Source: Candidatus Zapsychrus exili
Lineage (GTDB): Bacteria > Omnitrophota > Gorgyraeia > Zapsychrales > Zapsychraceae
DNA: 46,158 nucleotides
Direction of reading: 5' to 3'
Assembly (NCBI GenBank): GCA_030765585.1
Contig: JAVCCJ010000069.1
Coordinates: 1 to 46,158, forward strand
Part shown: one piece after another, positions 1 through 46,158 of the stretch
Numbering within the stretch: position 1 is the first letter of the stretch
Layout: every line of letters begins with the position of its first letter
The notes under the pieces: generated by a model
What the model was told of the DNA's origin: nothing
Databases searched by the model: none
Seen by the model: only the letters and a program-made list of their open reading frames with translations
Made by a program: the position numbers and the translations under genes

Positions 1-3000
1 TATATACGTTAATATTGCCTCACTTTTACGCCAATCTACAACACGAGCATCTTTCAAGCCTAAGGCTTCTTTAGCAGAAGTTACTGCTATTTTTTCTGCC
101 TCGTCAAGTATCAACATTGCTTTATCAACTTGTACTATCTGTTGTTTTTTCTTTTGATCAAACGCTTGTTTTGCAAAATGTAAAATAGCTTCTGCTTCAC
201 TTAATGCTTCTACTCTATCTATTGTTTTTAGACTTTTAGCAAGTTCTCCAATAATTTTAATAGAATTTAATTCATGCTCTGGATTCAAAAGATAAAGTTT
301 GATCATATCTCTTCCTTCATCAGTTACATTTTTATTAGCGAAGCTCTTCACAACTTCTGATGCAATTTGCTCGTCTCTCTCAACATTCTCTCCCAACCGA
401 TCAACTGCCCATCTCTTCATTCTATCTTCTAGCTTTTCTAAAGCTTTTTTACTATTCTTTGCTATCCCAAAGATTCTTACGCCAACTTCTGTAACCTCAA
501 AGGAATTATTGCTTGTAGAATTCCTTTGCGTTCCAAAAGGAATTTCTCTTACATTATAAATAATTTTTATATCTCCAAAATCTCTTTCCATATTCTTTAA
601 AATATTCATTATATTCCAAAACTTAGATTTTTCTAAAATATGAAAATAATTCATTTCCAATTCTGCTTTTGATAAACCATCATATTTCTCTCTTATTGGC
701 TCTCCACCAACAAATGAAAACGGTACATTTGCTTGTTTTATGTCATTAACAGGCTCTTTCCACATAGATAGGCCGCTTCTCAATATTCCCAGCGCCTTGC
801 TTACTTCTCCAAATCTTCCTGAGAATTTAGAAACTGAAAAACCTTTGCCTTTAAACTCTTCTAAAATTCCTCTCTGCTCTCTTAATTCTCCCTGTCTAAA
901 CATTAACCAAAGCCCCAACTCTTCTTTAAGCTTTTTAAGATTCTCTTCAGTATTTTTTGAATTCTTCTTATACACTATTGAAGTTCTATAGACTTCTACA
1001 CCATCAACTTCCCTCCTGCTATACTGAATATCTACTCCGGAGAAATCCTTTTCTATCATATACAATACATCGTTTAGCAACCAAAACTCTTTTACTTGCT
1101 CAGGATAATCTTCCAGTTTTCCACCATTAATATGTATGCTAACAGGATGCATCTTAAATCTTGCTTCACTCACATCATTTGTATTGTACCTATTAACAAC
1201 AATAGCTTTCTTTGTTTTATAATATGCATGTATACCAAGTGCATCATTTGGAAGAATGTTATGATAAAGATTATTTATAGCACCCAAATGTTTTTGACTT
1301 AACATCGCTTGATCAGCAGGATTATCTTTCTCTAATGCTTCAATCTGTTCAATAACGCTTGGCAAATGTTGAGACAATTCTGTTGCCTCCAAAATTTGCT
1401 TTTGTGCCAATAATCCGACTTTTTCTGCAGCATAATAATTATCAGCTTTTATTCTTGCCAAAACCTCACCCTTAATATCCGAAACACTTTCTACCAACTG
1501 AACATAAAATCTTAAAGTTTGAGAAGTTCCTGACGGACGAATGGTTATGTAATTCTTACTATCTCTAAAGTCAGATTCTTCAGTAAGATTCGAATCTTCA
1601 AAAAAGAATCTAATTCCCTCATCAGGAGCATTTTCATAAATTAAATGATCTGCTCTTCCAGATCTAAAATCAACTGCTCCAATAACTTTCCTGCCAGCAA
1701 TAACAAGAGAATCTCCCTCTCCATTTGCTCTTTTTAACCATTCTTCTGTTTTTTCAATAATTTGAATTTTATCAGAAACACCTGCCGCACCTTCAAAAGA
1801 CCCAATCCTCGGCAAGGCTTTATTAGCTGTTGCATAATGTCCTATTTGTCTATAGATACCATCTAGTAGCTCAAACATAGTCGTACCTTGTGATTCTGCA
1901 TACGCAGCTACTTCGGCCAAAAGAACAGATGCCAATGTCCCATCCTTTTCGAAAGTATGTCCAGTCACGCTAAAACCATTTGATTCTTCAAAAGAATAAA
2001 CACGAATTCCATCTTTCATTGCCTCTTCCATAATTTCTGCAAGATATGTAAATCCAACCCAAGTACGAGAATTTGTTAAATAATTTCCTCGATCAACTTT
2101 TCCTGTTTTATCCTTCATCCTTCCAAGAGCATCAACCCCAAATGTTTTTGCAATCTCTGCGATAGCATCTGTTGTCACATGACTAATAGCAACCTTCGTT
2201 TTGTTAAGATCTACCTTTCCTAACTCGCTTCCTCGTTTTAGCTGATACCACAACAATAATGTCCATGCATCGTTTGCAGAAAGCAGACGAGATTTTCCAA
2301 AATATTTCTGCTGATTTACTGGAACTTTTACCTCTATACCTGTTCGATCTGCATCAGGATCTGTTCCTAATAATATATCTAATGCGTCAAATGCATCTTG
2401 CCCATATTCTTCAATAAATTCTCGAACAGCAGCTTTTCCTGCTAATGGATCGCCAGGATCAGGCTGTTCTCCCCATCCAAAGGCAGGAAATAAACCGTCC
2501 AATTTTTGAAGGGCTGTAATAGCTTTATAATTTGTAAATCCTATTTCCTTCAACAATCTTGGCACTGCTTTAAAACCAGCACCATTATATGCAGAATACC
2601 CTATCTGAATTTTATTGCCCCATTCTTCTATTAACGTTTCATCCACCAAAAACTTCTTAACTTGATTAACATGCAGAGTATGCATATCCTCTAGAGGAAA
2701 ATCATAGTATTCTTTGTTTGAAAGCTTTTCGTTCCCACCAAGCCATACGAGGTTCCCAGGCTTTGCCTCTGTAATAGACTTGGCTAATTTTATTTCAGAA
2801 AACTCAACATTAGGGACTTTCGCAGAAACAGCATCTTTAACTTCTTGATTTAACTGAGCTCCATTCTCCAATGTAATTTTATATCCATTATAAATATTAG
2901 GATTATGACTAGCGGACATTAAAATTCCAATATCTGCCTTTACAAGATCTGTTGTAATCCCGTAACTTAATTCTGGGAAAGGGCTAGCTTCATCAAAAAG

Positions 3001-6000
3001 AAATATTTTAAACTCATGCGAAGCCTCTGACTGTCCAATAAATAACCGTGCAACCATATCAGCAAATTCTGCACCAGCAATACGACTATCATAACCAATC
3101 AACACTTTCTTTAATCCATTTTCTTTTGCATATTTGATTACAGCCATTGTTTCAAGAAAGATAACAATATCATTAATCATATTAGGGCCTTTTAAAATTT
3201 TCGCCCCAATACCTTCTTCTTTTAACTTTAAAAGCTCTTCTTTTGTAAAAACAGCCTTACCTCTTACTCCTGCAGTTCCAAATGAAATCAATTGTCGGTA
3301 AGCTTCAATGATTTCATCCCAGCGTCCTTCCTTCATAGCTTCAACAACTCCAGCCTTATAATTTGGAGAAAGCACATCCAACTCTTTAGAAGTCATCCAC
3401 TGCTTAAGGTTACGATACGTATTAGCCGTAGCTTTTCATGAATTCCTTTGTAATCTTTTGCTTTTAATTGCGCATCTAATCTCTTTTAATTTCCTTTCTG
3501 CCTTTGGAAGATATGTCATGTTGATTTCTTCCTGCAATTCTTCTGTCAACATCGCTTGATCTTTATTAAACTTTTCATCAAACTTTCTAATTGTTTTAAT
3601 AGCAGAAGTAGAAAGTCCGGAAGTTTCTAGCTTTGAAGTATCAATAATAGAAGGAAGAACTTTATTTGTTGCAACTTTCTTGCCTAATTGAACTCCCCAC
3701 TGATCAAAAGAAAAAATATTCCAAATAACACCTTCTGCAAATATTTGATGCTCATACATAGAAATAAGATTTCCTAAAGCTCTAGGAGTAACTTTATCTA
3801 TCAATATTGATGTAGTAGGTCTATTTCCTGGAAAAGTTTTGTGTTGAGAAAGCATTCTAAGCCACTCGAGATCAACCGTTTTATTTTTAGGATCAGCTTC
3901 AAGTTCTGCTAATGCCTCCTCTTGGGTTAAACCAAAGGCTAAAGCTTCTGTCTGAGCTATGTAATTAGAGAAGAACTTATCATGATGTCCTTCTACTAAG
4001 TTTTGAGGATTAATAACTCCAATAAAGTCCGCTGGTATTATTCCGCCTTCTATCATTTGATGAAGTAATTGATAAAAAGAATGTTGTCCATCAGTTCCAG
4101 CAGCGCCAAATACAGCGAGTCCAGTAGGGTAATCAACAGGATTTCCATTGCGGTCAACAAACTTTCCATTGCTTTCCATAAAAAATTGTTGTGAGAACGA
4201 TGGAATCAATCCTAAGTTTTCATCATAAGGTAGAATAGCAAAACTTTTTGCTCCCAAGAAATTACCATACCAAATATTTAAAAGTGCTTTTAAAACAGGA
4301 ATATTATCTTGGAATTCTGTTTTTCTAAAATGTTCATCTGATTCCCTAGCACCTTCTAAGAATTCAAGAAAATTATCAAATCCCGCGTATATTGATACAG
4401 ACAATCCAATAGCTGACCAAACTGAATAACGTCCGCCAACCCAATCCCAAAATTCAAACATATTTTCTGTGTCAATTCCAAACTCTTTAACAAGCTTCTC
4501 TGCTGTTGAAACAGCAACAAAATGTTTTTCAATAATTTCTTTATCTCTGATTGGAGTATTCTTAAATAATTTATTAAGCCTAGTATTCATAATTCTTTCA
4601 GCAAAAGAACCAGATGGACTTAACTTACTCAGAAATCTTCTTAATGGTTTCTTGTTATAAGAGTCAAGAACCCATTTTCTTAATGTTTGTGCATTTTGCA
4701 TAGTTTCTTGAGTTGTAAAAGTTTTAGATGCAATAATCACAAGCGTTTCTTCTGGGTCTAAATTCTTCATAAGCTCAGCAACTGCATTTCCATCGATATT
4801 GGAAAGAAAATAAGTATTTACATCGCCTTGTTTGTAAGGTTTTAAAGCTTCAACTGCCATTTTTGGCCCTAATGCAGAGCCTCCGATACCTACATTAATA
4901 ACATTCTTTATTTTTTTACCAGTTGCTCCGCGCCATTGTCCTGATTGAACTTTCTTTGTAAAACCTTCCATCTTATTAAGTACAGCAATAACTTTAGGCA
5001 TTACATCTTCTTTATCAACTAAAACAGGACCATTAGCCGCAACGAGCTTGCCTTCTTCATTCCTTTTAACATTACGAAGTGCAGTATGAAGAACAGCACG
5101 ATTTTCTGTTTCATTTATTTTTGCCCCAGTAAACATAAGCTCAATAGCGCCTTTTAATCCAGATTCTTCTGCAAGTAATAACAAGGCATTTAAGATTGTA
5201 TCATCAATGAGGTTCTTCGAAAAATCCACCTCAAAACCATCATTTAATTTTTTAAGAAGCTTAATTGCACGCTCAGGATTTTCATTAAATAACTTTCTAA
5301 GATCAAGTTTCCTAGCTGCATTTGCTTCTAAAAATTCCCAAGCATCTGTTTTTGCTGGATTAACACGAGGAAGAACGCCTGCCACCATCGCTTGATCTGT
5401 CATATCTCTCTTCAATTTAAAATCATATTTCAACAGGCCTTGTTTTGTTTCATTTACTGCAATTTGGCCAATATCTTTCTTAGCAAGAAGTTCTCTGCTT
5501 GTATGCCCTCTTAATTGACCGACAGTATCTATACCATGTCCCTTTAAAAGGTTCGCTGTTTTTTTAGATATCGGAAGCGCATCTACCGATTGATTGCTTA
5601 TAGGGAAAAGTGCTCTGTTAGCTAATTGATATTCCTCTTTATTGATTCCTTCAATTTTAACTTCGCGTCCGCCAAGATTTTTTTGAAGTGTCATTGATCT
5701 AACAATTCCATTTTTTGTTCTATAAAGAATTCTGTTATTAGTTCCTTTTTCCCAAAGCTCATTTATAGCAGCTGTTCCTAAATCTTGTGTTAAACCATAA
5801 TCAAAATCAGAGATATCGGCTTCTCTTGTTGCATAATCTTCTTTACCTACCAAAGATATCTTTGTGTCCAATGCGACTCCCAAAGGCTCAAGAAGATTAA
5901 CTAAAGTCTTTGCAGCGTCTTTTAATTTTGCATGTCCGAACGAATCTACCTCAATATTTGCTGGAATTACTATATCATCTAAACTAAATTTAATACCTTC

Positions 6001-9000
6001 AGACACTACAACCAAACCATAACCATGCTCTTTGTAAAATTTAGCTAAATCTACTTTTAATTTCTCGATATCTACGGGTCCTTCCTCAGGAATTATTGAT
6101 CTTGTTGCACCAACACCTTCACCTATACCAATAGTTGTAAAACCAGCATCGCGCCCAAAAACCTCTACCACCATTATTCTTCCCAAATTTATCGCAGAAG
6201 TCTTTATTGCCTTTGCTCTTCTTATTCCTTCTTGAACAAAAGTATCATACCCATATGTTGAAACCCCACCTGGAAGAGTTATATCATTGTCCATTGTCTT
6301 AGGCACACCTAACACCATAAGATCTGGAAACATTTTCTGAAGTTTTTGCGCAGCTCCATTTGTATCATCTCCACCGCAAGTGATAAGAGCGTCTAGTCCA
6401 AGCTTTTGAACATTGCCTCTTACTTTTTCTGGAACACCATCCTTTATATTTTTAGTACTAAAAGGATTTGTTCTAGATGTTCCAATAAAAGACCCACCTT
6501 TTTTCTCATGAAGTTCAGCTTCCTCTATATCTATAACTTCTGCTTGTTCTACTAAATTATCCTCCACTAATCCAGCCCAACCACTCTTTATTCCAACTAA
6601 TACTACCTTTTTGCCAGTCTTTTTGCTTAACTCCATTGTTTGTCTTTTAGCTGCTGTTATAAGAGAGTTATGACCTGTTGCAAGCCCACCACCAGTTAAA
6701 ATACCAATTTTTATTACATCTTTATCTAATGTGCTAAGTGGCGCTAATTTCTTTGCCATCATTGCTTGGTCATAAGAAGTAACTTTGGCTAATGATTGTC
6801 TATTATTTTCTGCTGCAATTATTGTGTCTTCTGGTTCTTTTACTGGAGCGAAAATATCTTTTCTTGGCGCATTATAATATGCAACCTTAGCCCCATCTAT
6901 ATGAGCTACTTGAAGCATAATTCTAGTAAGCTGGACAACAGGTATTTCTGTTTTTCCATCTTTTACTATACCTATATCAGAATATTCTCCATCTACTACA
7001 TGTTTCTTAAATTCAAAATTAGCTTTTATTTGTTTAACTAATTTTTCACGAACCAATTCAGACCTTTCCTCAAAATTCATTTCAGCAAGTTCTTTTTCTG
7101 TAACGTCTAGAAACCTAAGCAAACTTTTTGCTCTTAAGATAACTGTATTTGTATTAAAGAATGGGGCATTTGCATGATCAAAATCAGGCTGCAATTCAAA
7201 TCCCTCTTTCATCGTTACTTCGCCTGTTCTATCTTCTTTCTCGTCAACATATTCGACTAAAGTCCCACCAGTCTCAGGCTTTGAGAATATTTCAGCTTCA
7301 ATATAGCCTCCATCAAAAATATTAACAACATCGACTGTTTTGTCTTTTTGGTTAATTACATATCTAACGCCATTTTTCTCTGCGAAACCTTCATATTCAT
7401 TTATTCCATCAAAAGATATTAAATTGTCTCTAAATCGAACAATGGCTTTAACTGCTACTTTTGATTTCTTATGTTTTATGGTGTAAGTTATATTCTTCTC
7501 GGCAAGTAAAAATCCAAAATCGCTTTCGCTTTTGGCAAAATGAGCAAGCATACCGTCATTTTTTAAAACAGCCTGCAAATTATCAATATTAAAAACAGGA
7601 ATATACTCTACTCCTTGAGACAGGGCATCTGAAAACCTTCCAGATATGATAAATGATGCAACTGCATCAAAATGCCCAGCAGGAACTTTTCTCTCTTTAC
7701 CATTAAATCTATAAATACCATCAGGATTTTCTTTTCTTATTTTAGAAGCTAAGGCCTTAAATTTTGACCACTCTTGTTTTTTATAGTTCGCTTCTATTTC
7801 TTGATCTGTTGGAATAAAAGTGTCTATTACCCCCTGAACAAAAAATTTAAAAGTTTTTTCTCTCATTCCATAATAATTCTTTTCTATCGCTAATTGCTCT
7901 TTAAACTCTGCCAATCTCTTTTCGCTCGATAAAAGATACAAGGGCACTTCTTCACCAAAAGTTTTTTCTATCCATCTAATATTCGCAGCTTTTATCTCTA
8001 AGAAATCACCTAATGTCGCATCAACCTTAACAAAAGTTTTTGGACCTCCGAAACGCGTTGCCTCTCCGCCTATCATAACTATTGGAGCAATCTTGCCATC
8101 TCTATACATTTCAGCCTCTGCTTCTACATACGCTTTTTTTGCATTACTATCTAAACTAGACCAATCTATAACTGCCTCTACCTTTGCTGGAACAACTTTT
8201 TTTGGATCAACATTCTTATGAAAACCTATTTTACCTTCATTTCTTTGCTTAACTAGCTGTTGAAAATCTTCAAGAGTAATTGTAGCTGCTGTTATTTCTC
8301 CTTCTTCGGTAATCATCGCCGCATCACTACCTGCTTTAGCAACAAGGATACCTACCTCATCTAAAGACTCTGCAAGATTCACATTTACTCTACTAGTTAA
8401 CCCTGCCACATCAGCCGCTTGTGCTAATAAAGCACTATCAACTGTATTCTCATTAACTGTTTTTATGACTTTACTAAATTCTTGATTCATACCACCAGAG
8501 AAGTATTTCTTAGGTATGATTTCTTGTGTTTCTGAATTGTACTCTTCCTTTATATAGTTATATACGCCTGTCTTAAACGCTTCTAGGTATTGATTATAAA
8601 TTTCTTGCTTTACATTCTTGTTCTCTAAATCTATTCCAGTTACTTTGTTTTGATCTACATATACTTTGCCTAATAAAGATTCTTTTAGATTCATCTTAAA
8701 CCAGGTAGCAAGTATCATAGAATTTGATATTTGTCTTAGAAGAGCAAAGTTTTTGCCTGTATTTACTTCACGTTCTAGTTCAGGGATGATGATTTCTTTT
8801 ATTATTTGAGTAGTAGTTGAATTATCTAATGCAGTGCCTTCTTTAGTTGAAAGATATTCTTTATCTAGTAAGACCTTTAGTTCTGATTCAAGTACAAAAG
8901 CAGAGTTATCTTTTTCATATACAGTTGCAGAACTTGGAACTATCCAAACTCTGTTTAGAGTATCTGTATTTATATCAGTTGTTCCAAACTCTTGCTTTGT

Positions 9001-9519
9001 TCTTTTATATATCTTATTCCAGAATTTCTTACCTGTTTCTCCTTCAGGATGCATTAAAGAAGCTGTTAATTGCTTTAATATATAGTCCTGAGCAAGTAAA
9101 TCACGGCCCATTTCAGTATGACCTAGCTTCTCAGGCATTATTTTATCTGGTTGAGATGGGTTTAAATTGACCCATAATTGATCTTCAGGAACGGTAAGTG
9201 TTGCAAGGAAATATTTGATGAGTTTAAGTGATTCTTCTTCTAATTGCTCCCCTTTTAGCTTATTATCACCAGAATCAACGATAAAGTCGAATTCTAGAGG
9301 ATTTTCAGGATGAATTGTTATCCCTTTTACTATTGTGGGGGTGAAATCATTGCTAAGTGGCACAATTTGCCCTAAAATAGGCATATTTGTACTGTTAAGT
9401 GACACACTCTGCCCATATGAAGGCGGAATAATAGCAGTAAATACAAATGAAAATGCTATAAATGAACATAATACTTTATAAGCTAAACTTGTTTTTGATT
9501 TTGGAATAGAACTCATCAT
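1..9519 (-). CDS. Giant multi-enzyme protein, at least 3173 codons, 3' end beyond the window. Signal peptide, N-terminal domain, UGPase-like, PFK, RpoA-CTD-like, PGI, PGM and unknown modules; interrupted by one in-frame TGA at 3436-3438
   Basis: ORF 3436..9519 plus my manual translation of 3435..1 in the same frame, with no stop to the window edge. AGGAGG RBS at 9529-9534. Hydrophobic N-terminus VLCSFIAFSFVFTAII. Confidence 0.85.
1315..3546 (-). other. Phosphoglucomutase/phosphomannomutase module of the giant protein (absent from the ORF track)
   Basis: Manual translation gives FGTAGVRG, IGYDSR, catalytic SASHNP, metal loop DPDADR, FEESNG, KDG and IRPSGT. Confidence 0.95.
3562..5382 (-). other. 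Glucose-6-phosphate isomerase module of the giant protein
   Basis: ENRAVLHTALR, GIGGSALGP, SKTFTTQET, FWDWVGGRYSVWSAIGL, MESNGK, QHSFYQLLHQ, FDQWGVQLGK. Confidence 0.95.
5410..5595 (-). other. RNA polymerase alpha-CTD-like (HhH) domain within the giant protein
   Basis: LPISKKTANLLKGHGIDTVGQLRGHTSRELLAKKDIGQIAVNETKQGL follows the pattern LSVRxxNxLKxxGIxTVGDL...ELLxxxNxGxKSLxEIKxxL. Confidence 0.7.
5600..6756 (-). other. 6-phosphofructokinase (PfkA family, PPi-type signature) module of the giant protein
   Basis: KIGILTGGG, GGSFIGTSRTNP, GGDDT, PKTMDND, VEVFGRDAG, VVSEG, DSFGH. Confidence 0.93.
6772..8310 (-). other. UTP-hexose-1-phosphate uridylyltransferase (UDPGP family) module of the giant protein
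   Basis: GGEATRFGGPK, PAGHFD, NIDNL, GGTLV, FFNTNT and FAPVK match the UGPase motifs GGLGTRMG..PK, PPGHGD, NIDNL, GGTL, FNTNN, FxPVK. Confidence 0.85.
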
Positions 9520-9646
9520 TCAGGTTTTCCTCCTGTGTTAGGTAGCTGTATAATTTTCAATTAATTGTAAAGCAAGAGACTGCGAATAAACGCGTCTATT
9601 ATTGTGGCTGGACTGAAATAAGACTAATCTTATCTCAAGTAGAAAA

Positions 9647-9674
9647 AGTATAACATATTTTCTATATAATGCAA
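9647..9674 (-). promoter_or_regulatory. Putative sigma70 promoter of the giant gene
   Basis: Minus strand TTGCAT-16 nt-TATACT with TGn extension, about 125 nt upstream of the ATG. Confidence 0.55.
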
Positions 9675-9736
9675 GTTAACCTATATAGTAATTTAAGAAT
9701 AGTTAGTATTAATATTATTTAATAAAGGTGGGATTT

Positions 9737-9786
9737 ACCCCGTTAGAGATAATTGCAGATTAACTTATTATTATCTCTAACGGGGT
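9737..9786. repeat. Perfect 17-bp inverted repeat (ACCCCGTTAGAGATAAT...ATTATCTCTAACGGGGT)
   Basis: Arms at 9737-9753 and 9770-9786, abutting the HD-GYP stop; no U-tract on the minus strand. Confidence 0.85.
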
Positions 9787-11129
9787 TACAGCCAGAAAGC
9801 CTTGTTGCCTTCTTTTCTAATAATTTTAAGAGCAGTATTTACTATTACTTTATCGTATTTCTTGTCTATTCCACTCTTGAGCTCTTCAATAGCTTTTTTA
9901 ATACCAAGCGCTGCGCGATACGGCCTATGATTTGTCATGGCCTCAAGTACATCGCTTACAGCTAAGATTTTTGCCTCAAGAAGGATTTTCTTGCTCTTTA
10001 ATTTTTTTGGATATCCTGAGCCATCTAATCGCTCATGATGCTGATGTATAATATCAGCTAAAGGAAATGGAAATTTTATATCTTTTATTAACTCATAACA
10101 TTTAGCAACGTGCTCTTGAATCAGACGAAATTCTAGTTTAGTAAGCTTCCCCGGTTTTATAAGAAGATCTAATGGTAAGCTTATCTTGCCTAAATCATGA
10201 AGCTCTGCAGAAAGTTTAAGACCAATCAATCTATTCTTATCAAAGCCTAGCTCACGTCCAATTCTTTCTGCGATTACAGCAACACTACAAGTATGCTGAA
10301 ATGTATAAGGGTCGCGCATTTCCAATGCTTTTCCTAAAACAGCTAAAGCATTCATTAGCATAGATACTCTGTCTTCTTCCAAATTAGCATGCTCTGTCAT
10401 ATCGCGCGTAATTCCCATCGTGCCAACAACCTTACCCAAACTATCATACATTGGAACTTTAGTCGTAATTACCTGATTCCAGGTACCATTAGGAAGAAGC
10501 GTTTTTTCTATTTTTCCGATAATAGGAGTGCCTGTCTTTAAAACATTCTGATCGTCTTCAACCATTTCTTGGGCTTGATCTTTAGGAAAGAAATCGTAAT
10601 CTGTTTTTCCAATTAATTCCTCAGGTTTAGTTTTAAAACCTTTTGCATAAAATTTATTTACTTTGGTAAGACGACACTTTTTATCTTTAAAATATATCGC
10701 ATCAGGCATCTGATCTAAGAAACTTTGCAAGAAATCCATTTCTTGAGATACAACATCTCTTTCTTTTCTTTCTTTAGATACGTCTTCTAGGAGACCTTCG
10801 ATATACTCTTCACCGTTGGTAGACTTTATAAGGCAAGCCGATATAGCAAGCCAAACTACCTTATTTTTCTTTCCCTTATATGTTGTTTGACAAAACTTAA
10901 CCTTGCCTTCGTTTTTAAGTATTTCTAAAAAACTTTCTAATTCTTTAGGATTGGAAAATAGTTGAGAGATTTTCTTTCTCTCTAAATCTTGCCTTTTAGA
11001 AAGTCCTAAAATTTTTACGAAGGCGCTATTAAAGTTTACAAACTTCTCCGTAGGAGAGATTAAGTATTTAAAAATACCTACTCCCAATTTATCTGCGACA
11101 GAACTACCTATAAAAAATTTTTCAACCAA
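9786..11129 (-). CDS. PAS/PAS/HD-GYP cyclic-dinucleotide phosphodiesterase
   Basis: PAS motifs (PDAIYFKD, ELIGKTDYDFFP, GITRDMT) and RDPYT..H, LHDLGK, HHERLDGSGYP, RPYR. Confidence 0.9.
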   Translation of the reverse strand: MVEKFFIGSSVADKLGVGIFKYLISPTEKFVNFNSAFVKILGLSKRQDLERKKISQLFSNPKELESFLEILKNEGKVKFCQTTYKGKKNKVVWLAISACLIKSTNGEEYIEGLLEDVSKERKERDVVSQEMDFLQSFLDQMPDAIYFKDKKCRLTKVNKFYAKGFKTKPEELIGKTDYDFFPKDQAQEMVEDDQNVLKTGTPIIGKIEKTLLPNGTWNQVITTKVPMYDSLGKVVGTMGITRDMTEHANLEEDRVSMLMNALAVLGKALEMRDPYTFQHTCSVAVIAERIGRELGFDKNRLIGLKLSAELHDLGKISLPLDLLIKPGKLTKLEFRLIQEHVAKCYELIKDIKFPFPLADIIHQHHERLDGSGYPKKLKSKKILLEAKILAVSDVLEAMTNHRPYRAALGIKKAIEELKSGIDKKYDKVIVNTALKIIRKEGNKAFWL

Positions 11130-11149
11130 GGACTATTTCCTTATTAAAA

Positions 11150-11186
11150 CAAAGAAGTAGAAAAAACTTTTCTTTCTACTTCTTTG
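11150..11186 (-). terminator. Rho-independent terminator after nrdJ
   Basis: 14-bp stem CAAAGAAGTAGAAA/TTTCTACTTCTTTG followed by a T-run on the minus strand. Confidence 0.7.
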
Positions 11187-11208
11187 CTTACTACTTATAT
11201 ATTAAATA

Positions 11209-13518
11209 CTAGCACTTAGAATATCCACAACCATAACACTTCAAGCATCCTTCTTCATGATGCAATGGATTACCACAATCAGGACAAACGCCTACCATAT
11301 TCCCTCGAGAACGGCTCTTTTTAGTCGCAGTTGCAGAATGTTCTTTTGTTTGCATAACTAAAACTTTTTGTTCTTGATCTAAAGTATCTTCTGGAGGATT
11401 TTTCTTCATTCTTTTTTCAATTACCTGAGATATAGCATCAGCACAAGACAAAATTCTGACCCCCTTATTCCATGAAGGAACAGGACATCTTATACCGCGA
11501 AGTTGTTCGTGTATTACTTTAGTGTCGATACCTGATCGCATAGCCAAAGAAACTAATCTTCCTATAGCTTCTAACTGACTTGCAGCACAACCACCTGCTT
11601 TTCCCATCTGAGTAAATGCCTCAAAAGGATTTGACTCTTCGTCATAATTTATAGTTACATATAAATTACCACAACCAGTAGAAGCCTTTGTAGTGTGCCC
11701 AATAATTACTTCAGGACGAGGTTTAGGCTCAATAAGCTCTGATATCTTTTTAGCCTCTATTGCAGCATCCTCTGCTACAGCTGCTGCTTCTTTTTTAGAA
11801 ACATTTAATACCTGCTCATCTCTACTTCCATCCCTGTAAACAGTTATACCTTTACATTTCAATTTAAATGCAAGTTGATAAGCTTCTCTTACGTCTTTTT
11901 TAGTTGCTTCGTTTGAGAAATTAATTGTTTTTGATACTGCGTTATCAGTAAACTCTTGAAAAGCTGCTTGCATTTTTATATGCCATTCAGGAGAAATATC
12001 ATGAGATGTTACAAAAATGTCTTTTACATCCTGAGGTATCTCTTCAATCCCATGGATAGAACCTTCTTCAGCAATTTTTTCCATCAATTCTTTACTGTAG
12101 AAACCTCTTTCTTTTGCTATTTGCTCGAATACTGAATCTGTTTCAACTAATTTTGTATTATCCATTACATTTCTGTAATAACAAATCGCAAATATAGGTT
12201 CAATGCCCGACGAGCAAGGACCACCAATTATACTGATTGTACCTGTTGGTGCAATTGTAGTAAGAGTTGCATTTCTAAAACGTTTATTACTTTGACCTTT
12301 TGCAAAAACGCTTGTTTCGAAACAAGGAAAAACACCTTTAGTTTTTCCTAATTCAAGAGATTTAATTCTTGCCTCAGTCAGTATAAACGACATTACTTGA
12401 CGAGCTAAATCAATACCTTCTTGTGAATTATATTTAATACCTAATCTAATCAAAAGAGATGCCCATCCCATAACTCCTAAACCAATTTTACGAGTCTCTT
12501 TAGTTTGATCTTCTATTCTTTTGATAGGATGTCTATTCGCATCAATAACATTATCTAAAAAGTGTGCTGCAGATCTTACAACTTTTTTTAATTTATCCCA
12601 ATCTACTTCACGACCTGCTTCTGTAACTTTTATCATATTAAGCAGGTTGATTGATCCTAAGTTACAACTTTCATAAGGGAGCAATACTTGCTCTCCGCAA
12701 GGATTTGTTGCTTCATAATCTCCTAAAGCAGGTGTTGGATTTTCTGCATTCATAGAATCAAGAAAAATAAGACCTGGCTCTCCATTTTTATGAGCACTTT
12801 CAACAATTAAATCAAAAACATACTGACTATTTATTTTTTTAACAACCTCTTTTGATTTTGGAGAAATTAATTCATAGTCTTCTCCGCTTTCTAAAGCTTT
12901 TAAGAATTTATCAGTAATAGCGACGGAGATATTAAAGTTACTTATCTCTTTATCTTTTTGTTTGCAAGTGATGAACTCTAAAATATCAGGATGATCAACA
13001 CGTAAGATTGCCATATTAGCTCCTCTACGAGTCCCACCTTGCTTTACAGCCTGAGTTGCACCATCAAAAACTTTCATAAACGAAATAGGACCTGAGGCAA
13101 CGCCGCCAGTCTTTTTAACAAAACTATTTTTTTCGCGAAGACGAGAAAAAGAAAAACCAGTACCCCCACCAGTTTTATGAATAATAGCTGTAGTCTTAAG
13201 TGTTTCAAAAATTGATTCCATAGAGTCTTCAATAGGAAGAACAAAGCAGGCGCTCAATTGCCCTAAAGGTCTTCCTGCGTTCATTAGCGTCGGAGAGTTT
13301 GGCAAGAATTCTAAATTTACCATCATATCGTAGAATTCTTTTTCTTTTGCTTCTCTCTCTTTTTGAGATGCGCCATAATCTTTATCCACATCCGCTATAG
13401 TCTTAGCAACCCTAGTAAACATTTCTTCTGGGGTTTCAATAACTTTACCATTTTCATCTTTTTTAAGATATCTTCTTTCTAATACTGTAAGGGCGTTCTC
13501 TGAAATTTTGCGTGACAC
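11209..13518 (-). CDS. nrdJ: Class II (B12-dependent) ribonucleotide reductase with C-terminal TSCPD/Zn-ribbon region
   Basis: PNSPTLMNAG, LSACFV, GGTRRGANM, TNPCGEQ, SCNLGS, TIAPTGT, VYRDGSR, CPDCG...CYGCGYSKC; AGGAGG RBS and GTG start. Confidence 0.93.
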   Translation of the reverse strand: MSRKISENALTVLERRYLKKDENGKVIETPEEMFTRVAKTIADVDKDYGASQKEREAKEKEFYDMMVNLEFLPNSPTLMNAGRPLGQLSACFVLPIEDSMESIFETLKTTAIIHKTGGGTGFSFSRLREKNSFVKKTGGVASGPISFMKVFDGATQAVKQGGTRRGANMAILRVDHPDILEFITCKQKDKEISNFNISVAITDKFLKALESGEDYELISPKSKEVVKKINSQYVFDLIVESAHKNGEPGLIFLDSMNAENPTPALGDYEATNPCGEQVLLPYESCNLGSINLLNMIKVTEAGREVDWDKLKKVVRSAAHFLDNVIDANRHPIKRIEDQTKETRKIGLGVMGWASLLIRLGIKYNSQEGIDLARQVMSFILTEARIKSLELGKTKGVFPCFETSVFAKGQSNKRFRNATLTTIAPTGTISIIGGPCSSGIEPIFAICYYRNVMDNTKLVETDSVFEQIAKERGFYSKELMEKIAEEGSIHGIEEIPQDVKDIFVTSHDISPEWHIKMQAAFQEFTDNAVSKTINFSNEATKKDVREAYQLAFKLKCKGITVYRDGSRDEQVLNVSKKEAAAVAEDAAIEAKKISELIEPKPRPEVIIGHTTKASTGCGNLYVTINYDEESNPFEAFTQMGKAGGCAASQLEAIGRLVSLAMRSGIDTKVIHEQLRGIRCPVPSWNKGVRILSCADAISQVIEKRMKKNPPEDTLDQEQKVLVMQTKEHSATATKKSRSRGNMVGVCPDCGNPLHHEEGCLKCYGCGYSKC

Positions 13519-13559
13519 AGCTACCTCCTGGGGTTGTATAAAATTAGCGGTTGTAAACG

Positions 13560-13575
13560 ATACTACTTCTTGTGG
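13560..13575. promoter_or_regulatory. Possible NrdR box upstream of nrdJ
   Basis: ATACTACTTCTTGTGG resembles the consensus acaCwAtATaTwGtgt, about 45 nt upstream of the start. Confidence 0.45.
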
Positions 13576-13775
13576 TTTTAAAAATTAATAACCACGGGAA
13601 ATCTGCTTGCCGGCGAAGCAAACATTTTTTCTTGAAAAATATTTCAATACTATAAGCTTCTAAAAAAGATTTTAAAACTTTAAAACTTGCTTGGATTTTT
13701 TGTAAAGACCTTCAAACGATATTATTCTAATATAAATTCTAATAATAGCAAATGAAATTTATTAATATTATACCA

Positions 13776-14999
13776 CTATAACTTGTGCTTCCTTTTCCAC
13801 AAGAATACCTTATCTTGTGGTTTTGCAAAAAAAGGCAATTTTATGCCGACAAAGTCTCCTTTTTTAGCCTTTTTTACAGATTTATCATCAATTCTCATCT
13901 CTGCCACCTTGTGTTTTTCTGATGGAGTAGATTTGCCTAAAAATAAGATATCATCGCCAACTTTTATTTCTTTTGTTCTTACTCTTACCTCAGCGACACT
14001 TATCTTTTTGAAGAACCTAGTAACATCTCCTACATATATTTTTTCATATGAATGCTCGAGCCTATTGCTATTACTTTCTTCTGGTTTACCAAAATAAAAT
14101 CCAGTAGAAAAACCTCGATTATAAACCTGGCTTACTCGTTCTTTTAATTTTTTCTTTAATTGCTTTGTAAGTTTACCCTTTAAGTGGCAATCGATAGCTT
14201 TTCGATAGCAAGATGTAACTTCTTTTATATATTCGGGCGAGCGCATCCTTCCTTCTATTTTAAAAGAATGAATACCTGCATCCATAAGTTCATCAATAAA
14301 ATCAATGGTACACAAATCTTTAGGACTTAGAACATAATCTTTTCCAATAACAAAACTAGATTCATCGTCGAGGTCTTTGATAAGAAATTCTCTACGACAT
14401 GGCTGAATGCACTTGCCTTGATTAGCTGACTTTCCGTGAGAATAGTAAGACATAAAGCATCTCCCCGATATGCTTACGCACATAGCACCATGTATAAATG
14501 ACTCAACCTCACAATCTATTTTCTCTTCTTTTATAACCTTTATAATTTTCCTTATATCTACTAAATGACATTCGCGCGCCAAAACAATTCTTTTAGCTCC
14601 TAAGCTAGCATAGGTCTTTAGGGCATCGACATTTGATACATTAGCCTGTGTTGATATGTGAATGTTTAGGCCTAACTCTCTTGCCTTTAAAAGAACTGCC
14701 ATGTCCCATAAAACAACAGCGTCAACAGAAGACTTTTTGGCTTCTTTTAATATTTTGCTTACTTTTGCCAGCTCTTTGTTCGATATAGTTGTGTTAAGAG
14801 TGAGGTATCCTCGCCTTTTATTTTTATGCAAAAGATCCATAACTTTACTTATTTCTAATATATCAAAATTGCTTGCCATATGACGCATATTTATGCCTTT
14901 AACGCCAAAATAAACACTATCAGCACCACCTTCAATAGCAGATAAAAGAGAAGGCCAGTCTCCTGCTGGAGATAACAACTCTGGTTTATGTTTCTTCAT
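13776..14999 (-). CDS. U32 family peptidase-like protein (TrhP/RlhA-type RNA hydroxylation)
   Basis: PELLSPAG, GADSVYFG, HISTQ, FIHGAMCVSISGRC, CIQPCR, LSPKDL, KIEGRMR. Confidence 0.9.
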   Translation of the reverse strand: MKKHKPELLSPAGDWPSLLSAIEGGADSVYFGVKGINMRHMASNFDILEISKVMDLLHKNKRRGYLTLNTTISNKELAKVSKILKEAKKSSVDAVVLWDMAVLLKARELGLNIHISTQANVSNVDALKTYASLGAKRIVLARECHLVDIRKIIKVIKEEKIDCEVESFIHGAMCVSISGRCFMSYYSHGKSANQGKCIQPCRREFLIKDLDDESSFVIGKDYVLSPKDLCTIDFIDELMDAGIHSFKIEGRMRSPEYIKEVTSCYRKAIDCHLKGKLTKQLKKKLKERVSQVYNRGFSTGFYFGKPEESNSNRLEHSYEKIYVGDVTRFFKKISVAEVRVRTKEIKVGDDILFLGKSTPSEKHKVAEMRIDDKSVKKAKKGDFVGIKLPFFAKPQDKVFLWKRKHKL

Positions 15000-15010
15000 A
15001 TTTAATAACC

Positions 15011-15382
15011 CTATACTGGATTAGAACCCAAACATTCTTTAATTTTTGCAACCAAATCAACGAGATTAACAGGCTTAACAAAATACGCCTTTACTCCTTC
15101 TAATTTAAAAACATCTTCCATTGTTTCATTTGCTGTCAGCATAATAATTGGCGTTGTTTCAACGCCTTCTATGCGCTTTAACTCTCCTACAAATTCATAA
15201 CCATTCATATTTAGCATTTGAACATCTAGAACAATTAAGTCGGGTTTGTACTCTTTTACTTGTTTTAAACCCTCTTCTCCATCAGAAGCCACAACTGTAT
15301 CGTACCCTTTACTTACAAGACCAAACTTAACTAATGTTATTCCGATTTCATCATCGTCTATAATCAATATTTTATGTGCCAT
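15011..15382 (-). CDS. Single-domain response regulator (CheY-like receiver)
   Basis: ILIIDDD, PDLIVLDVQM, IIMLTA, YFVKP. Confidence 0.9.
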   Translation of the reverse strand: MAHKILIIDDDEIGITLVKFGLVSKGYDTVVASDGEEGLKQVKEYKPDLIVLDVQMLNMNGYEFVGELKRIEGVETTPIIMLTANETMEDVFKLEGVKAYFVKPVNLVDLVAKIKECLGSNPV

Positions 15383-15467
15383 GTTTTGTTCCTTTTTAAA
15401 ATTAGGTTGATTTAAGTTATAAGTTAGTTACAATAAAATATACGCAATAATTTAAACAGAGGAAATT

Positions 15468-15815
15468 ATGAGTAACAGTAACTTTTTATCAAGAATTCGC
15501 CGATTAGACAACATGATAGCAAGATGGGTTATGCGTCATTTCTACTTTATATTTTTTCAAGTTATCCTAGTTATAATATTCGTTTTCTGGCTATCTAATA
15601 CAGTACAAATCATTGATATCAATTTCCAAATATCAAAAAATAATCTACTAGAAAAAATACTTCTTACTCAATCTATTAATACATCTATAATTGTAATACT
15701 TTTACTTCTCAATTCTTTCTGGATGCTTTATATTTTAGGAGGAATACAACGCCTAAGAAACTTACTAAGAGATATAAGCTACAACATAGGCAAACTTCGC
15801 AATAAAAACTTCTAA
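15468..15815 (+). CDS. Hypothetical two-TM membrane protein; the only supported plus-strand gene
   Basis: GAGG RBS, two hydrophobic segments, fills the gap between the receiver gene and ftsA. Confidence 0.7.
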   Translation: MSNSNFLSRIRRLDNMIARWVMRHFYFIFFQVILVIIFVFWLSNTVQIIDINFQISKNNLLEKILLTQSINTSIIVILLLLNSFWMLYILGGIQRLRNLLRDISYNIGKLRNKNF

Positions 15816-15826
15816 ACCGTATTTCC

Positions 15827-17071
15827 TTAAAAATACTCGTGATACAACTCTTTAAACTTTTCTATAACCTTCCTCTTAAAATCTAAATTGTAATCATCTA
15901 AGGCAGAATCATATCCATAATTTCTCTTAAACCCTATATATGCAAGACCAACTGCCTGCGCAAAAAAGGAAGAATTGACGTGTTGTTTTCCTTTTGAAAT
16001 ATTAATTTTACCTAATTTAGTTGGCAAATTAACTTCTTTCCCTATTCTTTCAACTAGACCTGGCAATAGAGAGCCACCTCCCACCATAACTATCTCACTA
16101 TTTATTTGATCAAACAGTCCGGAATTCTTTATAGAATCTTGAATCGTTTCAATTAAACATTGAGATTCTGGCTCAATAGCTTGATATATTTCTTTTTTCT
16201 TAATAGGCACATAAGAATTTTCTCTTTTTATGAGTATCTCCTCATCTCTTCGCTGATCAGAGTCTGTAACAACTGCATGTGCTTTCTTTATGGATTCAGA
16301 TAAATCAAAAGGTAAATTTATTTTCCTAGATATGCCTTCGGTAAAATTGTTTCCACCGAAAGAAATTTTATTTACATATCTAATAATACCTTCCTTAAAT
16401 ACTAGAATGCTTGTTACTGTTGATCCTATATCAACTAAAACACACCCAGCTAATTTTTGCTCTTCATCAAGCGCTACATCAGAAGCTACATAACTAGAAT
16501 ACATAAGATTTACAACATCATATCCCGCGTGATGAACCGATCTTGTAATATTGCGAACTCTGTTTGCACTTGATAATATCATTAAAGAAGATGCAGAAAG
16601 TTTTCTGCCATAAAGTCCAATTGGATTAAGAGCAAGATTGTCGTCATCAATTTTATATGCCTGAGGAAGATCGTGTAAAATTTCTTCTTCCATTTTTGTA
16701 CCCAACAATTTATTTTGATCTGAAACTCTTTTAATATCTCTAGATGTAATTATCTTACTCCCCTTATCAATTAAAGGTATTGCTGTCGTAGCTTGCCTTA
16801 CGTCAATAAGATCGCCATTAACTCCAAGCTGTATTTCTTTTAATTTAACTTTTATTTTTTTAGATAATGAGGAAAGTATGGAATGCACACACTCAGAAAG
16901 CTCTCCTAAGTCTTGAACTGAGGCGTTCTTAAAGCCATGAGTATCGCTTTCTTGAACATCTATAATTTCAATGTCTCGAGGATTATTTACTCTCAATACT
17001 GCTGCTTTAATCTTTTTGGACCCAAGGTCAAGCCCACAAAATATTTTCTCTCTTAAGATTTTCTTTATCAT
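15827..17071 (-). CDS. ftsA: Cell division protein FtsA
   Basis: GLDLGSKKI, VDIGSTVT, GGGSLLPG; position after ftsQ. Confidence 0.92.
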   Translation of the reverse strand: MIKKILREKIFCGLDLGSKKIKAAVLRVNNPRDIEIIDVQESDTHGFKNASVQDLGELSECVHSILSSLSKKIKVKLKEIQLGVNGDLIDVRQATTAIPLIDKGSKIITSRDIKRVSDQNKLLGTKMEEEILHDLPQAYKIDDDNLALNPIGLYGRKLSASSLMILSSANRVRNITRSVHHAGYDVVNLMYSSYVASDVALDEEQKLAGCVLVDIGSTVTSILVFKEGIIRYVNKISFGGNNFTEGISRKINLPFDLSESIKKAHAVVTDSDQRRDEEILIKRENSYVPIKKKEIYQAIEPESQCLIETIQDSIKNSGLFDQINSEIVMVGGGSLLPGLVERIGKEVNLPTKLGKINISKGKQHVNSSFFAQAVGLAYIGFKRNYGYDSALDDYNLDFKRKVIEKFKELYHEYF

Positions 17072-17078
17072 AATATTT

Positions 17079-17846
17079 TTATTTCTTCCCCAAAATAGGG
17101 TCTTTAAACCTAAGGTCTATATATTTAACACGCTTTAAATCTATATGTTCTCTAGTAAGCATTATCTTAAGCAAGTTCATTTTTGATAAAATTTTATCTT
17201 GATCTAGAATAATCTTTAACTTGTTTGTAAAATAAAAACTTATCTCCGATAAATTCTCAAGATTAATCTTTGATATTTTATAAGAAGATAACTTTTTATT
17301 ATACGCAAAAAATTCTGCAATCCTTAACGCTATCTGAATTTGCTTATATTCAATCGTTTTCCCTACAGAAAAATCTCCTTTAAGATTTATGCCCACTGCT
17401 TCTGGCAACCTACTGCTTCTTCTATTGTTAATAGAAATAACAAAACCATTTTTATCTAAAGAAATGTACTCTTTATTTGTTTTTGTCTGAATTAAAGGTA
17501 ACCTTTCTTTAGCTTGTAACGATATTTGATTTGGAAAATGTTTTACAATGTTAAACTCTGCTACTTTAGGATATTTTCTTAAAAGCATTCTCTCTAATCT
17601 ATTTAAATCTACAGAAAAGATATCTTTTCCTATCGTTTTCCTTAAATCCCCCTTATTAATAAATCGAAGAGAAGGATCAATAACAATTGTTTTAACTTTA
17701 AAATGTTTTGAGTTTTTAGTAAAGTTCCTCACGCCCTTATAAGCAAAAAACACTACTCCTGCTACAAAGGATAAGAGTAAAACTCCGATAATCATAAATT
17801 TAATTACCGACGACGGTATTGCTAGTTTTCTTTTTCTTTTTAGCAT
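17079..17846 (-). CDS. ftsQ: Cell division protein FtsQ/DivIB
   Basis: N-terminal TM, POTRA-like region (FPNQI, ERLP), C-terminal YIDLRF. Confidence 0.88.
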   Translation of the reverse strand: MLKRKRKLAIPSSVIKFMIIGVLLLSFVAGVVFFAYKGVRNFTKNSKHFKVKTIVIDPSLRFINKGDLRKTIGKDIFSVDLNRLERMLLRKYPKVAEFNIVKHFPNQISLQAKERLPLIQTKTNKEYISLDKNGFVISINNRRSSRLPEAVGINLKGDFSVGKTIEYKQIQIALRIAEFFAYNKKLSSYKISKINLENLSEISFYFTNKLKIILDQDKILSKMNLLKIMLTREHIDLKRVKYIDLRFKDPILGKK

Positions 17847-18780
17847 AAGTAAATTCCATTAGTTTAATACATAATTGATTAAAGTTTAATCCAAATTCCT
17901 TTGCCGCCTTAGGCAAAAGACTTGTTGAAGTAAAACCTGGTATAGTATTTACCTCGAGCACATAACCTATATTATCTTTAGATAATATAAAGTCTACTCT
18001 TGAAAAATCACTACATCCAAGCGCTCTATGCGCTTTAAGTGCTTGTTCTTTAATCGTATCTGCAGTGTTCACTGAAATCTCTGCAGGCACAATATAATTT
18101 GTCATACCTTCCTTATATTTTGCAGCAAAATCAAAAAAATCTCTTTTTGTAGAGATTTCAACAATCGGAAGAGCGATATCTCCTAAAACTCCTACGGTTA
18201 TTTCTCTTCCCTCAATAAAATCTTCAACCAAAGCTCTATTTGAATACTCCCAGGCTAAATTCAACGCATCAGTTAATTGACTCTTTTCAGTTACTTTGCT
18301 TATTCCTATACTTGAGCCTTCAGACGAAGGTTTCACCATACAAGGGAAAACATTCCATTGCCTCAATATTTCTTCTTCCATCAGACAATCATCTTTAGAC
18401 AAGCTAATATATTTAGGAATAGGAATACCTTCTTTCTTAAATATATCTTGTGATAATTCTTTATCAAACGCTATACAAGACGCCTCTTTAGATGAACCAA
18501 CATAACAAATATCTAAATTATCAAGAATTCCCTGTATTTTACCATCTTCTCCAAGTTTTCCATGAAGAGCAATAAAACTTAAATCTATATTAGAATCTAA
18601 TATATTTTTTTCTATTTCACTATCAATGCTGCTTGTAATATCTAAGGCTAAGCAATCACATCCTTCTTCTTTTAATGCTTCATAAATTGCTTTTCCTGAC
18701 TTTAAAGATATGTCTCTCTCCGAAGAATATCCTCCCATAAGAACACCAATTTTTCCAAATTTATCAATATTATTACTCAT
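17800..18780 (-). CDS. ddl: D-alanine-D-alanine ligase
   Basis: GGYSSERDISLKSG, ALHGKLGEDG, EGSSIG, LEVNTIPG; likely start at ATG 18780. Confidence 0.95.
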   Translation of the reverse strand: MSNNIDKFGKIGVLMGGYSSERDISLKSGKAIYEALKEEGCDCLALDITSSIDSEIEKNILDSNIDLSFIALHGKLGEDGKIQGILDNLDICYVGSSKEASCIAFDKELSQDIFKKEGIPIPKYISLSKDDCLMEEEILRQWNVFPCMVKPSSEGSSIGISKVTEKSQLTDALNLAWEYSNRALVEDFIEGREITVGVLGDIALPIVEISTKRDFFDFAAKYKEGMTNYIVPAEISVNTADTIKEQALKAHRALGCSDFSRVDFILSKDNIGYVLEVNTIPGFTSTSLLPKAAKEFGLNFNQLCIKLMEFTYAKKKKKTSNTVVGN

Positions 18781-18787
18781 TGTCTGC

Positions 18788-20167
18788 CTAACTAGAAACA
18801 ACTTCCTGTTTAATTAAAAATTTCTTTCTATTCACAAATTCTTTTGAAATATTTGTTATGTCTCCTGCACCAAGTGTCATAACGATATCACCTTCTTCTG
18901 CAATATCAATCAAACGCTCTATAATATCATCTTTTTTTAAGTAAGTAGCATTTGGATTATTTTCTTTGATTGCATCAACTAACTTTTCAGATGTAATCCC
19001 ATCAATTGAACTCTCACTCGCCGCATATATATCTGTAACAATTAATTGATCACAATCATAAAAGCTTGTCTTAAATTCATCAAATAAAAATTTTGTCCTA
19101 GAATATCTATGAGGCTGAAAAACAACAATTAACTTATTTTGTTTTAAATTATTTGCTGTTTTTAACGTTTCTTTTATTTCTGTTGGATGATGACCATAAT
19201 CATCGACAATTTTAATGCCACCTATATCTGCTATAAGTTCAAAACGCCTTGAAACTCCAGAGAAGCTATTAAAACTAGAGCTTATTGTGTCAAAATCTAT
19301 TTCCAAACTTAAACCTAAAGAAATACAAGCCAAAGCATTAAGTATGTTATGCCTGCCGGGAGTTCTTAAAACAACTCTTCCTAAATCTTCAGCTTCATAC
19401 ACACAATTAAAGCTGGAAGAGAAATTATCAAATTCTATATTGTTTGCATAAACATCACAATCGTTACAAAATCCATATGTCTTATATGTGCGTCCACTTG
19501 CTTTAAGAAGAGTCATCAAATTTTTATCTTCGCCAAACGCAATAATAAGCCCATCATCTTTTGTTTTATCAATAAAATTCCTATAGGCATCTAATACGCT
19601 ATTAAAATCTTTATAATAATCTACATGTTCAAAATCAACATTTGTAATAATTGAAAAGTCTGGAATAAATTTAAGGAACGATCCATCGCTTTCATCTACC
19701 TCTGATACAAAATATTTTCCTTCACCAAGTCTTGCATTAGATGATATTTGATTGATTATACCTCCGACTGCAATTGTCGGTTTTAAATCAGCTTCAATAA
19801 GCAAGTTTGATATCATCGACGATGTTGTTGTCTTGCCGTGTGCACCAGCAACAGTAATTGCAATATGATCTTTCATCAAATCAGCTAATAACTCTGCTCT
19901 TTGTTTGATATCAATACCTCTTTGTTTTGCTTCTAGTAACTCAACATTATCGTCTCTAATAGCAGAAGAAAAAATAACCGAATCAGCCCCTTCAATGTTT
20001 TTTGCATCATGTCCAATAAAAATAGCTGCGCCTTTAGATTTTAACTTATCTATCATGCTATTCTCTCTGACATCAGAACCACTTACAGCGTAGCCCTTGT
20101 CAATAAGAAGCACTGCAAGCGCCCCCATACCTATTCCACCAATACCAATAAAATGACAATGTTTCAT
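18788..20167 (-). CDS. murC: UDP-N-acetylmuramate-L-alanine ligase
   Basis: HFIGIGGIGM, GAHGKTTTS, EVDESDGSF, DDYGHHPTE, FQPHRYSRT; start overlaps the upstream stop (ATGA). Confidence 0.96.
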   Translation of the reverse strand: MKHCHFIGIGGIGMGALAVLLIDKGYAVSGSDVRENSMIDKLKSKGAAIFIGHDAKNIEGADSVIFSSAIRDDNVELLEAKQRGIDIKQRAELLADLMKDHIAITVAGAHGKTTTSSMISNLLIEADLKPTIAVGGIINQISSNARLGEGKYFVSEVDESDGSFLKFIPDFSIITNVDFEHVDYYKDFNSVLDAYRNFIDKTKDDGLIIAFGEDKNLMTLLKASGRTYKTYGFCNDCDVYANNIEFDNFSSSFNCVYEAEDLGRVVLRTPGRHNILNALACISLGLSLEIDFDTISSSFNSFSGVSRRFELIADIGGIKIVDDYGHHPTEIKETLKTANNLKQNKLIVVFQPHRYSRTKFLFDEFKTSFYDCDQLIVTDIYAASESSIDGITSEKLVDAIKENNPNATYLKKDDIIERLIDIAEEGDIVMTLGAGDITNISKEFVNRKKFLIKQEVVSS

Positions 20168-20949
20168 TTTCTTTCTAAATAATTTAACCAAGCTTTATTA
20201 AGTCTTTTGAGATTATTAAATCTAGGATAAATAGATTCTAAAGTCCATTCAAAAGGACGACCTTTTTCTAACGCTCTGCAAAATCTAACAAATTTTAACT
20301 TACCTAAATCATTAATCATATAATTTACTATACTCGCAGATTCTGCATAAAAAAGATTTATAGTAGCCTGGTCTGTCTTTCTATACAATTTTAAATTTGT
20401 AAGTTCGTCTAGCGGTATAAATCTCTCATCATCTATTGCCTCTTTTACAGCCTTATGTGCGCCCCACCTTCTTGCTTTTTCCTGATACATTGCAATACCT
20501 TCTTCAAACCACTGCGGAGCCTCTGCTTTAAATCCTACAAACTCTCTAAATATAATATGACCTAATTCATGAGGAAGAACTGAATCAAAGAAACCATGCG
20601 CTGCAGGAAAAGTACGAATAGTTTTTGATTTAGCAAAAGCTAAACCATGCGACCACGGAGCACGCGTTGCAGCCTTTTTATAATCATCGGCGTCATTATA
20701 AATATAAATTTTTGCTCTTTCGTCCCAAGTCCAACCTTTATAACGAACAAAACCTAAATTTTTTGAGATCTCATCATAATACTCTTCTGCTGCCTCTTCT
20801 ACCGCATAAACAAACTCTTCAGGAGCTTCTTTATAATAAATAATAAAATGTCTTTTCTTGTATTCTTTCCAAACTCCTTTTGCAAAAGAAAATTTGCCTA
20901 TAAAAAATAATAATAAAACGATACATATTAATAAGATTTTCTTTTTCAT
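20164..20949 (-). CDS. Secreted zinc metallopeptidase (MA-like, HExxH)
   Basis: Signal peptide, LPHELGH, WFEEGIA, FYAES. Confidence 0.8.
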   Translation of the reverse strand: MKKKILLICIVLLLFFIGKFSFAKGVWKEYKKRHFIIYYKEAPEEFVYAVEEAAEEYYDEISKNLGFVRYKGWTWDERAKIYIYNDADDYKKAATRAPWSHGLAFAKSKTIRTFPAAHGFFDSVLPHELGHIIFREFVGFKAEAPQWFEEGIAMYQEKARRWGAHKAVKEAIDDERFIPLDELTNLKLYRKTDQATINLFYAESASIVNYMINDLGKLKFVRFCRALEKGRPFEWTLESIYPRFNNLKRLNKAWLNYLERK

Positions 20950-21950
20950 TTTACAAGTCCAATAATTTCCTTAGCCAAGTTATCTGCTGCATCAGAAAAA
21001 GATAACTCTTCAAATAATTGACTATATTTACCAAAAGAGGGTTGTCTGCTTATCATATCACATATATTTTCTACTAAAACTTGACTTCTTAAATTCTTTT
21101 CATCAATTAATTTAGCCAAATTTCTTGAAACCAATATATCTGCATTAGCCTTTTGATGGTTCTTTATTGCATGTGGATAAGGAATAAGGACTGAAGGCAA
21201 TTTAAAAAGCAAAACTTCAGATATTGTTGCAGCACCTGCGCGAGATACAACCAAGTCAGCTGCAGAATAAGCATATTCCATTTCATATAAAAATTTAGCT
21301 ATAAAGAATTTTACACCCAAAGTAGCGTACTTCTCCTTTAAAGCATCAAAATCTTCTTTGCCTGATAAATGAATTACCTGAATATCAAATTTACTTCTTA
21401 TTTCATTTACGGATTCAATAAATTCTAAATTAATACGCTTACTTCCTTGGCTTCCACCAACAACTAAAATAGTATACTTGTTATTATCCAATCCAAAATA
21501 TTCTAGAGCTTTTTGCCTGTCTATTGTATTCTTTATATTGGCCGGACATCCTGTTAAAACAGTCTTTTTCTCGTTAAAATACTTAAAACTATCTTTAAAG
21601 GTTACTGCAATTCTTTTAACTATCTTAGAGAGAACTTTATTCGCTCGTCCAGAAAGTACATTCTGTTCATGAATCATTGTTGGGATTCCTAGTAGTGATG
21701 CTAAAAATACAGGATAAAAAGATGCATATCCTCCAAACCCTAAGACAGCATCAGGTCTATACTCTATTAAAGTTTTAAATGACGAAAAAATCGGCTCTAT
21801 ATATCTTTTAAAAAATAAAAATTTAGTACCTTTCTTGACAGAGTGCCCAACAAGCAAAGTATCGCAACCTTTCTCTTTTAATTTCTCTTCAACTTTTAAA
21901 GCAGGAAAAAGATGACCACCTGTCCCTCATGCTGCTAAAATAATTTTCAT
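20946..21950 (-). CDS. murG: MurG glycosyltransferase; codon 8 reads TGA (probable GGA error or nonsense mutation)
   Basis: MKIILAA*GTGGHLFPAL is in frame with GFGGYAS, HEQN, GGSQG, SRAGA and HQKANA. Confidence 0.9.
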
Positions 21951-21956
21951 ACTTTC

Positions 21957-23054
21957 TTATTCTCCGTAAAGATCTTCTACTCTAGAAATATTAAGCAGTA
22001 ATCCCACTGCTACCATATTAAATACCAACGCAGAACCTCCATAGCTTATAAACGGTAGCGGTAGCCCCTTAGTAGGAAGCGCACCTATACTTACACCAAT
22101 ATTTATCATAGCCTGTAAGCCCAACATTAAAACAATTCCAATTCCTAAATAATACCCAAAAGGATCATTAGTACGTTTTACAATTCTTGCGCCTTGCCAA
22201 ATAAAAGCAATAAACAAAAACACAACAACCAATGTCCCCAATAGCCCTACTTCTTCTCCAATAATTGATAATATAAAATCAGTATGCGCAGCCGGAAGAT
22301 AAAATAATTTTTGTACACTTTTTCCTAAGCCGACGCCAAGTATTCCTCCTGACCCTAAAGCAATTTGTGATTGAGACAATTGAAAGCCCGATCCTAAACT
22401 ATCTTTCCAAGGATCTATAAAAGCGACGATTCTTCTTAAACGATACGGGACCTTAACTACCAAGAAATATAAAGCAGGCACTAATAATGTCATCAAAACA
22501 GCCATATATGATGTTTTTATCCCCGATATAAACATCATAATCAAAACTATACTTGCTATTAAGACCGAGTTTCCCAAATCTGGCTGCTTAACAACCAAAA
22601 GACAAACCACACCTAATACTAAAATAGGAGGAACAAATCCAACCCAAAATCTTGTTATCTTGCTTTGTTTTCTCGACAAGAAATCTGCAACATAGATTAA
22701 GGTAGTTAATTTTGCAAATTCAGAAGGCTGAAAACTAAATGGTCCAACCTTAAACCAACGCCTTGCGCCAAAACTTGCTTTGCCAATGCTAGGAATAAGA
22801 ACTAAAGCAAGTAAAAGAATTGTAAAAAGCATTAGAGGTTTTGAAAATCTCTTAAGCTCCCTATAATCAAAAAACATCGTAAAGCCCATCAAAACAAAAC
22901 CAAAACATAAAAACAAAATATGTCTATTTAAGAAATAAGAGCTATCTCCTATTTCTTTAAGAGCATAAATTCCACTTGAGCTATAAATCATTGTAATGCC
23001 AATACTAATAAGGCAAGCAACAATAGCTGCAATAGATATCCTAATATTTCTCAC
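21957..23054 (-). CDS. ftsW: SEDS peptidoglycan polymerase FtsW
   Basis: GARRW, QPSEFAK, QPDLG, LPAAHTDFI, LPFISYGGS. Confidence 0.95.
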   Translation of the reverse strand: MRNIRISIAAIVACLISIGITMIYSSSGIYALKEIGDSSYFLNRHILFLCFGFVLMGFTMFFDYRELKRFSKPLMLFTILLLALVLIPSIGKASFGARRWFKVGPFSFQPSEFAKLTTLIYVADFLSRKQSKITRFWVGFVPPILVLGVVCLLVVKQPDLGNSVLIASIVLIMMFISGIKTSYMAVLMTLLVPALYFLVVKVPYRLRRIVAFIDPWKDSLGSGFQLSQSQIALGSGGILGVGLGKSVQKLFYLPAAHTDFILSIIGEEVGLLGTLVVVFLFIAFIWQGARIVKRTNDPFGYYLGIGIVLMLGLQAMINIGVSIGALPTKGLPLPFISYGGSALVFNMVAVGLLLNISRVEDLYGE

Positions 23055-23057
23055 GCA

Positions 23058-24344
23058 TTAAACCTTTATCTTGTTTACTATTTCCTTAAAAACTCTGCCT
23101 CTATGTTCAAAATTATCAAACATATCAAAACTTGCGCACATAGGACTTAGCAAGACCACATCACCTTCTGATGCACTATCTAAAGACTTTTTGACCGCAT
23201 CTTCTAAGCTGTCACAATCTACCACTTCTACAACATCAGAAAATGTATCTATTAACTTTTCTTTCGCCTCTCCAATTACAAACATTTTCTTAACACAATC
23301 TTTGACCAAATCTTTTAATGGATTAAAATCAATATTTTTATCTCTACCGCCTGCTATCATCAAAATTGGTTTAGCTGTATTATTTAATGCCCAGCGACCA
23401 GACTCAGCGGTAGTTGCCTTTGAATCATTTATAAAATCAACTCCAGATATAGTTCTTGTCAGCTCTAATCTGTGTTCAACTCCTTTAAAATTTTTAAAGA
23501 CTTCTATGCAAACTTGCCCTTCTATATTAAGCGTCTCTGCAACCCTTAACACAGCCAAATGATTAGGATTTTTAACATCTAGAAAATGATCATTAAAATA
23601 TACAACTTTTGATTTTATTTCAGATTCTAAGGCTTTTAGCCTTTCATCTTTAAAATTCAATACTGCAAAATCTTGCGTGTCTTGATTGAGAAAAATTTGC
23701 TTCTTTGCATTAAAATACTCATTTAAATCTTTATGTCTATCTAAATGGTTCTGATTAAAATTCAAAAACACAGAAATATACGGTTTAAAACCTTTTATAC
23801 AATCTTTAGTTGGATTTAAAGAAAGAGACTCCAATTGAAACGAACTTACTTCAAGAACTATAAAATTTTTAGTCTCTGGATCTAATACATGGCTAGAAAA
23901 AGGCGATCCCACATTGCCGCAAAGACAAGCTTTATAACCAGCCTCGACTAAAACTTCACTTATCAAAGTAGATACTGTTGTCTTTCCATTACTACCAGTT
24001 ATTGCAATAATTGGTTTCTGACAAAACTGATATGCAAATTCTATCTCACCTAAAACCAAGATATCTTTATCCCTTGCCCACTTAACAACATCAGAGTCAA
24101 AACGAACTCCTGGACTCAACACAACTAGGTCACTATCCTCTATAAATTCTTTTGTGTGTTCACCTTCCTCTAGAGAAATATCATTCTCTTTAATCCAATC
24201 TCTTGTATCTTTATCTAAAAATGGACTTATTGCTTTATCTGTTATTTTAACAACTGCACAAAAATTATTTGCAAGATAGGCTGACGCTATACCACTTTTT
24301 TGAGCTCCTATAATTGTTACTCTTTTATTAGCTATATCCAACAT
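23058..24344 (-). CDS. murD: UDP-MurNAc-L-Ala-D-Glu ligase
   Basis: ITGSNGKTT, LEVSSFQLE, HLDRH, INDSKAT, LSPMCASFD. Confidence 0.95.
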   Translation of the reverse strand: MLDIANKRVTIIGAQKSGIASAYLANNFCAVVKITDKAISPFLDKDTRDWIKENDISLEEGEHTKEFIEDSDLVVLSPGVRFDSDVVKWARDKDILVLGEIEFAYQFCQKPIIAITGSNGKTTVSTLISEVLVEAGYKACLCGNVGSPFSSHVLDPETKNFIVLEVSSFQLESLSLNPTKDCIKGFKPYISVFLNFNQNHLDRHKDLNEYFNAKKQIFLNQDTQDFAVLNFKDERLKALESEIKSKVVYFNDHFLDVKNPNHLAVLRVAETLNIEGQVCIEVFKNFKGVEHRLELTRTISGVDFINDSKATTAESGRWALNNTAKPILMIAGGRDKNIDFNPLKDLVKDCVKKMFVIGEAKEKLIDTFSDVVEVVDCDSLEDAVKKSLDSASEGDVVLLSPMCASFDMFDNFEHRGRVFKEIVNKIKV

Positions 24345-24350
24345 ATTTTA

Positions 24351-25436
24351 CTATCGAATCTTAAGCGTCATTAAGGCTATAGTGGCAAGAATTATTGCTA
24401 ATATCCAAAAGCGAATAATAATCTTGGACTCTTTCCAGCCTGACAATTGTAGATGATGATGAAGCGGAGAAACTTTAAATATTTTCTTACCTCGAGTCTT
24501 CACAGATAAAATCTGCAGTATTACAGACAAACATTCAATAACAAAAACTCCCCCAATAATAACCAAAAGAAGCTCTTTCTTTATCATAATAGCTATTATG
24601 CCAAGTGTTCCACCTAGTGGCAAAGAACCTACGTCACCCATAAAAATGGTAGCAGGATGACAGTTAAACCACAGAAATCCTAAGCTTGCGCCTACTATTG
24701 CAATGCAAAATATCGACAATTCTCCAGCTCCAGATATAAAAGGTATAAAAAGATACTCACTAAAATTAATGTGGCCAGTAATATAGCTCAATATAGCCAA
24801 CGCCATGCCCAAAATCATAACACAACCTATCGCAAGGCCATCTAATCCATCTGTTAAGTTAACAGCATTGGATGTGCCAATCACAACAATTGCAATAAAC
24901 GGAATATAAAATATCCCTAAATCTAAAATTAAATGTTTAAAAAATGGAAAGCTTAACTTTGTTGAAGTGTCTGGATTAAAATATACATACGATCCTATAA
25001 AACAACCTAACATTATTTGCCAAATTAATTTGGTACGTATCTTAAGGCCTCTTTGGCCTTTTCTTTTAAGTTTAATATAGTCATCAATAAAGCCCAACAC
25101 AGTTAGCCAGAGACAAGTAAAGATGGCAAGAAGAATATATCTATTACTTAAATCAGCCCACAGTAAAACTGATATCAAAATACTTCCTATAACAAAAAGT
25201 CCTCCCATTGTAGGAGTTCCTTCTTTAGGCTCATTAAATTTATCTAAATCAGGACAATCTTCTCTTTTTGCTATTTCTTGTATCTTATGTCCTTTTAGCT
25301 TACGTATAAAAAATGGTCCGAAAATCAAACAGATAAAAAAAGTTGTTATTCCAGCCATTGCTGCGCGGAAGGTTATATAGCGAAAAATATTAAGGCCAAA
25401 AAATACATCTTTAAATTGTGACAAATAATAAAACAT
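24351..25436 (-). CDS. mraY: Phospho-MurNAc-pentapeptide transferase
   Basis: GTPTMGG, DDYIK, NAVNLTDGLDGL, FMGDVGS, PLHHH. Confidence 0.96.
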   Translation of the reverse strand: MFYYLSQFKDVFFGLNIFRYITFRAAMAGITTFFICLIFGPFFIRKLKGHKIQEIAKREDCPDLDKFNEPKEGTPTMGGLFVIGSILISVLLWADLSNRYILLAIFTCLWLTVLGFIDDYIKLKRKGQRGLKIRTKLIWQIMLGCFIGSYVYFNPDTSTKLSFPFFKHLILDLGIFYIPFIAIVVIGTSNAVNLTDGLDGLAIGCVMILGMALAILSYITGHINFSEYLFIPFISGAGELSIFCIAIVGASLGFLWFNCHPATIFMGDVGSLPLGGTLGIIAIMIKKELLLVIIGGVFVIECLSVILQILSVKTRGKKIFKVSPLHHHLQLSGWKESKIIIRFWILAIILATIALMTLKIR

Positions 25437-25448
25437 TTATTTCTTTCC

Positions 25449-26807
25449 TCACTTTACTTTCATCAAGAATTCTACTATTCTTTCCATTTTCATTGCTCGA
25501 GAACCTTTAACCAATATTACATCGCCCTTAGAACATTCTTTCTTCAGTATTTTCTTTATACCAGATACTGTCGCCTCATGATAAATTATAATACGAGACT
25601 GCATCTTAAGAGCTTTATTTATTTGTTTAGAATGCTTACCTGTTGTAATAAGAATATCTATATCAGACTTGGATATTTGCTTACCCGCAAGCTCATGAAG
25701 AGCCGCTGACCTCTTCCCTAATTCTAGCATATCAGCGCATACAAATATCTTCTTACCGCGAGTTTTAAAAGAAGACAAAGTATCAACAGCACTTTTTAAT
25801 GATACTGGATTAGAATTATAAGTATCGTCAATTATGCAAAGTCCGCTCTTTTTTACAATCTTTTGACGGCCAGCACAAAGCTTTAATGCTTTTGAATTAA
25901 TATTAATATTATTATAGCTAATATTAAACAATCGGCCACAACAAATTGCAGCTAATGCATTGTATATATTGTGTTGTGCTAACTCGTTTAAAGAAAAGCT
26001 TTTAGAACTCACGTTAAAAGATAATTTACGATTATCTTTGATTTGTATATTATGTGCCTTATAATCGGCGTCATTATTAATCCCGTAAGAGATAATATTT
26101 TGGGTTATCTCCTTATCACATATTTTGCTTAAATACTTATCATCAGAATTTAATATTACGATTCCATTCTTCTTCGCATTCTTAATAAGTTTAAACTTTT
26201 CGTTAAAAACACCTGTCGTTGTTTTCAACTTCTCTAAATGCGACTCGCCTATATTTGTAAATATACAGACATCTGGCTTTGCAATCCTGCTTAAATAACT
26301 AATATCTCCAGGAGAATTTGTTCCTACTTCAAGCACAATAACTTGATGAGACTTATTGGCAGCAAGTAGAGTTAACGGAAGGCCAAATTGATTATTCTCT
26401 GATTTTTTATTTTTCAACACTTTGCATTTTAAGGATAAAACAGATGCTATCATTTCTTTTGTCGTTGTTTTACCTGTACTACCTGTTACAGCTATAACAG
26501 GTATATTAAATTTGCTTCTATAGAAACGCGCTATTTGACCCAATGCAATTGTAGTATCTTTAACGAGAATGGCTTTAAGACACTTCTTAAAACAAGCTTT
26601 TTGAGATACAATGCAACAACTAGCTCCTTTTCTAAGAGCTGAACCTACAAAATTATGTCCGTCGTAATTTTTACCTTTTATGGCAATAAACAAATCTCCC
26701 TTTTTTATCTTTCTAGAATCTATAGACACACCTTTAATATTCAAAGGCTTATCTAGCTTTGACGATATCGGTTTTATTGTTTTTATAATTTCAGCTGCTG
26801 TTAACAT
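25449..26807 (-). CDS. murF: UDP-MurNAc-tripeptide-D-Ala-D-Ala ligase
   Basis: SIDSR, VTGSTGKTTTKE, DDTYNSNP, MLELG, KGSR; ATG at 26807 with GGAG RBS. Confidence 0.94.
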   Translation of the reverse strand: MLTAAEIIKTIKPISSKLDKPLNIKGVSIDSRKIKKGDLFIAIKGKNYDGHNFVGSALRKGASCCIVSQKACFKKCLKAILVKDTTIALGQIARFYRSKFNIPVIAVTGSTGKTTTKEMIASVLSLKCKVLKNKKSENNQFGLPLTLLAANKSHQVIVLEVGTNSPGDISYLSRIAKPDVCIFTNIGESHLEKLKTTTGVFNEKFKLIKNAKKNGIVILNSDDKYLSKICDKEITQNIISYGINNDADYKAHNIQIKDNRKLSFNVSSKSFSLNELAQHNIYNALAAICCGRLFNISYNNININSKALKLCAGRQKIVKKSGLCIIDDTYNSNPVSLKSAVDTLSSFKTRGKKIFVCADMLELGKRSAALHELAGKQISKSDIDILITTGKHSKQINKALKMQSRIIIYHEATVSGIKKILKKECSKGDVILVKGSRAMKMERIVEFLMKVK

Positions 26808-28257
26808 CAAAATATTCTCCAACAATCTTTCTCTCATCAAAATCTTTTTTTCCATCCTTTAATATTTGATATGTTTCATGCCCCTTACCAGCAAGAACAA
26901 CAATGCTGTCTTTATCGGCTTTTTCTAAAGCCTTATGTATTGCCTCTTTTCTATCTACAATAACCTCATAATTATCTTTTTTAAAACCAACTATAATATC
27001 ATCAATAATGCTTTCAGAATCCTCTGATCTTGAATTGTCGCTTGTGACAATAGAAAAGTCAGCTAGCCTGCAAGCTACTTCCGCCATCTGAGACCTTTTT
27101 GTTTTATCCCTATCTCCTCCACAACCAAAAACCAAAATGACCTTAGACTCACTAATTTCTTTAATAGCCTTTAAGATATTAAGAAGTGCATCACGAGTAT
27201 GAGCATAATCAATTATAACTGAATACTCTTGTCTACAGTTAATAACCTCAAGCCTTCCAGGGATTACTTTAAGATTTTCTATTCCTGTTTTTATATCATT
27301 TATATTTATCCCTTCAGAAAGACCAAAAGAAATAGCAGCTAAAACATTATATACATTATGATTTCCTATCAAATTAGTCTCTATTTCAGTCTCTATGCCA
27401 TGCGCAATAAGCTTAAACTTTGTATGAGACATATTAAGCTCAATATTTTCTGCCTTTATATCAGCATCGTTTTCAATACCATAAGTAAGCGTTTTAGACT
27501 GCACTATTTCTATAAGTTTACCTGCATAAGAATCATCTATATTTATAATTGCTGTCGAATTTTCTGGAAGACTAGTGAATAATTTAGATTTTGCTAAGAA
27601 ATAATTTTCCATACTATTATGATAATCAAGATGATCGCCTGTTAAATTAGTAAAGATCGCTTGTTTAAAATTAATTAAATCAACCCGACCTTGATCAAGC
27701 CCATGAGATGAAGCCTCCATTACGCAATATTTAATTTTACGGCTTTGCAGCTCTGATAAAAATTTATGATTATCTATAAAACTTGGGGTTGTATTTCCAA
27801 AATAAAACGCATCTCCCCCTGCTCTTGCATTAATGGTTCCAACAACACCGCAACTTAAGCCTGCTGCTTTTAAAACAGATTCAATTAAATAAGTTATTGT
27901 AGTCTTTCCATTTGTTCCTGTTATTCCAACCACATTTACATCGCTATGTTTACTTACATAAAAACGTTCAACTATATCTCTTAAAAACTTAGCAATATCG
28001 TCTACAATTAAAAAGCAAACATTATCATAAGAATCCCTCTTAAACTCTTTATTTTCTGTGGCTACAATTGATGCCCCATTGTTTATTGCATCAGCAATGA
28101 AATCTTCTCCATTAGAGGTCTGACCCTTAAGTGCAACAAAAAAACTACCCGCCTCAACCGTCCTTGAGTCACAACTTAAAGATTGTATATCGAGGGATTT
28201 AAAACAATCCTCTATACCCTCGCTATGAATTCCTTTTAATAATTGTTCTAATTTCAT
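26791..28257 (-). CDS. murE: UDP-MurNAc-dipeptide-diaminopimelate ligase
   Basis: GITGTNGKTT, MEASSHGL, DHLDYH, DYAHT, GCGGDRD, DNSR, GKGHE. Confidence 0.95.
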   Translation of the reverse strand: MKLEQLLKGIHSEGIEDCFKSLDIQSLSCDSRTVEAGSFFVALKGQTSNGEDFIADAINNGASIVATENKEFKRDSYDNVCFLIVDDIAKFLRDIVERFYVSKHSDVNVVGITGTNGKTTITYLIESVLKAAGLSCGVVGTINARAGGDAFYFGNTTPSFIDNHKFLSELQSRKIKYCVMEASSHGLDQGRVDLINFKQAIFTNLTGDHLDYHNSMENYFLAKSKLFTSLPENSTAIINIDDSYAGKLIEIVQSKTLTYGIENDADIKAENIELNMSHTKFKLIAHGIETEIETNLIGNHNVYNVLAAISFGLSEGININDIKTGIENLKVIPGRLEVINCRQEYSVIIDYAHTRDALLNILKAIKEISESKVILVFGCGGDRDKTKRSQMAEVACRLADFSIVTSDNSRSEDSESIIDDIIVGFKKDNYEVIVDRKEAIHKALEKADKDSIVVLAGKGHETYQILKDGKKDFDERKIVGEYFDVNSS

Positions 28258-28298
28258 GAAATAGGCTCGCTTATAATTTTGATAGCTCGCAACTATTT

Positions 28299-28379
28299 GA
28301 TTACACGGATTTTAAAAAACGATTGCACAGATTAAACTATTTCTTTAATCGTTGTAATCTATTTTTAATCAATGTAATC
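28299..28379. repeat. Gene-less palindromic element: 2 x GATTRCACNGATT plus 2 inverted copies
   Basis: Units at 28299-28311 and 28321-28333; inverted units at 28347-28359 and 28367-28379. Confidence 0.85.
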
Positions 28380-28414
28380 AGGTTCTTTCTTCTCCAATTT
28401 AATTCAAAAAGAAC

Positions 28415-30085
28415 CTAATTTTTTAAATACCTTAAAATATTTTCAATGACTTCCTTAAAAACAGGCGCTGCAACAGTTCCGCCAAAATAACTTGGCCTTG
28501 GATCATCAAAAACTACTATTGCCGCTAATTGTGGATCCTCGGCTGGTGCAAAACCAATAAAACTTGAATAATATCTATTATGAGAATACGTTCCATTTAT
28601 AACTTTTTGAGCAGTACCTGTTTTTCCTCCCACACTAACACCTTTAATGCGTGCTTTCTTAGCTGTGCCACGTTCAACAACTCCAACTAATATATCCTTT
28701 GCTCTTTGTGCTGTATTCAAACTTATTATTCTACTTATAACCTCAGGTTCGAAAGATTTTACAATCTCTTCTTTGCTATCCATTATACCCTTTACAACAA
28801 ATGGTCGCATATAAACTCCATCATTTGCAATAGCACCTATAGCACAAACAAGTTGCAAGGGAGTAGTTGTTACTTCATGGCCTATGGGAATAGCTCCTAT
28901 TGAGGTGCCTGACCACACCTTAGGGCTCTTAAATACCCCTGCTACTTCTCCTCCTAAATCTACACCTGTCTTTTCACCAAAACGAAATCTTTTTCCATAC
29001 TTGTAAATAGTTCGCGCGCCAAGTTTTTGTGCAACTTTAGTAACACCAATATTACTTGATAACTCAAAGACTTCTTGAAAAGTTAACATTCCGTGAGGAT
29101 GAGAATCATGCAATGTATGGTTTGCAACTCTGTACTTTCCATCTTCGCAAAATATCCTATCGGTTTCAGAAAACATTTCTTCTTCTAAAGCAGCTGAAAG
29201 AGCCACTATTTTAAAAACAGAACCTGGTTCATAGACAAAACTTATTGCTCTGTTTGTTCTATCTTCTACACTGCTCTTATTTATATCTTTTAAATTGTAT
29301 GTAGGTCTATTAACTAGGGCTAGAATCTCTCCAGTCTTAGGATTTATAACTATAATACTAGCAGACTTTGCATTATTGCGATCCATCGCTTTATCTAAAG
29401 CTCGCTCAGCAATATATTGAATTGTTTCATCTATCGTAAGGACAATGTGTGCTCCATGCTTTGGTGGAATAAAACTATCTTCAGTCATGAGTTCTCTTCG
29501 TTTCGCGTCTCTTAGAACTCTCATTCTTCCAGGCTCACCTTTTAACTCATTATTATATGCTAATTCAAGACCCTCTAAGCCATTATTATCCATTCCCGCA
29601 AAACCTATCAAATGTGAAGCTAGACTGCCATTAGGATAGAATCGTTTACTTTCTCTTTTAAACCCTAGGCCTCTTATTTTTCTTTCTTTTATTTTATCAA
29701 CTAAATCAGAAGAAAGTTTTCGTTTAATCCAAACAAAATATTTATCCTTTTCTAATTTAGTTTTAATTTTGTCAGGATCCATATTAAAAAACCCTGATAG
29801 ATATTGCACTGCCTGCTCCTTATCACTCTGTTTCATAGATTTTGGATTTGCAAAAAGAGAATAGACAGCTACATTAAAAGCTAGCGGACGCAATTTACTA
29901 TCATATATAGATCCCCTTATGGGCTCTATGTCTACTAAATAATTATGTTGTTGTTCTGCCAGAGAAGCTAAATGAGATGACTTAAATATTTGTATTAATA
30001 CTAATTTTATAGAAAAAGCAATAAGACAAGTAATAATAAAAATAAAAATTAGACTAAATCTAAGTACATATTTTCTTATTTGCAC
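28415..30085 (-). CDS. ftsI: Class B penicillin-binding protein FtsI/PBP3
   Basis: RGSIYD, RFYP, GLEG, EPGSVFK (SxxK), SSN, KTGTAQ. Confidence 0.93.
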   Translation of the reverse strand: MQIRKYVLRFSLIFIFIITCLIAFSIKLVLIQIFKSSHLASLAEQQHNYLVDIEPIRGSIYDSKLRPLAFNVAVYSLFANPKSMKQSDKEQAVQYLSGFFNMDPDKIKTKLEKDKYFVWIKRKLSSDLVDKIKERKIRGLGFKRESKRFYPNGSLASHLIGFAGMDNNGLEGLELAYNNELKGEPGRMRVLRDAKRRELMTEDSFIPPKHGAHIVLTIDETIQYIAERALDKAMDRNNAKSASIIVINPKTGEILALVNRPTYNLKDINKSSVEDRTNRAISFVYEPGSVFKIVALSAALEEEMFSETDRIFCEDGKYRVANHTLHDSHPHGMLTFQEVFELSSNIGVTKVAQKLGARTIYKYGKRFRFGEKTGVDLGGEVAGVFKSPKVWSGTSIGAIPIGHEVTTTPLQLVCAIGAIANDGVYMRPFVVKGIMDSKEEIVKSFEPEVISRIISLNTAQRAKDILVGVVERGTAKKARIKGVSVGGKTGTAQKVINGTYSHNRYYSSFIGFAPAEDPQLAAIVVFDDPRPSYFGGTVAAPVFKEVIENILRYLKN

Positions 30086-30124
30086 TTTATCTGTTCTTTG
30101 ATTAAGGTTGATTAAAGAATTTAC

Positions 30125-30505
30125 TTACTTACGCTTGCTAGATTTCTTTGAATTTAGCGATAACAAATTTAAAAAAGCATTAGCTCTTTGAACAAGCTCG
30201 GGTCGCTTTTTAGATTTATTTTTTGAGCGAAATTCTTTTAGAGTCGGAATACGAACAATGTCTTCAGGATCAACAAAATGCATATCTGAATCTTCAGAAA
30301 GCATCTTAATTCCCAAATTATTGGCCGACTTTAAGGTAAGAATATTATATGTTACATTTCCATTTTCTTCAATAAGCTTTCTAATTTGCTTTTCTTTGTC
30401 TTTTCCGCGATATGCAAGGTCTGTAATCTTCATCTGCATATGAGTATATACTAGAGCCAACATAGTTATCACACCTATGACTTTTAATAGTCTAACTAAT
30501 CTCAT
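30125..30505 (-). CDS. ftsL: FtsL-like bitopic coiled-coil protein
   Basis: N-terminal TM plus coiled coil, between rsmH and ftsI. Confidence 0.65.
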   Translation of the reverse strand: MRLVRLLKVIGVITMLALVYTHMQMKITDLAYRGKDKEKQIRKLIEENGNVTYNILTLKSANNLGIKMLSEDSDMHFVDPEDIVRIPTLKEFRSKNKSKKRPELVQRANAFLNLLSLNSKKSSKRK

Positions 30506-30511
30506 AAAAAG

Positions 30512-31412
30512 CTAAATCCTCTCCGCTACTCTAAATCTTGCGCTACGTGCACGCAGGTTTTCATTTACTTCCTTGTCAGTTGGTCTTAAAGGCTTCTTTG
30601 TTATTATTTTTGCTTTTAAATCCCCAGCTAAGACCTTAAATTTATTCTTAACAATTTTATCCTCAAGAGAATGAAATGCGATAATGCCTATACGACCACC
30701 TGGATTTAAGAAATCAAAACACTTATCCAATACTATCTCTAGTGATTCTAATTCTCTGTTTACTGCAATTCTAAAAGCCTGAACCGTTCTTGTTGCTGGA
30801 TGTATCTTATATCTTGCCTTCATGCGAGGGATAGCTCTTAGGATAATCTTGCTCAACTGTTTTGTGGTTGAAATGGGTTCCTCCGCCCGCATCAAAACTA
30901 TTTTCTGAGCTATCCTCTTGTGCCATTGTTCTTGACCGAAATCATTAAGTATTTGAGATATCTCTTGTTCAGATAAAGAATTAATCAAATCAAAAGCAGA
31001 TATCTTACTTCCCTGATCCATTCTCATATCTATTGGACCATTATGTCTTATACTAAAACCTCTCTCTGCATTGTCTAATTGTAGGCTTGAAAGCCCCAAA
31101 TCAAGCAATATTCCGTTCGAGAGACTTTATTTCTAAATTGTTTAATACTTTATCTATATTCTTAAAATTGTCCTGTACTAAATCACACCGACAATCATAC
31201 TGTTCTAAATCTTTTTTTGCCAACTCTAAAGCTTGCTTATCACGATCTATCCCTATCAATCTTCCGTCAGATCCAAGAATCTTTGCTATTTCTTTTGAAT
31301 GTCCAGCTAAACCCAATGTTCCATCTAAAAATATTGATCCAGGTTTTAAATTTAAATATTCAATTACCTCACCCAACATAACGGGAGTATGAATATTTTG
31401 TGTTCCTTGCAT
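30512..31412 (-). CDS. rsmH: 16S rRNA m4C1402 methyltransferase, split by a +1 frameshift at about 31116
   Basis: HTPVM, DGTLGLAGH, then DLGLSSLQLD, DMRM, HPATR, FHSLED, RARSA. Removing one A restores LDGILLDLG. Confidence 0.92.
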
Positions 31413-31484
31413 CTTAAGATCGTGCCCTTCTGATATTAATTAATTTACCTTTTATAAAATTGCTACTTTAAAACATTTACTAGC

Positions 31485-31922
31485 TTAAAGATCGAGCATA
31501 TTTTCTGATATTTCTTCGAAAGAACCACTTGAATTAGAATAAAATTCATTCCAATCTTTCTTGTTCCAAATTTCAATTCTATTTGATACGCCAATAATAA
31601 CTGTTTCTCTTTTGATATTTGCGTAGTCTTTTAAATACTGCGGAATAATAAATCTTCCCTGCTTATCAGGTGATATATCTGCGGCACCAGAGAAAAACAT
31701 ACGATTAAAATTTCTAGACTGTTGTTTTGTAAACGAAAGGTTTTTAAACTTCTGCTCTTGAATTCTCCACTCGGACTCACTAAACATAAAAATACATTTA
31801 TCTAAGCCTCTTGTTAAAAAGAATTTCTCAACTCCGTACTCTTTGCATACTTCACGGACTTTCGACGGCAGGATTAGTCTTGCTTTATTATCAATATTAT
31901 GTTGGTATTCACCGTAGAACAT
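31485..31922 (-). CDS. mraZ: Transcriptional regulator MraZ
   Basis: MFYGEY..IDNKARL, DKQGR, RIEIW. Confidence 0.95.
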   Translation of the reverse strand: MFYGEYQHNIDNKARLILPSKVREVCKEYGVEKFFLTRGLDKCIFMFSESEWRIQEQKFKNLSFTKQQSRNFNRMFFSGAADISPDKQGRFIIPQYLKDYANIKRETVIIGVSNRIEIWNKKDWNEFYSNSSGSFEEISENMLDL

Positions 31923-31990
31923 CTAAGAATCCTTATAATAAAGTTTTATTAAAATAATGATACAATTTAGACAAAAGTGCGAATTAGTTA

Positions 31991-32020
31991 GCACACCACT
32001 TTCCACCACTTTGCCCCACT
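31991..32020 (-). promoter_or_regulatory. MraZ operator: three AGTGG direct repeats at 10-bp period
   Basis: Minus strand AGTGGGGCAA AGTGGTGGAA AGTGGTGTGC, just downstream of the promoter. Confidence 0.85.
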
Positions 32021-32029
32021 ATTGTCCTC

Positions 32030-32058
32030 AGTATACATATAACAATGGGCTATGTCAA
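32030..32058 (-). promoter_or_regulatory. Sigma70 promoter of the dcw cluster
   Basis: TTGACA-17 nt-TATACT on the minus strand. Confidence 0.8.
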
Positions 32059-32163
32059 TATATAACTAACAATATTTTATCTATATTATTGATACACAAC
32101 GACTTGTACATAAAATGCGGATTAAATACTACATATTGTATGTTTTAAGTAGTGTTTGGGAGG

Positions 32164-33099
32164 CTATTTTAGGAGGGGCCTAATTTTCTTCTCATCTCTT
32201 TTTATTTGATCGATGAGACGCTTTAAAGTGGGAAATGTTTTTTCTTCTCTAATCTTTTTATAAAATTCTATTACAACGCTTTTTCCATATATATTTTCCT
32301 TAAAATCAAAAATATTTACTTCAATGTTTACATCATTCTTATTTTTATTAAAAAATGGCCTTATGCCTACATTTGCCATTCCATTATGCTTATTCTTATC
32401 TTTCAAAATTTTAACAGCATAGACTCCGGCTGGAGGATAAATCTTGTTTTTGGGACAAACATTTATTGTTGGATATCCTATCTTCTTTCCACGTCCTGCC
32501 CCTTTTACAACTTTTCCCATAAAAGAAACTGGTCTTCCCAAAAACTTACTTGCCTGATCTAGCTTTCCATCTGCAATTAAACTTCGAATATCAGTACTAC
32601 TTATCTTCAATTCATGTTTTTTATCAAAACAAATTGGATGCACAGTATCTACCTTAAACCCATACTCACTTCCCGCTTCTTTAAAATATTCTAATGTACC
32701 TTTTCTTTTTCCTCCAAATCTAAAATCATCTCCAACAAAGACATCTACAGGTTTTATTTTTTTGACTAGATATCTATCAACAAACTTCTCTGGAGTTAAA
32801 TGAGCAAACGCCTTTGTAAAAGAAATAACTATTGCTACATCTATTCCAAGTTGTTCTATAATCTTTAATCTATAATCTAAAGAAATCATTAACTTTAATT
32901 TCTTATTTGGATGCAATACCTGCATTGGATGAGGAGAAAATGTCATAAGCATGCTCGTGCCTTTTATTCTCTTCGCTTTATTTACTGCTTTTTTAATCAA
33001 TGCCTGATGTCCTAAATGCAAACCATCAAAAACACCAACAACTAAAACAGTTCTCTTAAAACTTTTAACTATATTAGAACTTCCGTATACTACTTTCAT
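32164..33099 (-). CDS. ribF: Bifunctional riboflavin kinase/FAD synthetase
   Basis: GVFDGLHLGHQ, GDDFRFG, ISSTDIR, GRGKKIGYPTIN, IREEKTF. Confidence 0.95.
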   Translation of the reverse strand: MKVVYGSSNIVKSFKRTVLVVGVFDGLHLGHQALIKKAVNKAKRIKGTSMLMTFSPHPMQVLHPNKKLKLMISLDYRLKIIEQLGIDVAIVISFTKAFAHLTPEKFVDRYLVKKIKPVDVFVGDDFRFGGKRKGTLEYFKEAGSEYGFKVDTVHPICFDKKHELKISSTDIRSLIADGKLDQASKFLGRPVSFMGKVVKGAGRGKKIGYPTINVCPKNKIYPPAGVYAVKILKDKNKHNGMANVGIRPFFNKNKNDVNIEVNIFDFKENIYGKSVVIEFYKKIREEKTFPTLKRLIDQIKRDEKKIRPLLK

Positions 33100-33733
33100 T
33101 TAGCTCCTCTAAACTAACAGCTTCTTCTATCTTAAACTCACCTACTTTTGTTCGTCTTATCTGAGAAATACAAGCTCCACAGCCTAATTTCTTTCCAACG
33201 TCTTCTGCTAATTGACGCACATACGTTCCTTTTGAACACTCTAAAGAAAACTCTACATAAGGACTATTCATCTTGTTCAATACTAAGCTATATATTTCTA
33301 TATCTCGAGCAGCACGCTGAACTTCTATGCCCTTTCTTGCAAGCTCATAAAGCTTTCTTCCTTTATGTCTAACAGCGGACACCATTGGAGGAACTTGTTG
33401 AATCTTTCCAACAAAACTTTCAAACGTATCTTTGACTTGTTGTTCAGTTATATTATCAAATGAAGATTGCTTTATAATTTTTCCTTCTGTATCAGCAGAA
33501 CTTGTTTCTGTTCCTAAAATAAGCGTTGCATCATACGCTTTATCAAACCCAATAAACTTAGAAGACAGCTTCGTTGCCTTGCCTATCAAAAGGACAAGAA
33601 CCCCTGTTGCAAGCGGATCGAGAGTTCCTGCATGACCAACCTTTTTTATTTTAAACTTACGCCTTACTCTATCTACTACATCGTGCGAAGTAATACGTTT
33701 TGGCTTATCTATAATTGCAATTCCTTCTAGCAT
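33074..33733 (-). CDS. truB: tRNA pseudouridine(55) synthase
   Basis: TSHDVV, GHAGTLDPLATG, PPMVSA, CSKGTYVR. Confidence 0.96.
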   Translation of the reverse strand: MLEGIAIIDKPKRITSHDVVDRVRRKFKIKKVGHAGTLDPLATGVLVLLIGKATKLSSKFIGFDKAYDATLILGTETSSADTEGKIIKQSSFDNITEQQVKDTFESFVGKIQQVPPMVSAVRHKGRKLYELARKGIEVQRAARDIEIYSLVLNKMNSPYVEFSLECSKGTYVRQLAEDVGKKLGCGACISQIRRTKVGEFKIEEAVSLEELNESSIRKF

Positions 33734-34689
33734 AGTTCTCTTTTAATTTCCTTTAATACTTTTCTTTTAGCACTTTTCATTGTATCTACCATTACGCATC
33801 CGCTTGCGGCTCTATGCCCTCCTCCAGAAAACTTTTGAGCTATCTTAGCTACATCTACTTTGTTCATAGATCTAAAATTAACTTGAGTACTGTTTCGTTT
33901 TACTTCTGTAAAAATAACAAACACTCCAATATCTCTTATAGTACGTATATATCTAAACAATGCTTCTCTTACATCAAATTCACAAGAAAATTTAGATAAT
34001 GTTCTTTTGCTTAATTCAATAACAGCTACGTTACCTTTAGATGAAACCTTTATAGACTCTAAAACTTTTGTGAGTTTTCTAAAATCAACAATAGATATAT
34101 TCTCATAAAATTTCTTATATATATTAGAAACAGACAAATTAAATGCCATCAATTCTGACGCTATTCTATGAGTTCCCTTGCCCGTATTCTCATACCTAAA
34201 AGATCCTGTATCTGTCATAATGCCTGAGTAAAGATGTGTAGCTATTTCTTTATTAAGTTTAAATTTGATCGTCTTAAAGAATTCGTACAAAACCTCTGCG
34301 GTAGAAGACGCATGAGGATACACCAAATTAAATGTTCCAAATGAGTCACTTGTTTTATGATGATCTATATTAATTATGGTTTTGTTTATATCTATCAAGT
34401 GCCTGACCTTCCCTATCCTTTTAAGCTCACCGGCATCCACTACAATTAAAACATCATAATTTATTGATTTAAGATCATTTAAACTTTTTGCATTCTTTAT
34501 TCCGGGCAAAAAATCAAATTTAGTTGAAGCTCTTTTTTCATTTACAATAAATACTGTCTTGCCTAACGAACGCAAATAATAATACAATGCTAATTCTGAA
34601 CACAAAGCGTCTGCATCAGGATTGACATGAGTACTTATAAAAAATATTTTGTTTTTACTTATCGCTTGGGTTATCTTCTTTATGCTCAT
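33727..34689 (-). CDS. nrnA: DHH/DHHA1 nanoRNase / pAp phosphatase
   Basis: HVNPDAD, NIDHH, TDTGSF, GGGHRAASG; rbfA-nrnA-truB context. Confidence 0.9.
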   Translation of the reverse strand: MSIKKITQAISKNKIFFISTHVNPDADALCSELALYYYLRSLGKTVFIVNEKRASTKFDFLPGIKNAKSLNDLKSINYDVLIVVDAGELKRIGKVRHLIDINKTIINIDHHKTSDSFGTFNLVYPHASSTAEVLYEFFKTIKFKLNKEIATHLYSGIMTDTGSFRYENTGKGTHRIASELMAFNLSVSNIYKKFYENISIVDFRKLTKVLESIKVSSKGNVAVIELSKRTLSKFSCEFDVREALFRYIRTIRDIGVFVIFTEVKRNSTQVNFRSMNKVDVAKIAQKFSGGGHRAASGCVMVDTMKSAKRKVLKEIKRELC

Positions 34690-35020
34690 CTCTTATTTCC
34701 TCTATTGTTTTATCGATACGTACACTGCATTCTATAGTATCGTCGTATAAAAATGACAAATCAGGTGTACGACGTATCTTCATTGCTTTACTTAGCAGAC
34801 GCTTAATCATGCCTCTTGCAGAATTAAGACCTTCACCTGCTTCTTTTACGTTTTGATTATCGCCTAACACGCTATAATAGATTCGTGCATTATGTAAATC
34901 AGGACTCACATCGGCCCTCGTTATTGTTACAAATTGTAATCTAGGATCATTTAACTCTCTTTGTACAATTATGCCTATTTCTCTTTTAACTTGCTGATTT
35001 ACTCTTTCCATTCTTCCCAT
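34655..35020 (-). CDS. rbfA: Ribosome-binding factor A
   Basis: DPRL.FVTIT, VSPDL, RRTPDLSFLYD. Confidence 0.95.
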   Translation of the reverse strand: MGRMERVNQQVKREIGIIVQRELNDPRLQFVTITRADVSPDLHNARIYYSVLGDNQNVKEAGEGLNSARGMIKRLLSKAMKIRRTPDLSFLYDDTIECSVRIDKTIEEIRDEHKEDNPSDK

Positions 35021-35048
35021 TATTTATTTTCCTCCACCTCGGTTATTT

Positions 35049-35996
35049 CTAAGAAAGCTTATTTAAAATATCATCAGATTTATACCATTCTAAAACAATC
35101 TTCTTTTCTTTTTTAGTAATCTGAAACTTTTCTAAATTATCTTCTAATGTTTTTATTTTTAATTTCTTAAACAATGCCGCCATATACATAGCAGACCTAC
35201 CTATGTTCTTGCCACCTATGTCTTTAAGTCGCAAGTGAAGCTGGCGAACATTTCTTAAACACATCCTAGGACGAAACCCCAAAAACTTCTCTGCGCCAAG
35301 TTCTCTTAGACGCTTTAGGCACTTGACGGGGTCATCCTCTTTAAACATTTTTCTAAATTCATTAAAATACCTAGCAGATGTAACGGTGTCTGGTGCATTT
35401 TTATCTATTGCCTGCTTTAGCAGTTTTAATGTTTTATTTTCTATTTGAAACCCTAATCTCGCCTCAAACCTTATTGCACGCAATATCCGAGTCGGGTCAT
35501 CTATAAAACTTTTATTGTGAAGCACTCTTATTTTCTTCTTTTTTAAATCATCTACACCTTTAAATTCATCTATTAAATTACCAAAACTATTTTTATTTAT
35601 TGATATACCAATCGCATTAATAGTAAAATCTCGTCTAAAAAGGTCGTCTCTCAAAGATCCTAATTCAACATCAGGTAATGCTCCAAGAGTTTTATAACTC
35701 TCTTTTCTTGCCATTACAAAATCTATTGATGCACCATTATTTAAAAATAAGGTTGCAGTTTTAAATTTACTATACACAACAAGTCTGCCTTTAATAATCT
35801 TAGAAATATTCTTTGCAAAATCAATTGCATCAGAAACAATAGCAATATCAAGATCTAAGCTTTTCTTGTCCAATATAATATCTCTTACAACGCCGCCAAC
35901 AATATAGGCTCGCTTTTTTAAAGAATCTGCTTTATCGCCTATTTTTTTTATTAAAACTAATTGCTCTTTATCTAAATTTTCTAAATAATTTTTCAT
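35049..35996 (-). CDS. cca: tRNA nucleotidyltransferase (CCA/poly(A) polymerase family)
   Basis: VGGVVRD, DLD, DLFRRDFTINA, DDPTRILRAIRF. Confidence 0.88.
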   Translation of the reverse strand: MKNYLENLDKEQLVLIKKIGDKADSLKKRAYIVGGVVRDIILDKKSLDLDIAIVSDAIDFAKNISKIIKGRLVVYSKFKTATLFLNNGASIDFVMARKESYKTLGALPDVELGSLRDDLFRRDFTINAIGISINKNSFGNLIDEFKGVDDLKKKKIRVLHNKSFIDDPTRILRAIRFEARLGFQIENKTLKLLKQAIDKNAPDTVTSARYFNEFRKMFKEDDPVKCLKRLRELGAEKFLGFRPRMCLRNVRQLHLRLKDIGGKNIGRSAMYMAALFKKLKIKTLEDNLEKFQITKKEKKIVLEWYKSDDILNKLS

Positions 35997-35997
35997 C

Positions 35998-36888
35998 CTA
36001 CCCTCTTGGGTGAAATTGTTTATGTACTAACTTTAATCTTTCGCGATCTACATGCGTATATATTTGCGTCGTAGATATATCAGAATGTCCAAGCATTTCC
36101 TGAACTGAACGAAGATCAGCTCCGTGTTCTAGTAAATGAGTCGCAAAAGAATGTCTTAAGGTATGAGGCTTAATTTCCTTTTTAATTTTTGCAAGTTTTG
36201 CATATCTTTTGACAATTTTCCAAATACTTTGCCTGCTTATTTTTTTACCGAGTCTACTTAAAAATAAAGATTGAGAAAAATTTCCTTTAAGCATTTTTTT
36301 TCTAACACCCTCATTATATTTTACAATAGATGCTCTTGCGTTCTTGCCGATAGGAACGATTCTTTCCTTTCTGCCTTTTCCAATACATCTTACATAGCCA
36401 ACCTCTAAATTAATATTTTCTATCTTTAAATCGACTAATTCTGATACACGCATTCCAGTTGCATATAAAAGTTCTAAAACAGCATTGTCTCGAACAGCCT
36501 GGGTTCCTCTTCCTTTCGATGCATTTATCATTGACTCAATCTCAGGCAAAGTTAGAACATCTGGAATTCTTTTCCACAATTTTGGTGTTTCAACTAAATT
36601 TGTAGGATCCTCTTGTACTAATCTTTCGCGGACTAAAAACCTATGATACATCTTAATAGCTGCAAGCGCCCTAGATATTGAATTAGCAGACAAACCCTTT
36701 TGCTTCTGGTCATACATAAAGTCTGTTATATTCTCTCTTTTAATACTCTCTGGACTTTTAATACCTTTTTTCTTAGACAAATACTTGGCATACTTCTTTA
36801 AATCTCTTTTGTAAGCAAGCAGAGTATTGTTGGCAAGTCCTCTTTCGACAGCCAAATAATTTATAAATTCTTCAATAAAATTATCCAT
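35998..36888 (-). CDS. xerD: Site-specific tyrosine recombinase XerD
   Basis: ERGLANNT, LYATGMRVSEL, GKGRKER, HTLRHSFATHLL, LGHSDISTTQIY, HPRG. Confidence 0.93.
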   Translation of the reverse strand: MDNFIEEFINYLAVERGLANNTLLAYKRDLKKYAKYLSKKKGIKSPESIKRENITDFMYDQKQKGLSANSISRALAAIKMYHRFLVRERLVQEDPTNLVETPKLWKRIPDVLTLPEIESMINASKGRGTQAVRDNAVLELLYATGMRVSELVDLKIENINLEVGYVRCIGKGRKERIVPIGKNARASIVKYNEGVRKKMLKGNFSQSLFLSRLGKKISRQSIWKIVKRYAKLAKIKKEIKPHTLRHSFATHLLEHGADLRSVQEMLGHSDISTTQIYTHVDRERLKLVHKQFHPRG

Positions 36889-36890
36889 TT

Positions 36891-39408
<2,518 letters not shown>

Positions 39409-39678
39409 TTAATATGCTATTTGAAAACCTACAAATTTACCCTCATAAGGCTTTTGACTAATTTCTTTGTTTCTAATATTGCCTGAAAAATGTTCTTCAA
39501 TCTCATGACACAATCTGCTTAAATTCTCTTTTTTACCTTCAGCCAATATCTCAACATCTCCAGATGATGTATTTCTAATCCACCCTACCAGATCTAAGCG
39601 TGAGGCAATACGCACAACTGTAAACCTAAAACCAACCCCAACAACTGTACCTGAATATAAAATATGCACTTGTATCAT
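39409..39678 (-). CDS. acyP: Acylphosphatase
   Basis: GTVVGVGFR, GWIRN..GDVE; probable start at ATG 39678. Confidence 0.85.
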   Translation of the reverse strand: MIQVHILYSGTVVGVGFRFTVVRIASRLDLVGWIRNTSSGDVEILAEGKKENLSRLCHEIEEHFSGNIRNKEISQKPYEGKFVGFQIAY

Positions 39679-39769
39679 TATAATATTTATTTTTATATTA
39701 ATAATACTATTAAAAGCGTAGTTAACAATAAGTAAGAATTTTAGTTTATCACTAATGATAATGTTCGTC

Positions 39770-39810
39770 AAACAAGAAAGGAGCCAAGCTCCCTAAGGTG
39801 CCTGGCTCCT
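39770..39810 (-). terminator. Rho-independent terminator after fabZ
   Basis: AGGAGCCAGGC...GCTTGGCTCCT followed by TTCTTGTTT on the minus strand. Confidence 0.8.
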
Positions 39811-39826
39811 GTCACTATCTCTTTTG

Positions 39827-40261
39827 CTATACTTCTTTTACGCCAAATCCTATCTCTGCTTCAGTAACCAACTTATCTTTTACAAAAGCCTGCATTTTCA
39901 AGAATCCCAATTTAGGCAACATCTTAACAGTCGTTACTTCAATCCTTAATTGATCGCCTGGTACAACTGGCGCTTTAAATTTAGCATTTACTTTAGCAAG
40001 ATAATATATAAGATTCTTGCCTTGCATATTTTTGCTATAATAGAAATAAATACATCCAGCTTGTGCCATTGCCTCAATTTGTAAAACACCTGGCATTATT
40101 TTTTCTTCAGGAAAATGCCCAACAAAAAAATGTTCATTAACTGAAACATTCTTAATAGCAACAAGTTTTTCGTTTGGCGTTAATTCTATAACCTTATCAA
40201 TAAGTAAAAATGGATATCTATGCGGAATAATTTTCTGAATTTGTTGAATATCTAATTCCAT
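39827..40261 (-). CDS. fabZ: 3-hydroxyacyl-ACP dehydratase
   Basis: IPHRYPFLLID, GHFP, MPGVLQIEAMAQ, VVPGD; ATG at 40261 with AAGGA RBS. Confidence 0.95.
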   Translation of the reverse strand: MELDIQQIQKIIPHRYPFLLIDKVIELTPNEKLVAIKNVSVNEHFFVGHFPEEKIMPGVLQIEAMAQAGCIYFYYSKNMQGKNLIYYLAKVNAKFKAPVVPGDQLRIEVTTVKMLPKLGFLKMQAFVKDKLVTEAEIGFGVKEV

Positions 40262-40287
40262 AATATGCGTTCCTTTCAATTTTAGAG

Positions 40288-40368
40288 ATCCCGACAAGTC
40301 GCTAAAGCGTCTGTCGGAATAAATTCGAGCAAAAAACTTACGCTCGCTTTGCTCCGTAAGCTATGCTC
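40288..40368. repeat. Two tandem GC-rich hairpins (REP-like)
   Basis: CCGACA..CGCT-AA-AGCG..TGTCGG and GAGCA..CTTACG...CGTAAG..TGCTC. Confidence 0.6.
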
Positions 40369-40998
40369 TCATTTACCTTTTGTCTTCTTATATGAATATG
40401 GATTTAATTTTTCATCTTTGGCTTGCGCAAATAAATATTTAGCTAAAATATCAGTCTCAATATTTATAGTATCTCCCTTTTTCTTAATTCCTAGGTTTGT
40501 AACCTCCAAGGTAAAAGGAATAAGATAAACAGAAAAATCATTCTTTCTTACATCACCTACCGTTAAACTTACACCGTCTAAAGAAACTGATCCTTTTTGA
40601 ACTATATATTTCGATAATTCTTTATTAATACTAATCCGTATCTCAGTATAATTCTCTCCTGTAATAATCTGCGTTATTTTTCTAACATTATCAACATGCC
40701 CTGAAACAAAATGACCACTTATTCTATCATTCATTCTTAACGCTCGCTCTAAGTTCACCTTTACCCCTTTTGTCGCAACACCTAATGTAGTCTTCTGCAT
40801 TGTTTCAAGCATAATATCAAAAGTAAGTACACCTGTCTTAACTTTTACAACCGTCAGACATACCCCATTAACAGATATGCTATCACCTTGCTTTGTGCCT
40901 CTAAATACTTTTTTAGCCTTAATATTTAAGACGCATAAATTCTTTTTATGAATAACGCTTTGAACAACACCAGTTTCTTCAACTATTCCTGAAAACAT
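40369..40998 (-). CDS. ribE: Riboflavin synthase (alpha chain)
   Basis: MFSGIVEE, SVNGVCLTV, NLERAL, GHFVSGHVD, DGVSLTV, NIETD. Confidence 0.95.
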   Translation of the reverse strand: MFSGIVEETGVVQSVIHKKNLCVLNIKAKKVFRGTKQGDSISVNGVCLTVVKVKTGVLTFDIMLETMQKTTLGVATKGVKVNLERALRMNDRISGHFVSGHVDNVRKITQIITGENYTEIRISINKELSKYIVQKGSVSLDGVSLTVGDVRKNDFSVYLIPFTLEVTNLGIKKKGDTINIETDILAKYLFAQAKDEKLNPYSYKKTKGK

Positions 40999-41079
40999 TT
41001 ATCAAGCCTTTCTTGTCGTACAAAAATATAACATTGTAATATTAATTTATTTACTCCAAGGAATCTTCGCCTTTCTAAA

Positions 41080-42216
41080 TCATTTAAGGTTGCGAAGCTT
41101 TCTTACATAACCCACAATAAGGGTATCTTTATATATCTTCTTAATTTCTGCATTTCTTAAATTAAGAGACTTACATATTTTACCTAAATCATAGATTCCT
41201 GCCTTCGCAGGAATGACAACTGGAACTGCTGAATCTAATGCCTTTTTATCATTAATAATCTTGGGTGCAACGTAAATGTTTAACTTATCTACCAAACTTA
41301 GTTTTATAGCATTGCTTAAAATCTCTCTGCCACCCTCTATTAGAATACTCATAATTTGTAATTTGGCAAGTTCTTTAAGGAGCCATTTTAAATTTACTTT
41401 TCCATTCTTTGCAGGAGAAACAATAACATTAACACCCTTTTCTCTTAGCAGTTTAATCTTTTTAATCTTAGCCTTATTTGTTGTAGCTATAATACAATTT
41501 TTCTTCGCTCCTACAAAAATCTTAGCACTTTCAGAAATTCTTAAAGATGAATCAATAACTATTTTCTTTAAACTCTTATTTTTTACACCAGTCAGTCTTG
41601 GATTATCTTTTATAACAGTATTTATTCCAACCGCTATAGCATCAAAATTATCACGAAGCGCTCTGGCATAATCTCTTGTTTTCTTCGTCGTTATCCATGG
41701 CTGTTTAAGCCTAGGACTTGTAATCTTAGAATTCAAACTTTGTGCTGACTTTCCGACTACAAATGGCATCTTATGCTTTATATATTTTGCAAAAGCTTCG
41801 TTCAATCTTAAGCATTCATCCTTTAATATTCCTACCTCAACTTTAATACCTGCTCGTCTTAATTTAGAAATTGATTTGCCAGAAGTAAGAGGATTAGGGT
41901 CTTTCATACCAATAATAACTTCTTTTATTTGAGCCCCAATTATAGCGTCAACACACGGTGGTGTTTTTCCATGATGAAAACATGGTTCAAGCGTAACATA
42001 AAGTGTTGCACCGGAAGCATCTTTACCTACTTTCTTTAAGGCAATTGCTTCGGCGTGAGCAAGTCCAAACTTTTTATGATATCCACTTGCGATAACTTTA
42101 TTATTTTTAACAATTACAGCTCCTACCATAGGGTTCGGAGACGTGTTAAATGCGCCTAAAGATGCTAACTTTAAGGCTTTTTGCATATAACAATTTTTAT
42201 CTTTAGGCTTTATCAT
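41080..42216 (-). CDS. ribD: Bifunctional riboflavin deaminase/reductase
   Basis: PNPMVGAV, HAE, TLEPC..TPPC, DPNP, DNPRLT, LIEGG. Confidence 0.95.
   Translation of the reverse strand: MIKPKDKNCYMQKALKLASLGAFNTSPNPMVGAVIVKNNKVIASGYHKKFGLAHAEAIALKKVGKDASGATLYVTLEPCFHHGKTPPCVDAIIGAQIKEVIIGMKDPNPLTSGKSISKLRRAGIKVEVGILKDECLRLNEAFAKYIKHKMPFVVGKSAQSLNSKITSPRLKQPWITTKKTRDYARALRDNFDAIAVGINTVIKDNPRLTGVKNKSLKKIVIDSSLRISESAKIFVGAKKNCIIATTNKAKIKKIKLLREKGVNVIVSPAKNGKVNLKWLLKELAKLQIMSILIEGGREILSNAIKLSLVDKLNIYVAPKIINDKKALDSAVPVVIPAKAGIYDLGKICKSLNLRNAEIKKIYKDTLIVGYVRKLRNLK
41194..41217. repeat. Palindromic element GATTCCTGC-CTTC-GCAGGAATGAC inside ribD, encoding VIPAKAGI
   Basis: Perfect 8-bp stem 41195-41202/41207-41214, GC-rich within an AT-rich gene. 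Confidence 0.8.
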
Positions 42217-43036
42217 TTATTTTTTGTTTTAACATTTCGACTAAGTCATACGGCATTTTTATCATGCCAATCTGTTCAAATGTTTTTGAAGCACCATGAG
42301 CATCAGAACCGCCTGTTAAAATAAGATTATGTTTCTCAGCAATCTTTTCATAAAACTTAATAATATTCTTTGATGCGCCACAATAATATACTTCAATTCC
42401 ATCTAAACCTGCCTTTACAAGTCCTGGTATTATCTCATCAGCGCCTGTCACCATAGGATGAGCGAACACTGAAGCCCCTCCTGCATCATGAATCAATTTT
42501 ATAGCTTCAGCTGGGGTTTGCTTATATTTAGCAACATACGCTGGGTCACCTTCTCCGATATATTTAGAAAAAGCTTTTGCTGTAGTCGTTATCCATCCCT
42601 TTTTCTTTAAGGTAAGCGCCAAATGGGGTCTACCAACAGAATTTGATCTAGCTAAATCACAAACCTCATCTAAAGTTATATTATCTATTCCAAAAACTTG
42701 ATTTAATTTCTCTATCATCTCTTTCATTCTTGCAATTCTAGAATCTTGAATGGAAACCAATTTCTCCATAAAATCATGACCTGGATTTCTTAAAAAATAT
42801 CCCAAAATATGTATATCGCGTCCATTGATTTCAGACGACAATTCTATTCCTGGAATTATTTCAAGATCTAACCCTTCTGCTCTTTTTAAAGCAGGCTCTA
42901 CACCTTCTATTGTGTCATGGTCTGTTATCGATATACAGCTTAAGCCATTTCTGCTTGCTTGTTCTACAACTTCTTCAGGAGATAAACTACTATCAGAGTA
43001 AGAGGTATGAATGTGGAGGTCCGCATATTTGCTCAT
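42203..43036 (-). CDS. PHP-domain metallophosphoesterase (TrpH/YciV-like)
   Basis: DLHIHT..SD, ITDHD, HILGY, GRPH, AHP, GGSDAHG. Confidence 0.9.
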   Translation of the reverse strand: MSKYADLHIHTSYSDSSLSPEEVVEQASRNGLSCISITDHDTIEGVEPALKRAEGLDLEIIPGIELSSEINGRDIHILGYFLRNPGHDFMEKLVSIQDSRIARMKEMIEKLNQVFGIDNITLDEVCDLARSNSVGRPHLALTLKKKGWITTTAKAFSKYIGEGDPAYVAKYKQTPAEAIKLIHDAGGASVFAHPMVTGADEIIPGLVKAGLDGIEVYYCGASKNIIKFYEKIAEKHNLILTGGSDAHGASKTFEQIGMIKMPYDLVEMLKQKINDKA

Positions 43037-43043
43037 ATATTTT

Positions 43044-43463
43044 TTACTTTAAACCTAAAACTTCTACTTTGTGGATTTTATCTAGAACTCCATTAACAAA
43101 TTTGCTTGAGTTTAAATCGCCATACTTCTTGGCTAACTCAACTGCTTCATTAATAGTTACCTTCGGTGGGATATCTTCTGCATATAAAAGCTCAAAAACA
43201 CCTATTCTCAAAACGCTTTTATCTATGACAGCCATTCTTTTTATCTGCCAATTTGTTGCAAAAGATGATATTTTATCATCAATCTTTTCAATATTTTCTT
43301 CTATACCCTTCGTCAATCTTTTTGAAAACTCATGTATAATATCGTCTTTAGATTCTTTCTCTTGCCAGAAACTATCAGAAACTACACTAATTTCTCTGGA
43401 AGCAATCTCAGCTTGATATAAAATCTTTAAAACACATTCACGTGATTGACTACGTTTTCTCAT
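43044..43463 (-). CDS. nusB: Transcription antitermination factor NusB
   Basis: [32 protein letters not shown]. Confidence 0.96.
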
Positions 43464-43469
43464 AAAAAA

Positions 43470-43503
43470 GATTTCACAGATCTAAAAAATGATTACACCG
43501 ATT
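43470..43503. repeat. Left repeat arm flanking the GxxExxY gene
   Basis: GATTTCACAGATC (43470) and GATTACACCGATT (43491), 21-bp period. Confidence 0.8.
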
Positions 43504-43514
43504 AATATTATTTA

Positions 43515-43880
43515 TTAACAAACAAATCTTTTAACAAAGCAACTCTTGTCTCCAAAATTGACCAATAACCCTACTTTTAATTTAGCAGCCTTTAAATAAG
43601 AAACGATCTGCTGTCTAAATATTGGAGGAACATCTTTTGCTAAAGCCTTTACCTCTACTATTACCTTATCTTCAACAATTAAATCTAATCTAAAAGAACC
43701 AACTTTTTCATTATCAAAATATACAGAAAAATCTTTTTCTTTAATACATTTTAATCCATCTTTTTCTAAGACTAAAACAAGAGCATTATGATATATTTTT
43801 TCACTAAAACCTGGACCAAGCTTATTATACACTTGATAACAACAGCCTATTATTTCTTTAGTCAAATGATCATTAATCAA
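43515..43880 (-). CDS. GxxExxY family protein (PD-(D/E)XK nuclease-like)
   Basis: LGPGFSEKIY, RLDLIVEDKVIVEVKA, QIVSYLKA, GLLVNFG. Confidence 0.92.
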   Translation of the reverse strand: MINDHLTKEIIGCCYQVYNKLGPGFSEKIYHNALVLVLEKDGLKCIKEKDFSVYFDNEKVGSFRLDLIVEDKVIVEVKALAKDVPPIFRQQIVSYLKAAKLKVGLLVNFGDKSCFVKRFVC

Positions 43881-43922
43881 TATCCGTGCAATCTTTTTTC
43901 TTATCAGTGCAATCTTTTTTCT
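43881..43922. repeat. Right (inverted) repeat arm flanking the GxxExxY gene
   Basis: Tandem 21-mer TATCMGTGCAATCTTTTTTCT x2; core is the reverse complement of the left-arm unit. Confidence 0.85.
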
Positions 43923-44425
43923 TATTTGACTTTTTTATCTATTCTCTTTAAAACACTTATCATTTCTAAAGCAGCAAAAGCTGCGTCTCTACCTTTGTTC
44001 TCGCCACCATCTTCGGAAGAACGTTTATAGGCTTGATCAACAGTTTCTGTTGCTAAAACTTCAAAAATAATTGGTTTTTCAGTACTTAATGACGCCTTTG
44101 CGATACCTTCTGCAGCTCCTTGAGCAACCAATTCAAAATGCAATGTCTCTCCTCTAATAACTGCGCCAAGACAAATAACAGCATCTATTTTTTCTTTTTT
44201 AGCTAATTTACAAGCTGCTATCGGTATTTCAAATGCTCCAGGAACCCACACAACTGTAATATTGCTTTTACTAACTCCTAAATCAATAAGCTCATCTAAA
44301 CAGGCATCCAAAAGACGATTAGTAATAAACTCATTGAATCTTGATATGACAATACCTATTCTTCTAGCTTTGCCTTTTGGCTTTCCTTCTAAAACTGTTC
44401 CTGCTTTTTTTGACATTCCTAACAT
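43922..44425 (-). CDS. ribH: 6,7-dimethyl-8-ribityllumazine synthase
   Basis: SRFNEFIT, VPGAFEIP, LGAVIRGETLHFE, NKG. Confidence 0.96.
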   Translation of the reverse strand: MLGMSKKAGTVLEGKPKGKARRIGIVISRFNEFITNRLLDACLDELIDLGVSKSNITVVWVPGAFEIPIAACKLAKKEKIDAVICLGAVIRGETLHFELVAQGAAEGIAKASLSTEKPIIFEVLATETVDQAYKRSSEDGGENKGRDAAFAALEMISVLKRIDKKVK

Positions 44426-44437
44426 ATAAATAATTCC

Positions 44438-44552
44438 AAATGATAAACAACAAATAACAAATAAATACCAAAAAACAAATGAACAAATTCAAAACATTTG
44501 AAATTTGAAATTTGAAATTTATTTGGATTTTGAATTTTGGATTTTGTCATTT
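44438..44552. repeat. Imperfect palindrome built from 7-nt periodic CAAAT/ATTTG units
   Basis: Left arm AAATGATAAACAACAAATAACAAATAAATACCAAA; right arm TTTGAAATTTGAAATTTATTTGGATTTTGAATTTTGGATTTTGTCATTT. Confidence 0.8.
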
Positions 44553-45751
44553 TATAGTATGTGTCCTAATTTTTCTTTTTTAGCTTTTAGATATTTTTCA
44601 TTAACTTCATTATGAGGAACTTGTAGAGGTACTCTCTCAGAAACCTTTATTCCATATCCTTCTAAGCCAACTATTTTTCTAGGATTATTAGTTAAAAGCT
44701 TCAAATCTTTAACGCCTAAATCGACTAAGATTTGTGCGCCTAAACCATAATGACGAAGATCTGCTCCGAAACCTAGAGCTTCATTTGCCTCAACAGTATC
44801 CATTCCTTCGTCCTGAAGATTATAAGCTTTAAGTTTATTAATAAGACCTATGCCTCTTCCTTCTTGTCTCATATAAAGAAGCACACCTGATCCATTTTCA
44901 CTAATAGCTTTTAATGCATTGTTTAGCTGATCTTGGCAATCACATCTTAATGATCCAAAAACATCTCCTGTTAAACACTCAGACTGAACTCTTACTAGCA
45001 CTGACTCTTTTCCATCAACTTCTCCTCTTACAAGTGCTATATGAGTTGAATCATCTATTTTAGATTTATACGCTATCATTTTGAAATCGCCATATTTTGT
45101 AGGAAGGGTTGTTTCAATTGCTCTTTCTACAAGCTTTTCTCTTGTTCTTAAATATTCAATCAAACTATCTATTGTACAAATTTTAAGATTATGCTTCTTT
45201 GAGAAAATCTCTAAATCTTTTGTACGAGCCATCGTTCCGTCTTCATTCATTATTTCACAAATAACTCCAGCCGGAGAAAGACCAGCTAGTCTTGTTAAAT
45301 CAACAGATGCCTCTGTATGTCCTGCACGAATTAAAACACCACCATTTACAGCTCTTAAAGGAAATAAATGTCCTGGAGTAATTAAATCAGCTGGTTTTGA
45401 TTTAGGGTCTATCAAAACCCTAGCAGTATAAGCACGATCAGCGGCTGATATTCCAGTTGTTATGCCTTTAGAGGCATCAACTGAAATAGCCCAACCAGTA
45501 TCACAAGGTTGATGTCTATTGCTCACATGAACTTTCATTGGATGAAGATCAAGCTCATCTAGCCTATCTTCAGTCATAGGAGTACAAATTAGTCCTCTTG
45601 CTTCTTTTGCCATAAAATTTATATGTTCAGGAGTAATGAATTCTGCAGCGCAAAGAAGATCTCCTTCGTTTTCGCGACCCTCATCGTCCATTACAACAAT
45701 CATTTTACCAGCTTTTAAATCTTCTAAAACTTCTTCAATCGTGTTAAACAT
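44552..45751 (-). CDS. ribBA: Bifunctional DHBP synthase / GTP cyclohydrolase II
   Basis: [48 protein letters not shown]. Confidence 0.97.
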
Positions 45752-45778
45752 AATGCCTCCATTTAAAAGTTATCATTT

Positions 45779-45931
45779 CAAAACCCAAATAACATCAATA
45801 AGCTCAAAATACCAATACTACCAATATTGCCAACCAAATACCAATTCCCAAATTAAAAACCAATGCTTTTTTATTTTTGAATTTTGGATTTATTTGGAAT
45901 TTTGTAATATTTTGACTTTGGATTTTATCAT
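45779..45931. repeat. Second heptamer-periodic imperfect palindrome, in the ribBA leader
   Basis: CCAAAT/CCAAT units followed by TTTGAATTTTGGATTTATTTGGAATTTTG...TTTGGATTTTATCAT, similar to 44438-44552. Confidence 0.75.
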
Positions 45932-45973
45932 ATATTACTCTTATTAATACTAATAATTATTGATTAATGGGGT

Positions 45974-46002
45974 AATATATTCTAAATGTATGCGGATGTC
46001 AA
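45974..46002 (-). promoter_or_regulatory. Sigma70 promoter of the rib operon
   Basis: TTGACA-17 nt-TATATT on the minus strand. Confidence 0.7.
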
Positions 46003-46032
46003 GAAATTAAAAGGGATCATAAAATGACCTCC

Positions 46033-46114
46033 GATTACACGGATTAAATTCAGATTACACTGATTAAAACAATTACTATTATCCATGTAATCATCTTTTA
46101 AAATCTGGGTAATC
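46033..46114. repeat. Gene-less palindromic element: 2 x GATTACACNGATT plus 2 inverted copies
   Basis: Units at 46033-46045 and 46053-46065; inverted units at 46080-46092 and 46102-46114. Confidence 0.85.
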
Positions 46115-46158
46115 AGGTTATTTCTATCAAGATTCATATCAAGAAATAACCATTAAAA

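Follow-up and report, generated by a model that had tools for sequence, protein, structure and literature searches.

A predicted Sec-exported, modular carrier of sugar-phosphate enzymes in an Omnitrophota genome

The window analyzed here, 46,158 nucleotides long, is a whole contig (C83) of a 2.04-Mb, 96%-complete Omnitrophota MAG. On its minus strand, an open reading frame begins with ATG at 9519 and runs to 3436 (2027 aa), and the same frame goes on from 3435 to base 1, where it leaves the end of the contig. An initial, sequence-only reading of this DNA had described one frame of at least 3173 codons coding for an exported string of sugar-phosphate enzymes. The frame does continue to the contig edge; the reading had left unmentioned the single in-frame stop that it holds, a TGA at codon 2028 (3436-3438). 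All features described below lie on the minus strand.

Three sequence features mark the N-terminus: its n-region is basic, residues 11-35 form a single hydrophobic stretch (Kyte-Doolittle 1.96), and a small-x-small site follows. They predict a Sec signal peptide at aa 1-36 (9412..9519) with putative cleavage between SYG and Q. The rest of the 3172 residues contains no second hydrophobic segment. A head domain follows at aa 37-~345 (8485..9411) and ends in a PKKYFSGG motif.

Behind the head, the frame encodes a row of modules. The first (aa 403-916, 6772..8313) belongs to the UDPGP superfamily: PF01704 matches the gene at E 3.4e-15 and the module alone with 63.9 bits, and in the PDB a UGPase comes out on top (E 1.3e-7), its alignment pairing the GGxxTxxG..GPK and PxGHxD motifs; a comparison with NCBIfam gave no match at E <= 1e-10. 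The second (aa 921-1374, 5398..6759) combines a PFK domain (PF00365, E 8.9e-45) with a C-terminal, RpoA-CTD-like helix-hairpin-helix (RNA_pol_A_CTD, PF03118; 24.9 bits against a cut-off of 23.8). It carries GGDD and PKTMDND motifs, and GGDD together with PKT is the signature of PPi-dependent phosphofructokinase; PPi-PFK is among its best PDB matches. Against NCBIfam it scores at most 168.9 (PFK_mixed) and 165.7 (PPi type), far under both cut-offs. The third (aa 1379-1986, 3562..5385) is a glucose-6-phosphate isomerase (PGI) module of the long type with an insertion of ~38 aa. It reaches 691.1 bits against NF001211 (cut-off 492) over profile positions 5-535 of 544, matches PF00342 at E 1.5e-190, and aligns to PDB 3hjb with 601 bits in two blocks that flank the insertion; judged by these matches, it is a bona fide glucose-6-phosphate isomerase.

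The fourth module (1315..3549, ~745 aa) is an alpha-D-phosphohexomutase (“PGM”) interrupted by the TGA. Its domains I-III (PF02878, PF02879, PF02880) score above the gathering threshold on the second ORF, and the Pfam search of the gene gave no match to domain IV (PF00408). The PGM motifs SASHNP, DPDADR and RPSGT are readable in the translation and intact; orthologous modules in four relatives are 53-58% identical, and the best NCBIfam model reaches just 75.7 bits. Next comes a 392-aa orphan module (127..1302) with no match in Pfam or NCBIfam: a word-indexed search returned the module itself alone, there was no usable ESM Atlas match, and among 1.84 billion representatives an exhaustive search found none at E <= 0.001. 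The first 38 residues of a further module (1..114) are encoded before the gene leaves the contig. Pfam finds no peptidase family within the gene. The modules proposed by the initial reading were thus recovered, four of them by Pfam (UDPGP, PFK with RNA_pol_A_CTD, PGI and PGM_PMM), together with the 392-aa module of no known family and the one at the edge. We make no exact substrate call for the PFK, hexomutase and UDPGP modules, because all three score under every NCBIfam equivalog cut-off; on that point the reading had gone further than their divergence permits.

Six copies of a short delimiter, D-x-A-M, lie between the Pfam envelopes: D-A-A-M at aa 399-402 (8314..8325); D-Q-A-M at aa 917-920 (6760..6771), at aa 1375-1378 (5386..5397), at aa 1987-1990 (3550..3561) and at 1303..1314; and D-K-A-M at 115..126. 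A longer form, D-x-A-M-[V/L/I]-[A/T/S], stands before each module. In a family of 24 ORFs, chosen by head/tail homology or continuity and never by the motif itself, D-x-A-M occurs 83 times against 2.8 expected (30-fold), while 1217 other ORFs hold 40 against 38.5 expected. A role as internal translation starts was considered and rejected: a Shine-Dalgarno-like 4-mer lies upstream of 6 of the 83 sites, compared with 158 of 383 first ATGs and 9.6% of internal Met codons.

The fusion of these modules is not a misassembly, a possibility that the initial reading had raised against itself: four of the six junctions are bridged without difference by separately assembled contigs, and in relatives fusions of this kind occupy open frames of 2480-5839 aa. 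The bridging contigs were assembled from sequencing runs that possibly derive from the source sample itself; those of run X1 span 5641-7101, 4901-5651, 3519-4925 (with 31 bases on the short side) and 948-1531, and so cover the four D-Q-A-M junctions in the order given above.

The TGA is a different matter. It falls in a doubtful stretch (3432..3500) covered 1-5x, where a run X1 contig (depth 2.1) has one additional base in each of four A-runs (3432, 3446, 3455 and 3461). With the four extra bases the local reading agrees with that of relatives, yet the upstream frame remains off by one. The position is read through in 4/4 relatives, the break lies 37 residues into the PGM module and away from any delimiter, and a search of the downstream part of the frame for a start codon with a Shine-Dalgarno sequence found none. 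Because the stretch combines low coverage with homopolymer indel disagreements, the TGA is probably an assembly error. An alternative genetic code was ruled out, as TGA ends 268 of the 1545 ORFs of at least 150 aa in the genome. Elsewhere on this contig a frameshift interrupts rsmH, a universal gene, and paralogs of the carrier on contigs C73 and C119 are split. Neither end of the window overlaps another contig by 12 bases or more. A candidate for the remainder of the gene is found on contig C60 (14174-16609, 812 aa, open at the contig end; no Pfam family); its tail is closest to that of the sister paralog described below, and the link between the two contigs is a candidate only, made without sequence overlap.

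The head is shared by 16 ORFs of the genome, a set of paralogs that the initial reading had missed, and BLASTP relates the copy in this gene to the 15 others at E <= 1.8e-108. Its matches at E <= 1e-10 number at least 2695 among database proteins of 1114-3548 aa and at least 1087 among those of 220-700 aa, with 48-58% identity among the matches listed. Nearly all named homologues come from Candidatus Omnitrophica/Omnitrophota, which bears out the assignment that the initial reading had ventured. Their cargo includes PGM, PGK, PGI, UGPase, FBPase, enolase, aldolases, TPI, GAPDH, PEPCK, parts of PPDK and others; further cargo in the family comprises HTH domains, response regulators, GNAT, methyltransferases and guanylate kinase. 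Proteins made of head and tail with no cargo were ruled out among the eight short matches examined, which consist of a head and short unrelated C-termini. The AF2 model of the head (pLDDT 76.7, pTM 0.75) is an alpha/beta domain, for which neither Foldseek against the PDB (best E 0.15) nor VIA wide (best Z 3.5) returned a match, and the model suggests a novel fold. Among the weak Foldseek rows are ClyA-type pore-toxin components. The C-terminal tail of ~57 aa, which opens with GGIDLN, is found on 16 ORFs of the genome. Neither head nor tail matches a Pfam or NCBIfam family at E <= 1.

The 6 kb around each of the 24 family ORFs hold no recurrent gene, be it for a protease, a transporter or anything else. 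Genome searches for an ATP/ADP translocase (PF03219) and for a ShlB-type transporter came back empty, but so did their controls, which makes the ShlB result uninformative. Taken together, the family consists of lineage-restricted Omnitrophota enzyme carriers with a signal peptide, a head, modules and a tail.

The signal-peptide layout seen in this gene is present in 16/16 paralogs, with an [S/A/V]-x-[A/G] site followed by Q, a long hydrophobic stretch (16-22 residues) and a conserved, Pro-rich c-region; AF2 draws the hydrophobic N-terminus as one helix, residues 12-30. The Sec-like N-terminus of the initial reading therefore stands as a predicted signal peptide. Cysteine is scarce throughout the family, at 46 of 33,418 residues (0.14%) versus a background of 1.19%, and this ~9-fold depletion agrees with life outside the cytoplasm. 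In the present gene three of 3172 residues are Cys, of which one falls in the signal peptide and another in the doubtful stretch.

The closest paralog lies on contig C80; its head shares 89% identity with that of this gene, and it carries two GAPDH modules, PGK, enolase and a class-II-aldolase-like module. Both GAPDH copies keep SNASCTTN and have lost the second Cys of the stand-alone GAPDH, leaving the catalytic Cys as the sole one in each domain. The genome also has a stand-alone PGI (C98; 587.6 bits against a cut-off of 443), three stand-alone PFKs (C72, C30 and C112) and stand-alone cytoplasmic GAPDH, PGK and enolase genes. With a separate PGI and three PFKs, the modules are not the only copies in the genome. 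To judge from the sequences, the carrier and its sister together duplicate most sugar-phosphate steps in cysteine-purged form, alongside the cytoplasmic genes.

A possible relation between head and tail emerged from complex modeling. As this gene's own tail is off the contig, its head was paired with the tail of the sister paralog. The model scored 0.85 (runs 0.85, 0.81 and 0.86) versus 0.01 for the best control. Of 157 solved complexes 116 attain that mark, as do 2 of 215 mismatched pairs; the runs have at least 47% of contacts in common, with partner pLDDT at least 47. Predicted contacts join invariant head residues (W116-L119, Q144-K149, W192-P195 and L261) to tail residues 13-18, GGIDLN, and the fold of the tail is uncertain in the complex (pLDDT 48-58). 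An AF2 model of a whole natural member of 786 aa gave no support for docking in cis, with tail pLDDT 30-42, though just four alignment rows reached the tail. Divergence of head and tail across 11 proteins showed no co-variation (Spearman -0.06; the observed Pearson r was reached by 451 of 5000 permutations). That the tail plugs into the invariant groove of the head is thus supported by one model, and the AF2 full-length model does not confirm it.

On balance, we lean towards reading the locus as one gene, split in the assembly by an indel-ridden stretch, for a modular, soluble enzyme carrier that leaves the producer's cytoplasm through Sec and does its work beyond it. Its cargo would be a UDP-sugar pyrophosphorylase-like module, a PFK with a PPi signature and a helix-hairpin-helix, PGI, a phosphohexomutase and at least two orphan modules. 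The sequence points to Sec export followed by cleavage of the signal, and the kept catalytic motifs, with the selective loss of non-catalytic Cys, suggest that, once exported, the modules are folded and enzymatically active. If the docking model is right, the GGIDLN strand of the tail would enter the groove of the head and either close the molecule or chain molecules head to tail. D-x-A-M, given its enrichment, may be a recognition site at the peptide level, possibly a cleavage site. The enzymes might act on the metabolites of a host or prey cell that is attached or lysed, or within such a cell; the cargo calls for NAD, ADP, PPi, UTP, SAM and even DNA, none of which a periplasm supplies. Glycolysis in the periplasm or outside the cell, with no obvious source of cofactors, is a point against the proposal. 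A bolder version seems unlikely to us: head and tail would be a universal plug and socket by which the ~16 exported strings of a single cell chain into a heteropolymeric extracellular metabolic coat or close as rings; a complete, cysteine-free, PPi-economical glycolysis, made up of this protein and its sister, would operate in the lysate or cytoplasm of attached prey, and D-x-A-M would be the sought-after cutting or hinge site of Omnitrophota giant proteins.

Several other accounts of the same features have to be weighed. The N-terminal helix might stay uncleaved and hold the string on the periplasmic side of the inner membrane, as an anchored metabolon that processes imported sugar phosphates; the initial reading had named an anchored metabolon as its alternative. 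The length of the hydrophobic stretch and the AF2 helix would fit such an anchor, and the available part of West-Roberts et al. (10.1101/2023.11.21.568195) proposes sugar pre-processing outside the cytoplasm for domains of this kind. We nevertheless find the idea improbable, as the conserved Pro-rich c-region and the small-x-small site followed by Q resemble a cleavage site in 16/16 paralogs, and the HTH, response regulator, GNAT, methyltransferase and guanylate kinase cargo has no known periplasmic substrate or cofactor. Alternatively, the N-terminus could anchor a string whose bulk is cytoplasmic, a fused and channelled glycolysis. All cargo enzymes do depend on cytoplasmic cofactors, and a 2026 preprint (10.64898/2026.06.07.730766), in its available passages, calls nearly half of long Omnitrophota proteins membrane-anchored with cytoplasmic domains. 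Such a scaffold is, in our estimate, very unlikely here, for it leaves the ~9-fold Cys depletion with kept catalytic Cys unexplained and the genome has separate cytoplasmic PGI, PFK, GAPDH, PGK and enolase. The topology also speaks against it: under the positive-inside rule, basic residues ahead of a helix, as found here, predict N-in, C-out.

Export might also serve no pathway at all. Surface GAPDH, enolase and PGI act as binding or adhesion modules in other bacteria, and three of the four identified modules here are strongly diverged. Omnitrophota giant proteins are, moreover, usually interpreted as adhesion or attack tools in the literature available to us in part. Enzyme folds used purely for moonlighting display nonetheless strike us as very unlikely when PGI, at 691 bits, exceeds a cut-off of 492, both sister GAPDH domains have kept the catalytic Cys alone, SASHNP, DPDADR and RPSGT are intact, and neighbouring steps of a pathway are gathered on two sister proteins. 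Finally, the gene could be broken, or be two genes, if the TGA is real; a tail-less head protein of 2027 aa would then be made, and the PGM part would be silent or separately expressed. The assembly does contain the TGA, the two parts stay in different frames with the alternative contig, and the C73 and C119 paralogs are split as well. This too is very unlikely: the break sits inside a module and off any delimiter, 4/4 relatives read through it, the downstream part lacks a start codon with a Shine-Dalgarno sequence, coverage is 1-5x, and rsmH on the same contig is frameshifted too.

These observations matter for metabolic reconstruction. In its available text, the 2026 preprint (10.64898/2026.06.07.730766) counts glycolytic genes by family in Omnitrophota, e.g., PGI in 67 of 176 genomes; members of these families encoded behind a signal peptide, in a carrier purged of cysteine, may serve no cytoplasmic glycolysis. 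Published work on Omnitrophota long proteins, as far as its accessible passages go, asks whether they are cleaved and notes no known cleavage points, and the D-x-A-M delimiter together with the predicted head-tail docking gives a concrete handle on the question of cleavage and assembly. If an ultra-small, probably host-dependent bacterium does export pathway segments, this would be a mode of host exploitation for which our literature search found no bacterial precedent.

Among known systems, the cellulosome offers a likeness in working only. Its enzymes consist of a Sec leader, an enzyme and a dockerin that plugs into a cohesin; here, too, exported enzymes would have a short C-terminal plug and a conserved receptor domain, the docking being predicted, and many different enzymes would thereby be organised extracellularly. 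The carrier differs in that searches of it detected no dockerin or cohesin family, in that it bears plug and socket on one polypeptide, and in that it carries central metabolism rather than glycoside hydrolases. The TpsA exoproteins of two-partner secretion (FhaB, and CdiA with its VENN delimiter) are large and Cys-poor, with a Sec signal, a conserved ~300-aa N-terminal domain and a short motif that borders swappable C-terminal cargo. The carrier shares the Sec-type signal with an N-terminal domain of ~300 aa, the Cys poverty and the short motif at the cargo border, whereas its head is alpha/beta with no beta-helix match and no TPS-domain match in Pfam.

In the secreted hexokinases of microsporidia (PMC6460350, available in part), an organism that depends on its host has likewise added a signal peptide to an enzyme of glycolysis otherwise found in the cytosol, and sends it out towards the host. 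That example is one eukaryotic enzyme with an experimentally determined location, while the present case concerns fused bacterial pathway segments known from sequence alone. The nearest relatives are the long multi-enzyme proteins of Omnitrophota, including the “Archaeovorins”, for which our literature search found only two reports (10.1101/2023.11.21.568195; 10.64898/2026.06.07.730766). Their available passages describe, in the same phylum, fused sugar-phosphate enzymes (GPI, PGM/PMM, FBA, TPI, FBPase and PPDK) with signal peptides and a predicted location outside the cytoplasm, and cleavage is a question raised there as here. Archaeovorins are given as at least 30,000 aa long, with numerous TM regions and SecA-DEAD-like domains. 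This protein, at ~3-4 kaa, differs: we found at least 3173 codons, one hydrophobic segment and no SecA family in Pfam. Head, D-x-A-M and tail are features of the present family that the available passages of the two preprints do not mention, and in those of the 2026 preprint (10.64898/2026.06.07.730766) “linker”, “polyprotein” and “cleav” each have 0 occurrences. These passages do report multi-enzyme long proteins in Omnitrophota; what they do not report is the frame of fixed head, D-x-A-M and tail around enzymes of cytoplasmic type.

The sugar-phosphate enzymes of the carrier gene form one half of a set: the upper and lower steps are divided between two sister proteins, one encoded in the window and the other by its closest paralog on another contig of the same genome (L001, C80:14983-23955, 2991 aa), whose N-terminal head domain is 89% identical to that of the window gene. 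The cargo of this sister comprises two tandem GAPDH modules, PGK, enolase, a 99-aa mini-module and a class-II-aldolase-like module. In the carrier gene itself, all on the minus strand, Pfam recovers UDPGP, PFK, PGI (E 1.5e-190) and PGM_PMM domains I-III, together with an RNA_pol_A_CTD helix-hairpin-helix that only just clears its threshold (24.9 bits; cut-off 23.8). The sequence-only reading of this gene is partly confirmed. Its modules stand; an ATG-initiated ORF of 2027 aa runs from 9519 to 3436 (minus strand) and its frame goes on from 3435 to base 1, the sole break in 9519..1 being a TGA at 3436-3438. Beyond the hexomutase, neither a 392-aa module (127-1302, minus strand) nor the 38 residues at the contig edge has a Pfam or NCBIfam match, and the former has no detectable relative among 1.84 billion representative proteins. 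This orphan module is flanked in frame by two delimiters of the kind described next.

Fifteen further ORFs of the genome share the head (BLASTP with the first 400 residues; E ≤ 1.8e-108; 44-89% identity), always at the N-terminus of proteins of 599-2991 aa, and the modules after it are set apart by the motif D-x-A-M-[V/L/I/M/T]-[A/T/S]. In the 24 family ORFs, chosen by homology to the head, by homology to a C-terminal tail or by continuity with such an ORF, D-x-A-M occurs 83 times versus 2.8 expected; the 1217 other ORFs of at least 200 aa contain 40 versus 38.5 expected. The Ala codon of the delimiter is GCR (GCA or GCG) in 71 of 83 cases, compared with 58% for other Ala-Met pairs. Complete members end in a conserved tail starting GGIDLN, which 16 ORFs carry. 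Other paralogs bear PEP-utiliser domains, methyltransferases, GNAT, GHKL ATPases, guanylate kinase, NUDIX and tandem HTH modules. We rejected the delimiter as an internal translation start, since SD-like words precede 6 of the 83 motifs versus 158 of 383 first ATGs. A 9937-aa giant membrane protein (C24:37451-67261) has D-x-A-M three times within ~430 residues (5767, 6088, 6200). In a relative's genome (G008), a complete 2889-aa protein with head, PGM module and tail (L028, C14:211-8877) lacks the exact motif and has D-A-A-I-L ahead of the PGM module, so the fourth delimiter position can vary.

The window is the entire contig C83 of an assembly of 2,044,061 bases (129 contigs, 34% GC; completeness 96%, contamination 0.7%), and the in-frame TGA could reflect recoding, a gene border or an assembly error. 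Recoding is ruled out because TGA is an ordinary stop in this genome, where 268 of the 1545 ORFs of 150 aa or more end in it. As for a border, the codon sits 37 residues into the hexomutase module, away from any module edge, and its position is read through in all four relatives that have this module (53-58% identity, within open frames of 5839, 2889, 2480 and 891 aa). Coverage of the carrier gene is 1-5x, and a contig (depth 2.1) assembled separately from the sequencing run X1 lengthens four A-runs (at 3432, 3446, 3455 and 3461) by one base each; this four-base version translates as LDAQLKSKKITKGIHEKATANTY... and matches the relatives well. The four bases mend the reading locally but put the upstream frame off by one.

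Comparable breaks occur elsewhere. The universal gene rsmH (mraW; 30512-31412, minus strand) is broken into two ORFs of different frame, with the frameshift just ahead of the GILLDLG motif, probably a mark of indel errors in a low-coverage assembly. Two paralogs (L009, C73:6257-14507; L010, C119:3378-11319) are each split into head-bearing and tail-bearing ORFs that overlap in different frames, and in the latter the break falls within a module. Taking these observations together, we consider it very probable that the TGA at 3436-3438 is an assembly error rather than a gene border. The MurG ORF (20946-21957, minus strand) is short at 303 aa, its N-terminal domain matching profile positions 70-138 only, with a gap of 100 bases ahead of it, possibly owing to a further frame error. 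That the fusion itself is a misassembly finds no support in the X1 contigs, which bridge delimiters 2, 3, 4 and 5 without a difference (1 and 6 lie outside the listed pieces), although X1 is possibly the source sample and so amounts to a second assembly with no independent data.

The PGI module (3562-5385, minus strand) is a bona fide long-type PGI by its scores (NF001211, 691 bits versus 492; 601 bits to PDB 3hjb). It contains a ~38-aa basic insertion, at module residues ~243-280, between halves that align to solved PGIs. The PFK module carries GGDD and PKTMDND, which we take to mark PPi-dependent enzymes, yet despite this signature it falls below every equivalog cut-off; the stand-alone PFK on C72 has GGDG and PGT. 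The hexomutase module shows the motifs SASHNP, DPDADR and RPSGT, and the alignment of the UDPGP module to UGPases is weak. Separate housekeeping copies, which bear on whether the modules serve the cell's own cytoplasm, exist for pgi (short-type, C98, 428 aa; NF010697, 587.6 bits versus 443) and pfk (C72, PFKA_ATP 390.7 versus 371; C30; C112), as they do for GAPDH, PGK and enolase. For pgm the candidate is one stand-alone hexomutase (C52), which is ambiguous, scoring below the Arch_GlmM cut-off (295 versus 439), and is therefore not counted as a second true PGM.

The Sec-like N-terminus noted at the outset recurs in all 16 paralogs as a basic n-region, a hydrophobic core and [S/A/V]-x-[A/G]|Q, features that suggest a signal peptide; no second hydrophobic segment was found in the carrier protein. 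Low cysteine is expected of proteins whose folding or transit takes place outside the cytoplasm. The 24 family ORFs contain 46 Cys in 33,418 residues (0.14%, against a background of 1.19%), and the three of the carrier protein lie in the signal peptide, the GGDD loop of PFK and the uncertain region around the TGA. In the two GAPDH copies of the sister the only Cys left is that of the catalytic SNASCTTN; the second Cys in CTTNC, like every other Cys of the stand-alone GAPDH, is replaced. Such a pattern speaks for selection on activity combined with avoidance of cysteine. The cysteine pattern would fit folding or travel outside the cytoplasm, and the proposed export of the carrier protein appears partly supported. 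We found no recurrent protease or transporter adjoining family genes in this genome, where Omp85 is represented by one gene and secretins by seven loci. A tail-bearing family ORF (C67:1617-5949) lies ~1 kb upstream of one of these secretin loci, whose secretin contains a TAG. The remaining genes of the contig, all on the carrier gene's strand (minus), are housekeeping: a PAS-HD protein, class II ribonucleotide reductase, a U32 peptidase, a response regulator, the dcw cluster from ftsA to mraZ, ribF, truB, rbfA, ligA and riboflavin biosynthesis genes, with no export-related gene among them.

An AF2 model of the head (74-row alignment; pLDDT 76.7, pTM 0.75) predicts an alpha/beta domain whose helices and beta-hairpin are long, and no solved structure matched it (best E in Foldseek 0.15; best Z in VIA wide 3.5). 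Complex prediction with head residues 38-350 of the window gene and the sister's tail (residues 6-72 of the tail alignment) scored 0.85, 0.81 and 0.86 in three runs, against 0.01 for the best of three controls. Of 157 solved complexes 116 attain this score mark, as do 2 of 215 mismatched pairs; these calibration counts apply only roughly because our own alignments were used. At least 47% of contacts are common to the runs, with partner pLDDT of at least 47, and the invariant GGIDLN is placed along head strand 190-204, touching the invariant W116-L119, Q144-K149 and L261. Against docking, the tail's own fold is uncertain in the complex model, its pLDDT is 30-42 when a whole natural 786-aa member is modelled with AF2 (the tail being covered by 4 alignment rows), and head and tail divergence do not co-vary across 11 proteins. 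The complex model thus supports a possible binding of the tail to the head, which would be either within one molecule or between molecules.

Beyond this genome, homologues of the head number at least 2695 among proteins of 1114-3548 aa (E ≤ 1e-10, from 8000 scored candidates) and 1087 among proteins of 220-700 aa (E ≤ 1e-5). Nearly all named sources are either Candidatus Omnitrophica/Omnitrophota or unclassified metagenomes, and two short partial matches carry an archaeal-MAG label. In an even sample of the phylum, 15 of 151 genomes have the head (E ≤ 1e-10), all of them members of the window's order or of four further families in the same class, with up to 17 matches per genome (11 candidates scored per genome). 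Precomputed Pfam content of the matches includes PGM, PGK, PGI, UGPase, FBPase, enolase, aldolases, TPI and GAPDH, as well as PEPCK, PPDK parts, isocitrate lyase with malate synthase, and regulators; no other protein among the matches listed joins PFK with the remaining enzymes.

We found no paper joining Omnitrophota with polyprotein, and the accessible part of Seymour et al. mentions neither signal peptides nor fusions. A 2026 preprint (10.64898/2026.06.07.730766) defines "multi-enzyme metabolic clusters", with statistics on signal peptides and TM segments; its available portion never uses the terms linker, polyprotein or cleav*. The available part of West-Roberts et al. (10.1101/2023.11.21.568195) reports giant "Archaeovorins" with no known cleavage points, predicted to be extracellular and containing TPI, GPI, FBPase, PGM/PMM and FBA domains.

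Follow-up and report, generated by a model that had tools for sequence, protein, structure and literature searches.

Organization of the locus

The window analyzed in this work is the entire 46,158 nucleotide stretch of contig JAVCCJ010000069.1 of Candidatus Zapsychrus exili, which carries a modular locus composed of two in-frame open reading frames on the minus strand, one of 2027 aa (P0001) and the other of at least 1132 aa (P0002). Along the locus the order of the modules is signal peptide, head, UGPase, PFK and PGI, then a TGA codon, then PGM and two unknown modules, with a short peptide motif, here termed the delimiter, at the joints. The features are as follows.

3436..9519, minus strand: ORF P0001, 2027 aa; putative signal peptide, head, UGPase, PFK (with HhH), PGI and start of the PGM module, terminating at an in-frame TGA
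9409..9519, minus strand: signal-peptide-like N-terminal segment, residues 1-37 (sequence and hydropathy scan)
8440..9408, minus strand: conserved head domain, residues 38-360, to just past KKYFSGG, common to 16 paralogs in the genome
8425..8439, minus strand: DSALL, delimiter-like, opening the post-head mini-module (sequence and AF2 model)
8326..8424, minus strand: post-head mini-module between two delimiters, with a helix, the strand VNVNLA and a low-confidence stretch (AF2 model)
8311..8325, minus strand: delimiter DAAMI, residues 399-403 (sequence), in a region with pLDDT of about 40
6772..8310, minus strand: UGPase module (Pfam UDPGP PF01704, best stretch residues 418-565)
6757..6771, minus strand: delimiter DQAMM, residues 917-921, encoded by GACCAAGCAATG (sequence)
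5398..6756, minus strand: PFK module (PF00365, residues 937-1225) followed by an HhH domain (residues 1309-1362)
5383..5397, minus strand: delimiter DQAMV, residues 1375-1379, including GATCAAGCGATG (sequence)
3562..5382, minus strand: PGI module (PF00342, residues 1432-1971)
3547..3561, minus strand: delimiter DQAML, residues 1987-1991, including GATCAAGCGATG (sequence)
3436..3438, minus strand: in-frame TGA splitting the PGM module, which is uninterrupted here in homologs
1..3396, minus strand: ORF P0002, at least 1132 aa, truncated by the contig end at base 1 and comprising PGM plus two unannotated modules
1315..3435, minus strand: PGM module past the TGA (PGM_PMM I-III)
1300..1314, minus strand: delimiter DQAML, P0002 residues 695-699, including GATCAAGCGATG (sequence)
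127..1299, minus strand: unannotated module with no Pfam or NCBIfam match
112..126, minus strand: delimiter DKAML, P0002 residues 1091-1095 (sequence)

The sequence-only reading from which this analysis started had spoken of a single giant ORF, which is not borne out given the in-frame TGA that parts the two frames; all seven of the motif sites that it had reported are present at the positions given above. The conserved region of PGM begins 13 codons ahead of the ATG at 3396, and P0002 lacks both a signal peptide and a head of its own. Since P0002 is cut at base 1 of the contig, the GGIDLN tail typical of this family (see below) is not visible in the window. Residues 1-37 of P0001 form the sole hydrophobic segment detected by hydropathy scan across both ORFs and probably act as an export signal. 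Similarity to other PGI modules starts at VLPRVNP, immediately downstream of the delimiter, and in P0016 and P0017 the sequence RSE[VA]R stands ahead of the PGI module. The HhH domain that follows PFK resembles the RNA polymerase alpha CTD, and no delimiter separates it from PFK within module 5398..6756. The DQAMM encoding GACCAAGCAATG is the predominant one in the paralog on contig C80.

The delimiter motif

As had been proposed, the motif marks the module borders, with sites between the head, UGPase, PFK (with HhH), PGI, PGM and the two unannotated modules. The description of these sites as D-x-A-M linkers needs qualification: six of them are strict D-x-A-M, while DSALL, in the AF2 model, opens a helix that packs against the head (DSALLAQAADVAG) and is not a free linker. 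Together the two window ORFs (3,172 aa) hold these six strict motifs, against about 0.06 expected from the composition rate. A scan of the genome confirmed the enrichment, D-x-A-M-[LIVM] being well above background (96 observed and 12.5 expected from composition across 714,156 aa in ORFs no shorter than 100 aa). Between 79 and 82 of the 96 copies fall within about 26 ORFs of one paralog family, 79 copies corresponding to roughly one per 437 aa, and the 14 outside this family are near background. None of 41 motifs in ten family proteins lies within a stretch matched by Pfam, such stretches making up 21.5% of the 18,682 aa (p = 4.9e-5). The delimiter is a linear motif of seven residues, D-[KQNE]-A-M-[VLIM]-[ATS]-[DE], conserved from the Asp to position +6 with nothing conserved upstream of the Asp. 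Mini-modules of 20-36 aa with a delimiter on each side recur both after the head and within proteins. A 9,937-aa protein of the same genome has four strict delimiter matches where about 0.17 would be expected. We found no published description of the delimiter motif.

The carrier family

The proteins that carry the delimiter are built alike: behind a signal peptide comes a head of some 330 aa that closes with KKYFSGG, then cargo that can be swapped, and at the C-terminus a GGIDLN tail. They are 0.4-5 kaa long, with a delimiter at every joint and 4-15 delimiters per protein, and P0001 belongs among them by its signal peptide and head (residues 1-345). Searching with the head returned 8058 representative clusters; the head is N-terminal in all 150 representatives listed, 112 of which have the GGIDLN tail, as does the closest paralog, on C80. 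The family was detected in 28 of 31 relatives of the same order and in none of 40 genomes sampled elsewhere in the phylum, and was thus seen only in the order of Candidatus Zapsychrus exili. The AF2 model of the head (pLDDT 79.8, pTM 0.82) gave no fold match in structure comparison, and no invariant His or Cys and no HExxH was found in the head. Cysteine accounts for 0.136% of residues in the family and for 1.12% genome-wide (0.15% in P0001 and 0.0% in P0002). Two carriers with near-identical heads jointly hold eight enzymes of sugar-phosphate metabolism, most steps of glycolysis included: the window supplies UGPase, PFK, PGI and PGM, the paralog GAPDH, PGK, enolase and aldolase. Stand-alone genes for PFK, PGI, a PGM-like protein, GAPDH, PGK and enolase are found elsewhere in the genome, with 24-37% identity. 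Together with the single N-terminal hydrophobic segment, these features suggest that the family proteins are exported. The carriers form a huge and previously undescribed family of putatively exported Omnitrophota proteins.

Genome-specific delimiter dialects

The delimiter exists in dialects, reported here for the first time, and its sequence belongs to the genome and not to the individual paralog. Among the 150 listed representatives of the 8058 clusters there are 216 DxAM motifs (15.3 expected) and 162 SSP[VIML] motifs (9.4 expected), and the two are nearly exclusive: 43 of these proteins have at least two DxAM and no SSP, 36 have at least two SSP and no DxAM, and just one has at least two of both (Spearman correlation of the counts -0.54, p = 6e-13). 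The DxAM dialect was detected in 10 further genomes. The SSP dialect (S-S-P-h) is that of four related genomes, whose 19 proteins contain 52 SSP and one DxAM, whereas the family of Candidatus Zapsychrus exili has a single SSP in 34,021 aa. Other genomes show other forms, namely DxA[AV], D[PL]A[LM]LP, DxSM-L and DxLMLG. In seven genomes from other families of the order none of the counted motif types was found; in one of these (G060) D-x-L-M-L-G could be seen by eye, and the rest had no recognisable delimiter.

SSP occupies the positions of DxAM, twice after the head and once ahead of the tail, and the arrangement of a head followed by a mini-module with two delimiters is also present in genomes of the SSP dialect. 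On the head tree the SSP rows require at least five changes, and the three members from genome G056 fall into three well-supported clades, each with DxAM partners. The tree thus indicates that the head paralogs predate the split of the dialects. According to the RpoB tree the SSP dialect may have arisen only once, which weighs against the explanation favoured below. That each genome has its own version of the delimiter suggests that a factor of the cell, perhaps a processing protease, reads the motif.

Codon usage, module exchange and alternative functions

An alternative that requires no reader is that cargo cassettes are captured and shuffled by way of a short stretch of recombination or microhomology, of which the delimiter is the translation, the peptide itself having no role. 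The observation that had led to this idea is correct, as the 12-mer GATCAAGCGATG occurs exactly at 1303-1314, 3550-3561 and 5386-5397 (three copies in the window against 0.01 expected, a number reached in 0 of 100 shuffles). By itself this sharing falls short of significance, since given the codon usage of the motif the finding of any one encoding at three of four DQAM sites has a p of about 0.07. The flanks of the three copies are unrelated, with identity confined to the 12-mer. Six encodings were found among the 20 DQAM sites of the genome, varying in the x codon and at third positions; the Ala codon is GCG, GCC or GCA depending on the genome (GCG in 12 of 12 in G058), and the first Ser of SSP is drawn from both codon families (TCN 19, AGY 10). 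The conserved stretch reaches [ATS]-[DE] behind the motif, and its pattern is the one that first and second codon positions commonly show. Residues are kept across genomes with different codons, and this comparison shows that selection acts on the motif at the protein level. Set against the core site of an integron- or shufflon-type recombination system, where nucleotides would be conserved at synonymous positions too, the delimiter codons within a genome are biased but not fixed. In support of a contribution from DNA, module order is not fixed: the neighbours of PGI and PGM homologs differ, and at most 43% of the cargo is matched by any single homolog. Duplicated DNA blocks have a start or an end only a few bases from a delimiter, and a 1216 bp head block common to P0001 and the C80 paralog (91% identical) ends between the two post-head delimiters. 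Codons are homogeneous within genomes (TCG in 21 of 29 in SSP genomes against a background of 15%) and modestly so within genes (17 identical pairs where 9.4 are expected, a value reached by 58 of 5000 permutations, p = 0.012), an excess that is gone once the two glycolytic genes are left out (8 against 5.75, p = 0.19). The genome-specific homogeneity argues that copying at the DNA level contributes, and such copying could yield uniformity within a genome without any reader. We consider a DNA crossover site quite improbable as the primary function, and retain its weaker form: varied order, blocks ending at delimiters and homogeneous codons together suggest that the delimiters are points of module exchange, for which the three identical 12-mers alone would not suffice.

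An unlikely but more serious alternative is that the delimiter is read and not cut, serving for docking or as a hinge, for instance as a short helix or strand bound to the head, to a scaffold, to a chaperone or to a secretion component, with the enzymes still linked in one chain between head and tail. It is in line with the model of DSALLAQAADVAG as a helix on the head (block-mean pLDDT of 92, 87 and 80 for model residues 311-340), behind which a strand joins a sheet, and with the recurrence of the mini-modules; genome-wide dialects would suit any trans-acting reader, protease or not. Against it, no column of the head alignment co-varies with or separates the dialects, and the SSP genomes hold at the same position a proline motif that would not form the same helix. 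PGI, PFK, GAPDH and enolase are obligate oligomers of differing symmetry, and uncut chains joining them would be expected to cross-link. That the Met of the motif is an internal start codon, from which each module is also translated alone in the cytoplasm, was considered because this Met is invariant in the genome and the motif lies just ahead of the start of homology in the PFK and PGI modules. We rejected this scarcely credible option since Shine-Dalgarno-like sequences precede 17.6% of 91 motif ATGs, which is the background of internal ATGs (17.0% of 9215) and not the rate of first ORF ATGs (52.2% of 1053). Moreover, in other genomes the residue here is A, L, Q, I or V, with GTT and GTC codons that are not start codons, and the Asp and Ala ahead of the Met are conserved as residues and not as bases.

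In our leading, still tentative, explanation D-x-A-M-h is the form that a family-wide delimiter between modules takes in this genome. A factor outside the individual carrier would read the delimiter, and motif and factor would co-evolve; most likely this factor would be an endoprotease of the envelope by which the exported polyprotein is divided into its enzymes, with a candidate cut register of D-x-A|M equivalent to S-S-P|V, and the same delimiters would bound the units duplicated and swapped between paralogs. Cleavage is the function that fits best, as a best guess, in view of the short linear form of the motif, the low pLDDT around DAAMI and the presence of a different motif at equivalent positions in other genomes. 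In the sequence-only reading a per-module translocation signal had also been raised as a possible role. A more far-reaching version, which we consider possible and rather less probable, is that one dedicated envelope protease cuts tens of exported polyproteins and that the delimiter code is rewritten genome-wide upon a change of specificity (from P1 Ala in D-x-A|M to P1 Pro in S-S-P|V), which would also provide the cleavage points of the Omnitrophota giant proteins. As points against the leading explanation, DSALL belongs in the model to a helix folded on the head, comparison of gene neighbourhoods revealed no recurring gene beside the family genes, and profile searches of the genome gave no match to Peptidase_S8 and one weak match to Peptidase_S9, on a 295-aa ORF.

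Comparison with known systems

Long exported or membrane-associated Omnitrophota proteins which string together enzymes of sugar metabolism (PGM, hexokinase, aldolase and others) have been described (West-Roberts et al., 2023, bioRxiv 10.1101/2023.11.21.568195; 2026 preprint, 10.64898/2026.06.07.730766), and in the available portions of the former the cleavage points of these giants are given as unknown and cleavage into pieces is suspected. As far as the available text of the two papers goes, they deal mainly with proteins ranging in length from several thousand to more than 100,000 aa and describe no head, tail or linker motif; the word "linker" does not occur in either, nor do "motif" and "cleav" in that of 2026. 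The carrier family is from the same phylum and differs in its shorter length, its fixed head and tail and its delimiter at each joint.

Polymorphic toxins have demarcation motifs, such as VENN in CdiA and PxxxxDPxGL in Rhs, at the border between the constant part and the swappable module, and in Rhs this border is also a self-cleavage site. The likeness lies in a short peptide border, with cassette exchange in the toxins. Unlike these, the delimiter stands at every joint, differs in sequence and changes by genome. A polymorphic toxin system of the CdiA, Rhs or MafB type, with a variable C-terminal toxin domain and an immunity gene behind it, was rejected as the cargo consists of metabolic enzymes (UGPase, PFK, PGI and PGM), and as the remaining window ORFs of at least 150 aa, annotated with Pfam, gave housekeeping genes and no immunity gene. 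Viral polyproteins have many units per chain and protease-specific sites that are uniform within a genome and differ by lineage together with their reader. In contrast, the carriers are cellular and putatively exported, each genome has tens of paralogs, the chain shows no recognised protease domain, and their cleavage is proposed here from sequence.

The delimiters represent countable candidate cut sites to look for in metaproteomes and address the question of whether and where the giants are cut; for structure prediction and annotation they also offer a way of dividing such proteins into their modules. Were there a reader, the use of DxAM in some and of SSP in other close relatives would be a natural experiment for finding an exported protein with a changed specificity pocket. 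A second, cysteine-poor and signal-peptide-bearing set of glycolytic enzymes beside the cytoplasmic one leads one to ask which role sugar-phosphate metabolism has beyond the cytoplasm in possibly host-dependent bacteria. It should be noted that automatic annotation names the carrier after one of its cargo domains, for example "glucose-6-phosphate isomerase", so that pathway reconstructions can count putatively exported copies as cytoplasmic.

Delimiter and dialects

All seven D-x-A-M-type sites that the sequence-only reading had listed in the window were found where it had placed them. Across the host genome the pattern D.AM[LIVM] was observed 96 times against 12.5 expected, so chance is rejected as its source. 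About 26 ORFs, all from one paralog family, hold 79 to 82 of the copies, at a density of one per 437 aa, and the 14 copies outside this family correspond to background. The D-x-A-M as first described is a real motif but too short, since conservation runs further downstream; the fuller form is D-[KQNE]-A-M-[VLIM]-[ATS]-[DE]-[KE], with no conservation in the residues before the Asp. The claim that this delimiter marks module boundaries was borne out in ten family proteins, in which none of 41 motifs fell within Pfam-matched stretches, although these make up 21.5% of residues (p = 4.9e-5). Junctions that seem to lack the motif bear variants, such as DQAMT at the PGK-enolase joint of the closest paralog and DAAIP at the joint of its two GAPDH copies. 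It should be noted that the giant protein of this genome, a 9,937-aa ORF on G000:C24, has four strict matches to the delimiter where about 0.17 would be expected, and at three of them (near residues 5767, 6088, and 6262) the extended motif is matched as well.

Ahead of the PGI module the delimiter position is filled, depending on the homolog, by DxAM, DSALL or DAALL, DAAQT, SSSP[VM], or RSE[VA]R. Among 150 diverse family members DxAM occurs 216 times (15.3 expected) and SSP[VIML] 162 times (9.4 expected), and the two are nearly never together in one protein. A survey of 69 family genes out of 24 related genomes showed that the form of the delimiter is a property of the genome, here called its dialect. 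Ten genomes use DxAM and four use [SA]-S-S-P-[VILM], the latter with 52 SSP versus 1 DxAM in 19 proteins; the remaining forms found in other genomes are DxA[AV], D[PL]A[LM]LP, DxSM-L, and DxLMLG. The counted motif types were absent from seven genomes in other families of the order, among which G060 shows DxLMLG by eye and the others have no recognisable delimiter. SSP occupies the positions of DxAM, including the pair which flanks the small module following the conserved N-terminal domain (the head). In a tree of 68 heads the SSP rows require at least five changes, and one SSP genome has its three members spread over three well-supported clades, each of which also holds DxAM partners; the paralog lineages therefore predate the dialect split. 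An RpoB tree places the DxAM, SSP, DxAA, and DxSM genomes within one family-level clade (SH-aLRT 99), and on this tree it is possible that the SSP dialect arose once. The LigA species tree was poorly resolved for dialect switches, and ribonucleotide reductase was left out of the species trees because it is present in only 8 of the 31 relatives.

Protein-level and DNA-level conservation

Conservation of the delimiter carries a signal at the protein level and at the DNA level alike. Between genomes the same residues are kept with differing codons: the first Ser of SSP is encoded by TCN in 19 cases and AGY in 10, and the x codon is unconstrained. The Ala codon of the motif is GCG in 12 of 12 cases in genome G058 and 18 of 22 in G050, and GCC in 12 of 15 in G045, while the second Ser in the SSP genomes is TCG in 21 of 29 cases against a background of 15% (p = 7e-12). 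In the host genome GCR is used at 76 of 91 motif Ala codons versus 58% in other Ala-Met pairs (chi-square p = 3.5e-6). Within genes there is a modest excess of identical encodings, with 17 identical pairs against 9.4 expected (58 of 5000 permutations reach 17), which stems from two glycolytic genes. The three identical 12-mers singled out earlier belong to this within-gene pattern, but taken by themselves they fall short of significance (p of about 0.07), and no DNA homology extends around them.

The sequence-only reading had suggested a DNA crossover site for shuffling of modules. What speaks for it is that delimiters often lie within a few bases of the starts or ends of duplicated blocks, both within and between family genes, and that module neighbours vary freely in homologs; what speaks against it is that residues are kept with differing codons. 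From these sequence comparisons we conclude that units of duplication and exchange end at delimiters, and that their turnover keeps the delimiter DNA alike within a genome. The uniformity of the delimiters could also have mainly such a DNA-level cause.

The carrier family and its cargo

The N-terminal 340-400 residues are common to 16 ORFs of the host genome, with 42-89% identity, and many family proteins end in a tail that starts with GGIDLN and is preceded by a delimiter; the enzyme modules in between are here called cargo. A search with the head alone gave 8058 representative clusters among 1.84 billion, 6220 of them at E <= 1e-30, and in all 150 representatives listed the match begins near residue 1. 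The head is present in 28 of 31 relatives, namely 18 of 18 from the same family and nine of 12 from the order's other families, each genome having 1-65 matches. When genomes were sampled evenly across the phylum, the host was the only one of 41 to match at E <= 1e-20. Judged from these searches, the family appears to be found only in one order within the genomes sampled.

Cys makes up 0.136% of residues in the family versus 1.12% genome-wide, an eight-fold depletion. Stand-alone versions of the cargo enzymes, with 24-37% identity, exist elsewhere in the genome; the cargo thus represents a second enzyme set, which is probably exported. The closest paralog of the window gene (L013, G000:C80:14983-23955) resembles it in the head at 89% protein identity, and the two genes have in common a 1216-bp block of 91% nucleotide identity. 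The block takes in about 90 bases ahead of the start codon, and its other end lies between the two delimiters following the head. The cargo of this paralog consists of two GAPDH copies, PGK, enolase, and class II aldolase; together with UGPase, PFK, PGI, and PGM in the window this gives eight sugar-phosphate metabolism enzymes, among which most steps of glycolysis are represented, so that upper glycolysis stands behind one and lower glycolysis behind the other of two near-identical heads.

Modelled from an alignment of 67 sequences, the head gave a confident fold (pLDDT 79.8, pTM 0.82). In the model DSALLAQAADVAG forms a helix on the head, followed by a strand and then by a low-confidence stretch with DAAMI; the mini-module between the two delimiters is also found in paralogs and within proteins. 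No match to the head was found in the PDB with Foldseek (best E = 0.12) or among 48,161 chains with VIA-align (best Z = 3.0), where the top rows included two lipid-binding-type proteins at noise level. A protein atlas returned unnamed Omnitrophota clusters only, and Pfam and NCBIfam gave zero matches for the head, the tail, and the last modules. A 786-aa family member was modelled over its whole length to look for docking of the tail on the head, but the model was too low in confidence for use (pLDDT 55.7). In the tail, for example at residues 2905-2991 of the closest paralog, a moderately hydrophobic Pro/Asn-containing stretch (PVIINITP..NLPLLLG) lies about 45 residues before the C-terminus and is followed by an acidic end; this stretch might act as a signal for sorting or anchoring.

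A putatively interrupted gene in the window

The window is one entire contig (C83) of a 2.04 Mb genome in 129 contigs with 34% G+C, and every long ORF in it is on the minus strand. The features of the locus are as follows.

3436-9519, minus strand: P0001, 2027 aa
1-3396, minus strand: P0002, at least 1132 aa, truncated at the end of the contig
5434-5595, minus strand: HhH domain resembling the C-terminal domain of RNA polymerase alpha (PF03118, E = 1.7e-5)
3436-3438, minus strand: in-frame TGA, splitting a chain of PGI module, delimiter, and PGM module that is continuous in homologs

P0001 comprises, in order, an N-terminal hydrophobic signal-like segment, about 360 unannotated residues, UDPGP, PFK, the small HhH domain, and PGI; P0002 contains PGM and about 440 aa without a family match. 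The HhH domain is joined onto the PFK module without an intervening delimiter. P0001 and P0002 share one frame and are separated by the single TGA, and since homologs of the PGM module run uninterrupted across this point we read them as a single gene broken by an apparent stop. Similarity to these homologs starts right after the TGA, 13 codons ahead of the P0002 ATG, and the matching positions are internal, within long proteins. Similarity in an alternative frame upstream of the TGA was not significant, and frame 1 aligns through the stop. Parts of the locus were found in two public DNA runs at depth 2-5, and no RNA run carrying it was among the public runs listed. A public 151-nt contig (depth 2.1) keeps the TGA and is one base longer in each of four A-runs at window 3432-3461, differences that could stem from strain variation or from homopolymer errors in one assembly or the other. 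Genome-wide, TGA is the stop at just six of 103 in-frame junctions between long ORFs.

Further interrupted family genes are present on C73 (6257-14507), C119 (3378-11319), C39 (1-8892), and C67 of the same genome; in two of the interrupted genes the head ORF and the tail ORF are in different frames and overlap, by 83 nt in one case and 38 nt in the other, and in two there are in-frame stops, TAA and TAG. These genes may be pseudogenes, assembly errors, or something programmed. The end of contig C43, a head ORF ending in …SESDPNI, overlaps the start of a tail ORF (ESDPNIM…) that lies at the end of C80 (G000:C80:25323-27791), and the two contigs probably join inside one family gene.

What may read the delimiter

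The best-supported reading is that the delimiter would be a short linear motif read in trans, by a factor that is not part of the individual protein and would differ in specificity between genomes. The most economical form of this reading would be endoproteolytic release of the enzymes after export. A complex prediction of the head core with a 45-aa DQAMM stretch gave no answer (score 0.00) and is neutral on binding. The delimiter could instead be a docking or hinge peptide. Internal translation starts at the delimiters are rejected, as the Met position carries other residues in homologs.

As to candidates for the putative reading factor, the head itself was rejected, because no head column tracks the dialect, and it was likewise rejected as a protease, none of its invariant residues being catalytic-looking. 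The 139 ORFs lying within 4 kb of a family gene include no recurrent neighbours beyond one pair. Peptidase_S8 was not found in the host genome (96% complete), and Peptidase_S9 gave a single weak match, in a 295-aa ORF, and none that was clear.

Relation to published work and other genes of the window

The main texts of the two preprints on long proteins of Omnitrophota (West-Roberts 2023, 10.1101/2023.11.21.568195; 2026 preprint, 10.64898/2026.06.07.730766) mention neither linker motif, head, nor tail, and that of the former calls the cleavage points unknown; the supplements of both may hold domain architectures including the carrier family. In the literature searched, neither GGIDLN nor Omnitrophota together with polyprotein was found, nor any description of the carrier family, and the accessible part of PMC8542988 holds nothing relevant to it. 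The main new result is the existence of genome-wide delimiter dialects; also new are the evidence that the paralogs predate the dialect split, the observations on codons and on duplication breakpoints, the confinement to one order, and the finding that two near-identical heads pair upper with lower glycolysis.

Elsewhere in the window, a 261-aa Peptidase_MA_2 gene (PF13485; 20164-20949, minus strand) is flanked by murC-like and murG-like genes inside a cell-division and cell-wall cluster. In the same window the MraW methylase ORF (30512-31108, minus strand) covers only positions 97-309 of the 309 in the profile, its N-terminal third being missing or in another frame. The ribonucleotide reductase with a TSCPD domain (11209-13518, minus strand) has a patchy distribution, with close homologs at E <= 1e-50 in only eight of the 31 related genomes.
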